This document shows, piece after piece, positions 1-64,000 of a DNA stretch of 64,000 nt. How positions within the stretch are numbered: position 1 is the stretch's first letter; every line of letters begins with the position of its first letter. The notes beneath the pieces were generated by a model that saw only the letters and a list, made by a program, of their open reading frames with translations, made no database searches and was not told the DNA's origin. The translations under genes were made by a program, and so were the position numbers. The DNA lies in contig AP026133.1 of assembly GCA_030295235.1 (NCBI GenBank), positions 930,001 to 994,000 of the forward strand, read 5' to 3'. This DNA comes from Fistulifera solaris. Lineage: Eukaryota.

Positions 1-1311
1 TAATGGCCATCACGGTGGGCCCAGCGCCGCTCAAATAGGCACAATGAGCTCCAGCGGCTTCGGCGGCTTCAATCATGGGATATAAGTATTTGTATAGCTT
101 GCCACCTCGTTGCGGCTGATGTAATTTATCCTGGACGCCCCATTTCAGGTTGTCCAAGTTGTTGGTACTCAACGCCAAGACCAAAAACGCCGTACGACTA
201 ATGTTGAAGGCCGCATCGCTACGCGTAATGCCTCCCTGCAAGACCGCACGCGCGTCACTGGTTTTGCCGATAAAGTCAGGGATGAACATGACCAACTGCA
301 AGCCGGGGGTGCCGGAACGCGTTCTGTGGCCCATCGCGTGCCGTTGTGAATGCCTACCTGGATTCCACCGTAAATGGCGGGTGCGACATTGTCGGGGTGG
401 CCCTGTGCGAAGGACAAGAAAATAAGTCGAGAGACATTTGTAAGTGAGAATCGTTCAAAAGCGCCTTCCTTCTCAATAGAACTACTCTAAACTTACTTCA
501 ATACCTGCAGCAATTTGCAACAACGCTTCGGATCCCCAACAAGGCAGCCGATGTCCCGCCAAAATCAATCCGGCAATAATCCCCGCCACAATAGCCGCAC
601 TACTTGAACCCAATCCTCGTGCAAAGGGAATACGACTGACAACATGGTACGATAAGACAGGCATTGGTTTCCGGGCTGCTTCGAATGCTGCTTTGCAGCC
701 CAATACCAAGTAATTTGATTCGTCTTTGGGCATTTCATTCGCTCCATCACCCTCTCCAGTAATCTGGAATTTGTCCGAACGACTCACGGTAACCTCTGAC
801 CACAAATCTACCGCCATGCCGATGGTATCATCTATAGGCAAATAGAGAAATTAATGAGAATGATGCAAAAGGGTCTTCAGAAGTAGAACAAGGATTTGCG
901 AATCTCGATGCGAACCAGTCATCAACACAAGCAAACTAATCAATGAAGTAACTCACATCCCGGTCCCATGTTAGCAGAAGTCGCGGGAACTCGTACTGTA
1001 ACGCTATCACGCGCCACAGCGTTTTCTTCTTCGACAACTTGTCGTGCGGCAATTTGACGACGCATTCGTTCTTCATGATTGTGCGGGAAAATGAATGAAT
1101 TTCGGGACGCGACGGGAGCTTCTTCGTTGTAAATCACCGTCGGGTGTTCCGCCCGATCCATGGAGACCCTTGTCTGGTATTCCTGTTGAGAGGCCTTCGA
1201 TCGGGCGGCATACAACTGCGACGCGACGACACCGGCAACCGCACCGGCGACGGCAGCACTTGCCGCAATGAGAGCGGATTGGTTACTACTCTTACTGTTC
1301 GAAGACGACAT
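1..1311 (-). CDS. thrB: Homoserine kinase (GHMP family), 3 exons in window, 3' end runs off the window
   Basis: Motifs VRVPATSANMGPGYD, IPFARGLGSSSAA, EGHPDNVAPA, QDKLHQPQR and LSGAGPT. GT-AG introns 956-832 and 496-403 restore the frame. One apparent frameshift near the G-run at about 305-312. Confidence 0.93.
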
Positions 1312-4018
1312 TTCAGACTCTCCACTTTATGAAGAACGTTCAAAGTGAATAGTGTAGGTCACGTTCAAGCTGGTCCTTTGAGAAAGAACTCCTTTTCGCA
1401 GCTAATACTTGTAAAATAATGATGATTGCAGAGAGGTCGGTCGCTATCTTCATTCTCACTTTTCATTGCATGTGTGTTTTTGGTGGACGAACTACGAAAA
1501 ACGTAGTGACGGATAGACACTGACGCACATCCGAACGCACATCACGACAACTAACCTTAACGCTTATCTATCTCTACTTTCGTCCAATGTACACTAGCCC
1601 AAAGTGCAGGCGGCGTGTCACCACGACTCCATTTCAGTCATGCACTTTTTTCTCGACCACGATTGCTATTCAATATCCATTCGATCTTCTTGCTTCGTAA
1701 AAGAAAATTACCTTTCTTATAACAAGTAAAGTTTCCTTGAAACTTCAGGTTCAATTTTCTTGCCAAACGTTGTTTTTCAATTCACTGTAATTCTTGAGTG
1801 TTCGTTCTCGCAATCTTGTTGCATTCAGTCATGAATCAAATTTTTCGGCATTAAACATTAAACAGCTATTCAAGACCAACTCGATCTGCTAGTTGGGTAG
1901 AACGAATTGTCTTAATTAGAAAGTAACATTCAGTAGCATTTTGAATTCACACCTTGATCCTTCATGTCGAATAATCAGAACTCTTTCAGCTTTCAATTGT
2001 ATAAAACATAAATTTTGTCCTTGAATGGAGCCAAATATGTCGTGTTCGTTGACAACCTGTCTTTTTTCCTTAATACGAGTAGGATGTGCAAAATCTTCGG
2101 AAAGGCTTTGCTTATCTTTATCAACAGTATACCTGCTTTTAGTCACGAGTATATTAAGTGGGTCCAGTCTGTCAGTCGACCCTAAGCAAATGAATTGAGT
2201 CACAGTGCGATGTCTGAAATCTTTGGGTACCGCTCCAGAACAACCTGCACACTTGGAAGTGATACCGAAAAACAGACTACTTTGTAGACTTATTGTAAAT
2301 AGTATTGATTTTTTTGCTCGAAACGCAAGGGGATTGATCAGGATTTTTTGCATCTGATTTCACGAAATCAATGAACGACCTTTTAAAGGTTTTCCTACCC
2401 AATTTTGTTCTTTTCAAACGTTTCGTATCAATTATTATCATATAGAAAACATTGATCTGATGGAAGATGATGTCAAGGTCGATCAACTTACATGGTTTTA
2501 TCGTTGAATTTCACATTTTGCCGAAGACATGCGTTGATGATGATGACCCACAACGCGTATTTCGGTCGTCACTGAGCTTTGCTGTCTCCCAAAGCCACGT
2601 GCTGGCTACGACGCACCTGATTGCTTTACGTAATTTTTTTGTCGAACATTACAGCAATCTCACTTGTGTTCTGGTGAAAACTCGATCCCCGAACAGGAGG
2701 AACAATACACAGATTGAAAGATACAAAACCATCTTATGAATTCATCACTTTTTCCTGGCAATTAGCAACAAAAAACCGCCAAAATGTAATCCACCATCGA
2801 AATCAGACATTCACAATATAATTATCCTAAGTGTTTTCACTTCGAGGTGTGTGTGAGTCCGCGAAGTTGTAACAGAGCAGATGATTTGATTAGGTGTGTC
2901 GTCAGTCGGCGTCTAAAAGTCTAGCTGACTGTCTATGGGATACTGTAAGAATGGTGTGACCAATAGAATGATTCGGACTGATTTCTTGGTGAGAAATGCT
3001 ATTCATTAACTTCATGTCTCCTCCGTGACAAATCCTGATTTCAAGGGAATTGGGTTGTTCAACATCAATCAAATGTTGGGATTTGAGTCTCATATTAAAT
3101 GGCATGTACGATCGGGGCCATTTCTGAATTCGATGGTCTTTGGTGGTTGGTGTTATAACCTGGATTCGAGCAGTTGAATCTTGTGCAGCGCATATCAATG
3201 AGGAACACTTGCTAATCGCAGCTCATGATCGAATTGATGAATCGTCGACCAAGCGCGAAATTCTTTTCAAAACAGTATCTTTATTCAAAGCGACAAAGGA
3301 AGTGATTCGGCGACGGTCGGTTGCATGATAATTGCTATTCGATTGCTCTCCGGTGATTTGAAGATTCTTTGTTCGCCCTCGAAGGCCCTGTCGACATTTC
3401 GCGATTTGATAGCTTACGGAGTTTGAGCTGATACAAGGATATGTAGACGATACTGGCAGAAGATTGTATCTTAAGCGACAAAACGAACTGATCACTGTCC
3501 AACTTTTTCTCAAAACATAAGAAAAGATATACTTTTATAGTTAGACGCACGCTTATCGCGTTTCTTAGTGCGGTACTCAAGCGGATGAAACATAGCAGAT
3601 AGTCAATATCCGGGTACGAGGCCATTGAATTCATCCATTCCATCATAAAACAAGTTGTTGTGCTAATTCAACTCATCATGCATCCAAGCCTCGCTTTTCT
3701 CGAAGAAAACGAAAACGCCGAGCCGCGTCAATGAGGAGAAGGCGATTAAGTACCTCGAGATTATAAAGATATGATACACAGTGCTGCGCGGGACGCAACA
3801 GTCTTCTTCATCATCATCATATGTAGTTGCATCTCTGACTCTTATGTCGAGTCTCGAGCAATGTAACACGACAACAAGGATCACATCCCAAGCCCCGTGG
3901 CATTCTGCCGTGGAAATCCTTATCAGTACATCGGCAGATGAATTAGCTGCCCGGAATATTCGCGTAGGTGAATCGGACGAAAGTGCCCCGCTTATTGTCA
4001 TCTGCGTCTGTAGATTGT

Positions 4019-4690
4019 TCATATCTCCACTCGCTCCAGCGCGTGTGTCCCTGAGGACTCCAAGGATTGCAGACTATTGCTTAAATCGTGATTCGCGAGG
4101 TAATGATGAATGCCTACTATTTCATTTTGAACAGGAGCGTCGAAGAACACCCGGCGTTTCGAAAGTACGAGCAGACGTAACATTAAACAGGCTCGCAGTA
4201 TTTCCGGTTTTTCTTTAACTTTCGGAACAAGAGCGACTGTCCATTGTTTCAAAAGCAAATCTACCTCATCCAGCTTGGTTTTTGCTTGTTCAGCTTTATC
4301 GACATTTCTTTGTAAATTGCTGCCAGTTCTAGATTCGGCAAAATACACCATCGCCAAATTGTACAAAATGACCGCGGGCGTGAAGGGACATTTGGGCATC
4401 AACCGAATAACAACAAGCGTGCGAGGGAAGCTGAGAACGCGAACGCGCTCCATAAATGTCCGCGAGCTGGTAGCTGTGGTAATTTCCGAAAACTCCATCA
4501 CCGCCCACGAAGGTGCGGCTCCGTTCCGACGAGGTGGGGCTTCGGTCGAATACACTCGGCCCTTGGGCAATTGTTTGGTTTTTACCATCGTTTCCGCGTC
4601 TTCGAGTGCTTTTCTAGCAGGGATAAGGCAGTGACTCTCCAAAAGCATCAATCCGAGGTTATTGAAGTCACTGGCACGCTGCGGACCCAT
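4019..4690 (-). CDS. Hypothetical helical/TPR-like protein (223 aa)
   Basis: ATG-started ORF with TPR-like segments FNNLGLMLL and AVILYNLAMVY. Confidence 0.55.
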   Translation of the reverse strand: MGPQRASDFNNLGLMLLESHCLIPARKALEDAETMVKTKQLPKGRVYSTEAPPRRNGAAPSWAVMEFSEITTATSSRTFMERVRVLSFPRTLVVIRLMPKCPFTPAVILYNLAMVYFAESRTGSNLQRNVDKAEQAKTKLDEVDLLLKQWTVALVPKVKEKPEILRACLMLRLLVLSKRRVFFDAPVQNEIVGIHHYLANHDLSNSLQSLESSGTHALERVEI

Positions 4691-5225
4691 GTTTCTTGTG
4701 AGCCTTAGCTACGAACGACTGAAATAATTCGTCAGCACTGCCTCGACAGAAATGAATCAGTTTGTTGAGTCGCGCAAAGGCACTTGGGAGGTGAAGATTG
4801 CACCATTCAATCGTGTGGTTTCAGATATACAACAAGCAACGACGCTGTTATTTTCAGCCTTCGAGTAGGTTCAACAAAAAAAGCAGATTGCCTCGGCCAC
4901 TTGTCACTTGTCACTCTTGTTTTCTTTCTGCTCTTAGTTCGCGTTGAGCGTTTGACGAGTGGGGGGCGTAGATGTTTTTATCGAAATCCACATCAAGACG
5001 GGATTGTGGGATTGGATCAAATTGCAAGTGTGAGTACGGATATGCCTTACTGGAATGTTCTTCGTGCCACATTTCTTAATTGCAATGTTCAACCGGTTTT
5101 GACGTTGATTTACGCTTAGGTCAGTAAGCAGATGACACGGGACACCGAGACACTATGCGTTATTATAACAGTATGAGGCATAACAAGATCACCAATAATA
5201 AATTTTCCTAAGAGACATAAGCAAG

Positions 5226-5396
5226 AGCACAGGAGACTGCGGGAAATATGATAATTATGAAAAATGGAAATAACATGAAAATTTATTGTTTAATTCAACT
5301 GCAAAATTTCGAAAAATGGACAAACTGCTGCTACTTTACATAAAAATAGATCAAAATACGAAAAATGAGATTTTGAGTTTTTCGTGGCTGAGAACT
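5226..5396 (+). repeat. Left terminal inverted repeat (bipartite, imperfect)
   Basis: 5226-5281 matches the reverse complement of 12247-12302. 5353-5396 matches the reverse complement of 12130-12173 (38/44). Confidence 0.9.
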
Positions 5397-6223
5397 TAGC
5401 TCACGCTTACCTGGTAGCGCGGTTTCAGCGTTACTGGAGTCGAATGAGGCCGTCAGTCCGCTGCCGATGCCTGTGACGTATATACGGACCGACGACACAA
5501 GATTGGAAAACCTTGAGCCGAGTCGAGCAGTCGAGGGTCCAAACTCAAAGGTAAATAAAAATCTCGATGTTCTTATCGTCGTTGTTCACTATCATCCACA
5601 TTGTAGCACATTCAGTTTCTGTGTCTTCCTGTGATTGACTGTCGAGTGCGGCGTGTGAAGTGTGAAGTCTGAAGGAATAAAGGATTATTGTACGATCTGG
5701 AGTCTGGAGTCTGGAGTCAGAAGTAGGAAGTTGCGAAGTAACACTGCCAACTGCCACGCACCATTCAAGAAATTTTTATGTAGTAACAATGATCAAAAAT
5801 AGCTTTGATTTTTATAGCCTGCCGCGTCATAAGCCCCTTCAACTAGTGCCACCTGCCGCAAATTGATTTCTGTATGCCGAATGCCGACTGCCGACTGTGA
5901 GAGAAATTGCAGTAACAATTAACAATTCAATTTGGAACGCGGTACTGTCATATGATCGGCTCGCACTCGTGACTTCTTCTATATCGTGAATAGTAGGTGG
6001 TCTTGGCGACATCGTCCTTTTCCACGCTAAGCATTACAGTCTCCATTGAGACTCTCTTAAGTAGTAGGAGAGTTTCATGGAAGAATTGCCGTTCTCTTCC
6101 TCTCTCCATCTCGCACTTTGATCGTCAACCTTCAATTATCACGAGGGCCGGGAACTCCCACAAATAATCACAAATCACTCTGCGGCGCATTTCAAACGAC
6201 AATAACAACAGATCTTATCAGCA

Positions 6224-7609
6224 ATGCCAAAGAAAAACGACAACGGCGTTGATGCGAATCTTCCGAAATGGGCGGTACAAAGGGCTGGCACACTCTCATC
6301 TTCATGCTGAGCAAGAAGATGATTTCAGTCGAAAGTAAATCTGCTGGTGGTCAAGGACCGGCAGAGGTGAGAGCCATGAGCCCTCTCTTCAAATACAAAT
6401 TGGCCAACTTTACCGCCAATCTTGATAAGATTCGGAAGAATTGGAATGGGAAGAAAAAAGAGTGGCTCAAAATCTTGGACACCAACGAAGTCGACCCAGA
6501 AATTCTTGCAAAGGCCGGAGCAGCGGGAAATGGGGGAAATGCGGGAAACGAAGGTGGTGGTGACGACGACGACGATGATGATAACGGCGATGCCGGTTTG
6601 GGTGATCTAGACAATGAATTCGGTGGTAAGCGTTCTTCTGCTTCTAGATTTTTTTCTTCTATCTGACAAATTTCCATTTTTTACAGGCATGAACTTGGAT
6701 CCGGAAGGTGATGCTGAGAAGAAAGCAACACCAAAGAAAGACATCAAGAAGCCAGACTCGGAAGAAATCGTGCTGCCGAACCTTGTGATCGGATGGATGG
6801 GTTCAAACCAGGCGCAGAATCTGACAGTTATCGCGACGCCTTCCTGCGAAGCCTTACGCACTCCAGCTCCAGGAAGTGGTTTGAAGAGCTACGTCACTGC
6901 GTACATTGAAAATTCCCTCACAGCCACAATCGCTATTGATGTGACTGACGATACTATCCATGATCCTATCAAATTCTACGACAAATTCTGGGGTCGCTAG
7001 CCAAATTCGGTACAGAGCACGTGAAAGTTGTCGGACACCACACTGCAGTCCGTCTTCTCAAGAACAACAACCCTCGCAAGCGCATCATCAAAAAGTGCCG
7101 CATCCAATTGCCTTTTGAAGTCGAACTTCAGTGGAATCCTGATATCCCGACGGTCGAGCAGCTGGTCATGCTCAAAATTGGAGTAGACGGTAGTCAAGAG
7201 CAATACGTTGTCATGGAGATGAAGGAAGCCCTTGCAAAGGAATTCAAAAGCCACAACGTTTCTGTCGCATGGGATACTTGTTATGATGACGAACCAGTAG
7301 TAGCTACGAATGATGGAACGGCCACTGGTGCTGCGGCAAATGTTCCACGCTCGGAAGATGATGATGAAGGCGATGAAATGGACATTGACCGAGACCCCAA
7401 GAAACGCAAGTCTTACGTTGCCGAGACCGACCGCACGAAGAACCTACAGCGACTTTGTTGACCATCTGATGAAAGGAGTTCCGGTTGAGACTGTGAATGA
7501 GACAGATGAAAAGGAGAAGGATGACGGAAAGAAGACAAAGACGGTTCCTATTGGCCAGCCGAAAGATGGCTCTCATTACAAGACTGATACGAATCACGCC
7601 ACAGCTTAA
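6224..7609 (+). CDS. Transposon cargo ORF A: N-terminal helical domain, Gly/Asp linker, shared cargo domain, acidic tail
   Basis: ATG at 6224 and a GT-AG intron at 6626-6686 join ORFs 6268 and 6614 in frame. One missing G at about 6270 and one at about 6990 would give a continuous ORF into 7021-7461. A further shift into the 7310-7609 frame is possible. Contains HVKVVGHHTAVRLLK...RIQLPFEVE. Confidence 0.7.
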
Positions 7610-7707
7610 ACGCTTACGAGGATAAAAGCTGATTGGCTTTGTCTAGTATATATTTCTACAACTATTATAGTATATCGTAATGTATTTGATGCTAGATTGC
7701 TTTATCA

Positions 7708-8347
7708 TCAAGTTTGAGGCATGCGAATATTGCGTTTGGCACCCTGAGCTAAAGGAGAATAGAAACCGTCGTATTCTCCTTGCATTTCCAAACCTGCTGT
7801 AATCTCAGGACAGTTCCGCGCTCCCATAAAAGCAATGCGAGATCCACTCGGATACTCCTCCGCAATCGAACAAAAGTTAGGTAGTACCGCCATTGGTAGT
7901 TTCTGCTTGTGAACATAAACAATAGAATTTGCCATTGATGTCGTCTTGAGGTCTTTGATAGCCTTCATATGGGCGACAACCTTTGGGTGTGTTTCCGAGT
8001 AAGCAGCCCCGTTGTTGCGTGACACAGCACGCCAGAATTCTGCAGGCATCATCATGTACGAATTGTCCCCCTTCATCCGAATCTCAGTTTCGGTCCGAGA
8101 CTCGTTAATGGAGCAATGGACATCCGCTTGGTCAACACCAGAGAGCAGAACTGTCTGCTGTGACAATCGCTTGTACTCCAGGTCTTCCCATTTGTAAAGG
8201 AGTGAGCCTGGGAGTTTGACAGGGACTTCAATGGTTCTCACACGTTCGTCGTTATCGTCGTAGTCTGGGTCGAAGCATCAAAGAAAACGGATCAGTTAGC
8301 AAGAAATTGTTGAAGCCGATCAAACAGGAACGCTACATACCAGCCAT
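7708..8347 (-). CDS. Transposon cargo ORF B (187 aa), essentially the shared cargo domain alone
   Basis: 7-nt first coding exon ATGGCTG (8347-8341), then an intron GTATG...GCTAAC...CAG (8340-8265), then exon 2 (8264-7708) in frame, giving MADYDDNDERVRTIEVPVKLPGSLLYKW...HPKVVAH. Confidence 0.8.
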
Positions 8348-8636
8348 TATGGATTTTTTTCAAGAGGACATTGTCAACAAGATGCAAGATGCAATTGAAA
8401 TGAGCTTGGCCAAGGTCAACGAATCGCAGCGATTTGCATAGTGAGTGCTTGCTGCGGGCGCACTGCTCGTGCTCGGTCTTTTGTCAAAGGAGCGAAAAAA
8501 GCCCAGAACTTGCGAAGTGTGTGTGTCTTCTGTAAAATAATAATGATGAATATCAAACTTCACTTGGTACGCTTCATTGTTCTATAGTTATAGATTAAAC
8601 AAGCCCAGTACACTGTACTAATGAGCCAAAGGAATT

Positions 8637-8875
8637 TTATGTTTTTTGTTACGTTATGTTATGTTATGTTATGTTATGTTATGTTATGTTATGTTTTGTT
8701 ATGTTTAGTTAGGTTCAGTTATGTTTTTACTACTCGAAAAAAAGATGGTACAACTTTTGTGTAGATTCTACTCGATTCACGAGTACATTTTTCAGACACG
8801 TTATGTTATGTTATGTTTTGTTATGTTATGTTAGGTTAGGTTATGTTATGTTATGTTATGGTATGTTATGGTATT
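8637..8875. repeat. (GTTAT)n pentanucleotide array, two blocks (about 8637-8725 and 8800-8875)
   Basis: Directly visible tandem GTTAT with GTTAG, GTTTT and GGTAT variants. Confidence 0.95.
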
Positions 8876-9385
8876 CTTTTCTGTAATGTTTTCAGTAATA
8901 AGTTATGATTTCAGTACAAAATGTATATAGAGAACAAGGAACACGTTGAACTGTCAATTTCTCTGTATCTTTCTAAACTAGCTTCTTCCTTTGTCATACT
9001 CGATACTCGATACTCGATCCGTCAACATTAACGACTGATTACTGATCAAGATGCATACTCTGAGTTTCTACTGTAGCTCCATTCCCAGTTTCGCTTCCCC
9101 TCATTCTAGTGTACCGAGTGTGTGTGTGTGTGTGTTGAGTGTTGAGGTGTTGAGTGATGGATTGGACAGTCTCGAGGAGGAGGAGGAGTCGTCTCGAGTG
9201 TGTGTGTTTTTCGTGTGATGATGATGAGATGAAAAGGACGACACGCTGGTGCGCACTGCCTGTTGCGGTTTCCGCCATCATCATTCTTGTCACAGCTCAA
9301 ATCCGATTCTCCAGTCAAGCCCAAATTCTTACGGAATCTCAGAAGCCTCACCAACTTTCAAAAATACACAAATATCACGAAAACC

Positions 9386-10702
9386 ATGTCTGAGTTTGGC
9401 GAGAGCGAAGAGACCGTCATTATTGAGGGGAAACTCCCCGCGTCCCTCATATATAGCTGGCATGATAGGCATGCCAATCTTCGCATTTCACAATACACAA
9501 ACCTTCTTTCTGGTCTCCGTCAACGAACCGCATATGGTAGAGAAATTGTTGAATGTTGTGTTGATGAAGAAGGGACTGAAATTATGATTGACATCACGGA
9601 CTCTGCCATGTTCCGCGACGATTTCTTTGTCAACTACGGCAATAGAAGCGAGGATCACCCGCTTGTCGTTGCGCATAGGCTGAAAATGAAGGAACTCAAA
9701 GGTGACAGCAAGAAGATACTGTTCTCGCATCGTGAGACTATCGAAGAAGGCACGGTCACACTGAAAAGAATGGATGATATTGATTCTCAAGCCTTCCGTA
9801 TCATTAGAAGGAACAATACATCTGGGGAAGAAACAGATACTGTTGCAGCAATTGAAATGGAAAGTAACTCTTTGAACTTTGTAGGTCAGGAGCACGGCCA
9901 GCTCAAAACACTTTCTATGCCGGATCGAATGGACACGACTCCTTCTACTGAGTCGAGCCAGGAGCCGCAAATGGCTTTGAACGAGCTATCTGTGGCTGAC
10001 ATGATTCAGCAACCGAACCACCAGCCTGTCTTTCAAACACTGACACGCGATGTCACTGTAGCAAAGCAGGAACACAGCGAGGATTCTTTTATTTCTACTT
10101 TCGTGGAGCAGCAAACTGTTGTACAGCAGCTTTCGAAAAGATCCATTGTAAGCTCGGGTGGCTCACTAACCAAAGCCCTTGTGTCGGATGCGTCTTATGA
10201 GATGAGCCGCAAGGTCAAAAGCCGCGGCCGAGATTCAACGTTCGACCAGACTTGGACGGATTCACAAAAGAAAACAGCAGACCAGCTAGTTACATCCGAA
10301 GTGCATGGCAACCTACCTGGGACAAACGACGGACTGATGTCAGCATTCAACGAGAATATGGGTGCTTGGTATACCATCAAGATAGGAGAAACAGCAGAGA
10401 TACCAAGTGTTGCAGCAAGACTCGCGAATCTCCGCCCTACCCGACCATCATCTCTCTCAAGGGCGATAGCTGCGATACCAGCTAATCCTTCAGATGACGT
10501 AGCTGAACAAGCATTGGCTCTAAATCAAGTGCCAATTGACGTGGAAATGAATTACGAATCACTGGGAAAACGTGATTTTGAATTTTTCAGTACGAGTGTT
10601 GACGCTGGAAAGGAACCGAGGCACGGGGGGAGATTGTTGTGTACGAGGGCAACCAAACTTCAAGTAACCTTGTTCACACTGCCAAGCACCTGTAATCCTT
10701 GA
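9386..10702 (+). CDS. Transposon cargo ORF C (about 438 aa): shared cargo domain plus long low-complexity tail
   Basis: Open frame 9263-10702 with first ATG at 9386. KLPASLIYSWHD...LLSGL...EDHPLVVAH is clearly homologous to ORF B. Confidence 0.8.
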   Translation: MSEFGESEETVIIEGKLPASLIYSWHDRHANLRISQYTNLLSGLRQRTAYGREIVECCVDEEGTEIMIDITDSAMFRDDFFVNYGNRSEDHPLVVAHRLKMKELKGDSKKILFSHRETIEEGTVTLKRMDDIDSQAFRIIRRNNTSGEETDTVAAIEMESNSLNFVGQEHGQLKTLSMPDRMDTTPSTESSQEPQMALNELSVADMIQQPNHQPVFQTLTRDVTVAKQEHSEDSFISTFVEQQTVVQQLSKRSIVSSGGSLTKALVSDASYEMSRKVKSRGRDSTFDQTWTDSQKKTADQLVTSEVHGNLPGTNDGLMSAFNENMGAWYTIKIGETAEIPSVAARLANLRPTRPSSLSRAIAAIPANPSDDVAEQALALNQVPIDVEMNYESLGKRDFEFFSTSVDAGKEPRHGGRLLCTRATKLQVTLFTLPSTCNP

Positions 10703-10822
10703 GGAAGGCACCCACCAAGAACCAAAAATCTGAAGAAGAATAAATTGCGCGCCTATTCTCATTCATTCGATTAAAGTTTGCATGCTATAGGTTAATTGAA
10801 TGATATTTATCTACTTTAGTGT

Positions 10823-11753
10823 CTACTTCGGTAGAGAGTTGATAGGGTTATCGGTTTTTAGTCGAAGCTGTACAACCGATGCAACTGCTCGGAAGTAATA
10901 AACATGCCGTTTCAATTCATGTCGGAATTGCTGGCGCAGACATCCAAACCGCTTAATTCGTTGATTTACGTTTTCATGACGCGCCAAAGCTTTTCCAATC
11001 AAAATCAATTTCCCTTTCTGATGACCACGATTTTTTATTGTCAGCTGGGAGATCGAACGATAGCCTTGGTCTGCTATTCCTTTTTCACCCTTCGAAAGCT
11101 GACCGGCAAGGTTTCGTCGAAAAATCTTTGAATCAGGAAATTCCCCGCAAGAAAAAGGGCCATTGATCCAGATCATTTCACTGTCAAAAAGCGAGACAGC
11201 AATTTCATAACGTAGTCCGGCGCTTCTGAATTTGTGCGAATACCATTTGGGCGAAAACGGACTCGGTTCGTTAATCGGACAGTCAGTCCCATCAACCGAA
11301 AATGTATGAATACCAGATTTCGTTCGGCTGTTCCACTTTATCTATAAGAAAACATATTGTTAGCGATATACAAAGTGCAACAGGTAATCAGCGCAAAAGA
11401 CTTACCAATCGAGTAGAGAGCAATGCCAGTGCAGTGATAAACTGGTCGGACCACTTTCGAAAGGTCTTTTCATCGCATCCGGCCATGCCACTTAAAACTT
11501 CCTCTGTTGCATAAACTTTCAATTTCAGTAGGGCCCAAAGCAGATGCTTGAAGCGTCCATTCTCAGGGACTTTCAATAAGATCCACAGCTGAGAGCATTG
11601 TGTTGGCGATACGCCAAAGTGCGACATGAAGCGTCGCGTTTGAACCAAAGTGGGCTTGTAGCTGCGCATGTCCAGCGACTCGCCCATTATGAAACACCCA
11701 CTTCTCAAGAACTCTCTAGTCTGATTAGAAGAATAATTAAACTGTATCTTCAT
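10823..11753 (-). CDS. PIF/Harbinger-type DDE transposase (DDE_Tnp_4-like), 288 aa, 2 exons, intact
   Basis: Exon 11753-11406, intron 11405-11342 (GTAAG...GCTAAC...TAG), exon 11341-10823. Motifs F..HFG, KHLLWALLKLKVY, SVDGTDC, YSHKF, ADQGY and ARHENVN. Confidence 0.93.
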
Positions 11754-12129
11754 CGTAACTTGATGATCCAATCACCAAGAAAAATTCTACTTGTTGACAG
11801 CTGAATGGCTGAATGTGCGAGAGCGTGACAAATCGCAACTTTCTGTTTGTGTGTGTACGGAGTCGAGGACTCTATCGCCAAATGTCGTTGCCAGTTGCCA
11901 GGATGGTGGCATTGTCATATATGTGCTTGTGTATCGTTTCCACTGTACTTTGTAGGCTCCACGCTCCACGCTGCACGATTTTTTCAGCACTACGAACCAC
12001 GACTGAGGTCAGGATTTCAGTCTCTGTTGTTGGTCCGTATGACCGTCTCGTACTTGGTACGTAGCACGTAGCACAGTACTGCACCGGCAACTGCAGTGTG
12101 CAATTTTTCTACAATCTCTGCGAATTCAG

Positions 12130-12302
12130 AGTTCGCATCCAGGAAAAATTCAAAATCGCATTTTTTGTATTTTTTCTGTTTTTTAAAGAAAATCAACAGT
12201 GCGCCTTGATTCAAAGGACATTTTACAGGTACATCAATGCCTATCTTTTTCGTGTTATTTCCAGTTTTCATAGTTATCATATTTCCCGCAGTCTCCGGTG
12301 CT
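12130..12302 (-). repeat. Right terminal inverted repeat
   Basis: Reverse complement of 5226-5396 in two conserved blocks. Confidence 0.9.
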
Positions 12303-13161
12303 AAGACCTCAACACTCAACAAATATCTAAACAGCTAAAAACACTACCAGTATAAAGTTCTGCCATAAAAAGTAAAAAATATGCCAGTATCAATTTCTAC
12401 TTTTTCAAAATCAGAATGCAATTTCGACATTCGATTGATTTTTCCATTGTTCTTTCTCATTTTTCACAAAACCGTTTCGAGACATGTACTAAGCACTTTG
12501 TGCGGTCTTCGGTTGTGGCTCAAGGGCTTATGATGTCCCTTATTCCGTACAACGTGTGCCACTTCCTACTTTCCGCCAAGAGTGGTTTCAAGAGTTAACA
12601 AGATACTCCGTACATTTCACGATGTTTCCAGTCTTGAGTCTTGATTTTCCCGATTGCCTAAAATGCCTCGTAAAATGAACGAATGATGGCTAAAGCTGAA
12701 AGTCACAAGTCTCAGAGAGTTGATAGTTGAAAGTTGAACCATCCTACTACCAAGCAGCGATAGCAGGTAGATTTGGATTTCTGATGGTTGCTAATTCTTG
12801 TATGGCTGAAAAGTGGCCGATGGCAAAAGCAATCAATCATGAATTGGACTTTGTTTCATTAACCAGCACGGACTACCGGAAACTTGTTTGCATGATCTTG
12901 CGAACTTTCCAGTCGCTTTCTTACCATTGGCATCATTAGTTCACCTCTTATTCCCCAAATTCAGCAGGTGCTGTAGAACTTGCTTGCTGTATCGGATGTG
13001 CACCGACCGTCTTAACCTATGACCTTCATGAAAACAGATTGATGACGATCTTTCATCTACAAATGATTGGGAGAAGCATTTCGGCAATATGTATGAATTA
13101 ATATCACAACTAGCTTATAAATTACCTATTGAAACAAAACACGGGAATCGCTGAATATTCT

Positions 13162-13749
13162 TCATCGATTTGCTTGGTCTGTTTCCATCTTGTTTTCAGC
13201 CGCTTCTTCTACTTTGCTGACATCGACCGAAGCATTCTCATTCTGCATGTATGTAATTGGAATCTTGCGGACACTTGCTTCCAGCTTCTTCACGTCTTTA
13301 GGCGCCATAACGATCAACACCCCGTCCTTCAAATTTGCAGTCAAAGCATCCACATCGACGCTGGGGTCAAGCAAGAAACGTTGTGTAAACTTCGATGACA
13401 TGCTGTGGCCATCCTCTTTCATTTCATGGCTGCCTTTTATCGACAAGACTTTTCCATCATTTTCCAAGCTGACTTGAACGTCGTCTTGAGTCATGCCTGG
13501 CACTTCTACCGTAATCTTGAAGGCGTCCGTCTCATCGACAATATCATACCGAGGATATGCCTGACTGAAAAAATCACGATTCACAAGATTTTGGAGCTGC
13601 TGGTGTCGCTGATGGATCAGCGAACGAGTCGAGGTCGGGTAAAAGAAAGCACTGGTAGTCGGATCACGCAGAACCAAATCAGATCCGAACAACCAAGCAC
13701 TCGCCATGGGTGATAGCATGAGGAATCCGAAGGCTGAGTTGAGCTTCAT
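13162..13749 (-). CDS. Small heat-shock protein (HSP20/alpha-crystallin) with N-terminal signal peptide
   Basis: VEVPGMTQDDVQVSLEN...FTQRFLLDPSVD...LKDGVLIVMAPK and C-terminal IPI motif. N-terminus MKLNSAFGFLMLSPMASA|W. Confidence 0.92.
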   Translation of the reverse strand: MKLNSAFGFLMLSPMASAWLFGSDLVLRDPTTSAFFYPTSTRSLIHQRHQQLQNLVNRDFFSQAYPRYDIVDETDAFKITVEVPGMTQDDVQVSLENDGKVLSIKGSHEMKEDGHSMSSKFTQRFLLDPSVDVDALTANLKDGVLIVMAPKDVKKLEASVRKIPITYMQNENASVDVSKVEEAAENKMETDQANR

Positions 13750-14041
13750 TAGTCTGAAATCGTTGGGAGAGTTGAGTTGTGTCGTTGTGAAAAGGCGAAA
13801 TTGAATTTATGAGGACAGAGGGCAGGTTCGGCTTGGATTGCCAACGACCAGAAATCGTAAAGAAATTCGAGTATAGAATCCAAAAGAACAATTCAATCGT
13901 ACTGGGACTCCATAGCCACTCGTCGAAATTTGATTGGCTCGCAGTGGGATTATAACATACATTGCACCCTAGTTCGGCATTCACTTGTAGCAGTGCCCAC
14001 TTAAATATGATTTAACAATTGTACCGACACAACCAGGATAC

Positions 14042-15711
14042 TTATTGCAAGTGATTCTTGATCAAAGGAAAAGCAAGGCGGAAATCGTGCTCGCAACGAG
14101 CAGCGCTCCCTTCGCAAGCAGGCTTTTGATGAGTACCAGCACTTGGCAGTCCGCCCCAAACTCTCTGTTCTCTAAAACAAATCTTCTCTGCAATAGCATC
14201 AAATCCGCCTGCATCTATCGCGACCAAACTTTCGTCACACTGTCTAATTCAGACAGCGGCCTATAAAGAACCTCCGTCGAAGGGGAAGATATACATCAAA
14301 GAGTGCTTTCCCGCTAAAACTTATACAGTCGATGGTTTGATTACTTTCTTCGATGTAAAATAAGGATACATTTGGAGTATTGTTGATTCGTAGCATATTT
14401 TCGGTGAGATAGAGTGAGATGACATCAGTCGAGTAAAAGTCGTTTGAGGTATCGACAAGCACAATAAACTTCCGAAGATCAACGGAAGTCACGTACTTTG
14501 GGTGATCAGTCTAGAAAAGAGAAGAATCAATCGGGGTTCTGAAAGGCATCACTCGGTGCCCTCAATGGAGAATAGATCGCCAGGTCAAGTAGCCTCGCCG
14601 GTTCTGTGCTTTCGCCGAAAGATGGCATAGTGCAGGGAATGCCGTTTTTTACTCTCAAAGGCACTTCCGTCTGCTCTCGACTAGGTATTTTTGATGTTAT
14701 ATCCGTGCGAAAGAAAATATTTTGGTTGTTTGTTGAGTCAGGACGGGTCGGTTCGAGAGCAGGGTCTCAGCATGCGATATGCTCGGTGTAGCGGAAGGTT
14801 TTATGCTTAACTCTTCGTCCACCACATTGACCCTTGTTACTGGTAAGGATGCTTGAATGGATGGTTCTGATGAAATTTTCGCAATATCATGGTTCAATGT
14901 TGGGTTATGTGCGGAACGGATATCGTGGAATCTTTGCCCGACAGGTGATGTCGTGTCCGATTCTTTTACCATGAATCTCCATCTACTATTCTTTGGCCCT
15001 ATATCGTAAGCTCAACAGATATCAGGGATGGTTGAGTCGGACAATTGCTTCTAAGGTTGGTTGGATAGGCTGTATCTGTCCGCTTTTTTGTATTGACTAT
15101 GAAGTTCGGCGGTCTATTTTAGTTGAATACACGATGAAAGACGAAAAGAGAGTAAGTAAACGTGTATAAGAATGCTTTAGCACTGCATAACTGTTGGTTT
15201 ACGAACCTTTCTTCCGATAGCATCTGTATCGGATTGTCGCTTTGTTCGGTATCCTCGTGGACTTGTTGAATTGCAGAGCATTCAACGACTGCAAAATCAG
15301 TGATGATATAGTTCCGAGCGCCGTCGGGAGTATACTTGCTGATATCAATTTCAATTCTGGTCGGAAATCCTTGATCGGAATATGTGTTGGAGCAGCGAGC
15401 GGCTCCTGATGAGGGACAGTCTTGGACGCATAACGAGTCGATCATGTCAAAGAAATCATCTATAGTTTTGTCGCCTTCTCCGCTCAAAACGCCATTACGA
15501 ACTTTTACAATCTTGGAAGGAGACGTTCCTATCTGAAAGCCAGTGAATGTGTACGAAAAATCGTAGCATGGCGGAGCTGCCCAAACAGCCTTCGCAGTCG
15601 ACAAGAGTTCTGCTGATTGCTCGTAATTTTGGCACGGTTTGTCTTCCAGTTTGAAGACTTCTTGTCCGTCCGCGGCAAGCAAAAAGGAAAGATCCAAGCG
15701 ACCGGCTTCAT
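14042..15711 (-). pseudogene. Degenerate paralogue of the 24793-26119 surface protein
   Basis: PCQNYE...W..PPCYDFSYTFTGFQ is shared with 24793. Downstream fragments (FSGKALFD, IDAGGFDAI) match FFGEAFFD and LDDGGVDAV, but the intervening frames contain several stops. Confidence 0.6.
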
Positions 15712-16995
15712 TACTTTCGAACACAGTGAATAGGGACAGTCATAGTATGCATAATGAACGAATCGTAATCCTTCCCTGACATGGTCGTTCTGGAAGTTGA
15801 TGGAACGCTGAACATTTTTCGCGACTTTTTGACGTTCTGCATTTTTTGCGTGCCGACGACAAAAATAGAGACATACACGGAAACCATTCACCCACGTTGC
15901 GCAGCCCTACTAACAGAATTTGGATCCAGCGGACGAGAAATTCGCTCCGGGTGCCGCGCGCTTGTTTCTATCGATCATTGAGTAGGCGAATTGGCTGTGA
16001 ATGAGGTGAGCGGTGCACTTGCAAGTTGAAATTGAAAAGAACCGCCAAAGCGGACGGTGGAACAAACGACGGGCCAATGACGTACCATCGGGAGTGTGTA
16101 ATGAAACAGTATTACATTTCCGTTGACAGCCAACAGCCAAGTCCTGCTGCCGCCGAATTGCCCGCAATGAGAAAGTTACGGAGCACGTGAGAACTACGTA
16201 CAAAATCTACTGCAAAACCAGTGGGAATCATCATCCATGATGTTGCTCGGATTTCATCACCTCAACTTTTTTCATAATTTGAGGTGAGTGAGCTGCAATT
16301 CCATCGTCTTAAAATGTCGACGAAGATGAGTCCGACGCCCTTTCAACTCTTCGTTGTTGGTAATGTTGCCCTGTGCGTTGTCTCTGAAGACTCTGAAGCT
16401 AGAAAGTCGGTGGGGGCGAGGATTACGCAGTTGACAATCGTCGCCTGATGAAGTGCACATTTGCGGGTTTTTATGGAGATCGTTGGCCTCGTATGCTGCA
16501 CCCAAAGTCGTCTGAGATTGTGGAGGGATATCAATGAGCAATGAGTCTTAGGCAATTATAACTAACCGATCATCAATCTGCATCAAAAGTCGATGATATG
16601 GTCTTCTATATCGGAAAGTTCTTTCCGACTTTTTGCACTTGGACGACCCTGCTGCCAGTTTGCTGGTGCCTATTGCCCCTCGATCTTCCAGCTTGCGGAT
16701 GTTGTGCAACTCTCCCTATGCGCATCTTGATCGTATCACTGCAGCTGTTGCAAGCAGATTTCCCAACGTTTGTAAAAAACGCTCCCCCATCCCCATGGGC
16801 ATCGGAAAAATTCTTTTCCTGTCTATAGCTCCCAGAGGAGTCACTTATTTTTGTACTTGTACTTCTTTCTTTATACTGTGACGTCACACAACCCCTTTCT
16901 TCTTTCTTTTCTCACGCCATAATCGAACGTCTCCTCACTTTTTTCTCAAAACGTAAGTCAAACTGGCCCGTCAACAAATAACCGAGTCATACAGC

Positions 16996-18222
16996 ATGAA
17001 ATTTGGAAAGAATCTCCGAGAGAAAACGTTGAAAGAATGGCGCTTCTATGCTGTCGATTACAAAGCGCTCAAGAAGACGATCAAGAAAGATGACAGCGAG
17101 CAATACTTTCGTCTCCTCCATGAATCCGAAGCCAAGTTATCCAGATTCTATCATGATAGAGAATCATGGGCGTTTGACTACATGCAGACTCTCCTCGAGC
17201 GCGTTCAAGCACTTCGCGAGGCTATGGATTCCCAGCGAGACGCTCCCACCGAGTCCGAGTCTTCGTCCTCCGAGTCGTCGGTGGCATCTTTGGAAGAAGA
17301 CAATGCTTCGGTGGCATCCTCCGTTGAGATGGATCGCGGCTTCACCAAGCTTTGCGTAAAAGCTCAATCTTTTGGTACAAAACAGGCCTGGTTGAAGGAG
17401 GAATACCGACGGATGGGAAGCAGCAAACAATTTAAATCCTTCATCTACGCAAAAAAGTCGCTTGCTACTTTTGATCGCGAACTCGGTCTGTTGATTGAAT
17501 TCCTTGATCTCAACAAAACAGCTTTCACCAAGATTCTGAAAAAGTTTGACAAGTGCACTGGATCAGCAATTCGCGAAGAAAAGATGAGAGGCATTTTGGA
17601 AGCAAACGCATTCTTGTCCGGAAAGACTCTAATCGAGTTGAAAGACCGCGTCGGTCTTTTGATTGACGAAGTGAATAGTTTGAAGCCTCAGCTTCCGGAA
17701 GGATGGGAGAATCGAAAAGTATACACAATTGGCTGCTTTGACTTGTTCCACCGAGGTCACGAGAATGTGCTTCTGTCGCTCCGTGAATTCGGGTATTATG
17801 TGGTCGCTGGAATCCACGACGACGACTCCTACTTCAAACTGAAAAATAAGGACGCGATCGAGGATCTCGAAACTCGTATCAATAATGTCAAACCATTTGT
17901 TGATCAAATTTTTGTTATACCGTCCACGGATCCGCTGATTTACATCAAAGCTATGGTTAGCGAGCAAGATATTGCCACTGGTTCTTGTTGCTACGCTCGT
18001 GGTGACGATATGCTGGACTTCCCCGGTCGTGAATGGGTAGAAACCGTCATGCCGGTCCATTTTGTTCCTCGGACGGAAGCCTGCAGCAGCACTTTGATTC
18101 GTACTATTTACCACGCAGGAGACGAGGAATTGCGCAAGAAAGCAGCTTTTGCAAAAACGCGATACGACGGGAAGCCAATCGATGAAGATGGAAATGTCCT
18201 CAACTTGAAGGTTGCGGCGTAA
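16996..18222 (+). CDS. SPX domain fused to a cytidylyltransferase (HxGH) domain
   Basis: SPX motifs MKFGK...W..Y.VDYKALKK and LNKTAFTKILKKFDK. Cytidylyltransferase motifs GCFDLFHRGH, GIHDD, RGDD and RTEACSST. Confidence 0.92.
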   Translation: MKFGKNLREKTLKEWRFYAVDYKALKKTIKKDDSEQYFRLLHESEAKLSRFYHDRESWAFDYMQTLLERVQALREAMDSQRDAPTESESSSSESSVASLEEDNASVASSVEMDRGFTKLCVKAQSFGTKQAWLKEEYRRMGSSKQFKSFIYAKKSLATFDRELGLLIEFLDLNKTAFTKILKKFDKCTGSAIREEKMRGILEANAFLSGKTLIELKDRVGLLIDEVNSLKPQLPEGWENRKVYTIGCFDLFHRGHENVLLSLREFGYYVVAGIHDDDSYFKLKNKDAIEDLETRINNVKPFVDQIFVIPSTDPLIYIKAMVSEQDIATGSCCYARGDDMLDFPGREWVETVMPVHFVPRTEACSSTLIRTIYHAGDEELRKKAAFAKTRYDGKPIDEDGNVLNLKVAA

Positions 18223-18332
18223 CTGACAACCATCAATCAACGAGCTCCTAGATTGCTATTAGAGGCGACTGGATGCAATGAGCTGGCTTGTATTTGCAGC
18301 GTGGTATTTCATTGATAAACATTAAACTTATT

Positions 18333-19367
18333 TTATATCCACATTTCGTTTTGTTGTACACGGAGTATCATCTTGGGTCTCCTCTTCAACACATCCGTGC
18401 CCAGAATGACATCCGGTGATTTGACTTGTAATGCAGCCAGTCCAGGAACTTGGCCCACATACACAACTGACTCTCCAAACATAGATATTTCGACTGCACT
18501 TTTTGTCGGGTAAAGCTTGGTCGGTTTGCCGTCCCCTCCCATGATTGTCAAAACTTGAGAGTCGTTCTGTGAAAACAAGGACTTGAAAGGATTTCTCGAC
18601 TTGTTGGCTTCGACGTTTTGTACATCAATATTTGCTCTCTTGGCCGCATCTGGGTGAATAATCGTTATGGGCGATCCTGTATCTAGCAAGGCTGTGAGCT
18701 CGACATTGTTGATAGTGATTTGTATCAAGGGAAGTTGCGTGATAGGCTGACGTTCTATGGGAATCATTTGTAGCCCCTCCTTCTCTGAAGCATTTGTTTC
18801 ACTCAAAAATCGGAATTGTCGATTCTCCCAATCAAATTCGACGCCACCGGGAAAGCATTGCAAAAAGGCTAAACTGAGTACACCGGCGGCGGCTGGGTTT
18901 GAAACCGGCAACACGGAAGCCGTCAGATCTATCATGAACAAATCAGGCCCCATACCATCTAGCTGTGTATCTCCCAAAAGGAAGGTCTCTCCACCGGGTA
19001 TGGATCCTGTGGCCGATACACCTGGCAAAGCAAATTGTCCAGTCGATTTCAATTGCAATTCGGCGACGACTGGTCCTTGAATTGTGTTCGTATTGGCGGC
19101 AGTGTCTACCACAAAATCTAAACTAACACCTGTCTCATTTCTTGAGCGCTGTGCTGACGTACCCAAATTGGGAAACCTCAAAGCAAGGCAAGGATAAGGG
19201 CCAATGAATTTCAAAGGAGCGGAAACGGCCATGACATCATGTTCCGTTGAAGGAGGGCCTGAGAAGATTGCCAAGCCCGCTCTATTCGAACGTGAGACGA
19301 AAGCAGGCCCGAAAGCGAGAACGGGTGGTGCAAAATATGCAATGGTAATAACGTAGAGGAGACGCAT
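18333..19367 (-). CDS. Two-domain retropepsin-like (clan AA) aspartyl protease, probably plastid-targeted
   Basis: FVVDTAA and LLDTGS motifs, each followed by a G(V/I)L(S/G)-type motif. Signal peptide ends VLA|FGPAF. Confidence 0.75.
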   Translation of the reverse strand: MRLLYVITIAYFAPPVLAFGPAFVSRSNRAGLAIFSGPPSTEHDVMAVSAPLKFIGPYPCLALRFPNLGTSAQRSRNETGVSLDFVVDTAANTNTIQGPVVAELQLKSTGQFALPGVSATGSIPGGETFLLGDTQLDGMGPDLFMIDLTASVLPVSNPAAAGVLSLAFLQCFPGGVEFDWENRQFRFLSETNASEKEGLQMIPIERQPITQLPLIQITINNVELTALLDTGSPITIIHPDAAKRANIDVQNVEANKSRNPFKSLFSQNDSQVLTIMGGDGKPTKLYPTKSAVEISMFGESVVYVGQVPGLAALQVKSPDVILGTDVLKRRPKMILRVQQNEMWI

Positions 19368-20066
19368 TTTGTGTTGCCTTGCTGGTGGTGTAAGTTTCAA
19401 ACAGAATGGCGTTAGTTTGTGAGATGTTTTTCCTGCGACTTGGTTTTTTTGTGAGAAATTGAAACGCGTGTGACTCAGTCGTGTTGACGGGTGATTGTCG
19501 AGGCTGAGTCAAAATAATCCTGACCGTTACTGACCCTAGAATTAGAATGAGCTAATGGCTACTCGAAAACCTAACTACTTCTTCTAAACACTCCTATAAA
19601 CTTTGTAAGTTAGCTATAACGCGACTGGCGGAACTTGGATGGAAGAGTGTTAACGTACTTATCAATTCGTCAAAGTCGAGATCGGAAGCCTAAAGGACGC
19701 CTTCCCTAGAGAGCGATGTCCCCACGCGGCAGAGCAGCAAGAACCGCGCGGTAGCGGCAACGTAGCGGCAACTTATCCCATCCATCCCTCTAAGCTCCCC
19801 TTGCATCTTCCAAAAGAGCGAGTGAAAGTTGTGAGAATTGATACGAATGTTGGACTTCCGATCTTCGTACATGCCATGACGCTTCATCAGAGGCTCCTTA
19901 CTATAGCAGTGACCTGCTGATCAAATTAAGAGGATACGCAGTAGAATCGACAAAATCTAAGCAACAGAAGAGTCTGAATGATTCAGCCAGCGATAAGCGG
20001 TCGGCATCAGATTCTTGTCAATGAATCCAGACAAGTAGTGTCTAGTCGCTCGTAGCACTCATGTCC

Positions 20067-21727
20067 TCAGCATATGAACTCCATCGGATCATTACCGATC
20101 GCGCCTTCCTCTCGTAGTCTCTCCAGTTCTTCGCGACATTTTGGCCACAATCGTCCTGCAGCTCGCTCTTCCAGTTGCTTTACGAGAACGTCCACAGCAC
20201 CGCCATTTGATGGAACACCATGATGCAGAACATTAAAAGGCAGCTCATCAGATGGTTCCCAGTAACGGAACATGCGCGCAGCGCGTTCGATTCCACGGCG
20301 AAGTGATGAAATCTGTTCTGCTGTTACTTCCTGCAGTCGTTCTTCCAATCCGTATCCATGACATGTAGCGTTGTAGTGCTCGTGTTCGTATTCAGATGCA
20401 TTCCAACGTAACGAAAACTCGCTCGGATCCAACCACCAGTCGTTGTTTTCGGGAAGGATTTCGGTCGAAAACGGCCAAACAAAGTCGTCAGATAAAATAA
20501 CCGGAATGCATCCAGAAAAAGAGCATCAAACATGCGCTTGGCGGAAGCTGTGTCGCCACCCGGACAAGGACAAAATGTCGCCAATCTCATGGCGATCCAA
20601 TATGGTTGCTGCAATTGTTGACGCAAAGGTAGAAACGATGAACTGCAGTGTTTGTAGTCACGGTTCATGGCTCGTCGTAAAGGAACACATGCTCCATGAA
20701 TACCGGCTTTTAGCCAGTAGGCGAAGGGTCGTCCTTCCGGAACAGATACTTCTTGCGGCAAAGCTGCTGCTTTTGTATGATTCGATGCACTCGACGAGTC
20801 GTCATTGTCTTGTATGTTGAGGCTGTAATTGCGCATGACTTCTATCGCAATGCGATCCAACACCCCGTTGAACTGATTTCCGTCCGTGACAGGATACGGC
20901 AAAAGGATGTTTTTCCGTGAACAAGCGGGGTACTTTTGAACAAAACTTGTCGATAATTCTACAGACAAAACAATGGGCGGGTCGAGTTGTCGCTGAGTAT
21001 GAATGAAATGATAACTTCCTCTCTTTCCCTTGGGGTGTGTCAAGCCTTGTAGAGGCTCAGAGAAAATCAAAATATGATCGGCTCCACCTCGTCGTTTCCA
21101 GTATTTACTCGTCAATCCAAATTGATTTTCCCATGCTGCATATTTCGCCTGATCATTTTCTTGATCAGGTGAATCCAGTATATTGAGAATGGCTTGTGCG
21201 TAGGGAGACGTTGCGTGCGATGGCGGTTTACCACGAACACCGGCATGAAATTCGACGCTCGGCAAATAGGGCACCAGAAATAACTCAGCTTGTTCCGGGT
21301 CATACGTACGCAAGCAAGAATTGCGAAGCAAGTCGTGCACGATGAGTTCTGTGGAGAACTGTGCCGTCATGCTGTGGGGATAATACTGCTCACGTGCTTC
21401 CCTTCGAATCACTTGAAGCACTGGGTCCCAAGGGTACTGAGGGAAGCTAAGATTATTGTTGCTTTCATTTGACAGAATCGACCCACGCCATTCAGGTTCT
21501 CCCGGAGAAGGATAAACATATACTTTCCGATACAGACTTGAGTTTCGAAAGACGCAGATGCTGTCGAGTGTGTTCTGACTTGCAGAAGAGTCATCCGTCG
21601 TCAAAGGCAACCAAACGGAACTTATAGAAACCGACTTCGGTAAAGCAACTGGTTCGAAGCGAAAAATTATCGAGCACCAAAAGAACAGTAACACAACCGC
21701 TGCGAGAAGTCTTAAAGTGCGTGTCAT
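20067..21727 (-). CDS. Exostosin-family glycosyltransferase (GT47)
   Basis: N-terminal TM helix and motifs KVYVY, RTYDPEQAELFLVPY, YWKRRGGADHI and FCPCPGGDTASAKRMFDA. Frameshift near the A-run at about 20516-20520. Confidence 0.88.
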
Positions 21728-22405
21728 CCTTGCAGCATTGTGACAAATCGACAAGATGAAGGGTTTCCTTCCAAAGTACGGCGGTCCGATGTCGTCGTGT
21801 AGTCGGACCTAAGCGTTAGAGTACGTTCAAGTGCAGATTAAGTCAAGGTACAGTAATATATCTTGTCTACGCTTTTCGAATCTGTTTTGAACATTGTTAC
21901 TTCGAGTATTTTGTTGCATGCATTGCATCATCTCGATCGGTACGGTACCTGGTACCTGGTATCACGCGGTCTTTTTGTTTGCGTGTTTCAGTATTGAGCG
22001 CCAAGTCTCCGGGACTGGAAATCAGTTGAGTCGGAGACTGTTAACAGTGCGCTTTACACTATAGTTAATGTTTATTATTTCATCTCAAAGGAATGCGATT
22101 GCGAATTTGCGAGGCACTCCATGCTAACACCATCATGAACAACAATAACCGGAAACATCCATATGTCAAATCAATAATCGTTCGTTCAAGATGCACAAGT
22201 CGACAACTTCGGTTTCCGTTTTGCCCCGTTTACGCACAAAGGAGAATGGTTGAAGAAGACCGAAAATGGAAAATGGAGGTTTAACTTGGATCGTCAAACC
22301 CTATTGACACCATAAAAGAAGAATATCATATCTCATATACATATATTTATATCGATTGACCATTATACAGGCCAGAACAAAGTCTATTCAGCGATAAGCG
22401 TTGTT

Positions 22406-23548
22406 TTAGAGCATGCTCTGTTCCGGAGCATTCATCGAGCCGTCTTTCATTTCCAGAACACTTGTAGGAGAACTCACGCCTGCACCACGGGAATTCGATG
22501 ATCGGTGCAAGCCTCTGGAGTAGTTGAAATAGAAAGCAGCAAGAGACGATGGCACCTCAGGTAGAACAGGAGCATGAGTCGTCTGTTCGGAAAAAGGATC
22601 AAAATTGTAGTACAGATTTTCCGGCTGCTGTTCATTGAAAGCCGGATCAAAATCGCTGTCATCCTCTGGCAGAGAGAATAGGTCGAGAGAGGGCAGAACG
22701 CTTCGGCGCGGTCCAAAGGCTGGAGCAACGTGATCCTTTTTTCCTTCCGATCCTTCAGAAAAGAGAAGTTTTGGCATGAGAGGACACTTCATTGAGAGAT
22801 GACTGCTTTCCGAGTCCCTCTGGGTTGGATAGCTGTTTGCGATGCAATTGTTTGCATCATGGTTCACTTCACTAGCATAGGCGGAAGTATTAATAGCTTC
22901 AGAAGACACGATTGGAAAGTCAATCGCACCTGAATTTTCAAGTTTAAACATCATAGCATCGTGATCTCTGTGATCCTCGGGCTTCTCAGCTAGCGTCCCG
23001 ACGATTCCTTGAAGAGCTTTAGATTTCAAATTCACAGTGCTTCTTGTAAGCACTGACTTGCCGTTCCTCGGATTGCCGGAGTTCATGGTGGACGAGGATT
23101 CAATAGTGCGCTTAAGATCGCTTGGATCTTTGCTCACATCGAGCATCGCTGGAGTCTCGCGAGGCGTGGACGTTGGATTCACTTTTACCTGATTCATGTG
23201 CAAAGGTTTCATTAAGAATGGACAGAGATAACAAAGAATAACCAGACGAGCCGATTCGTATGGTACATGCGGTGAAAATGGCAAATCAGAGATGAGCGAG
23301 TGCGCCGTGCAGAGAGAGTCAAAGTGTGACCGAGAAAGTCTGGCAAGCAAGCTTGACTTCACCTTTCAAGCGATGGGAAAAACTCCCGCAGATGAAAAAA
23401 CTTGGAAAGTTCAACACTCCACACCATACAACAAACGGCTCGTTTCTTTGACACTTGCCTTTCGATGAGTGACGATTGATGGTGAATCTTCAATCTTCTG
23501 AACAAAAGTTGGGAGTCTGTGTTCTGTGTTGTTTTTAGAACGCGACAT
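22406..23548 (-). CDS. Hypothetical Ser/Pro-rich protein; 5' exon structure uncertain
   Basis: 318-codon open frame with low-complexity composition and a possible intron near 23362-23189. Confidence 0.4.
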
Positions 23549-24792
23549 TCGCCGCAACGCCACCGTCGGATGAGAAACCACTGATACGTTCGGAAAACTT
23601 AACCGCTCTATAGTCAACCGCAAACCGTCACCTATATTACTTAATGCTGTTTTCGAGTACTTACCCGAAGCCGGCATGAATGGAGTACTCTTTCAAAAAA
23701 TCTTCTCCCCTATGTTATTGTATCGTTAAAACATATTGCTTGTTACTCACTGAACGCAGATTGTACACTATAGCTGATACAGTGGTCACGGGTGCTGTGA
23801 ATGAAGACGACGACAACAAGACACTTGCAACTTGGACCTGGGACCTCTTTTTGGCATTATTTGAACATTGGAACGTGTTGACAACCAGACACCGTCAAAA
23901 GCGAACAATTCAGTTGTTGATGGCGATTTGCGATTTCACTTGTGGGTCTTGGGCATGGTTCATGGCCTTGGGTCTCGGTTCATCAGCGTTCTCGGTGTTA
24001 CGGAGTTAGCTCTCTAGCCCTTTATCAAGCTTCCCAGTGTCCTTTGCTGCTTGCGGTCGAGGTAAATGTGTGACTTGGAAATTTGCTTTCTTTGTGATGG
24101 GTGCGGGTAGACTCTGTGCGCAAGGGGCAAAATACGGAATTCTAACTTCGTAACAAAGATCACGAATATCTCGAGGTGAAACAATGATGGAATCGTTCCC
24201 ATTCCGCTTTCTGGTAACTTGAGGCCGCTGCATGGTCTACTAGCAATAGAAGTCGAAAAGTAAAGGTAATTACTTTATCACTTGATTAGTGGACCAATAG
24301 ACAGGCAACAGTACAATTTCGAGAGAAAAAGATCAAGTAAACTAGAGGAGTTCATGTGTGACAGATTGATCCTGATGCATGGTCAACTTTCCCTCCCTTC
24401 GTATTAGGTAGCAGGTAACATTTTTGGCTGACTTTCCGTCTCTAGGAAGATTAAAGGCTTGACTACAATCTATAAAACGCATCGGTTTCTTCTCCTACCA
24501 GGTAAGAACGAGTGTCAGGGTGTCGATGTTAGATGTTACGATCCAACTTGTTGGCGCGAAGAAGCATCTACTCACAACCTACACATCCTACTGGTACTTA
24601 ACATTCTTAAATGACCTATTCACTGTAGAATCAAACAGTAGGCTTATGCGTTAGATGAAATTTTGGGACTTTTTCGAAAAGCGGAAGTCGGACAACAAAA
24701 TCACAAGCAAAAGGACGAACGATTGAAAAGAGACTCTCTAGTGAAACAATAACGATAGCAACATTGTTGCTTGTTAAACAACGAACACAAGA

Positions 24793-26119
24793 ATGAAAAA
24801 CATAATAATTTCAGCAGTTTTAGTGCTTCTGACTTCGGCCACCTCGTCATTAGGCGAGGTCCTCGAGTTGATTGATGAACCTTGTCAAAATTATGAAGAA
24901 ACGTCAACGGCTTTACAAGAGGCTAAAGCAGCATGGGTAGATCCCCCGTGCTATGATTTCAGCTACACTTTTACAGGGTTTCAAGTCGGAGAACCAGTGC
25001 CGCAAGCCGTACAAGTGCGGGATGGTGTGGCTGAGAATGGTAACAAGACGATGGATGATTTCTTTCAAATGATCGAATCGCTGTGTGTGGAAAATTGCCC
25101 AGCCGAGGGAGCTGCTCGATGTGAAGTAGAATACGCTCTCGAAGGATATCCTATGAATATTTTTATTGACATCGACCAATATCAACCCGATAACCGAAGA
25201 ACGTATGCAATTGAAAATTTCGCTTTTATCGATTGTGACGATCAAGAGAAGCCCACCAATGTTCCTGTCACGGAAAATCCAAGCGAAGAACCGCAAGAAA
25301 CAGCTGCTCCGAGGTATGTCCATGTTGCTACATCAATCTATTATCGACGGTGACATTAGGTACGTCTAACACTGTGTTTCCTCTAATAGTTCCGCTGTAG
25401 TACCCGGTGACGAGCCGACAGCCATTCCTACTCAAGGGGCTCCAGTGGATGAAACAATCACAAGTAGCCCGACGCAAATGGGCACCGTTGATGAAACAAA
25501 AACAAACAGTCCTACACAGATGACTCCAGTGGACGAGAACGCAACAAATAGCCCGACTTCTGAAGCTACCACGAGTAGCCCGACGGCGGCAGCTACCACG
25601 AGCAGCCCGACTCCAATCAACAGCACGTCAGAATTTGAGTCGCGATCGACAGTCGTTTTGAATGGCTTCCGCATTAGTCTCACACCTGTCCAGCAGAATT
25701 CTCTAAACGACACGATGCTAGCCAACATCATCACGGACTATTTACGGGCAGATTTGGAAAAGTTGGACGGCTTTCTCGATGTTCGACTTGTCGCTATGGA
25801 TGAAGATGTAACAGGCCAGGCAGGAAGACAGGCACCGCCTTATGAATCTCGCATGTTCTTTGGGGAGGCCTTCTTTGACGGCGAAGCACCGGAAGAGTCG
25901 GCTGTGCTCGAAATACAAAATGCTGCTTTAACGGACAATACACGGATTCAAAAAGCGCTGGACGACGGCGGTGTCGATGCTGTACTGGTTGAAACCGAAA
26001 TTTATGAAAAAGAGACTGTAGGGACGGAAGCTCCTGTGGCATCGGGGGCTGGGAGATTACGCTACACGCATTTGCTCTCGTTCGTCGCCGCTGCAGCATC
26101 GCTTTCCGTTGTCGTCTAA
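24793..26119 (+). CDS. Secreted, probably GPI-anchored protein: DUF6174-like domain, Thr/Ser/Pro mucin stalk, SEA-like domain
   Basis: Signal peptide. W..PPCYDFSY...VQVRDGV...TMDDFF...EYALEGYP.NIFID. Intron 25314-25389 joins the two ORFs in frame. SPT repeats and a hydrophobic C-terminus. Confidence 0.8.
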
Positions 26120-26457
26120 ATGTATTGAACAATGTAATGGCTTGAGCATGAACTTTTCTATTTGATGTTTAGAGTCTATAGTTTAAAAGGCACAGAGCTC
26201 TTGGTAAAGTGGTCGGACTGCTCGTTTATTGCTCTCCTTCGTAGCTCGAAATGCTGTTGAGTCGAGCTCTACCTAAAAATTTGAGAGGAGTCGATCGGAC
26301 TGTCCGTGTTCCGTGTTCATAGAAGGAATATGACTATGACTACCTGGTAAGACCCGTGACCCTTTAGAATGACTAAGACAGCAAAAAAGATCCGATCGTG
26401 AGTGTTGCCCTTGATAGGTTTGGGGGAACACAAGCGCATAATATAAAACTCGTCAAC

Positions 26458-26862
26458 ATGTTGAAGCAGATTTTACTCATCCTTTGCTGCTATTCGATCG
26501 GTGTTGTGAACAGTCAGTGTGGCTCGCAACAGGCAGTGGTGGAAAGCTGCTTTGCTGACAGGTGTGCGTCACAAAATTGTTCCGTGACATACGATTTGAC
26601 GGCGAACTTCACCTTTGAAGATCTTGACAACGACGCCAAACTCTGCGCAGCCTTTCATACAGCCATTTGCTCGACCGTTAGTTGCTGTTCTGCTTGCAGT
26701 GAAGAAACAAGAACGTTTGGTCAATGCACGCTCGATGCGAATTCACAAGGGCTCAAAGACTGTGCCTTTGATACGTGTGGTTTGAACAGCGGAGGAAGGT
26801 CCGTTCTATCAGTAACAGGAGCACTAATTTTCGCATTTTCGTTGCTTCTAGGAATACTTTAA
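26458..26862 (+). CDS. Small Cys-rich secreted protein with GPI-like C-terminus
   Basis: Signal peptide MLKQILLILCCYSIGVVNS|Q, 12 Cys in the mature part, and SGG followed by a hydrophobic tail. Confidence 0.72.
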   Translation: MLKQILLILCCYSIGVVNSQCGSQQAVVESCFADRCASQNCSVTYDLTANFTFEDLDNDAKLCAAFHTAICSTVSCCSACSEETRTFGQCTLDANSQGLKDCAFDTCGLNSGGRSVLSVTGALIFAFSLLLGIL

Positions 26863-27128
26863 CGCATTAATAATGAAGGGCTTATCATTGGCCTGCGAAG
26901 GAGGGACAGGTGTACTGATAGTATGGACGAGTTTCATTTGAACCACCGATTTGGTACCATAGTTTTTAATGGGGTCTTTCACTGTGCTAATTGTGTTCTA
27001 CGGTGGAAGCGATTGATTTTAAATTCATTTACTTTCAAGCAGAGTAAAAGAAGTAACCGGATTATGTCCGGAGGAGTGCAGTGGGATTATCTTTGTCGAA
27101 ACTTTGCTTCTCCCGTCGATCCTCCATC

Positions 27129-28865
27129 TTAATCTTTTCTCTTTTCGGTGTCAAACTTATAATGGGGCGTTCCTTGAACTCCATCCAATCTCTGGCCGGA
27201 TTTGTCGCCCATGGTGTCGTCATTGCCGTTGCCGAATGAGAACGTTTGTTTCACTGCTTCCTTGACTTCGTGCAATTTCTCGCCGATCTTCTCAGTGATA
27301 CTCTCATCTTTGCCGTCGCCTGTTTCGGTGCCCCGATATGTTGGTTTACTGTCGATAAAATCACGTCTCGTTGTATCGTCCATCTTCTGCTCGTTCTCAT
27401 TGCCTATGCTGAATATATCTTCGACGGATCCGTCGGGAGCGGTAGAAAAAGTCTCTTTTACGGCTCTTTCCATACCACTCATTTTTTCACTGACTCTGTC
27501 ATTCATAGGCTTATCGTTGTTAGATGCAAATTCGTCTTCGGCGCTTCCCTTACTTTTCTTAGCTTTATCCATCACTTGGTCGCCCATGGAGGAGTCGCTG
27601 TCGCCAGTGAGAGTCTCTTTCATCGATTCCTCTATGCTTTTGAGCTTCTCGCCCATTTTCTTGCTCATAGTTATATCATTGCCAAAAAACTCGTCTTCAG
27701 CTCTTCCCTCACTTTTCTTAGCTTTGTCCATCACTCGGTCGCCCATGGAGGGGTCGCTGTCGCCAGTGAGGGCCTCTTTCATCGATTCCTCTATGCTTTT
27801 GAGCTTCTCGCCCACTTTCTCACTCATAGTTATATCATTGCTGGAAAACTCGTCTTCAGCTCTTCCCTTACTTTCCTTAGCTCTGTCCATCACTTGGTCG
27901 CTCATGGAGGAGTTGCTGTCGCCAGTGAAAGTCTCTTTCATCGATTCCCCCATGCTGTTGAGCTTCTCACCCATTTTCTCGCTCATGCTTTTGTCATTGC
28001 CGGAAAATTCATCTTCGGCTCTTCCTCTGCTTTCCTCAGCTTTGTTCTTTACCTTGTCGCCCATGGACGACTCGTTGTTGTCAGTAGAAAAGGTCTCTTT
28101 CAGCGATCCCCCCATACTGTTGAGCTTCTCACCCATTTTCTCGCTCATGCTCTTGCCATCGTCGGGGGTCATTTTGTCCTTAGTCATCTCCTTAATTTCG
28201 TGGACTTTATCCTTCATCTTGTCACCCATGCTTTTCTCACGGTCGCTGTCACTATCGCTGCTGCTGGTGCCACTACTCGTGCCATCGCTGGTACCGCTGC
28301 TCGTGCCTTCGCTATCCGAGGAGGAGGACCCGTCGCTCACTGCTCCCGCGACCTCCTTCAGCGTTTTGCTGTCTTTGAGACCGGCATTCTCATCACTATC
28401 GTAGGTAAGCGTGTCTTTGACAGATTGTTTCATGTCCTTGTACTTCTCGCTCATTTTGTCTTTCATACTGGGAGAACTGTCATCGAGATCTTTCGGATCG
28501 GATAGAAACATTTCTGAGCTTACTTTCAGGTCTCCCTGGAATGACCCAGGAGCTGCATCTCCGATTCCCTCGTACTTTTCGGAAGGAACCGTATCGAATA
28601 GAGTATCCTTGGTTTCTTGATATTTTTCTTTTGCTTTCTCGCCCATAGACTTGTTGTTGGGGTCGGAGGAGAACGTTTCTTGAACAGCTCTCTTAACCTC
28701 ATTAAACTTTTCACTTATTTTTTCGCCGATCTTCTTGTCGTCGCTTGAAAATACCGCTCGGGGTGATCGCATTACTTCGCTGACACCGTTCTGAAGGGCC
28801 AGCAACGAGCGACGTTGGTGCGAATAACGACCTGCCCGAGAGGATGCTCTTGCAATGAAAGACAT
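27129..28865 (-). CDS. LEA-like hydrophilic repeat protein with probable mitochondrial transit peptide
   Basis: Arg/Ser-rich, acid-poor N-terminus. K/E/D/S/M-rich amphipathic repeats. Confidence 0.75.
   Translation of the reverse strand: MSFIARASSRAGRYSHQRRSLLALQNGVSEVMRSPRAVFSSDDKKIGEKISEKFNEVKRAVQETFSSDPNNKSMGEKAKEKYQETKDTLFDTVPSEKYEGIGDAAPGSFQGDLKVSSEMFLSDPKDLDDSSPSMKDKMSEKYKDMKQSVKDTLTYDSDENAGLKDSKTLKEVAGAVSDGSSSSDSEGTSSGTSDGTSSGTSSSDSDSDREKSMGDKMKDKVHEIKEMTKDKMTPDDGKSMSEKMGEKLNSMGGSLKETFSTDNNESSMGDKVKNKAEESRGRAEDEFSGNDKSMSEKMGEKLNSMGESMKETFTGDSNSSMSDQVMDRAKESKGRAEDEFSSNDITMSEKVGEKLKSIEESMKEALTGDSDPSMGDRVMDKAKKSEGRAEDEFFGNDITMSKKMGEKLKSIEESMKETLTGDSDSSMGDQVMDKAKKSKGSAEDEFASNNDKPMNDRVSEKMSGMERAVKETFSTAPDGSVEDIFSIGNENEQKMDDTTRRDFIDSKPTYRGTETGDGKDESITEKIGEKLHEVKEAVKQTFSFGNGNDDTMGDKSGQRLDGVQGTPHYKFDTEKRKD
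27520..28160. repeat. Four coding tandem repeats of about 159 bp (53 aa)
   Basis: GAGCTTCTC(G/A)CCCA recurs at 27642, 27801, 27960 and 28122. Confidence 0.9.
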
Positions 28866-29841
28866 GATTGATAAAGTATATTGAAGATTATGAAGCGATC
28901 ACACGAATACGACGAAGCAAGCCGGGTGTAAAGAGACGTTAAGAGACGGCAATTACGAGAAAAAGACCACTCTTTTGCGAATGAATAGTCGAGTGCCCTC
29001 CAGCGTCGGAGCGCCGAATCTTCTTTTACCTTCTCTTTCATGATGCGCTTCTCTTCTTTTCACGTACAACTCAGTTCCTTATTTTTGAGAACGGTACCAG
29101 GTATGAAGTTGATTTTCTTGGATGACAAAAGAAGAGACGACAAATGCGGCGCAGCGTCCTTCTTGTATTACTATCTGTATCAAGGGTGAAAATCACTGTT
29201 ACCTCTGTGTCTCGAACATGGATTTTGATAGCTCACATATGTTGATATCGTCTGAAGTGTAGGCGGCAATTTGTCAAGACTGGGTTGCACGTTGAGTCAT
29301 GAATTAAATTTCTTGGTTGTTTAGTCGACATCCAATTGCTTCCGACTACACCAACAGTTTCATGAAGCTGAACTACCTAAGATAGAGATGAAAGTAAATA
29401 ATAGGTGCGTGCGCAACTTATCTTCATTGCTATTTTTACCGACTCGTGGAAATCGAAAAGCACTATGGATTCAAAGTGTCAGCGACCTTTTCTCATGACA
29501 GGGTTGCACTCCTGAGTCATGAATGAATCATCAACGATTTCTGTTCAAGTATATACGTCGTTGGTACCCTAGATGCATCGAATTAGGTTGCTAGGTACAC
29601 TTAGAGCGATGGCAAGCTACATTGGTAATGCAAATGTCGTTTAGTTTGGGCACGAATCGTCCCAATAGCCTTTAAATTTTACTTAGGTTCCAGAATGTTG
29701 TCCGTTTTCTCCAGGACTGGATTACATAGTAAGTCGTGAGTCCTCGTCCGTCATCGGCGCACTACCACCTGGTAGAGAGATCGTGGCGCACAAAAAAAAG
29801 CCATTCTTCTCATTCCTGTGATGGAACCAAAACTCAAAACA

Positions 29842-30410
29842 ATGTCGAGCTTTCTTCTCAAAGTCCCAAACAAAGTCGGCTGGAGGTGTTTCTCTACAGA
29901 GAGACTTACCGGAACGGTCAAGTTTTACAGTCGCAGCAAGGCGTATGGTTTCATCGTTCTTGATCGAGGGGGCGATGACGTCTTTGTGCATCGGACGGCC
30001 ATGCAAAGTACCAGTAACGATCCTCGCTACCCATATCTGAAGCGAGGTGAGCGAGTTTCTTTTCCATCAATTCAAATGACGGATCGTCCGTTCCACGAGC
30101 AACGGCGGTGACATTTGTCGATGGTACGCCCGTGCATCCTTTGCGAAAAGATTTTCTGGCTAAGATGACACGTCGGGTGCAAAACAGTATCGGAGAAGAT
30201 GTTTTCCACCTTTTTCATCGTCGCGAGTCCGATAGCATCACTATAGATGACATTCGCGCTATTTATGAAGACGCTGCACAGCAACTGAAAGAGGCGGAGA
30301 CACTCGTTGAACAGCTGGGGATGACGTTGGATCAGTTCGAGACGCCGACACGACGAAACAAATCGATACAGAAAGAGGACAACGACTTGACAAGCCAAAA
30401 AGAAGAATAG
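29842..30410 (+). CDS. Cold-shock domain protein, probably mitochondrial
   Basis: GTVKFY...KAYGFI...DVFVH (RNP1/RNP2). One missing T at about 30060 joins the two ORFs (GERVSFSI...RATAVTFVDG). Confidence 0.85.
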
Positions 30411-30444
30411 AAATACAACATATTGTACTAGCCTTTACACAACT

Positions 30445-33400
30445 TTATCCACTCAATAGACCTTGCTCGTCTCCAAGTAGCTGCAGACTACCTCTCTTCT
30501 TTTTGGGCGTTCGCTTCATGCCCATCTTTCCAAAAAATCCTCCTTTCTTCCTCTTATCCGATGCGACACTACGATCACCATCATCGTCATTTGATGATTT
30601 CGTGTTACCGAACACACCCAGCTTGTCGTCGTCGTCGTCGTCTTCTGATTCAGCAATGGTGGCCAAATGGTGATCATTGAATGAGCCGTCTTTTCCGTTC
30701 AAGTCGGACAATGACGGTAGTGATGCTGGGGATTCGCGTGGCGAGGGCGATTGACTCGCTCTCTTCTTTGGGCTTCTTCGTGGTGTTGTGGCGGTTGTCA
30801 GCGAAGTGGGAGGATTTGGCATCGCGGTTGACATTTTGTAGACAGGACGCTGTGCCAGGTCAATCACGTTGTCTGGGATTTTAGCTAGATCCTTGGCCAT
30901 TGCAGCAATGCCTATTCCCGTACTTACTGGACCCCGTGGTGAGTTCTGAACGGTAGCTAAATCATCAAGGGACGTGACACCATCCTCCTGGTTCCATCGA
31001 GAGAAGTGTGCAGCAAGTCCCTTTTCTTCGATAGGGCCATCGTCGCGAAGAGAGCGATTCATAATCGTATCAGACATGCTACCGCGGAACGAGGCACTGT
31101 TGGCACTCCCACGCCGGCCGCTGGGCATACCGAAGCCTTCCAGCTGAAACGCATCCATGCCGCTGTCGTCATTTAGAGGTGTTTGGCGTCTATCCACCTG
31201 ATATTGCTTTTTCTTAAAGGTCATGTACTCCTTCTGGATCAAATTGATAGATGTTCCCCGTCTATCAGACATTTCTTGTCGCAAGGTGCTGACACTCATG
31301 ACCTTGCTCTGCTTCACGCGACGCATCTCAGATTCGAATACTGCAGCAGGATCCAAGCGAGGTTTATTTGTTCGACTGCCCCGACTACTACGAGATAAGC
31401 GGCTGCGATGACTTTTTTGCGATGCCAGTGACCTCAGATCGTTCGGTACGGAGTCACCAGCCGGTTGAGATTTCTCATCGGCACTGCTATGTGACGAGTG
31501 GCTTGATTGGTCTTTGTGAGCTGCTCCCGCATTGTTGGTGATCATGTACAACGATTTCACACTTGGTGCCACGGAAACCTCATCAGAATCTCTAGCAATT
31601 CGCTTTTGTGTAGGTCGCTCATCGCCTGAAGACGACCCCGCCATCTCTTCTTCTTCGTCGTCAAAAAGCGAGTGGATAGCTTGGACAAACTCCTTCGTTA
31701 ACTTGGCTTTTCCTTTTCCACCGCTACTTGTCATGAACAAGCGCAGACGTTGCACGACCTTATCGCCTTTTTCCTTCTCCTTCATGATCCGCTTCTTTTC
31801 TTTCTCACGATTTCTTTGACGCGTCCTAATTTCAAACTTCAAAGCAGTTTCGGCATCAACGTCGACTTCCTCCCACATGTCATCGAAATCTGCATCAACA
31901 GTCTCAACCTGGAGTTTCGACTCTAGTTTTGCCATAGCGTTCAGCTCGTCAAAGTCCACATTGTTGTCGGTGTCGTTATTTATTTCATTTCCTGTTTCAT
32001 CTTCTGCCCAGCATTTCTTTTCTCCCTCTGCGCTGCCAAAGGACACATCATCGGAGTTACTACTTGATTCGAGGTCATCCAAAAGTTTCTTGTCATTCGT
32101 TTCCTTAGCGACGTAATAGTGATCGTGCTCACTTCTGCTAAGATTATCGATTTCTTCCAGAGCGTCCGAAGGCTCTTCCAAAATGATATGTTCGGAACCA
32201 AAAGTATCAGGGAAGAAACCATCGATCACTGAGCTCCGCTTTGGTGACTTGTCTAATTTCGAATCGTTCTCTCTTTTCGTTTTTTCTTTGGCAGTTTCCC
32301 AAGGCCGCTTACCACCGTCAATATCATCATTCCCGAAAAAATCGCGATTTGCATTCAGGATCACATGCTGCACCCCTGAGGTTCCAACCGGCGACTGTTT
32401 TGATATGGTTCCTACACTGACTTCATCACCATGTCGGCTAACTTTTCTCATTTTGCCTAAATGTTCATTCAGTCCTTTCTTCTTTTTTCTCCGACGCCTT
32501 TTGTCTTCTCCTGAGAAGCCCGTAAAATTAGAAAAAGTTGACATGCCTCCGTTGATGATCGATGAATCACCACCTACAGATACACCGCCTGGACTTAAAG
32601 CACTGATTTTGCTTTTCATCTCGTTTCTAATCACTGGCGAAAAGTTTACTGGTTGTTGGGTTGGCTTCCTTTTAGGACTGACCATGGCGTTAGAACTAGC
32701 AGATTTTGAGGAAACTGTTGAGCTTGAGCGATGCAGCGGTACAGAATCCACCGGGTTTTTCAATGGTAACGCATCTACTATAGGTGGTGTGTGTGTCCGA
32801 GGCTGAGCGCTATTTTTCATATCTTGCTCTTCGGTCGGTTTGTCTTGCATCTGTTTTGTTTCTATAGTAGGGACAGTTCGAGTTGTCGTCTCAATGGAAG
32901 AAACAGGATGCTGGGTAGGTTGCGAGTTGCTTGCCAAAACAAAGCTATCATCTGAGCTTGCCACCGAAGAAAGCTGAGAAGACGATGGTGACGGAACACT
33001 CCTGAAAACACCTTGGGCACTGGGAACCGGAGACTTTGTCGCAGGTTTTCTCCCCCACCCAAACCAGGAGCTACTATTTTTCTTATTGGAGGCTGCAATT
33101 TTGTCCTCGGATATATTATTGCGAGTCATGGCGGTGACATTTTCCAAGCGAAGCAAAGGAGCTTCCTTTGGCCCCAATTTGAAACTCCCATCGTCTTCGG
33201 AAGAGTCAGTTTCGTAAGATCCAGATGAGTCCGATTCTTTTTCTGGAGCCTGTATGGCGTGGGCACCATCGAGTGGGGCGTTATCGTCGTCATGCATCGA
33301 GCTCACATCGGAATTGTAACTCCTGTCTGGCTCGGGCTGCTTATCCGTTAAATCATTGGAGGATACCGTTTTCGAGACAATATTTGGTTTGACAATCTCT

Positions 33401-35548
33401 TCGATAAATCCTGGCATAGTACCATTTTCTGAATCGCTATTGTCCTCATCAGAGACACCAGGTGGTTTAAAATCTACGTCGTCACCGAATAGGTCGTCGA
33501 AGCCAAATTCCTTCATTTGAGCCGCCAGCTTAGAAGAAGGTACAAATGCTTCATTGCTGGTTTCGCTGTGTAACGAAGCCTCGTCCATTGGGCTCGAAGA
33601 AGTATTGTTATTTGATGACTCAATTGGCGCGCGATGGCCGTCTGCATCGCATTGCTTTGTTTGCTGTGGCGGAGTCAACGGTTCCATTGATACAGATTGT
33701 CCACCGGATGGTAGATAAAGATCATCCGGTCCACTTGCTATCGATCTCTTATCATTCTCATCTCCATCAAGAGTTGAGCTTTTACAGGAATCTTGTCGGC
33801 CGAACATTCCAAAAAAAACCGTTAGCTTTAGAACCGGTACTTGCTTGAGATTTTGATGCCACAGAAGCTACGTCGTCAACACTGTTTGCCCGACTAAAAA
33901 GGCCGCCGAAGACTCCACCAGATTTCTCTTGCAAAGCTCTCTCATTTTCTTGTCTGGCTTGTTCATCATTTTCAAAAAAAGCCATATCAATATCAACTAT
34001 CACATCATCTTTCTCTCCCATCGACCCCTTCATTGATGGAATCGGGGAATTCGCGCTAAACCTCTCAAGCTTTATTTCCTCTGTACGCTCTGACTCGTCG
34101 TCATCTTCACTCTCTGACACGATACCTTGGATGCTGCTTTCCGTTACGTTTTCTTGCTTTGGTTCTCCCCCGAAAGAACTCAAGGCAGAATCATGGGCAC
34201 CATTGCTATATTTGCTCTCTTCGCAATCTGCAGCACTACCAACGCTATATGATTTCTGTGCTTCATTAACTTCCCTAACCAGAAAGCCTGATTCTACACT
34301 CGCAACAAAATCGTCGCAATCAGCATCCACGTCGGCTGCTGATCCGAAAATAGGTGCGCTATCCAAACCGGCACTCGTATTGCTGCCTTGAACACCACTT
34401 GGATAATCCAAAGCATTTTCATCCATTTGAGATCCGTGCGATGCGTCGATATGTTCTGATGTCTCGTTCCGTGGATACATCTCTTTTGAATGCCAACTGT
34501 CGCCTCGAAATTCGTCTTCAGAGTGAGACTGCTCTACATCCTCCGTAGCATCATTATCACCTCTCTCTTGTTGAGACGATTCATCGCTTTCCGAATCATC
34601 CTCAATATTTGAATTGCTTTTCTCTAAATCTAACCTTATCTGTGGTTGTCTTGACGATTGGTACGAGCGGTCTCCATCTACTTCATCGTGCTCATCTTTT
34701 CTAAAATCTTCATCGTTTCCTGACGCAACCGATCGTGAATGCAAGCTAGCGCACGAATGTCGTGTAGAATGTGAGTCTTCTTCAATATGGTCCGAATCAT
34801 GATCATATAAATCTTTTTTAGACGGTTCCGCGTCGTGCGACTCCTGAAATTGTGGATTTGAGGTTCCCGAATACAAGTTAGGGCGAGGCTGTTCTTCTGG
34901 CGCATGCAAGTCGGTTTCCAAAGTATCCAAAGCGTTCTCATTGGATTCGTCTTTCTGGAAGATAGGGTCATCTCCTGATTCGGTAAACGGCGGCTCCACG
35001 GTTTTTGGTTGCTCATAGGGCCGTGAATTGATGCTTTCTGAGTTAAACATTTCATGTTGCTGGACAGCAGAGTCATTTAATTGTTCTAAGTCATCTGAAG
35101 CATTGTCGCTAGATTCTTCGTGCTTGAATACATTATTTCCTTCATCGTCAAGATTCGCAAAAGCATTAACTTGCTCGGGCTTCGCTGCGATTGCTGAGCG
35201 TTCGTCGTCATCTCCTTCACTTTCTGCCTCGCTCTCCTCATCGCTACTACTTGCAAATGGATCCTTGACAGTAATTTTGGGTGTATTGCTGCTGACAATA
35301 CTACTTTCTTCACTTCCAAATGACATGTTGTCGAAAGCCGCCGCAAAAGGGTCGTCTAAGTTACTTGCTTCAGCCATTTCTGCGTTTGCCATTAATTCCT
35401 GCAGAGACATTGGTGCTTTCTGCTTCTCTGGGCTCTGATCACCTCGTCTCATACTGTAAGCACCTTCAGAACCGAATCCAGAGAGACCTGTCGTAAAGTC
35501 ATCTTTCGGCTCCGCATCGTTTGAAGACGTCCCCCAACCACGAAACAT
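30445..35548 (-). CDS. Large (about 1,700 aa) acidic, Ser-rich, probably disordered protein
   Basis: Overlapping ORFs of 588 aa and 1120 aa with the same composition join at the A8 run near 33811-33818. Confidence 0.7.
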
Positions 35549-36328
35549 CCTTCCACGCTAAATGTACTTATCGAACGTTTATTGTTTTCAACTTTCAATT
35601 CATGTCAATTGGGGATATCACTATCGTCAACTAGACACTCCAGACTAATTGCAGTTGATAAAAAAAGAAAGGAAAAAGACTTTTTCAAGTTATAATAAAC
35701 GCCCTTTTGTTAAGGACGAGGAGCAAAATAGGAAATGGAACATTTGACTTTCATGAACACGAGCACAAAAGTGCCACCATGACAATAACAAAAACAAGAG
35801 TGAAAAAGTACAGTTCAGTTCGTTATTATAGTATCGAATGTCTCACAGCGTATGCCAGAAGCCCAGTGCCTTATGCCCGGGCGGACTTCCGTTTTCCTGA
35901 AAACTGGATTGTACTTTGGGAACAAAATTCCGTTGCGAACGAAGACTTGCTAAAATTGTCGGGAATAACTTTAACGCTGATAGGATTAAACTGTGGAGGC
36001 AATATTGATTTGCCCCTCACTTTCTCGCGCGCCTCATTTCTCATTTGCTCGTTTCTCCTTTCGTCGAACTTCGAATTTCGAATACGAATCAAATTTGTTA
36101 CTGAAGCTGTAATCTTATCATGTCACCTTAACGGGAGAAACATGAAAAGGCAATTTGTTTTTGGATTCCTCTGGATGCGTTCTCGATTTTAGGCATCAAA
36201 GCGATGAGAACCGAGTAATTGTGATGGCCCCTGCCGTTGCCGCCATCAGCCATCATATTATTGAAGAACCTTCTATTCAGAGACTGTTGCAACATTCATT
36301 TCAACCTTCTTTTGAAGCATTTGACATC

Positions 36329-37825
36329 ATGGTGACTACAACACCCACTTATTCTGCCTTAGTAGCATGCCTGGCTATCGTCTACGTTGTCTTTTCGCAC
36401 ACTACCAAGGGAACTGTGGATTCGTTCCATCAACCCAGCCGTTTTCCGGGCTTCGCCAAGGCGATGCCCACTTCTATGGGCGACACGAAAGTGGACATCG
36501 AAGTTGACATCAATAATGAAGATGACCCCAACAACGAAGATCCCGTGCAAATCCGCCTGCGAGAAGCAAAGGAGAAATTACGTGAGGCTAAGGACCGCTT
36601 GCAAGGCACGTATGAGGAAGACATTGTCACTCCGGGAGGTTCTGTTGAATCAGAAACTGACGAGAAGCATGAGAAGCACGAGGGTATCATCGCTGCCATG
36701 AAACGAGCGGTAGGACTAGAGAGTGAGCCGACGTCAACCAAAGCGGAAGAAGCGAGCGACAAAGCGAAAGAGAAGTACTACGAAACGAAAGACAAAGCAC
36801 AGGGAACTTACGAGGACGCGAAGAATAGAGCCCATGGAACATACGAAGATGCCAAGAACAACGCGCAAGGAGCTTACTACAACGCAAAGAACAACGCACA
36901 AGGAGCCTATTACGACGCAACGAACAATGCACAGGGAACGTACGATGACGCCAAGAATAAGCTAGGACAGGCAAAGGACACTGTGCAAGAAAAGGCGGAA
37001 AATGCCAAGAATAGCGCACAAGGGACGTTGAGTGACGCAAAGAATAAGGTGCACGACACGTACGAAGCGGCAAAGGACAAAGTGTACGGAACGTACGAAG
37101 CGGCGAAAGAGAACGTAAAAGCTGCCAAAGATACCGTGCAAGAAAAGGTAGGAGATGCGAAGGACAAAGTGGAAGGATCGATTGACGACGCAAAGGATAA
37201 TGTGCGTACAAAGTACGAAACAACCAAGGAGAACGTGCAAGCCATCAAAGATGCAGTCCAGGACAAGGCCACTCAAGCTAAACAAGGCGTGCAGGATAAA
37301 GCAGGACAAGCCAAAGATACTGTACAGGGAACCTACGAAGCGGCAAAGGAGAACGTCAAGTCAGCCAAAGAGACTGTCCAAGGCAAAGCTGAAGAAACGA
37401 AAGAGAGCACCGAGCAAAACGTGGTAGACGCCAAGGACACTGTTCAAGCCACGGCTGAGGGAGCTAAGAACAAGTTGCACGACACTTACGAGGCAGCGAA
37501 GGATAACGTGCACGGTGCATACGAATCGACGAAGCAAAATCTGCAAGCCGCAAAGGACAGCGTCAAGAACAAAGCAGAAGAGGCGAAAGATAGTTTAAAA
37601 AGTAATGCGGAAGGAGCGAAGCAGAATGTACAAGACAAAGCCCAAGACGCCAAGAACAAAGCACAAGCTCAATACGATGAAACTGTCAAAGAGGCTCAAC
37701 AAAAGCACGAAAAGCACGATGGCATTCTTGCTTCAATGAAGAGGGCTGTTGGATTGGAAAGCAAAGATGACAATGACCAAGCCGACGATGATTCCACAAT
37801 TGAAGTTGACGTCGAAGTAAAGTAA
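36329..37825 (+). CDS. LEA group-3-like protein with N-terminal signal anchor
   Basis: 11-mer repeats such as AQGTYEDAKNN and VHDTYEAAKDK. Hydrophobic N-terminal segment. Confidence 0.85.
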   Translation: MVTTTPTYSALVACLAIVYVVFSHTTKGTVDSFHQPSRFPGFAKAMPTSMGDTKVDIEVDINNEDDPNNEDPVQIRLREAKEKLREAKDRLQGTYEEDIVTPGGSVESETDEKHEKHEGIIAAMKRAVGLESEPTSTKAEEASDKAKEKYYETKDKAQGTYEDAKNRAHGTYEDAKNNAQGAYYNAKNNAQGAYYDATNNAQGTYDDAKNKLGQAKDTVQEKAENAKNSAQGTLSDAKNKVHDTYEAAKDKVYGTYEAAKENVKAAKDTVQEKVGDAKDKVEGSIDDAKDNVRTKYETTKENVQAIKDAVQDKATQAKQGVQDKAGQAKDTVQGTYEAAKENVKSAKETVQGKAEETKESTEQNVVDAKDTVQATAEGAKNKLHDTYEAAKDNVHGAYESTKQNLQAAKDSVKNKAEEAKDSLKSNAEGAKQNVQDKAQDAKNKAQAQYDETVKEAQQKHEKHDGILASMKRAVGLESKDDNDQADDDSTIEVDVEVK

Positions 37826-37970
37826 ACGCTGTTCTGATTGCTAGAAGATAGTACATACGAACGTCTTTCGTCATATATAAATAGTAAACTTTATACGTAA
37901 ATTAAAAATTGAATTACATAAGAATCGCTCGAGCTGTCGCTCTGCATCGTTTCCTGTTGCGTCTCATGCC

Positions 37971-39290
37971 TCATGCTGGAGTTCCTTTTGACAAAATCGT
38001 TGATCGACGAATGGCCTGGTCCAGAACGGCTATACCTCGACGGATCACGCCTTCTCTCCACGCCCTTGATTGTGGATAAAACGCTCGTTTCGTGGTACAC
38101 TTGGCCCACTCTAACGCCTCTGCTTCTGGCAAATACTTATAAGCCGCGTTTTCTAGAAACAACGCAAAGCCCACCCAAATCGAGGGTATCGTTCCAAATT
38201 CTTGCGTGACGACCCAAGTATTCTCCAACAACGGCTCAAAATAATCACTCAAAAGTCCCCGAACATTCTCGTATCCCTTTGCCACTTGCGTGGCCGCGTC
38301 GGTGTTCGCAAACGGATGTTGTGCACCCGGAAACCACTGTTCCAATGACGCGGCACCACTGGGGTTTTGGATGAGTAACGTATCGATTCCCATCGGGCCC
38401 AGTCCAGTGTGAACATCAATCCACGTTGTGACCACTTGGCGTTGGGTATGCTCTATGAGAAAATCCCTCAAACGCCACAAACTCGCCTCGGTTTGTTGCC
38501 CGCCGTAAAAGATGCCATCCGGTGCATGATATTGTCCCGCCACCATGGCTGTTTTCAACGCCGGCAATCCATATCGTGCAATCGACCCTAGTCCTTTCAA
38601 AAATACGAGACTGAGACTATACCAAGCCACCGGAGGTCCTGGTAAATGAAAGAGAAAGGACGCAAATCGGTCGTAATTGTTCTTATTGAAATGACGCTCC
38701 CGCAGGACTTCCCAAACTGTGTCATCCAGAATACCGTTGCGATTCAAATCCACGTTGTGTTCATTGGCGCGTCGATAATGCTTCATTCCGTACGGATTAA
38801 CCGCGTGCACGAGAATGACGGTGGGTCTCGCTGCTGCTTCTTCTTCTTCTGCTTCTCCTTGGAGCAGTAATTGCAAAAACGTCAATTGAATCGCCGCTCC
38901 CGCGTATCCTTCCACACCGTGTGTACCAGCCGTATGTATCACCTGTCCCGGTAGTGTTCCAGGAATGATTGCCACGTCCATGGCGTAAGTGTCTTCCTTA
39001 TTGGAAGGATCTTGGACGGGGCGCACCAGAACCGGAAGACGATGCAGTTCGATTTCGGGGAATTTATGTTGCGCTAGTTTCACGGCATGCTGAAATTTCA
39101 AGGAAGATTGTTCGAATGTATCACTAAAGACGACGCACGGATGAATTGTTTGACCGTGAATAGAAAGAGTGGGTTCGTCGAGCGAACAGAATTGCTCCGT
39201 ATGCCAGAGCACCATTTTACCGTCCGAATAGAGCAAGAGCATGGCGGTTGTTACCGCAATGAAGGAAGGAACGATGAAAGTACACCACAT
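37971..39290 (-). CDS. M14-like zinc carboxypeptidase (DUF2817 type)
   Basis: GTHGVEG, HAVNPYG, RANEHNVDLNRN, IDVHTGLG and QEFGT. N-terminal hydrophobic segment. Confidence 0.85.
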   Translation of the reverse strand: MWCTFIVPSFIAVTTAMLLLYSDGKMVLWHTEQFCSLDEPTLSIHGQTIHPCVVFSDTFEQSSLKFQHAVKLAQHKFPEIELHRLPVLVRPVQDPSNKEDTYAMDVAIIPGTLPGQVIHTAGTHGVEGYAGAAIQLTFLQLLLQGEAEEEEAAARPTVILVHAVNPYGMKHYRRANEHNVDLNRNGILDDTVWEVLRERHFNKNNYDRFASFLFHLPGPPVAWYSLSLVFLKGLGSIARYGLPALKTAMVAGQYHAPDGIFYGGQQTEASLWRLRDFLIEHTQRQVVTTWIDVHTGLGPMGIDTLLIQNPSGAASLEQWFPGAQHPFANTDAATQVAKGYENVRGLLSDYFEPLLENTWVVTQEFGTIPSIWVGFALFLENAAYKYLPEAEALEWAKCTTKRAFYPQSRAWREGVIRRGIAVLDQAIRRSTILSKGTPA

Positions 39291-39320
39291 ACTGTTTCGG
39301 GTTCAGTAATGGAGAAAAAA

Positions 39321-39398
39321 GAAGAAGAAGAAGAAGAAGAAGAAGAAGAAGAAGAAGAAGAAGAAGAAGAAGAAGAAGAAGAAGAAGAAGAAGAAGAA
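39321..39398. repeat. (GAA)26 microsatellite
   Basis: Directly visible, about 30 bp upstream of the M14 peptidase start. Confidence 0.97.
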
Positions 39399-40015
39399 GG
39401 AATACTATTAATGACAGAAGCATCATTGATTGTCATGATCATGTATGACTATAAGTCTTTGACAACTGACAGCACGACAACGAATTCTTTCGCAGCGATT
39501 TTGGATCGATTCACGACTGAAACGCAGTCGTGAGAACCGAGATTAAACACATTGAGCTATACTGGTAAGAAATTAGGATAACAACGATCCGTAAAACCTT
39601 TCAACATCAGGGGGGTCGAGAAGTAGGGCTTTTTGCAAATGATGCTCATTCAGAGGTTTCATCCAATCCAACCGGGGAAGCCACGGCAGCTGGCTCGGAA
39701 ACATTGTGATTCATGACTGAAATACAGTCGTGGTTTCGGCACACGACAACACTTTGCGGGTTATAGTAAATACTGGTGCCCAAAGGCAACGATGATGATT
39801 CTTTACGACGACGACGAAAGACAGCTTCGACGACGCAACAATGCGCACTGTATTCTGTATTGCAAACATGTGCGAATGAAAAAGTCAATTGCATCGCGAG
39901 AAAGACAAATGTAAACAATTGAAAGTTGCACTTGTTGAACATCGTATCGCGAATTGACATTGACACAGAAAGAACTGGGAGATAGGCGAAACAGACGCCT
40001 TTCTCTTCGAAGAGT

Positions 40016-41037
40016 ATGCCGTCCTTACCAGGCCGAACGATTATGAATACTTCTCTACTGGGCCATCTTCGACAACCTCGTAAGATAGTTTTGCTGTTCG
40101 CCGTCGTTGTTATAACTTCGATGCGAACACAAAATCCCTTGACAATTACAGAGCACGATGACTTGCACCAAATTTATTTATCGGCGCCGTTGAAAAACAA
40201 TCCTTCCTTTCGATGTATCGATCACGACGACGAAACCACCCATGATGCAACCACTTGTGAATGCCCGGATCCACTCCAGGCGGCTTCTCGCCCCAATTAC
40301 GATTGGGCCAAGCACCATCAACGGTACATACAATCCATTCAAGCAGTCGAACTTGAATTGGATGTCGTCTTTTGGGCGATTCCATCACCGAACACTGGAA
40401 CGGAACGCGACGGATGGGGACTGTTCCATTGCCTTCGACGTATCGAGCATCGTTCGCTCGTTACTTTGATTCCGAGCACGCGCCATTAAAGGGACTCTTG
40501 TTGGGGACTTCGGGGGACACGGTGGTAGAACTATTGTGGCATTTGCAAAATGGAGTACTCAATGTGCCGACCTTGCAACCTTCCGTGTGGGTGCTGTTGA
40601 TCGGGACAAATGATTTGGGGCGCTGGAAATGTTCCAAACGAACGGTATTGGCAGCTATACTACATGTTGCACAATACTTGCACCAGCAAAGACCGAATGC
40701 TACAATTTTGTTGCATGGTCTGTTGCCACGGAGTGAAGATGACTTGGATACGTCTCAGCTGGGAAAGTATTGGCAAGACATTCGTTTTATCAATCGCGAG
40801 CTGCGGAAATTCGTAGATATGCATCCGGGTGAATGGTTCTACATGGACGCGAGCACTGTATTTCTACAAAGAGCACCCAAGGCCATCGGCAATGCTGATA
40901 CTCAAGGATCGGTACAATTGAAGGCTCAGTACATGCCGGATGGATTGCACCCCAACGTCGAAGGTTACGAACAGTGGGCACCGCTCTTGGTGGACGCAAT
41001 CGTCAAGCGATTGCCTCGTCCACAAAGTATTCCGTGA
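40016..41037 (+). CDS. SGNH/GDSL hydrolase (PAF-acetylhydrolase IB-like)
   Basis: GDSITE, GTSGD, IGTND and DGLHPN blocks. Frameshift at the T-run near 40370. Confidence 0.87.
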
Positions 41038-41524
41038 GTGAAGCAGGCAGAAGACTATTTCACTAAGAAAGCCTAAGAGTTTTGTACAGGTAGATTTATC
41101 TACTTTCTTAGGTTACAACATGGGTTGCGATGTATTCAAAAATTAATAAGCTTATCGTTAAGTTAGAGGCAGGCGGAAAAGCCGTCGTCTTCAAGATACC
41201 ATACAGTGAGATCCTCATCATTGAGGTCTTCTGGTGCATTAACAAACTCAATCTCAATGGGAGGTACAAATTTTTGACAGTGATTACAAAGTGAAAAGCG
41301 GGATGTAGTCTTCCGGGTAGTTAGTCCTTGACTCTATCTAGACCTATGACAGCTAGTGACTGAACATGATAGTGAATGGATTGACGCACCGAAACCTAAC
41401 CTTAATACAGCTCTTGGTCGTCTGTCTGTATGCACCAAACATTTCGGTTGCATGCCATTTGAATTTAATACGACGCCATGTGCCTCGTTTGGTGTTTATA
41501 ACACTGATGTAAAGCCGTAATAGT

Positions 41525-44230
41525 ATGGCGAAGGAACGAACGCACTCAAATATGACAAAATCGAACGAGAAATGGAGCAAATGCATTGTATCAATTGCGG
41601 AGAATCCGGATTGGATATTGCACGAAGACGCAATCAAACGCGACATCTACAATGTTCGCAACTGGACTTTGTATTTGGATGCCATTGAAGAGAAAGAAGA
41701 CGATGATTCTGCTATTTATGATTTCGTGTCAAAGAGGGCTTTGTTGGCTCTTCCGAGGAGCTACAAACTGTGGAAGCGACACTGGGAGTGGCATCTAAAG
41801 AACTCAAAAAATGACAAGGACCTTATCATCGTGATGTTTGAACGTGCTTTGCAAACATTATCGCACATGCCTCGTGTCTGGATCAATTATCTAGAATTCT
41901 TGTTCGCGAACGAGACAAATACCACTTTTCTTCGGCAAACTATAACAAGAGCTTTGCAGGCTTTGTCCATAACACAGCATGAGGAGAAACTCTGGGAACC
42001 CCTGATTTTGCCTTTTTTAATGAGCAATTCATGTCCACTTCCGACGGAATCCATCTACCGGCTTTTGCAGCGATATTCATCCCTAGACTTCTCCTTTTAT
42101 GCGCAATTAGGGGAATGGTGTCAAAACCACGGACTAGCAGGTCGGGCGGCGGTTGCCTATCAAACCATTCTTCTTCGAGAAGAAGCCAGCAAGGATGATG
42201 ATCAGCATCATGTATGGGAGGCCTTTGGTGAATTGTGCGTACAGCACTCGAGTCAAGTCGCCGCGGTGGGAATACCTTGGGAAAGTATTTTAAGAGCGGC
42301 TCTTCTTCAAGATCCCAATAGTAAAAAGAAGCAAAACTCCACATGGTTACCAGGTCGCATCTACGCTTGGTTAGCATCCGCATGGGTTCGAAGAGGCGCG
42401 TTTGACTTGGCACGAGTAGTATATGAAGAAGGTATACATTCAGTGAACACAGTCCGTGACTTCACGTTGCTGTTTGATGCGTACTTGCAGCTCGAACAGG
42501 GGTTGGTTGAACACGCTGTAGAGAATATGGATGAGGACGATGATTTGGAAGAAGAAGGAGAAAGTGAGGGAAAAGATGATAAAGACGACTGGGATATACT
42601 ACTAGAATCTACTTCAGCAAGTAAATTGGCTGATATGGAATTGGCTTTGCGCAAAGCGGAACACTTAACACAACGACGCCCGTTGCTCTTGAACGCAGTT
42701 TTATTGCGACAAAATCCCATGAATGTCCCCGAGTGGCTCAAGAGGGCTGAATTATTCCGGGAGCAAAATCAAGTGTCACAGGCTTCAGCGACCTTGCTGG
42801 AAGCTCTGCGGACAGTCACGCATCCGTACGGGGGGACAAGATCGGCATTGCTCGTTGCTTTGGTCGACCTTCGGAGAAATAATCCTGATGAAGCTCGCTC
42901 GTTTCTAAAACGGGCGTGCATGGAAGATGAAATATCAATGACTACCGTAGATGACTTAACAACCTGTTGGACGACTTGGATTGAGTTTGAATTACAACAA
43001 GAACAGTGGGATGATGCTCTTAGCCTTGCGCGCCAGAGTGTTGTTTACCGAAAGAACAGGCCCAACCTGACGAAAACTCTCCGGCTATGGGATTTGTTAC
43101 TTGACCTAGAGGAGAGCTTAGGGACTGTCCAGACTTGCAAAGATGCCTATCATCGGGCGATCGAGATCAAAGCTGCTACCCCGCAACACATACTACACTT
43201 CACAGCGTTCCTGAAAGAACACAATTACTTCGAAGAAGCTTTCTCAGTTTACGAAAAGGGCGTCGAGTTGTTTTCCTTCCCTGCATTGAAGCTTATCTGG
43301 AGGTCATACATCAAAGATTTTCTCGAACGCTTGGCCGGAAAGCATGTTGAACGAACTCGTGATTTGTTCGATAGATGCCTTGAAGCCTGTCCATCTGAAG
43401 ATTGTGCCGAGTTTTACACGCAATACGGTGCCTTTGAAGAGGAGTACGGATTGACCAAGCGTGCGCTGAGTGTTTACAGGAATATGTGTCAAAGAGTTCC
43501 CACGAGCGAAAAAGCCGCTGCATACCGTTTGTATATAGTCAAGACAATCAAGCACATTGGGTTCACCGCGACACGTGACATCTATCAAGAAGCCATCGAG
43601 ACGCTGCCTGACGAGCAAGCTGCGCTGTTGTGCATCGAATTCGCGCAAATGGAAACAAATCTTCAACAGGTCGATCGTGCGAGGGCTATATTCGTGTATG
43701 GTGCCCAAATGGCCGACCCCCGTCGTGTTCCTACATATTGGACGGCTTGGAAAGAATTCGAAGTGCAATCGGGAAATGAAGAGACATTCCGAGAAATGTT
43801 ACGTGTCAAGAGAAGTGTAGAGGTGGCTTTCTCAACAAGTAGCTATAATATTGCTGCTGCTAGTGATAATAACATGACAGAAGAAGAAGCGATGCGCATG
43901 ATTGCTAGTCAGGAAGATGAAGAGGTTGAGGAGCATGCGACAAAGGCTACTACAGCGGTACAAGGTTTTGTTGCTTCAAGTAGTTCTACCAAGAAGCGGG
44001 CGTCGCAAACGTTGGATGAAGTCGAAGAGAGCGTTGCGAAGTTGCGTAAAGTAACGAAGCAAAGTGTTGCACCGGATGAAGATGACGCCGAAATCGACAT
44101 TGATCTAGACGACATTGATGCCGAAATTGAGCAGGCAGCAGCGGAAGGGGAGATTGCAGCCGTGGAGGATGTAGCCACAAAACCGGTGCCAGATGCGGTG
44201 TTTGGGGCGATGGCTTCTCAGAAATCGTAG
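41525..44230 (+). CDS. SYF1: Pre-mRNA splicing factor SYF1/XAB2 (HAT repeats)
   Basis: LPRSYKLW, MPRVW, RRPLLLNAVLLRQNP, DLEESLG and GNEETFREMLRVKRSV. Confidence 0.95.
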   Translation: MAKERTHSNMTKSNEKWSKCIVSIAENPDWILHEDAIKRDIYNVRNWTLYLDAIEEKEDDDSAIYDFVSKRALLALPRSYKLWKRHWEWHLKNSKNDKDLIIVMFERALQTLSHMPRVWINYLEFLFANETNTTFLRQTITRALQALSITQHEEKLWEPLILPFLMSNSCPLPTESIYRLLQRYSSLDFSFYAQLGEWCQNHGLAGRAAVAYQTILLREEASKDDDQHHVWEAFGELCVQHSSQVAAVGIPWESILRAALLQDPNSKKKQNSTWLPGRIYAWLASAWVRRGAFDLARVVYEEGIHSVNTVRDFTLLFDAYLQLEQGLVEHAVENMDEDDDLEEEGESEGKDDKDDWDILLESTSASKLADMELALRKAEHLTQRRPLLLNAVLLRQNPMNVPEWLKRAELFREQNQVSQASATLLEALRTVTHPYGGTRSALLVALVDLRRNNPDEARSFLKRACMEDEISMTTVDDLTTCWTTWIEFELQQEQWDDALSLARQSVVYRKNRPNLTKTLRLWDLLLDLEESLGTVQTCKDAYHRAIEIKAATPQHILHFTAFLKEHNYFEEAFSVYEKGVELFSFPALKLIWRSYIKDFLERLAGKHVERTRDLFDRCLEACPSEDCAEFYTQYGAFEEEYGLTKRALSVYRNMCQRVPTSEKAAAYRLYIVKTIKHIGFTATRDIYQEAIETLPDEQAALLCIEFAQMETNLQQVDRARAIFVYGAQMADPRRVPTYWTAWKEFEVQSGNEETFREMLRVKRSVEVAFSTSSYNIAAASDNNMTEEEAMRMIASQEDEEVEEHATKATTAVQGFVASSSSTKKRASQTLDEVEESVAKLRKVTKQSVAPDEDDAEIDIDLDDIDAEIEQAAAEGEIAAVEDVATKPVPDAVFGAMASQKS

Positions 44231-44509
44231 TTCAACTTACATTCATAGTTACTACATGATTAGTTTACATTTGCAACATCAGCTGTGATATCGAATTGCT
44301 TTCGTTTAAAAATCGTCTGGGGGTAAAAAGGTTAGGGACACGCGGTACGACATCCACGTGGAACGGTACTACCAATTGCAACCCGTTTCACTAAAACGGG
44401 GCGCCATACAGTGCGACGCCGTGCAACACGAAACGAAACAAAACACAAAGTAGTAAAGAAACAACAAACAAAGACTCTTGCGACTACAAAAGCCATTTGT
44501 ATTGCAGAG

Positions 44510-45060
44510 ATGAAAACACTTCTGCTATTTACCTGTTTCATCGCGGCTCATGTCGCAGAATGCTTCGTAATACAAGCACATACCAATCGATTTGCACTTC
44601 GACTGCTTCGTCCAACCGACACCTATGCAACCATTCGTTTGTACATGTCCGATGACGAAAACAAACTACAAACAAAGAAGATGTAGCGGTCGCTTCAAGC
44701 GATACACCCAGCATGAGTAACGAAAATCAAACGCAGTATCCCCTCGATATTCCTTCGCCTATTCTATTGGCTACTTCTATGCTCCTCGCCATTTCTTCTG
44801 TCGGTACGTTTCTCTTTACCTGAAAGTGACACAATTCGATATGAAAGACTTACTTGGTTCTTTTCTTAGGATCGCTGTTTCAAATGATGGACAGTTCTGT
44901 GACACCAATGTCGGCAGCGATCGCGCTCATTGGCCTCCCTCTTTGCCCGTTTTTCTTTTACGCTGCCATTACTAAGGCTCAAGCCGAAACGGAAGCAGAT
45001 GATAAGGCATTCTTGAGAGATCAACGTGGTGTGAGAAATCCCAACGATTTCTTCAATTGA
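44510..45060 (+). CDS. Small, probably plastid-targeted membrane protein
   Basis: Signal peptide ending AEC|F followed by a transit-like region. YPLDIPSPILLA and two TM segments. Intron at about 44803-44869 and one frameshift near 44670. Confidence 0.6.
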
Positions 45061-45411
45061 GAAAACTGTGATCTAAACTAAAAAGCTATGGTTTCTTGCG
45101 TTTGGCGTTTGGTCATTTGTAGTGTAGTTTGTCTTACCGCCACGATAAAGTACACAAATGCGGAGGTCAACGATAATTTTATCCGTTGTAGTAAGCTCTG
45201 TGAGAGGATGTGTACACGGTATTGATAAAGCTTGGAGCCGCGCATTCCGACGACCATGAACAACTCTCTCTTTTCTTCGTTTATCATGCACCATTCTTTT
45301 CTTTTACGATTGGCGGTCTTCAGTGTCCTCATTTTCTTACAAACAAAACGTAAATGAAAGCAAAGAAACGACTCTAGTGTGAAGAACAAATACAAGAGAT
45401 AGCTCGAAACG

Positions 45412-48289
45412 ATGACAGCGGCAACCATGAATGGCGTTTCTTACATTGACGTCGCCGCGTCGAAACATCACGCGCAGCCGTCGTATCCAGTGATGGCAGC
45501 TTTAGCCGCATTGCCTCCGCTTACTGTTGGACAGACTGTGTATTTAATGGATCCATCATGGCTACAGCATTGGTTAAATTGGGCTTGGAGTCTACACCCC
45601 GCAGATTCATTACAGAGACTGGCACTTCAGTGGAATTTGACGATTTCACCGTTGGGTGTCGATGGACCGGGTCCTATCGATTCGTCGTGTCTCGGCAGTG
45701 AGGCGGACGTGACAATTTTGGATCCCTCTATCAATTCGGTCGTTAGTGGAAGTATACCGAGAGTCAGAAGTGACGTGACCACCAAGGAAGAAAAGAAACA
45801 GGATGAAATGAATGCATTGAGTCAAGTAATTGCCGTTTCAGAAGACTTTTACGAGCATCTGCGGCGCGTTCACGGAGTCGTATGCAACGATGACTTTACA
45901 GTGTCTTTTCAGCGACAGGAAAGAGAGAGTTTGCTACTTTATGAGCCTCTGGAATCGCCGAGACCTATAGAATTCAAACGGAAGGTGATTTGGGGGACGC
46001 CGCATATGGCTCATGCCGGTCCACACATGAGCCTCATGGAGAAATTGATGATGCAGGAAGACCGACCGACTCGTGTCCCAGTCGTGGAATTGCATCCGCC
46101 TAAACTGGAATACAGCGTGACCAGGATTGACTTTCACAGCGGCTCGTCTAACCATAGCAAGGGCGTCGAAGTGGGGGAGGGTTTCGTTTACGTTAGTTCG
46201 GCTGCACCACTCAGCGATACCATGTCGGCAGTGTTAAGAATCGCCGCACCGAATACAGCAAGCCAAAGTGTACGACTGTGGACAGAAATGAAATATGCAT
46301 TTCCAGCGGAAACGACGTTGCCGGTGGACGGGGATGGATTTGAATTGGTTGATTTAGATGACAAAAGCCGCACAATATCCGATCTGCAATCCACCAAACT
46401 TCTCATTGAAACACGGTGTTCCGTCAATTTACCATGGACTAGACGGGCCTTGATCGATCGATTGAAAGTTGGTGACTTCGTCGACGCTCAAGACATTGCA
46501 GGGCACTGGTACGAGGCTGTTGTTCGAGAAATAGGTGAGGACACCGTCACAGTTCATTATTTGGGATGGCATAGCAAATGGGATGGCTTGGTACCTAAAT
46601 ATAAAACAGAAACGAAAGGACCGGCTCCTCCAGCCCCACTTTGGTCTCGCACAAAACGCTGGAGAGAAAAATTAAAGGTCGGAGATGTTGTAGAAATTCG
46701 CGATTCTTCGAGTATTGTCAACCGCCCCAAATGGTACTCCGGTATCGTCAAACAGATCGGAAAGCCTACCGACAGACCTCGTGTAGTTGACGGTGGTGCA
46801 GACTTGGAAGATTCAAGCCTTCTTCTTCTGCACAGGACGCAACAGGTATTAGTCGAAGTAGAACAAGAAAAGGCGGACAAAGCAACCATGTCTACGGCAC
46901 CAATGAGTCCCACAACCGCGGATCCGCCTTTTCGACGCTGGGTCAATTTGTACGGCGAGGAATTATGTGCAATTCATACTCATCTCAATGAGAAGGTCGC
47001 AAACGAACCAGCTACGCTCCAGTATGATCTCGGCTATGGTCGTGATAAGCCAGTCGAGGTGTTGAAAGGACATGGCGCCGGTTTTCTCCGCGAATCGCTA
47101 CGTGGATCACCACCAGCTCCTGGTTCAGTGGGCTTACAAAATTTGGGCAATTCATGTTTTCTGAATTCAATATTGCAATGCCTGAATCATATCCAACCAT
47201 TGACCCAGTACTTTTTGAAAGACCAATATCTGCAAGACATCAATAAATCAAATCCGCTTGGGTCGTGCGGTCAGGTTTCAGAGGCTTACGCGGGATTGTT
47301 ACAGAAAGTTTGGAGCGGCGAGTATTCGATACTTGCGCCGCGTTTGCTCAAACAAACAGTGGCGTCTTTTGCTCCTCAATTCGATAACTCGTATCAACAT
47401 GATTCGCAAGAGTTTTGTCAATTCCTTCTGGACGGACTTCACGAAGACCTAAATCGTGTCAAGAAAAAAGCCGTACGTCGAAGAATTGGAGGGGTTTGGA
47501 CGGCCTGATCATGAGACGGCGATTGAGTCTTGGCGTAAACATTTGTTACGACATGATAGTGTGATTGTCGATTACTGCCAAGGAATGCATAGGAGCCATC
47601 TTACCTGTCCACACTGTGGACGGGAATCGATCAAATTTGATGTGTATTCCAGTATTTCACTTCCTTTGGTCATGCATAAAGACAAAATGGCAACTCTTTC
47701 TCTCGAAGACTGCCTTGAGAAATTCATGGAGGGCGAACAGCTTGATGATCTCAATGCTTGGTTTTGCCCTCGATGTCGTAAGCACGTTTGCGCGCTAAAA
47801 CTGATCGCGCTGTGGAGTGTTCCAGACATTCTGATTCTCCACTTGAAGCGTTTTACCTTCGATACTTGTTTGACATCGGGCACCATGTTACGCAGTAAGA
47901 TTGATTGTAAGGTTGAGTTCCCAATCGATAACTTGGACCTCACCAAGCACGTTCTTGGTCCAGTCGATCCTGATGCACCCCCAATTTATAGCTTATTCGG
48001 AGTAAGCGAACACACTGGACCGACGGCGAACTCTGGTCATTATACCGCGACTGTTCGTAACTCGGTCAATGGTAATTGGTATCGTTACAACGACAGCCAC
48101 GTTGGTCGCACATCTGGTGAGGCATCTGTGACAGGTGGTGCATACGTGCTTTTTTATCAACGAACGAAGGGGATTTCAAAATGGGGAGGAATGGATAAAG
48201 TAATGAAAGAGAAAGGAATTGATCCGTATAATGGGCTTGAAACCGACCAAGAAGGTTTCACCAAGGTTAAAAGTAAGAAAAAGAAGTGA
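45412..48289 (+). CDS. Ubiquitin-specific protease (USP) with DUSP-like and tandem Tudor/Agenet-like N-terminal domains
   Basis: Cys box GLQNLGNSCFLNSILQCL, QHDSQEF, LHLKRF and His box GHYTA...WYRYND. Frameshift at the A-run 47461-47469. Confidence 0.93.
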
Positions 48290-48366
48290 TGAATAATAGC
48301 TAGCAATCGAGCTTTTTCTCCATCCTGTTTTAGTATCCCTTAGAACACTTCTGTACGTCGAGTATA

Positions 48367-49997
48367 TTACATTTGTTTATACAATTCCTTCATGCGCTTT
48401 CTATACTCGGGCTTCATACTCAAAGGCAGGTAATGGGACTGTCCATTCGCCTTGCAGTGGCCCTGAAACACTTGGTTCTTGTATGTTCCTAGTCGCCCTT
48501 GTTTAATTACCTCATCTCCAGTAAGCTCGTAGAGCTGTGTCTCTAGACTACTTCGCATGCTGTGCCAAACGGTCAGCAGTTCCATGCAGTGATCGAGTTT
48601 CACGCTGTCTTCTGGTATCGATGACTTTTCAAAAGCTGTCGAATCACCTTCTCCAATGCAGTTCCATGGCTTCCGGCACTGTGTATAATGAATGTTGTAT
48701 ATTTTCTCTATATCTGTGACTTGGCAATCCTCGCAATAATCCAAGTCGTTCCGGCACTTTCCCACTTTTGGATGTTTATTTCGAAAGCTTGGTTGACTTC
48801 GATACAATACATCCATTCCCATGTGATTGTATCGACATTGATTCAGTTCCACCCATGTATTGTTGAATAGAGTATCATACACATAAGCAATCAAGCCCTG
48901 AGCGGCCATGGCACCAACCAATGAACCGTATCCCAAGCCTCCCCAACCATTGTTTCGAGAGAATCCTTCTACGTAATGACCTTCTTTGATCACCTCCACG
49001 ATTTGATCGAACACTGACGGATCGGGCCGTACCACCAAAAATCCAGCCTGGAACAACGCCTTACGTCCGGGCATCACTTGACCCCAATCACGCGTCATAT
49101 AGGCATTTACCGTTTCCGGCCACATCTCATTCGGTCGCTCACGTGGAATACGTGATCTCGCTAAAGCTCCTTTCTCACCTGTATCTAACATCGCATCGAA
49201 CAAATCATCCATCGGCTGGTGAAACACAAAATCGATATCAACATGCACCACAATTGGGTGTTCCGTCAAGTGATAGGCATACAATTTGACAAATTCATCG
49301 GCTCCACTGGAAAGAGATTGCGTGCGAGTGAGTGAACGATTCCCGACAGGATGTGGAGAGGCCTCACAAACCATTGATGTGCTTACCAACACCATTCTTT
49401 GTGTATCTTTTTGCGCAAAAACTCCCCGCGAATCTCCGATTTGTCGACCGGTGGATCTCGTATCACTAATTCGTAACCAGCATCGGCCAATTCCTGCGCA
49501 CATTTCTCCGCTTGCCGGTGAACGATCGCGTAGGCTTTATAGTCATACTGCGATCCGGAGTGGGGATTGCGCACCGATGTTTGATGGATGCTGTGCTTCA
49601 AAACGAGTGCAGCATCTTGTAAGCCAGCTGTACTAGATTGAAAGTCGCCGCATTTAATTAAGGATATCGCATAAGCGATGACGATGGGCTCGTCGTGACG
49701 TTGGCTGATTATCTGTTTGGGTGGTTCTCTGTTATCGGAACGAGTGCTTTTCATCATAATCTTCGTTCCTTCTTCCTTTGGTCTTTCAATCAAGTTTTTC
49801 GGTAACGAAACGGAGAATTCCTGTGGCGTTTCCAGTGATGGCGTTTCATTTTCCAAAGTCAAGACGAACGAAAGGATACACAACAAGGCGGCGCATGAGA
49901 CGACGGCTGGCACAATGAACCAAAGTATCCACCCGACGGCATTGGCTCGTTGTGATGCAGCACCTCGCCGTGTCGATAAACGTGTTTGGCGTTGCAT
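48367..49997 (-). CDS. GT8-like glycosyltransferase, type II membrane protein
   Basis: Intron 49386-49307 gives EWCCGADEFVKLYAY. Motifs VHVDID, QAGFLVVRP and HYTQCRKPW. Confidence 0.85.
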
Positions 49998-51724
49998 GCT
50001 ACTTCGCGGCGATCATTGTGCGCGCGATTTAGTAGTTCAGTGACCTCAAGGTAAATAACGGAATGAGAAATGTGTCAAATCGAACGATAATAATAAGTTT
50101 GCGTCGTTTTGCTTTTTTGTGTGACTTTTTTTCGAGTGTGAAATCATGTGAACTGAATGACCCCTCAGTCACGCAGCAGGAGTCCCGGTGTTCGAAACTA
50201 TGAAACATCATTCTACAAGTTCTCTTACAGTCCCAGTACCGCTCTCCACCTTCGCTTCCTTAATTTCCGCAAATAATACTCCGGGGTAAGAGTAAAAACG
50301 CGACCATGACATCCAATAGCAATACAACACTTTGAGATTACGTAGTTCATCGGTCTGTACTGAGCCAATTACCCGGCTGATCCGATATTCTTTGTATTGG
50401 AGTACCTGGTACCGTACTCGGGCATGGGCGTCTCTGGTTCCTACTGGATTGGTTCGTAAGGAATTTATTTCAATTTTGTTATTGGGGCCGTATCTTTTTG
50501 TGACCTACCGACTCATTGTAAGGTTCCTCGCATTAAGCTTCTTTCTCTTGTGACTACTCCCGTGACTGCTCCTTCAAGTTTGATCGATTGATTGTTTGAC
50601 AATCATCGTGATCTGTTTGTTTCCTATCGTTCTCTATACTTCGGCCCTTTACTCATGGTCCTCAGAAACACATGTATCGGAACCTTCTCCGTCTGCAAAA
50701 GATAACTGGAAAGTAGAAATGTATGCTGCTGGCTGTGGCGAGAACACTAGCGAAGTAAGAGCGGAGAAAAGTTATAACTCCTTGGGTCGACCAATAAACG
50801 CAGACGCACGACAAAAGAAACAACAAAGTGATGATTCGTCTCGTCATGAATATTATAAGGGATTAACGAGTATTATCAATGCAAACGACGACAAGACATA
50901 AGTAACTAAGCGGAAGTTTCGTCAAAGGGGAAAGATCTGCAAGAACTTCAATGGCAATCAGTTCAACGCTGTCGAGCTCATCATCGCGGAAGACTGACTT
51001 TTGAAATCAAACTCTTTCAAACAAAGATTTTCACAAATAAATAACCCTCCTCTCTCTACCAGGAGCTTCTCAGCACCCGTCGGATAGTAGTTCAGTCCGC
51101 CATCATGATAAACACGTTTGTAAACGTTTTTGTTTTCCTCTAACCTAATCACCAGCATGTTCCAGGCTGACAAACTAGGCCAAACATCCATCCTTTCGTA
51201 AAGTCATTGTTAACAGGCGCAAGTATAGTCGAAATGAAGTGTCAATGTTTACCTTGAAACTGGTTGCTTGCAAACTAGATTGGTTCACTGAGTCCATTCC
51301 AAAAAATGAGACCCATTACCCATTCATAATAATATCAACGATTGACATATCCGGGTTACCCCTCTGTCCATATAGACACGTGAAATTCACGTAGTAGAGC
51401 TTCGAAGTGTGGCATCTTTGCTACCTTTTGCGTATTTGTTGCCGGTCATGTAATCATATTAAATCGTTTGAGTTGTACCACCTACGTTGGTTGATGGTTT
51501 TGGCCAATCGACTCGGTTTGTTGCAAAGCGATGTTACTTCTTGTTTGAAGGAGTTCTAAAAGAGCGCAAAACTTCACCTTCGTCTGTGTGTCGTCCACAG
51601 ATTTTTCGCTCATCGTCTCATCGTTTATCATTCGCGGCCTTCCTTTATTACCTGGTATTGTCAAACCGAACGTCAATTGCAACAGGAGATAGAAGCGCAG
51701 TGAATTTCCGAGCTCTATATTATC

Positions 51725-53468
51725 ATGGACTCGTTTCTCAAAGAAATCAAGAAGAAGACAAAGAAGCGTCGTCGCGACGAGGAAGAGGAGGATGACATTA
51801 AGAAAGAGAAACAACAGAGGAATGAAGAAACAGGCTCATCGGAGACCAAAATCAACGCTGATCATTGCCATACGATGAGCAAAACGTCCGATTCGACTGT
51901 GCAGATGATTCACTTTGATTATCGCTATATTATGGCACCAATGGTCGGAGCAAGTGAGCTGGCGTTTCGTCTTCTGTGTCGAAATTACGGCACACAGCTT
52001 TGTTATACTCCCATGATGTCAGCCCAAGAATTTGCCATGGATCCGTCCAGTGCAGGTTTTCAAACAACTGAGCAAGATCGACCTCTCGTTTGTCATTTTT
52101 GGGCCAATAAGCCAGCAGATCTAGTTGCGGCGGCCAAAAGAGCGGCGCCACTCTGTGATGCCATTGATTTGAATCTCGGTTGTCCTCAACGAACCGCTTA
52201 TTTGGGCCATTTTGGGAGTTACTTGCTGGATCCGGAAGACCGAAAACTTATTTGTGACATTATTCGAGCCACTGCAAAAGCGGTAGACATCCCTGTGTTT
52301 TGTAAAATAAGATTGTTGGACACCGAAGAGAAAACATTAGAACTGATTCGACAATTGCGAGATTCGGGTGCTACTTTGGTTGCTATACATGCTCGTTACC
52401 GAGCTTCTTGGGAAAGAAAAGGGCCCCGGAGCTCGCGATGGTCCCGCACATCTTGATCAAATCACTAGAATCCGCGAACAGTTGAGAAAGGATGGAAAGC
52501 CGCTTTTACTCGTAACCAATGGAAATACTATTACCTGGGATGACGTAGAAGAGAATTTGAAAAGAACAGGAGCGGATGGTTTGATGAGTGCAGAGGGACT
52601 TTTGGACGATCCGGCTTTGTTTCTTTCTCGTCTGAAAGCCAAACCTGATGAGCAAGTTGCCGTCACGTCCATCACTGTCCCGTCGGACGTAAAAGCTTTG
52701 GACAAGCGTCGCAAGACTCTTAAGAAATTACGAAAAATCGAAACTCTCGAAAGCAAAAGTGTTCTGGATGTCAAGGAAAAGGAATTGCTTGCATCGAAAG
52801 ATCATCTTATCAAGAAACTCGCCAAGCTGGATGCAATTCTAGGTCCGCACTCGGTCCAAACCTCTACTCTGCCTTTCTGTGAGCTGCTTGAGAAAGGGAG
52901 CAACAAACTGACTCTGGCACGCGAATATCTTGATTTCGCCTCTGTTTATCCAGTGCAAATACGTTCAGTTATATTCCATGTTCGCCGAATGTTGAAAGAG
53001 CCACTGGACCGATATCAGTTAATGGAAGATTGTTTGCAATGCACGTCCATCGAAGAGATCCGCACAAAGATTCTTGACTGTATAGAAAGATACCAGAGTA
53101 GCCCCACCTCTTTCGTTTTCGATCAACAAAAGGCCCAAGCGGAGAAAGAAGCCCTTGTATTTCGCAAGGAACAAGAGGGCAAACGAAAAGATTATGAAGC
53201 GAGAATGATGCGAAAGGCCAAACGCGAAGGGCGAGATCGATTGTACTACCTGCAGATTGGTGCGGAACCGCCAACTCGACGAGAAGTCGCTGAACTGCGA
53301 AAAATGGCTGATCCAAACGAAGCCATGCAGCTGTGGAAAGAAAAGCACTCGCAGCATTGTTTTTTGCACCACATCTCAGAATGTCCACGTGGTCGTACTT
53401 GCGCATTCCTACACATGGAATGCGCTGACGGCAACAACTTTCAGGAACAAGATGAGCTAGCGGGGTAA
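51725..53468 (+). CDS. tRNA-dihydrouridine synthase (DUS1-like) with C-terminal CCCH-type finger
   Basis: MAPMVGASELAFR, YTPM, IDLNLGCPQ, CKIR, NGN and MSAEGLL. Frameshift near 52420-52428. Confidence 0.9.
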
Positions 53469-53594
53469 TGGTACTACCGGAATCGTATGTACTTTAATTT
53501 ACATTTGGCTATGTACTCCATACTTGTACAGGGATACATCAACACAATACATTCTTTGCGAAATCTCTATCAATTTATAAGGAAATGTGTTTAT

Positions 53595-55800
53595 CTATAC
53601 TAGAACCGTTGGATCAATTCGCAAGAGTTCAAAAAGCGAAGTAAGATCCTGGGATGGATCTGGCTCCGGATCGCAAAGCCACGACGGAAGTTCTTCAGTG
53701 TTGTCATCGTGTTGGGAACAAACTGCCAGTGCGAGCATGTGGAATGGAACTTCCCCATTCGATCGGTAGATGCGACTGAAATGGCATGCGCATGGACAAG
53801 TGCTTCGATAGTTTCCCAATTCTTTTCGTTGCGCACGCATAATGGATTGGGTAGCGGCCAGTATTATCACAGACGGCAGCAGCTTCTGGGTAAAGCTGCA
53901 CCAGCTGGCGAACGAGATCGGTATCAGAGGGGTGACGACAAGCCAACTGTAAAGGGAGTTCGGGGGAGACAATCTGCAAAGCCGCAGGGTAAGCGTCATA
54001 CAGCACAGAAATATCGCTCCATGACTTGCCAGCCCTGCAAGCGAGCTGGAAAGGTAGAAAACCATCTGCATCCGGTATCGTGGCTGCTCTGGGGTGTAGC
54101 TGGATAAGTTTTTGTAGGAATCCAGCGGTCGATCGAGGATTCGATGCCGCCAGATGTAGTGGTAACGAACCGCGCGAGGAAACTTGTACTGCACCGCGAG
54201 CAGCATTCAATATTGTTTCCATGTCAGCGTTCCAATCGGTTCCACTCTTACAGGCATAATGGATGGGCATGTAACTTGCTTCATCTGCTTGCAATGCTGC
54301 TTGTGGAAAAGACCGGACAAGCTGTACAATAACGGAACGCTCGGTCTCGTCATCTTCGTTTTCATCATCTGATTCTACTTCGTGCTGATTCATTGCTCTA
54401 GCTGCGCGATGAAGTGGCGTGAGTCCAAAGTTATCAGGGATTTGTACAGCGCGCGGGTAGAATTCCGTAAGAATAGCAGCATGCTGCGTCCAATCCGTTT
54501 TGCGCGGATTTTCCACCAGGCGATGTAAAGGCAAAGAACCAGTCTCGTCGGGAATCTTTGCGGCTTCGCGGTACAGACTCAATAACGTAATAATCACCAT
54601 CTTGCCGAGTTCGCCCGAAGCGTTCGAAGAAGCAGCAAGATGAAGTGCTGTTTGAGGGGCAGTCCCTGGCCTCAAGTCTCCACAATCCAGCTCACTGACT
54701 TGCTCTGGATGCAGCGCACATGCTAGACGAAAAAGTGACAAATGGCATTTCACAGCAGCAGTTGCGTGAACTACGCGCCATTTTCGGTTCGAGGTACTCG
54801 GCACAACAAAGCCTGCCTCCGTTTCGTCGTCATCTGCTACAGGGAACCCGAACGCAGCTTTTAATAACAGATTCGCCTTGTCCCATCTCTCTTTCAGTTT
54901 CGTTTCTTTCTCAAGACGCTTTCGAAGAAAAACAGCTCGCTCTTCCGCAGTTGTATCCTCTGGTTCAGGGAATCCTCCTGGCAAAAAACTAGCCACTAAT
55001 CGTTTTCCTTCCAACTTTTCTGCCCAAGTATTCCAGACCAAAGCGAGAGGAGAATCTTCGTGATAATCTTCTTCCAGTACTACATTCGGGTCTAATTGAA
55101 GCAACAACCCCACCACACCCGGCGGAGCATCATATCGCACGGCATAAAAGAGCGGCGTGCGTCCCATATGATCTCGTTTCGACACGGTGTGCTTTCCTCG
55201 TTTATTCAGATGCAACAATAAATAAACAACAGCCTTGGGAGCTTTAAAGCGACAAGCATAATGCAGAGGCAACCATCCATTCTTTTCTTCCGGCAACCAG
55301 AGTGTCTCCGGAGCCGCTTCAATTAACGCGCGCGCCACCTCGGGATCCGGACAGCGTCGATTGCACATGTGATGCAAGGCCGTCCATCCATCTTTGCCGG
55401 TATATCCGGCCCATTCGGGTTTCTCGCGACACAATCGCAAAACTTCCGGCCAATCGGTGATCCGCGCGGCATCGTGAATCGCGGAAGATCGACCTTTACT
55501 GTCGACGGGCTTACTGGTAGATCGACTGGTCGGGAAATAAAAATCATGCGACGATCCCCACGAAGAAGTACCGTGCAGCTGAAATGTCGACGTGCCCAGA
55601 AAATCGCGATTTGTGGTCCAACTTTCTTGTAATCTGGATAGTAGCTGTTGATCATTATCGCTACTGATTCGCACACTCGTATCGAAAGATTGAATCCGTC
55701 CCGATTGTTGCAGTGATGCGGATGGAGTGCACGACAACGATTCGCTTTGATAACGACGATGTGCAGTCGGCACGATCTTCTCTTCTTTCGATTGTTCCAT
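53595..55800 (-). CDS. Ankyrin-repeat protein
   Basis: Repeated GWTALH, GWLPLHYAC, GRTPLFYA and LPLHLA motifs. Frameshift near 53825. Confidence 0.87.
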
Positions 55801-56624
55801 TGTGTCTTTAATATTATGAAAGCCTTCACAAGGTGATGGATGGTTTCTGCGTGTTCGTAGCTCGTAGCCAGCCGAGATATCCAAACTTGCACGGTCGAAC
55901 AAAAAAAAATACTACAAATTTGCAACAAGCACGCGTCTATCGTGTGAAATCAAGTATTTGACGAAGGATGCGCATTTCGCGTCGTTGCGCCGCGCCAGGT
56001 AATCCTATTCTTGCCGTTGATGCATAGTCATTTAAGGAAGCGGCACTAACTACGGTTATCAAGAGGGGGAACAACAGCCTTCTTTCGTTTTCCAGGACTG
56101 GTTTTGCAAAAATCCTTGCCGGAGTCGCAATAGGGATGGAGACTGGAGACTCTCTCTCTTCATAGTACCCAGAAATCCTATGTATACAAGCGAATGGTGA
56201 TTACCGGTACCGCTTTCTTTATATACGAAAAAGATTCGATTATGTAAAGAACAAGGTAGCACCAGTACTTAAGGACACTGGGACTTCGTCCTCTAAGTAC
56301 TACGTATTTCGTTTGACGGAGTGGCAAAACTGCCCCTCGCAGCAGCGAACGAATACGCTGTCAATCTCAACGCCAACACCATGATTCAGAGAAAGAAGAG
56401 TGCCGTTGTTCACACGGATTAAGACCAAAGGAGTGCGTGGCATCCTCCTATCGCTTTGCGTCTTCTTGAATAGCTTCGACGGACTCAAAGCCTTAGCCGA
56501 CCTTTTCTCTCATACCACACGTTATTAACTTCAGTTTCGCCGTTCGCCGTCGCTGTAAAACGCAGAGTTCTTGACGTCGTCATCTGTCAAACCTGTCTTG
56601 TTGGTTTGCTTTTTAGGTGCATAG

Positions 56625-57763
56625 ATGCCATTTCATTGGATACGAAAGAAGCATCATATTTCCTTACTTTATTATTCCGCTCTGTGGGTTGTCGCTCGAA
56701 GCATGTCGGTACCAACATCCGACAAGGTGAACCTTCTGGACTTGTGCGCGGCCGCCATTGCCTGCACCGTCACTGCGTCCAAATGCATTCAAGAAATTGC
56801 TCCTTCCAAAAATACACGGACCAAAGCCGATGGATCCTTTGTTACAGATGCCGATTTTGTGGCACAAGGTGTCATTGTGCAAGCCTTGCAAAGCATTTGC
56901 CCGACACTCACAATTGTGGGTGAAGAATCTCCCGAAGAAATGAAGCAACACGAGCAGCGCGATCGTCAACTTGATAAGAAGCTCTGGAAACTATCACGAA
57001 ATGAATTGCAATGCCGTTACTTTGGTACGGATATTACTCATCTTCCTTTACATTCGGATTGTAGGGAGGGAGAGCTACCGGTCTTTCCAGACGATCCAGA
57101 AGAATTTCTGGTGGACCCACTGCGCCTCCGTGTCATTGTGGATCCTCTGGATGGTACCAAATCATATACAAATGGAGATCATGATGCTGTTTCTATACTC
57201 ATTGGATTTATATTAGATGATGCACCCGTCTTTGGTGTCGTGGGCAAGCCATTTGGCTATACGGGGTTGTCGTCGATTCGCGATACGGGGTGTGTCACCC
57301 TGTACGGTGGGACGTTGCTTCGGGGTGCGTTCGTGGCTGGCGACAAAATTCCTCTTTCTCAACCTAGTCCAGTCACACCAAAGCTGTTATTTCCGCTTCA
57401 CGATCCAAAGGCGTGGTGCAGCAGTTTTGTCAATTTCTAGGAGAGCAAGGACTACTCGCGGCCGATCCACTCTTAGTACCAGGTGCTGGAGAAAAGTCTG
57501 TGCGTATTCTCTTATCTCGTAATGACGAAGCACTATGGTTTTATCCAAAACCGGGAACTTCACTTTGGGATGTGGCTGCGACAGACGCGCTGCTCCGTGC
57601 TCTGGGTGGTAAATTGACGGATAAATACGGCCATAACATGGATTACAGCAAATCCAGAGAAGAGGCGGAAAATGTAGATGGCGTTGTCGCGTGCATGTCA
57701 GCTGATCTCCATCGACAGTGTATAGAGTTGTTTGCAAGAGATAACTGGAATGGAATCCAATGA
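56625..57763 (+). CDS. Inositol monophosphatase-family phosphatase (BPNT1/CysQ-like)
   Basis: VTDAD, VGEE, DPLDGT, GAGEK and WDVAA motifs. One frameshift at about 57385. Confidence 0.88.
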
Positions 57764-58085
57764 GAGAGGTCATGTCGTGATCCGCTTTTCGCTGATGAAC
57801 AGTCGTTTGTCAAAATCTAAAATTAAACGGTTTTTACGAACGTTGTAGCCAATTGCGATGCTTTTTATCGCCTTGCTTTTTTGAAGCCATAAGGATTTGT
57901 AATATCGGGCTTACTATTCACTGTTGGTATAACAAATGAAAGACGAACAAGGAATGCTGATTCTTGACGACCCCACGCAACATGAAAATGCATCTAGACA
58001 GTCGATGTCGTTAAAGAACGAGGCTCGCGTAGTTCTCATCTATCTAAATAGTGGTGGCAGGGAACACCTTATCTAGTAAAATTGC

Positions 58086-61000
58086 TTACCAGGTAGTTGA
58101 ATCGTCTTCGCGTGTTGCGTCTACAATTTCATCATCCATAGAGTTCTCTTCACGCATCAACTTACGGAACCCCGCGTAGTGCCGAATCAAAGCATCTTTG
58201 TCCGGTCGTCCAGCTTTGTCCACTACGGTTTGAATAGAAGAATCGAAAGGGGTGGAAATTTCCATCTTGATCGTAGTCTTGTCGGCTTCCCGGTCAGCGT
58301 TGTTTGGGTCGTATTCAAGACAGCGAGAGCTAGATAGATTGTAGACTTGACGCAAAAACGCCTTCAAGCGGAGTAAAAGACTCAGTGCGATCCCCTTGCT
58401 ACAGAGATCTACAAATTCATTCATCTGAAAGTGAGGCAAAGAAAGCGCACCTGCCTCCTTCGTGCGACTAGGAAATCTAGTGAGCCCTGCCTTTTCGAGC
58501 TGATCTAAATCTTGAAGGTTGTCATCATATTCATCAGCGGACCCTAGGCCGACCTCGCGCAACAATTTCGTCATTCGGTCAAGAGTGACAGTTCCCTGGA
58601 AAGCAACCGTAGATGATATCTGGTGAATGATAAATAAAGGATCTTCGGCAGTGGTATATTCAAGATGGGCGAGAATCTGCGATGCAAATGAGAGCGGAAG
58701 TAGATTGCTAGAACACGCTAATGTCTTGTCGTGCGGTGGCGCAGAACTCAGTTTGAATAGGCTGATCAAGTTTCTCAAGAACCCCTGTCGCTGTTTTCGA
58801 CTGCTAGCAATGCACTCTTTGAAAACACGAGAGAATACACATTGAATTATTGTTTTCTTCCCTTCTTGCGTAAAAATTATAGCTGAAGCGTGCTTTTTGT
58901 CGCTAGAGACAAGGCGCTGGAATTCCCAAGCATGTTTCACCCCGGCACAAATACAGCGACGCAGTGTATCAGGTCTTTTCTCTCCTTCAATAGACAAATA
59001 TTCAAAAGAGAGTGAGCGTATTTCACTATTTTCCGTGTCTCCCTGCATTGCGAATAGGTATGGGATTGCCTCGTTAGGATTTACGAGCCCTTGGCGTAGT
59101 AGGATACCGATGACCTTCAGGACTGCAAACCTAATCGAACTCTCCTTCGATCTGGTCAAATCAAAAGCCGACCAGCGTGGTTGGTCAATACACCCCCAAA
59201 CAAAGTTGCATCCCCATCTTGATCGCCTGAAATGCGCTTCGCAAGGCTCAAACTTTCGTCGCTCTCCATTTTTACCCGTGCCGAACCGCCGTCAACGCGT
59301 TCTTCTTCAATCTACATAACCAGGGCCATTGAATTTAGTCAAGTATCGATAATAGATCGTGGTACCGACAAGTACAAAATGAATAACTCCGGAGTACAAG
59401 TACATACCTCAAGAATGTTGCACCAGCAACTTAATGCCTCTAACTGAAGTGGTATAGCAGCGCTGTCTGCCATCAAACTTTGTATCTGACCTTCGCTGTC
59501 CAGCTGCAGAAGAAGACGAGGCTGCGAGACGAAAATGCCCCCAAGGCCCTAAGGGCAACACATTGGGTTGATACGTCCTTCTTTTGAGGAAAGCAGAAAA
59601 TAGACGGTAACAAGCTTGCAAAGCATTGGTCCAGCTTAGTTCTTCGTCGGGAACAAATGCGATGTCGAGTCCTGCTGAGACTTCCTCGTCCCAGAACGTC
59701 GCGTCTGCATTTGGGTCGACTCTGTACTGGCAGATAATTCCAAGGACAGTCAATGCACGATGCACACCACCTTTTGTTGATTGCTGAACGCAACGAAGAA
59801 TGAGTGAGACTAGACGAGACGGGAAGCTTTTCATCGTTAGGATTTATGAACTCACCGATTCTTGTTCGAAATCATTGATACTTGCTCGTTTGATCAAGTA
59901 AGTATAAAATTTTTTGCCAGCTGAAAAGAGGAGACGAGAAACTTCCTTCGTTGTACGAAGCAAGCGAAGAAAAGGCCCGGATCGCTGACCGAAAAGCTGA
60001 CGGTCCAAAGCGAAATGATATTTGTTTTAGATCCTCCGAGACACATTTTGTTGAAAGCCTGGAAACGAAAGACTCGCCAAGGGCACATGCAAGTCGATGG
60101 ATGATATCGCAAGTTGCTGCTAGTATGGCTGGTTCGTCTTCTTTGGCGGCACCATTGTCGCCCTTCAAATAAGGTAATACAGTCTCAATCTTGTCACAAA
60201 CGGATTGAGGCGAAGTCTTGGTTAGAACTGCTATGGTCTCTAATGTCGCCACTAAATCCTTCCCATTACGAAGGCCTTTTTTGCTCATTTCTTCTTCGAT
60301 TGATAGCAGAAGTTCAAAAAGTGAAGCAGTTACCTTTGAGAGGTGCTCCTTGACCGTATCCTTACTGGCCTTTTCGACATCTTTCTGGCCCATGTTGTCG
60401 AGTAAATGTTCTAGCATCTCTCCAGAACCGGCTGAGCGCACAACTTCCATCATTTGAACAGCCACCATGTAGGGCTTAGTCATCAACTGCAAGTTTGATT
60501 TTTGAGCGACAGGCGGCGTCGGTGTAACGACACCTCGAACGCTTGCAACATTTGGCACGCTTACGAACGGAGAGTCTTGCAGCACAGGAGTGTTGGATAC
60601 ATCAGGGGTCCAAGTAGTGACACTTAATAGCTTTTGACTATCATCGAACCACAAGGCGGAAAAAAGTTCGTTGATGAGGTCACGAACAGAGTCTTCCTCT
60701 TTTGGATCAATTGCCCTTTTCAGCATGGCGCTGAGGGCTGTCGCACCTCCTTTGCAACTCGGATGAACAGAAAGAATGGACTCAAAGATCTTGACGGCAC
60801 GTTTACGAACGCTCACTCCAGTATCTTCGAGACATTTCAACAGGGCTTGGTGATAAGAGTTGGCAAGAGACGGCGACTGACTCACATATGAACCAATCAG
60901 TGAAAGAGCAGCTTCTCGAACCGAAATCGAATCATCTGCAAGACGAAGAATGACAGAACTTTGGATGGCTTTGATTCGCATCTGATTAGGGTCCCCCTCA

Positions 61001-63284
61001 ATAGCCTTCAATGTTTCACAAAGATTGGTGAGTAAGAATGAACTGTTCAACAAATCCGAAGATGATTCAGCATACCTTCTCGATGGCTTTCAAAGATAAC
61101 TTTCTAAGCGTCTGTGAACCAGGATCGGACATGAGCTTGAGGACGAACTGGAGCTGAGGACGAAACCAGCTCGTCAGAATTGAAGACTTAGCCGCCATGT
61201 ACAAAACTAAGCGAACGCTTCCTTCTTCAGTTGCACCTTCCCCCGATGGACCGGGATTGTCCCAGAACTCCAAAAGCTCATGAATTAGCCGACGGGGTGA
61301 AGCTTTTTCACCGCTCAAGTTCCACTTTTGGTGCAGATTTCCAACCCAGTGAGCCATCCAAAACTTAATGGCATCCTCCATTTTCACGACCCCTAATCGA
61401 TGCGACAAAGTCGCTTGAAAGGCATGGGAAACTGCATAGAGCTCGTCGATGTATTCATCCAAACCACATTGCTGCTGTTTTAGTCGTTCCCGTCGTTGAA
61501 TGTTACCAAGTCGACAGTAATCGCAAGTCCATTCATCGGGTACTTCCGAAACACCGACGCAACACCCATGGAAGTAATCTCGGCAGCTTTGACAGCCAAT
61601 TATCAGAACGTCGCGCTGTTCCTTGCAATCACAATAACAGGATATGGAAACATCACTTTCGGGCAAAACCGATGGGTGTTTGACTTCCAGAGGCCTTGCA
61701 CACTGAATTGCTAAGATACGGGCCTCTACAGCGAATATTTTTCCAAGGCAATCCGATGCGACAGTCAGGAAAGTACTTTCGGGGCCCGGCGTTTTTGAAG
61801 GAGTGAAAGAAGATGCGGCATTGAGGTCTACTAGGAGACGACGCATAAGCGAATCGAGAAATGATGCAGCAGCAGGAAATTCTGGTATCAAAAGAACCAT
61901 GAGGAGGTCTTCGGTCAAGTTTGTCAAAACTGGTCGAAACTCCACTCCGCCATCTTTGTCCGTCCGCATCTCTTTACCAAATTGTCAATGAAGGATTCAA
62001 TGATCTTCTTCGCTTCTGTAAATCCCGAAACAAAGCCATTATCCTGAAGTTGAGTGCCTTTTTCGGCTATCAAATATACTGGACGTTTGACGCACGCCTG
62101 AACCATCGACAAAAGGAGGGCAGTGAACACTTGAATGTGATTTGGCGCTTGTCTCTTAAGTATGATACTTCCTACGACCGCTTTGTTGAGCTCTTGCAAA
62201 GCAGTAGCGGATGAGAACGACGAGTAACGCAGTGGATAGGACCGTAAGGATCTCTTCCCTGTTGGAAGTCGAAGAAGGATTGGGTATATGTCTTCAAGAA
62301 TAGTATCTCGATGCGCAGGGTAGCGGCGAAAAGCAGCAGTCACAATGGATATCATACAAAGCTGCAACCGCTGTCCTTCCGAACTATTGTTCGCCGAATT
62401 AGAATTGCAGTTGATTTCCAACGCAGGTAGCAGCCCGCTAGTCAGCATGAGTATTTGTTGATCGTCAAGCGGGATAGTGTGAACGATTTGCTCTAACCGT
62501 TCCAAGAGTACTTCTTCAGCATTTACGGTCGAAAGAAGATATCGATAAACATTCGAAAGATCATTGATAGGCGGAAGAACGTAGTCGTCCTCTCCCGCAG
62601 ATCGTCGACGTTTCTTCGTTGGAGACGAGGTAGAAATATCCTTCATCGGCGTGAGATGGCCCGTCCGATTCAGAGTCGGTATCAAGTGTTTGTTCAAATG
62701 CAATCGAGCTAAGGTAATAGCACCTTCAATTGAGTCACCATTCAAAGCTCGGGGATCTACTCCTGGACTCGACGCGATCGAAAGCACTATAGACGCAGCG
62801 TCGAGACCGCTCTTGACCACTTGGATCTTCAGTGAACCCGTTTTACGAAGCCACTGGAATTGCGACCTTGTGTGAGATACATAGATGAGTTTGCTCTCGT
62901 TTGAAAATGAATTACATACCTGATCAAGTGCTTCCTTATGTCCGTCTTCACCGCGAAGGTTCTCCAATGCTTCCCGAAAAAGTCGATAGCCACGGCATTG
63001 TTGATGTGTCGATCTAACACTTCAAGAAGGCCTAGCAGCTGATCTACTTCAACACTAGCGAATCCTGCATTCTTTTGACCGCGCGTGTCATTCAGAGATG
63101 CACACAAGAGGGATAATTCACTCAGTTCCGGGAGTGTCAATGGTCCTGCATCCAAAGCACGGTTGTGACCGGTCGAATCCTCGTGTCCTTCCGTACAGGC
63201 AACCCGAAGTAAGATACGATTCACCGTATCGGAAAACCTTTTGATGAAAGCGGATCGGAGGATTCCATTTGTTAGATGCTGCAT
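58086..63284 (-). CDS. SCC2: Cohesin loader NIPBL/SCC2, multi-exon, with internal PHD finger; start uncertain
   Basis: DDSISVREAA...DTGVSVRKRAVKI (cohesin HEAT) and LRQGLVNP...YLFAMQGD (Nipped-B C-terminus). Several introns and frameshifts. Confidence 0.88.
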
Positions 63285-63690
63285 TCAATGGCTTAAGAGA
63301 AGTTTTGCAATGTTTCTGATCATCGTTGTCGAAGCTCCCTCCGACGTTTTCCAGCAAACGCGAAAAGAGCGAGGGGCGGCCAATTTTACCAGGTACCTGG
63401 TACAAGTACAAGCGATCATGTCCATCGCCACTTCTAAGTATTTGAGTACACTGAGTACCACTACGCCAACGCCACGATCTTGTTTGGTTTTACTACATCC
63501 ACAATCCACACTACTACTCTTTTCCCACTCTTAAAACTCTAAGACATCTATTTCACCCCCAACAGGACACAGGACGAGACGAGCAGCAGCAATTTAATCA
63601 GACGAAAAGGATTGAAAAAAGCAGATTAAAACAATTAAAGAATCTAAGCTGTTGTGACTGAATTGTTGAGCGACAAAGAGACCCTCAAGC

Positions 63691-64000
63691 ATGTCGCGCA
63701 ATGTTACCTTTGTTGAGGATTATCCCGCTCATGACAAGCCCTTAAACACGGCAAGTCAAGGCGCCAATCTTGCTCATTCGCACTTTCAATTAACTTGTCC
63801 GAATTGCGGCGGCAAAGCTATAGAGCAGCACGAAGCATCCGGCGCTTCTATTTGCATTGAATGTGGTATTGTTGTGGAGGAAAATGCCATTGTCAGTGCT
63901 GTAGAGTTCGTCGAAGGCGCTGGAGGAAGCAGCAACATGGTGGGGCAGTTTGTATCCGCAAGTAGCAGCAAAGCGTACACCGGGGCCGCCGTAGGAAGGC
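63691..64000 (+). CDS. BRF1: TFIIIB subunit BRF1, 5' part (not in the ORF track; runs off the window)
   Basis: Translation MSRNV...CPNCGG...SICIECGIVVEENAIVSAVEFVEGAGGSSNMVGQFV gives a TFIIB zinc ribbon plus the BRF1 signature. Confidence 0.9.
   Translation, partial: MSRNVTFVEDYPAHDKPLNTASQGANLAHSHFQLTCPNCGGKAIEQHEASGASICIECGIVVEENAIVSAVEFVEGAGGSSNMVGQFVSASSSKAYTGAAVGR

Follow-up and report, generated by a model that had tools for sequence, protein, structure and literature searches.

The stretch of Fistulifera solaris DNA analysed here (the window; 64,000 nucleotides, positions 930,001 to 994,000 of contig AP026133.1, assembly GCA_030295235.1) contains a Harbinger/NuwaI-like transposon of about 7.07 kb (5232..12296) that carries a transposase gene together with three further genes, A, B and C, all three located between the terminal inverted repeats. 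Inverted-repeat comparison places the left repeat at 5232..5281 (plus strand) and the right one at 12247..12296 (minus strand), within arms of 56 nt (5226-5281 and 12247-12302) that are 93% complementary. Boundaries 5232 and 12296 are exact break points of the contigs from run X1, which then continue into several different flanks (at least four at the right end), and read depth in this run is 63-66 within the element versus 12-25 in the flanks. The copies are low in number and nearly identical. The flanking triplets, CAG at 5230-5232 and CGG at 12296-12298, agree in two of three letters. The two flanks, AGCA and TGCT, are palindromic with respect to each other, and an empty site was not encountered. 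Outside the transposon, 866 bases past its right end, lies a host gene for a true small heat-shock protein (sHSP; 13162..13749, minus strand; PF00011, E = 3.6e-18), which served for comparison and as a positive control.

The transposase (288 aa; 10823..11753, minus strand) is encoded by two exons (11753-11406 and 11341-10826, the latter followed by the stop codon) separated by an intron (11405-11342), and exon 2 matches DDE_Tnp_4 (E = 9.7e-9) with 35.5 bits, above the Pfam cut-off of 24.8, covering 1-153 of the 158 profile positions. Removal of the intron was observed in a spliced contig of the RNA-like run X2 that joins 11341 to 11406. PIF/Harbinger elements are two-gene transposons, in which a transposase is accompanied by a Myb-like DNA-binding helper. 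Among the 80 open reading frames of at least 45 aa in the element, none matched the Myb, SANT or MADF families at E≤0.01 and a single one matched any family at this threshold, the sole MADF trace being a sub-threshold row (E = 0.03-0.054) inside the transposase itself. The element resembles NuwaI transposons, as they are described in the accessible part of Han et al. 2015 (PMC4482050), in its DDE_Tnp_4 transposase, in terminal inverted repeats within their 12-61 bp range and in flanks that can be read as their CWG-type 3-bp duplication, with CAG on the left versus CGG on the right. By contrast, the NuwaI elements of that account have two open reading frames (transposase and Myb/SANT protein), average about 4.5 kb and occur only in animals, whereas the present one spans 7.07 kb in a diatom and bears three genes with a predicted HSP20-like fold and no detectable Myb/SANT reading frame.

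Gene A (6225..7609, plus strand) consists of exon 1 (about 6225-6625) and exon 2 (6687-7609), with a GT..AG intron (6626-6686) read from the sequence. Its frame is broken in the window copy at 6998-6999 and at 7448; the run X1 contig has two letters fewer at 6998 and one fewer at 7448, and with these differences applied exon 2 becomes a single open frame from 6687 to 7606, so that the gene is intact in the X1 version. Run X2 yielded no contig for gene A. Gene B (7708..8347, minus strand) begins with a seven-letter exon (8347-8341, ATGGCTG), followed by an intron (8340-8265) and by exon 2 (8264-7711), after which the stop codon occupies 7710-7708. In X2, one contig runs from 8264 directly into 8341 and lacks the 76 letters in between, which are bounded by GT..AG on the minus strand; no other spliced contig is covered more deeply (depth 352.8). 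The introns of both B and the transposase are spliced out in contigs of X2, and X1 contigs still contain them. Gene C (9386..10702, plus strand) encodes 438 aa in the window, is covered by an expressed contig as well, and differs in its tail from the version in both runs by one additional letter at 10624 and 22 additional letters at 10685.

Judged by sequence comparison, the three proteins A, B and C are old paralogs within a rare protein family that has no name. B and C share 34% identity over 124 residues (tblastn, E = 5e-11). A family profile built without A, when run against the 1287 open reading frames of the window, recovered B (8.4e-77), C (2.6e-51) and the second half of A (8.5e-5); once A was read through its break with X, the same profile matched it at E = 2.7e-8 over profile positions 60-184. 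The domain of A (6746..7293, plus strand; non-circular support for 6890-7251) is the most diverged copy, and BLASTP of A also retrieved the relatives P0011 (2.8e-11) and P0008 (2e-10). The domain shared by the three proteins, which had been proposed in the first-pass annotation, therefore exceeds chance similarity. Among 1.84 billion representatives, ten relatives were found at E≤0.001, and a profile search added one more; together with A, B and C they form a set of 14 members drawn from Fistulifera solaris and from environmental and assembly records, the 11 relatives being known here from sequence records alone. B groups with P0001-P0003 (support 98/97), which indicates that the paralog types are older than the recent spread of the element. 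Most members are acidic (pI 5.0-6.3 in 11 of 14).

The first-pass annotation had assigned the shared domain by eye to an alpha-crystallin/HSP20 fold with a His-containing insert. Sequence comparison gives no link to the HSP20 family: none of the 14 members matches PF00011 at E≤1, the profile that recovers the window sHSP, and when the family is compared with that sHSP by hhalign, the probability is 1% and E = 0.055 over 27 columns, which coincide with the alignment originally drawn by eye. CS/p23 domains (PF04969) likewise match none of the 14 at this threshold. The best Pfam rows are PDDEXK_3 (E = 0.048, in one of the 14) and five other families with one member each, no enzyme or nucleic-acid-binding family being matched, and language-model look-ups recognised nothing for the family. 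The strings on which the by-eye alignment was built are all found in the window, namely, in B on the minus strand, WEDLEYKRLSQQ (8190-8155) and QKLPMAV (7905-7885), in A on the plus strand, IQLPFEV (7102-7122), and the corresponding sHSP string at 13536-13495 (minus); its strands agree with the structural model of B, where the aligned segments form strands 32-39, 49-53 and 59-65, although its sequence similarity does not rise above chance.

AlphaFold2 models B and C as beta-sandwiches, with pLDDT 83.8 and pTM 0.75 for B (81.2-83.8 across five models) and pLDDT 80.4 and pTM 0.70 for C. A single alignment underlies both models; it is shallow, with 14 rows (Neff 3.25 in its 12-row version), and the two do not constitute independent tests. 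The predicted sandwich domain occupies residues 8-165 of B in its 185-residue reading (7711-8265, minus strand; 7771..8244), used for all B numbering, and residues ~8-166 of C (9407..9883, plus strand). In a search of 48,161 PDB chains with the model of B, 46 of the best 50 rows were sHSPs or CS/p23/NudC-type domains and two further rows were Get3-type proteins, aligned through their C-terminal domain. The best match was the alpha-crystallin domain of Sulfolobus solfataricus Hsp20.1 (4rzk_B; Z = 10.8, rmsd 3.1 Å, 87/87 residues); the CS domain of PIH1D1 (6gxz_E) reached Z = 9.3 and rmsd 2.5 over 86/86 residues, and in a second comparison 72 of 996 chains reached Z≥8, with 4rzk_A on top (Z = 11.1). 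The corresponding search with C returned sHSP or CS-type domains in 42 of the best 50 rows, led by 6gxz_E (Z = 8.5, 85/86 residues), 3eud_A (Z = 8.1) and 4rzk_B (Z = 8.0), the best of these scores lying close to the Z of 7-8 that is common in this tool for models without a clear match. Other sandwich folds, immunoglobulin and fibronectin domains among them, were absent from the best 50 rows for B and for C. Foldseek found sHSP or CS domains in 33 of the 34 matches listed for B, with probabilities up to 1.00; no match for B or C reached E≤0.001 (best for B, 3.2e-3), and the results for C were headed by a porin-like protein (E = 1.5e-2), with sHSP rows at E = 0.14-0.35 and mostly unrelated rows of low probability. 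These models support a HSP20-like assignment at the level of fold, not of family: for the core of about 160 residues they predict the beta-sandwich that the alpha-crystallin domains of sHSPs (seven to eight strands) share with CS/p23 domains (seven strands). The earlier fold assignment is accordingly supported by the predicted structures of B and C, which match these two domain types almost exclusively, but it does not extend to HSP20 sequence membership, the Foldseek results for C are ambiguous, and the models do not separate alpha-crystallin from CS domains.

The predicted sandwich has the strand order of sHSP alpha-crystallin domains (PF00011; 4rzk, M. jannaschii Hsp16.5). Strands in B include 32-39, 49-53, 59-65 and 114-122, and the family has an L-P-x-x-V segment after the last of these, which corresponds to sHSP beta-7; in B this segment is QKLPMAV. 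CS and p23 domains (PIH1D1, 6gxz; Shq1, 3eud; Sgt1, 2xcm and 1rl1; p23, 1ejf) score as well, and p23 joins its domain to a long tail, as do A and C (the tail of A being acidic), but CS domains lack the helical insert of the family. In HSP20 proteins the dimer interface is built by a beta-6 loop or a beta-6+7 strand, and further features are a C-terminal I/V-x-I/V anchoring motif and an A-x-x-x-n-G-v-L-type motif; in non-metazoan sHSPs, beta-5 and beta-7 are connected through the beta-6 dimerisation loop. In the models of B and C, the beta-6 position between the fifth and the next strand holds two helices (74-82 and 94-106 in B, 78-84 and 92-105 in C) and no strand or loop. This segment of about 47 residues (residues ~66-112 of B; 7930..8070, minus strand) is predicted to replace the beta-5 to beta-7 connection and contains the motifs H-x-K-x-V-A-H (H-P-K-V-V-A-H in B) and L-K-x-x-S-x-x-N, in keeping with the earlier description of the His-bearing segment as an insert; in B it lies between strands 59-65 and 114-122. 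The His segments themselves were located at 7989-7969 (HPKVVAH, B), 9656-9676 (HPLVVAH, C) and 7027-7038 (VVGH, A). The insert holds H93 and K107, the only invariant columns of the family alignment, and most near-invariant columns lie in it or beside it; it is modelled at block pLDDT 77-95; H99 of the H-x-K-x-V-A-H motif is not conserved. No A-x-x-x-n-G-v-L-type motif was seen in the family. A hydrophobic-x-hydrophobic triplet after D/N, missing from the tails of other members, occurs in several tails (NIRM in B, DVVM in P0001, DVRL in P0003, DFTF in P0009 and P0010); the tail of B has low pLDDT.

The paralogy of the three genes, their position inside the element and their splicing are directly observed, and their fold is predicted. 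At somewhat better than even confidence, the best explanation is that A, B and C, old paralogs from a rare family with an HSP20-like fold, serve a Harbinger/NuwaI-like element as accessory subunits, either as non-catalytic adaptors or in a holdase-type capacity. In sHSPs and in Hsp90 co-chaperones the HSP20-like fold acts as a module for binding proteins; this property of the fold, together with the acidity of most of the proteins and the lack of an enzyme signature, points to such a role as the most likely one. The partners could be one another, the transposase or a host chaperone, and the proteins may help transposase assembly or its nuclear delivery. A DNA-binding role appears less likely, and if A, B and C bind no DNA, they alone could not replace the end-binding function of a Myb-like protein. 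If correct, this reading would widen the range of transposon accessory proteins by an expressed element with three paralogs of chaperone-type fold in place of a Myb-like gene, and would add to the HSP20-like fold a new branch, unrecognisable by sequence, with a conserved His/Lys-bearing insert. A small protein in a low-copy element would also provide a system in which one could test if chaperone-like adaptors are recruited by transposons, be it to assemble the transposase or to evade silencing. A more specific proposal, which we regard as unlikely, is that the three proteins form a transposon-encoded chaperone/adaptor module that replaced the Myb-like helper in this diatom lineage, acting through transposase assembly and delivery or by countering host silencing. 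With such a module, cut-and-paste transposons would gain a new class of accessory machinery, and the association of Harbinger-derived with alpha-crystallin-domain proteins in plants would possibly have a free-living counterpart. We came across no description of such a gene set in transposons of this type.

Several other explanations can be envisioned. A, B and C could be captured host genes, or genes that merely lie between the ends of the element and have no part in its life cycle, as the broken frame of A in the window copy might suggest. Yet three diverged paralogs are kept together in an element with near-identical copies, A is intact in the X1 version, B has the deepest spliced contig and the missing Myb-like gene leads one to expect another helper, all of which makes mere passengers very unlikely. 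A second possibility is that the proteins are anti-silencing cargo that, by analogy to Arabidopsis IDM2 and IDM3, would connect a reader of methylated DNA to a histone acetyltransferase and thereby keep the element expressed. The association invoked in the first-pass annotation is borne out in the accessible part of Duan et al. 2016 (PMC5339849), where the Harbinger-derived HDP1 and HDP2 co-purify with IDM1, IDM2, IDM3 and MBD7, so that, as proposed here, Harbinger-type and alpha-crystallin-fold proteins occur in one functional unit; the shared fold recovered by structure searches and the presence of genes and transposase as spliced contigs are consistent with this scenario, and counter-silencing cargo has a precedent in fungal DNA transposons with a TET/JBP dioxygenase, according to the available portion of PMC12730594. 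The analogy is nevertheless loose, because that same part of PMC5339849 reports no direct binding of HDP1 or HDP2 to IDM2, IDM3 or MBD7. Moreover, the Arabidopsis proteins are products of host genes and IDM2 and IDM3 are recognisable HSP20-family members, whereas A, B and C are carried by a transposon and their family has no sequence relation to HSP20-family domains, CS domains match its fold equally well, and no methyl-binding or acetyltransferase partner is known for the element. We consider anti-silencing cargo a long shot.

The sandwich could also be a scaffold only, with the helical insert (H93, K95, K107, S110, N113 and H119) forming a ligand-binding, nucleic-acid-binding or catalytic site and no chaperone-like role. 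The concentration of invariant and near-invariant positions there, the block pLDDT of 77-95 in the insert and the fact that it distinguishes the family from every matched structure (82-113 of ~160 residues aligned) argue for this interpretation; the failure of the Pfam search to match an enzyme or nucleic-acid-binding family, the acidity of most members and the variable H99 render it quite improbable. The fold itself could be a modelling artefact, AlphaFold2 having settled on a common small sandwich for 14 sequences whose true fold is different or new, and the shallow alignment, the weak Foldseek E-values, the unrelated rows for C and the silence of the language-model look-ups would fit this possibility. 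We nonetheless deem an artefact highly improbable: the five models of B agree, a search independent of Foldseek converged on one fold family in 46-48 (B) and 42 (C) of the best 50 rows without admitting other common sandwiches among them, and the predicted strand order coincides with the one assigned independently by eye.

The domain that the first-pass annotation had proposed for A, B and C, the three genes within the roughly 7.07-kb Harbinger/NuwaI-like transposon at 5232-12296 (the element), is real. B and C match each other by tblastn (E 5e-11, 34% identity over 124 residues), BLASTP matches A to two protein relatives of the family, P0011 (2.8e-11) and P0008 (2e-10), and a family profile built from B, C and relatives with A left out, run on 1287 six-frame ORFs of the window, recovers no ORFs other than B (8.4e-77), C (2.6e-51) and A's second half (8.5e-5), with A's first half colinear but weak (E 2.7). 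With X placed through the break in A, the same A-free profile reaches E 2.7e-8 over profile positions 60-184. In the tree, B joins the relatives P0001-P0003 (support 98/97) and the branches leading to A and C are long; judged by these profile and BLASTP scores and by the tree, the three genes are old paralogs. All peptide strings quoted in the annotation are found at their places and belong to three genes, within a eukaryotic-looking window (short GT..AG introns, G+C 41-50%). As read from the sequence, B lies on the minus strand (exon 1, 8347-8341, 7 bases; intron, 76 bases; exon 2, 8264-7711), C is a single open frame on the plus strand (9386-10702), and A, also on the plus strand, has an intron at 6626-6686 and frame breaks at about 6998 and near 7448. 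The A intron explains why the annotated feature began at 6687, the first base of A exon 2.

Structure prediction assigns this domain a recognizable fold. AlphaFold2 was given one shallow 14-row alignment, common to both models. The resulting B model (mean pLDDT 83.8, pTM 0.75) runs through five strands (residues 11-15, 21-27, 32-39, 49-53, 59-65), two helices (74-82, 94-106) and three further strands (114-122, 142-149, 152-163); the C domain model (pLDDT 80.4, pTM 0.70) has the same order of elements. When the B model was aligned, without Foldseek, to each of 48,161 PDB representatives, the top match was the alpha-crystallin domain (ACD) of Sulfolobus Hsp20.1 (4rzk_B, Z 10.8, rmsd 3.1 A, 87/87 residues), and 46 of the best 50 rows were small heat-shock proteins (sHSPs) or CS/p23/NudC-type domains, the class of some of these being presumed; of the other four rows, two are Get3-type proteins whose C-terminal domain is the part matched and two are unrelated. 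Foldseek gave B a best E of 3.2e-3 and no match at E<=0.001, with 33 of the 34 rows listed being sHSP or CS (probability up to 1.00); on re-alignment of its candidates, 4rzk_A scored Z 11.1 and 72 of 996 chains had Z>=8. For the C domain, 42 of the best 50 rows fall in the same fold class as those of B, led by the CS domains of PIH1D1 (Z 8.5) and Shq1 (8.1) and by 4rzk_B (8.0), values near the tool's common Z level, and in Foldseek its top row was a porin-like protein (E 1.5e-2, probability 0.13), with sHSP rows only at E 0.14-0.35.

The first-pass annotation had called an HSP20-like fold by eye, from an alignment of B with the host small heat-shock gene of the window (the true sHSP). The fold call is supported by the matches of the predicted B and C models to sHSP and CS structures, but the sequence link is not: hhalign of the family against the true sHSP returns exactly those 27 columns, with a probability of just 1% and E 0.055. 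The true sHSP is also absent from the family-profile matches among the 1287 window ORFs even at E<=10, and at E<=1 no Pfam match to HSP20 or CS turns up for any of the 14 family members. Sequence searches of the PDB returned nothing relevant for B alone (one row, E 0.82) and no sHSP for the family profile (best row Cu-Zn superoxide dismutase, E 0.2); ESM Atlas look-ups of B and of the relative P0007 gave no usable match. We read the family domain, as predicted, as an HSP20-like sandwich in which ACD and CS types are not separable and which does not belong to PF00011. The true sHSP itself (13162-13749, minus; PF00011 E 3.6e-18), which has a hydrophobic signal-like N-terminus, sits 866 bases beyond the right end of the element, and its closeness to crystallin-fold transposon genes looks coincidental.

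The His-containing insert claimed in the same annotation also appears in the model of B, where H-x-K-x-V-A-H stands at the beginning of helix two. The insert spans about 47 residues (about 66-112) and links strand five to the one that ends in Q-K-L-P-M-A-V. The predicted family fold has this two-helix insert at the place corresponding to the beta-6 loop of non-metazoan sHSPs. The only two columns invariant across the family, H93 and K107 (B numbering), fall within it, as do the near-invariant K95, A98, S110 and N113, with H119 on the next strand. The likeness of H-x-K...G-D-S-x-x-N to the HKD motif, a feature of phospholipase D-type enzymes, was rejected, since the residues are spaced differently, the Asp is not conserved and the fold is predicted to be a sandwich. 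About 10-15 residues past the last strand (B 7711-7740, minus), several members have D or N followed by a hydrophobic-x-hydrophobic triplet (NIRM, DVVM, DVRL, DFTF), reminiscent of I-x-I, the anchoring motif in sHSP tails.

What these proteins might do is suggested by their composition and fold. The pI lies between 5.0 and 6.3 in 11 of the 14 family members, none of which matches an enzyme or DNA-binding Pfam family (a PDDEXK_3 row, at E 0.048, below cut-off and in one of the 14, is put down to chance); A and C extend the domain with long tails, that of A with acidic runs; and the HSP20-like fold serves for protein binding both in sHSPs and in co-chaperones of Hsp90. Drawing on these features, we favour a reading in which A, B and C would serve the element as non-catalytic accessory proteins of adaptor or holdase type. 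The annotation's anti-silencing idea, by which the element's proteins would be cargo of IDM type, is a less likely possibility. Its precedent is weaker than claimed: HDP1 and HDP2 co-purify with IDM2 and IDM3 but, according to PMC5339849, have no direct interaction with them. A complex prediction for B with the C domain (score 0.00) speaks neither for nor against binding: the run made no use of the alignments, and the fold of the partner itself was uncertain. Term searches in the full text of open-access papers and preprints found no description of a transposon that codes for HSP20-like or CS-like proteins. Exon 1 of A includes seven Asp in a row (6530-6590 region, plus), and in the tail of A (7340-7420, plus) an acidic stretch precedes a basic, PKKRK-like one, a possible nuclear localisation signal.

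The element is bounded by a 56-nt inverted repeat (93% complementary; arms 5226-5281 and 12247-12302) that encloses A, B (about 187 aa), C and a transposase of 288 aa with two exons (11753-10823, minus). Exon 2 of the latter matches DDE_Tnp_4 (E 9.7e-9, 35.5 bits, above the Pfam cut-off), the sole Pfam match at E<=0.01 among 80 element ORFs of >=45 residues, with no Myb/SANT/MADF family among them. The ends can be read as CAG, then GAGACTGC...GCAGTCTC, then CGG, inside a palindromic AGCA...TGCT (5226-5233, 12295-12302), CAG and CGG agreeing in 2 of 3 letters; no empty site was seen. Han et al. 2015 (PMC4482050) give a CWG target duplication for the NuwaI group, which these flanks resemble; they may represent a CWG-type 3-bp duplication with one mismatch in a palindromic target. 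A 19-nt inverted repeat (95% complementary) pairs 9133-9151, in the spacer between the divergent B and C, with 12303-12321, directly outside the right end, and the spacer also holds pentanucleotide-type repeats (CATAA/TTATG-like) and a CA/GT run (8637-8884, 9109-9144). Just left of the element, an ORF of 223 aa (4019-4690, minus) has no Pfam match at E<=0.1.

Contigs of public sequencing runs were placed on window 5100-12400. Those of run X1 cover the entire element evenly (depth 63-66), end exactly at 5232 and 12296 and run on into at least four different right flanks (depth 14.6-25.2), which together point to a low-copy element with near-identical copies. X1 contigs also leave the element at 5717 and 6176 for other sequence, suggesting relatives or deletion derivatives that share only its left 0.5-0.9 kb, and contigs of the runs are cut within the B-C spacer repeats. 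In X2, from the same study, a spliced contig joins 8264 to 8341 (depth 352.8), the B intron predicted from sequence, and another contig closes the gap between 11341 and 11406, which is the transposase intron. In each case the skipped part is GT..AG on the minus strand, and X1 keeps both introns. The second X2 contig also extends over C, from 9546 onward, and no X2 contig lies on A. Contigs of X5, a freshwater RNA library, match B and C without differences and are not counted as proof of transcription because DNA may be present in that library. The B coding part is identical in the window and the X1/X2 contigs, from which the window copy differs mainly by small indels (6235-6273, 6835-6847, 6998, 7448, 10624, 10685), reflecting either a decaying copy or assembly error. 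The C tail lacks 1 letter (10624) and 22 letters (10685) found in those contigs. X1 has 2 letters fewer at 6998 and 1 fewer at 7448, and a script applying the differences listed for X1 to A exon 2 gives one open frame (6687-7606). A is thus intact as X1 has it, and the damage is confined to the copy, or the assembly, of the window.

Beyond the element the family is sparse. An exhaustive comparison of B with 1.84 billion representative proteins gave 10 relatives at E<=0.001, of which three reach E<=1e-30, and a profile search added one more; a word-index protein search found one relative among 18 candidates for B and none among 74 for the C domain. A metagenome scan with B gave 104 pattern matches and viral contigs gave 3, none confirmed, and two metagenome loci from a scan with P0008 (L001, L002) were false positives, with no family-profile match at E<=1 among 325 ORFs. 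Among the relatives is a hypothetical protein from the diatom Fistulifera solaris. In P0006/P0014/P0008/P0018 and P0004/P0013/P0011, members of two different paralog types have equal longest-contig sizes (3889, 2673, 3025), which hints that in other organisms, too, two types may be neighbours on a single contig.
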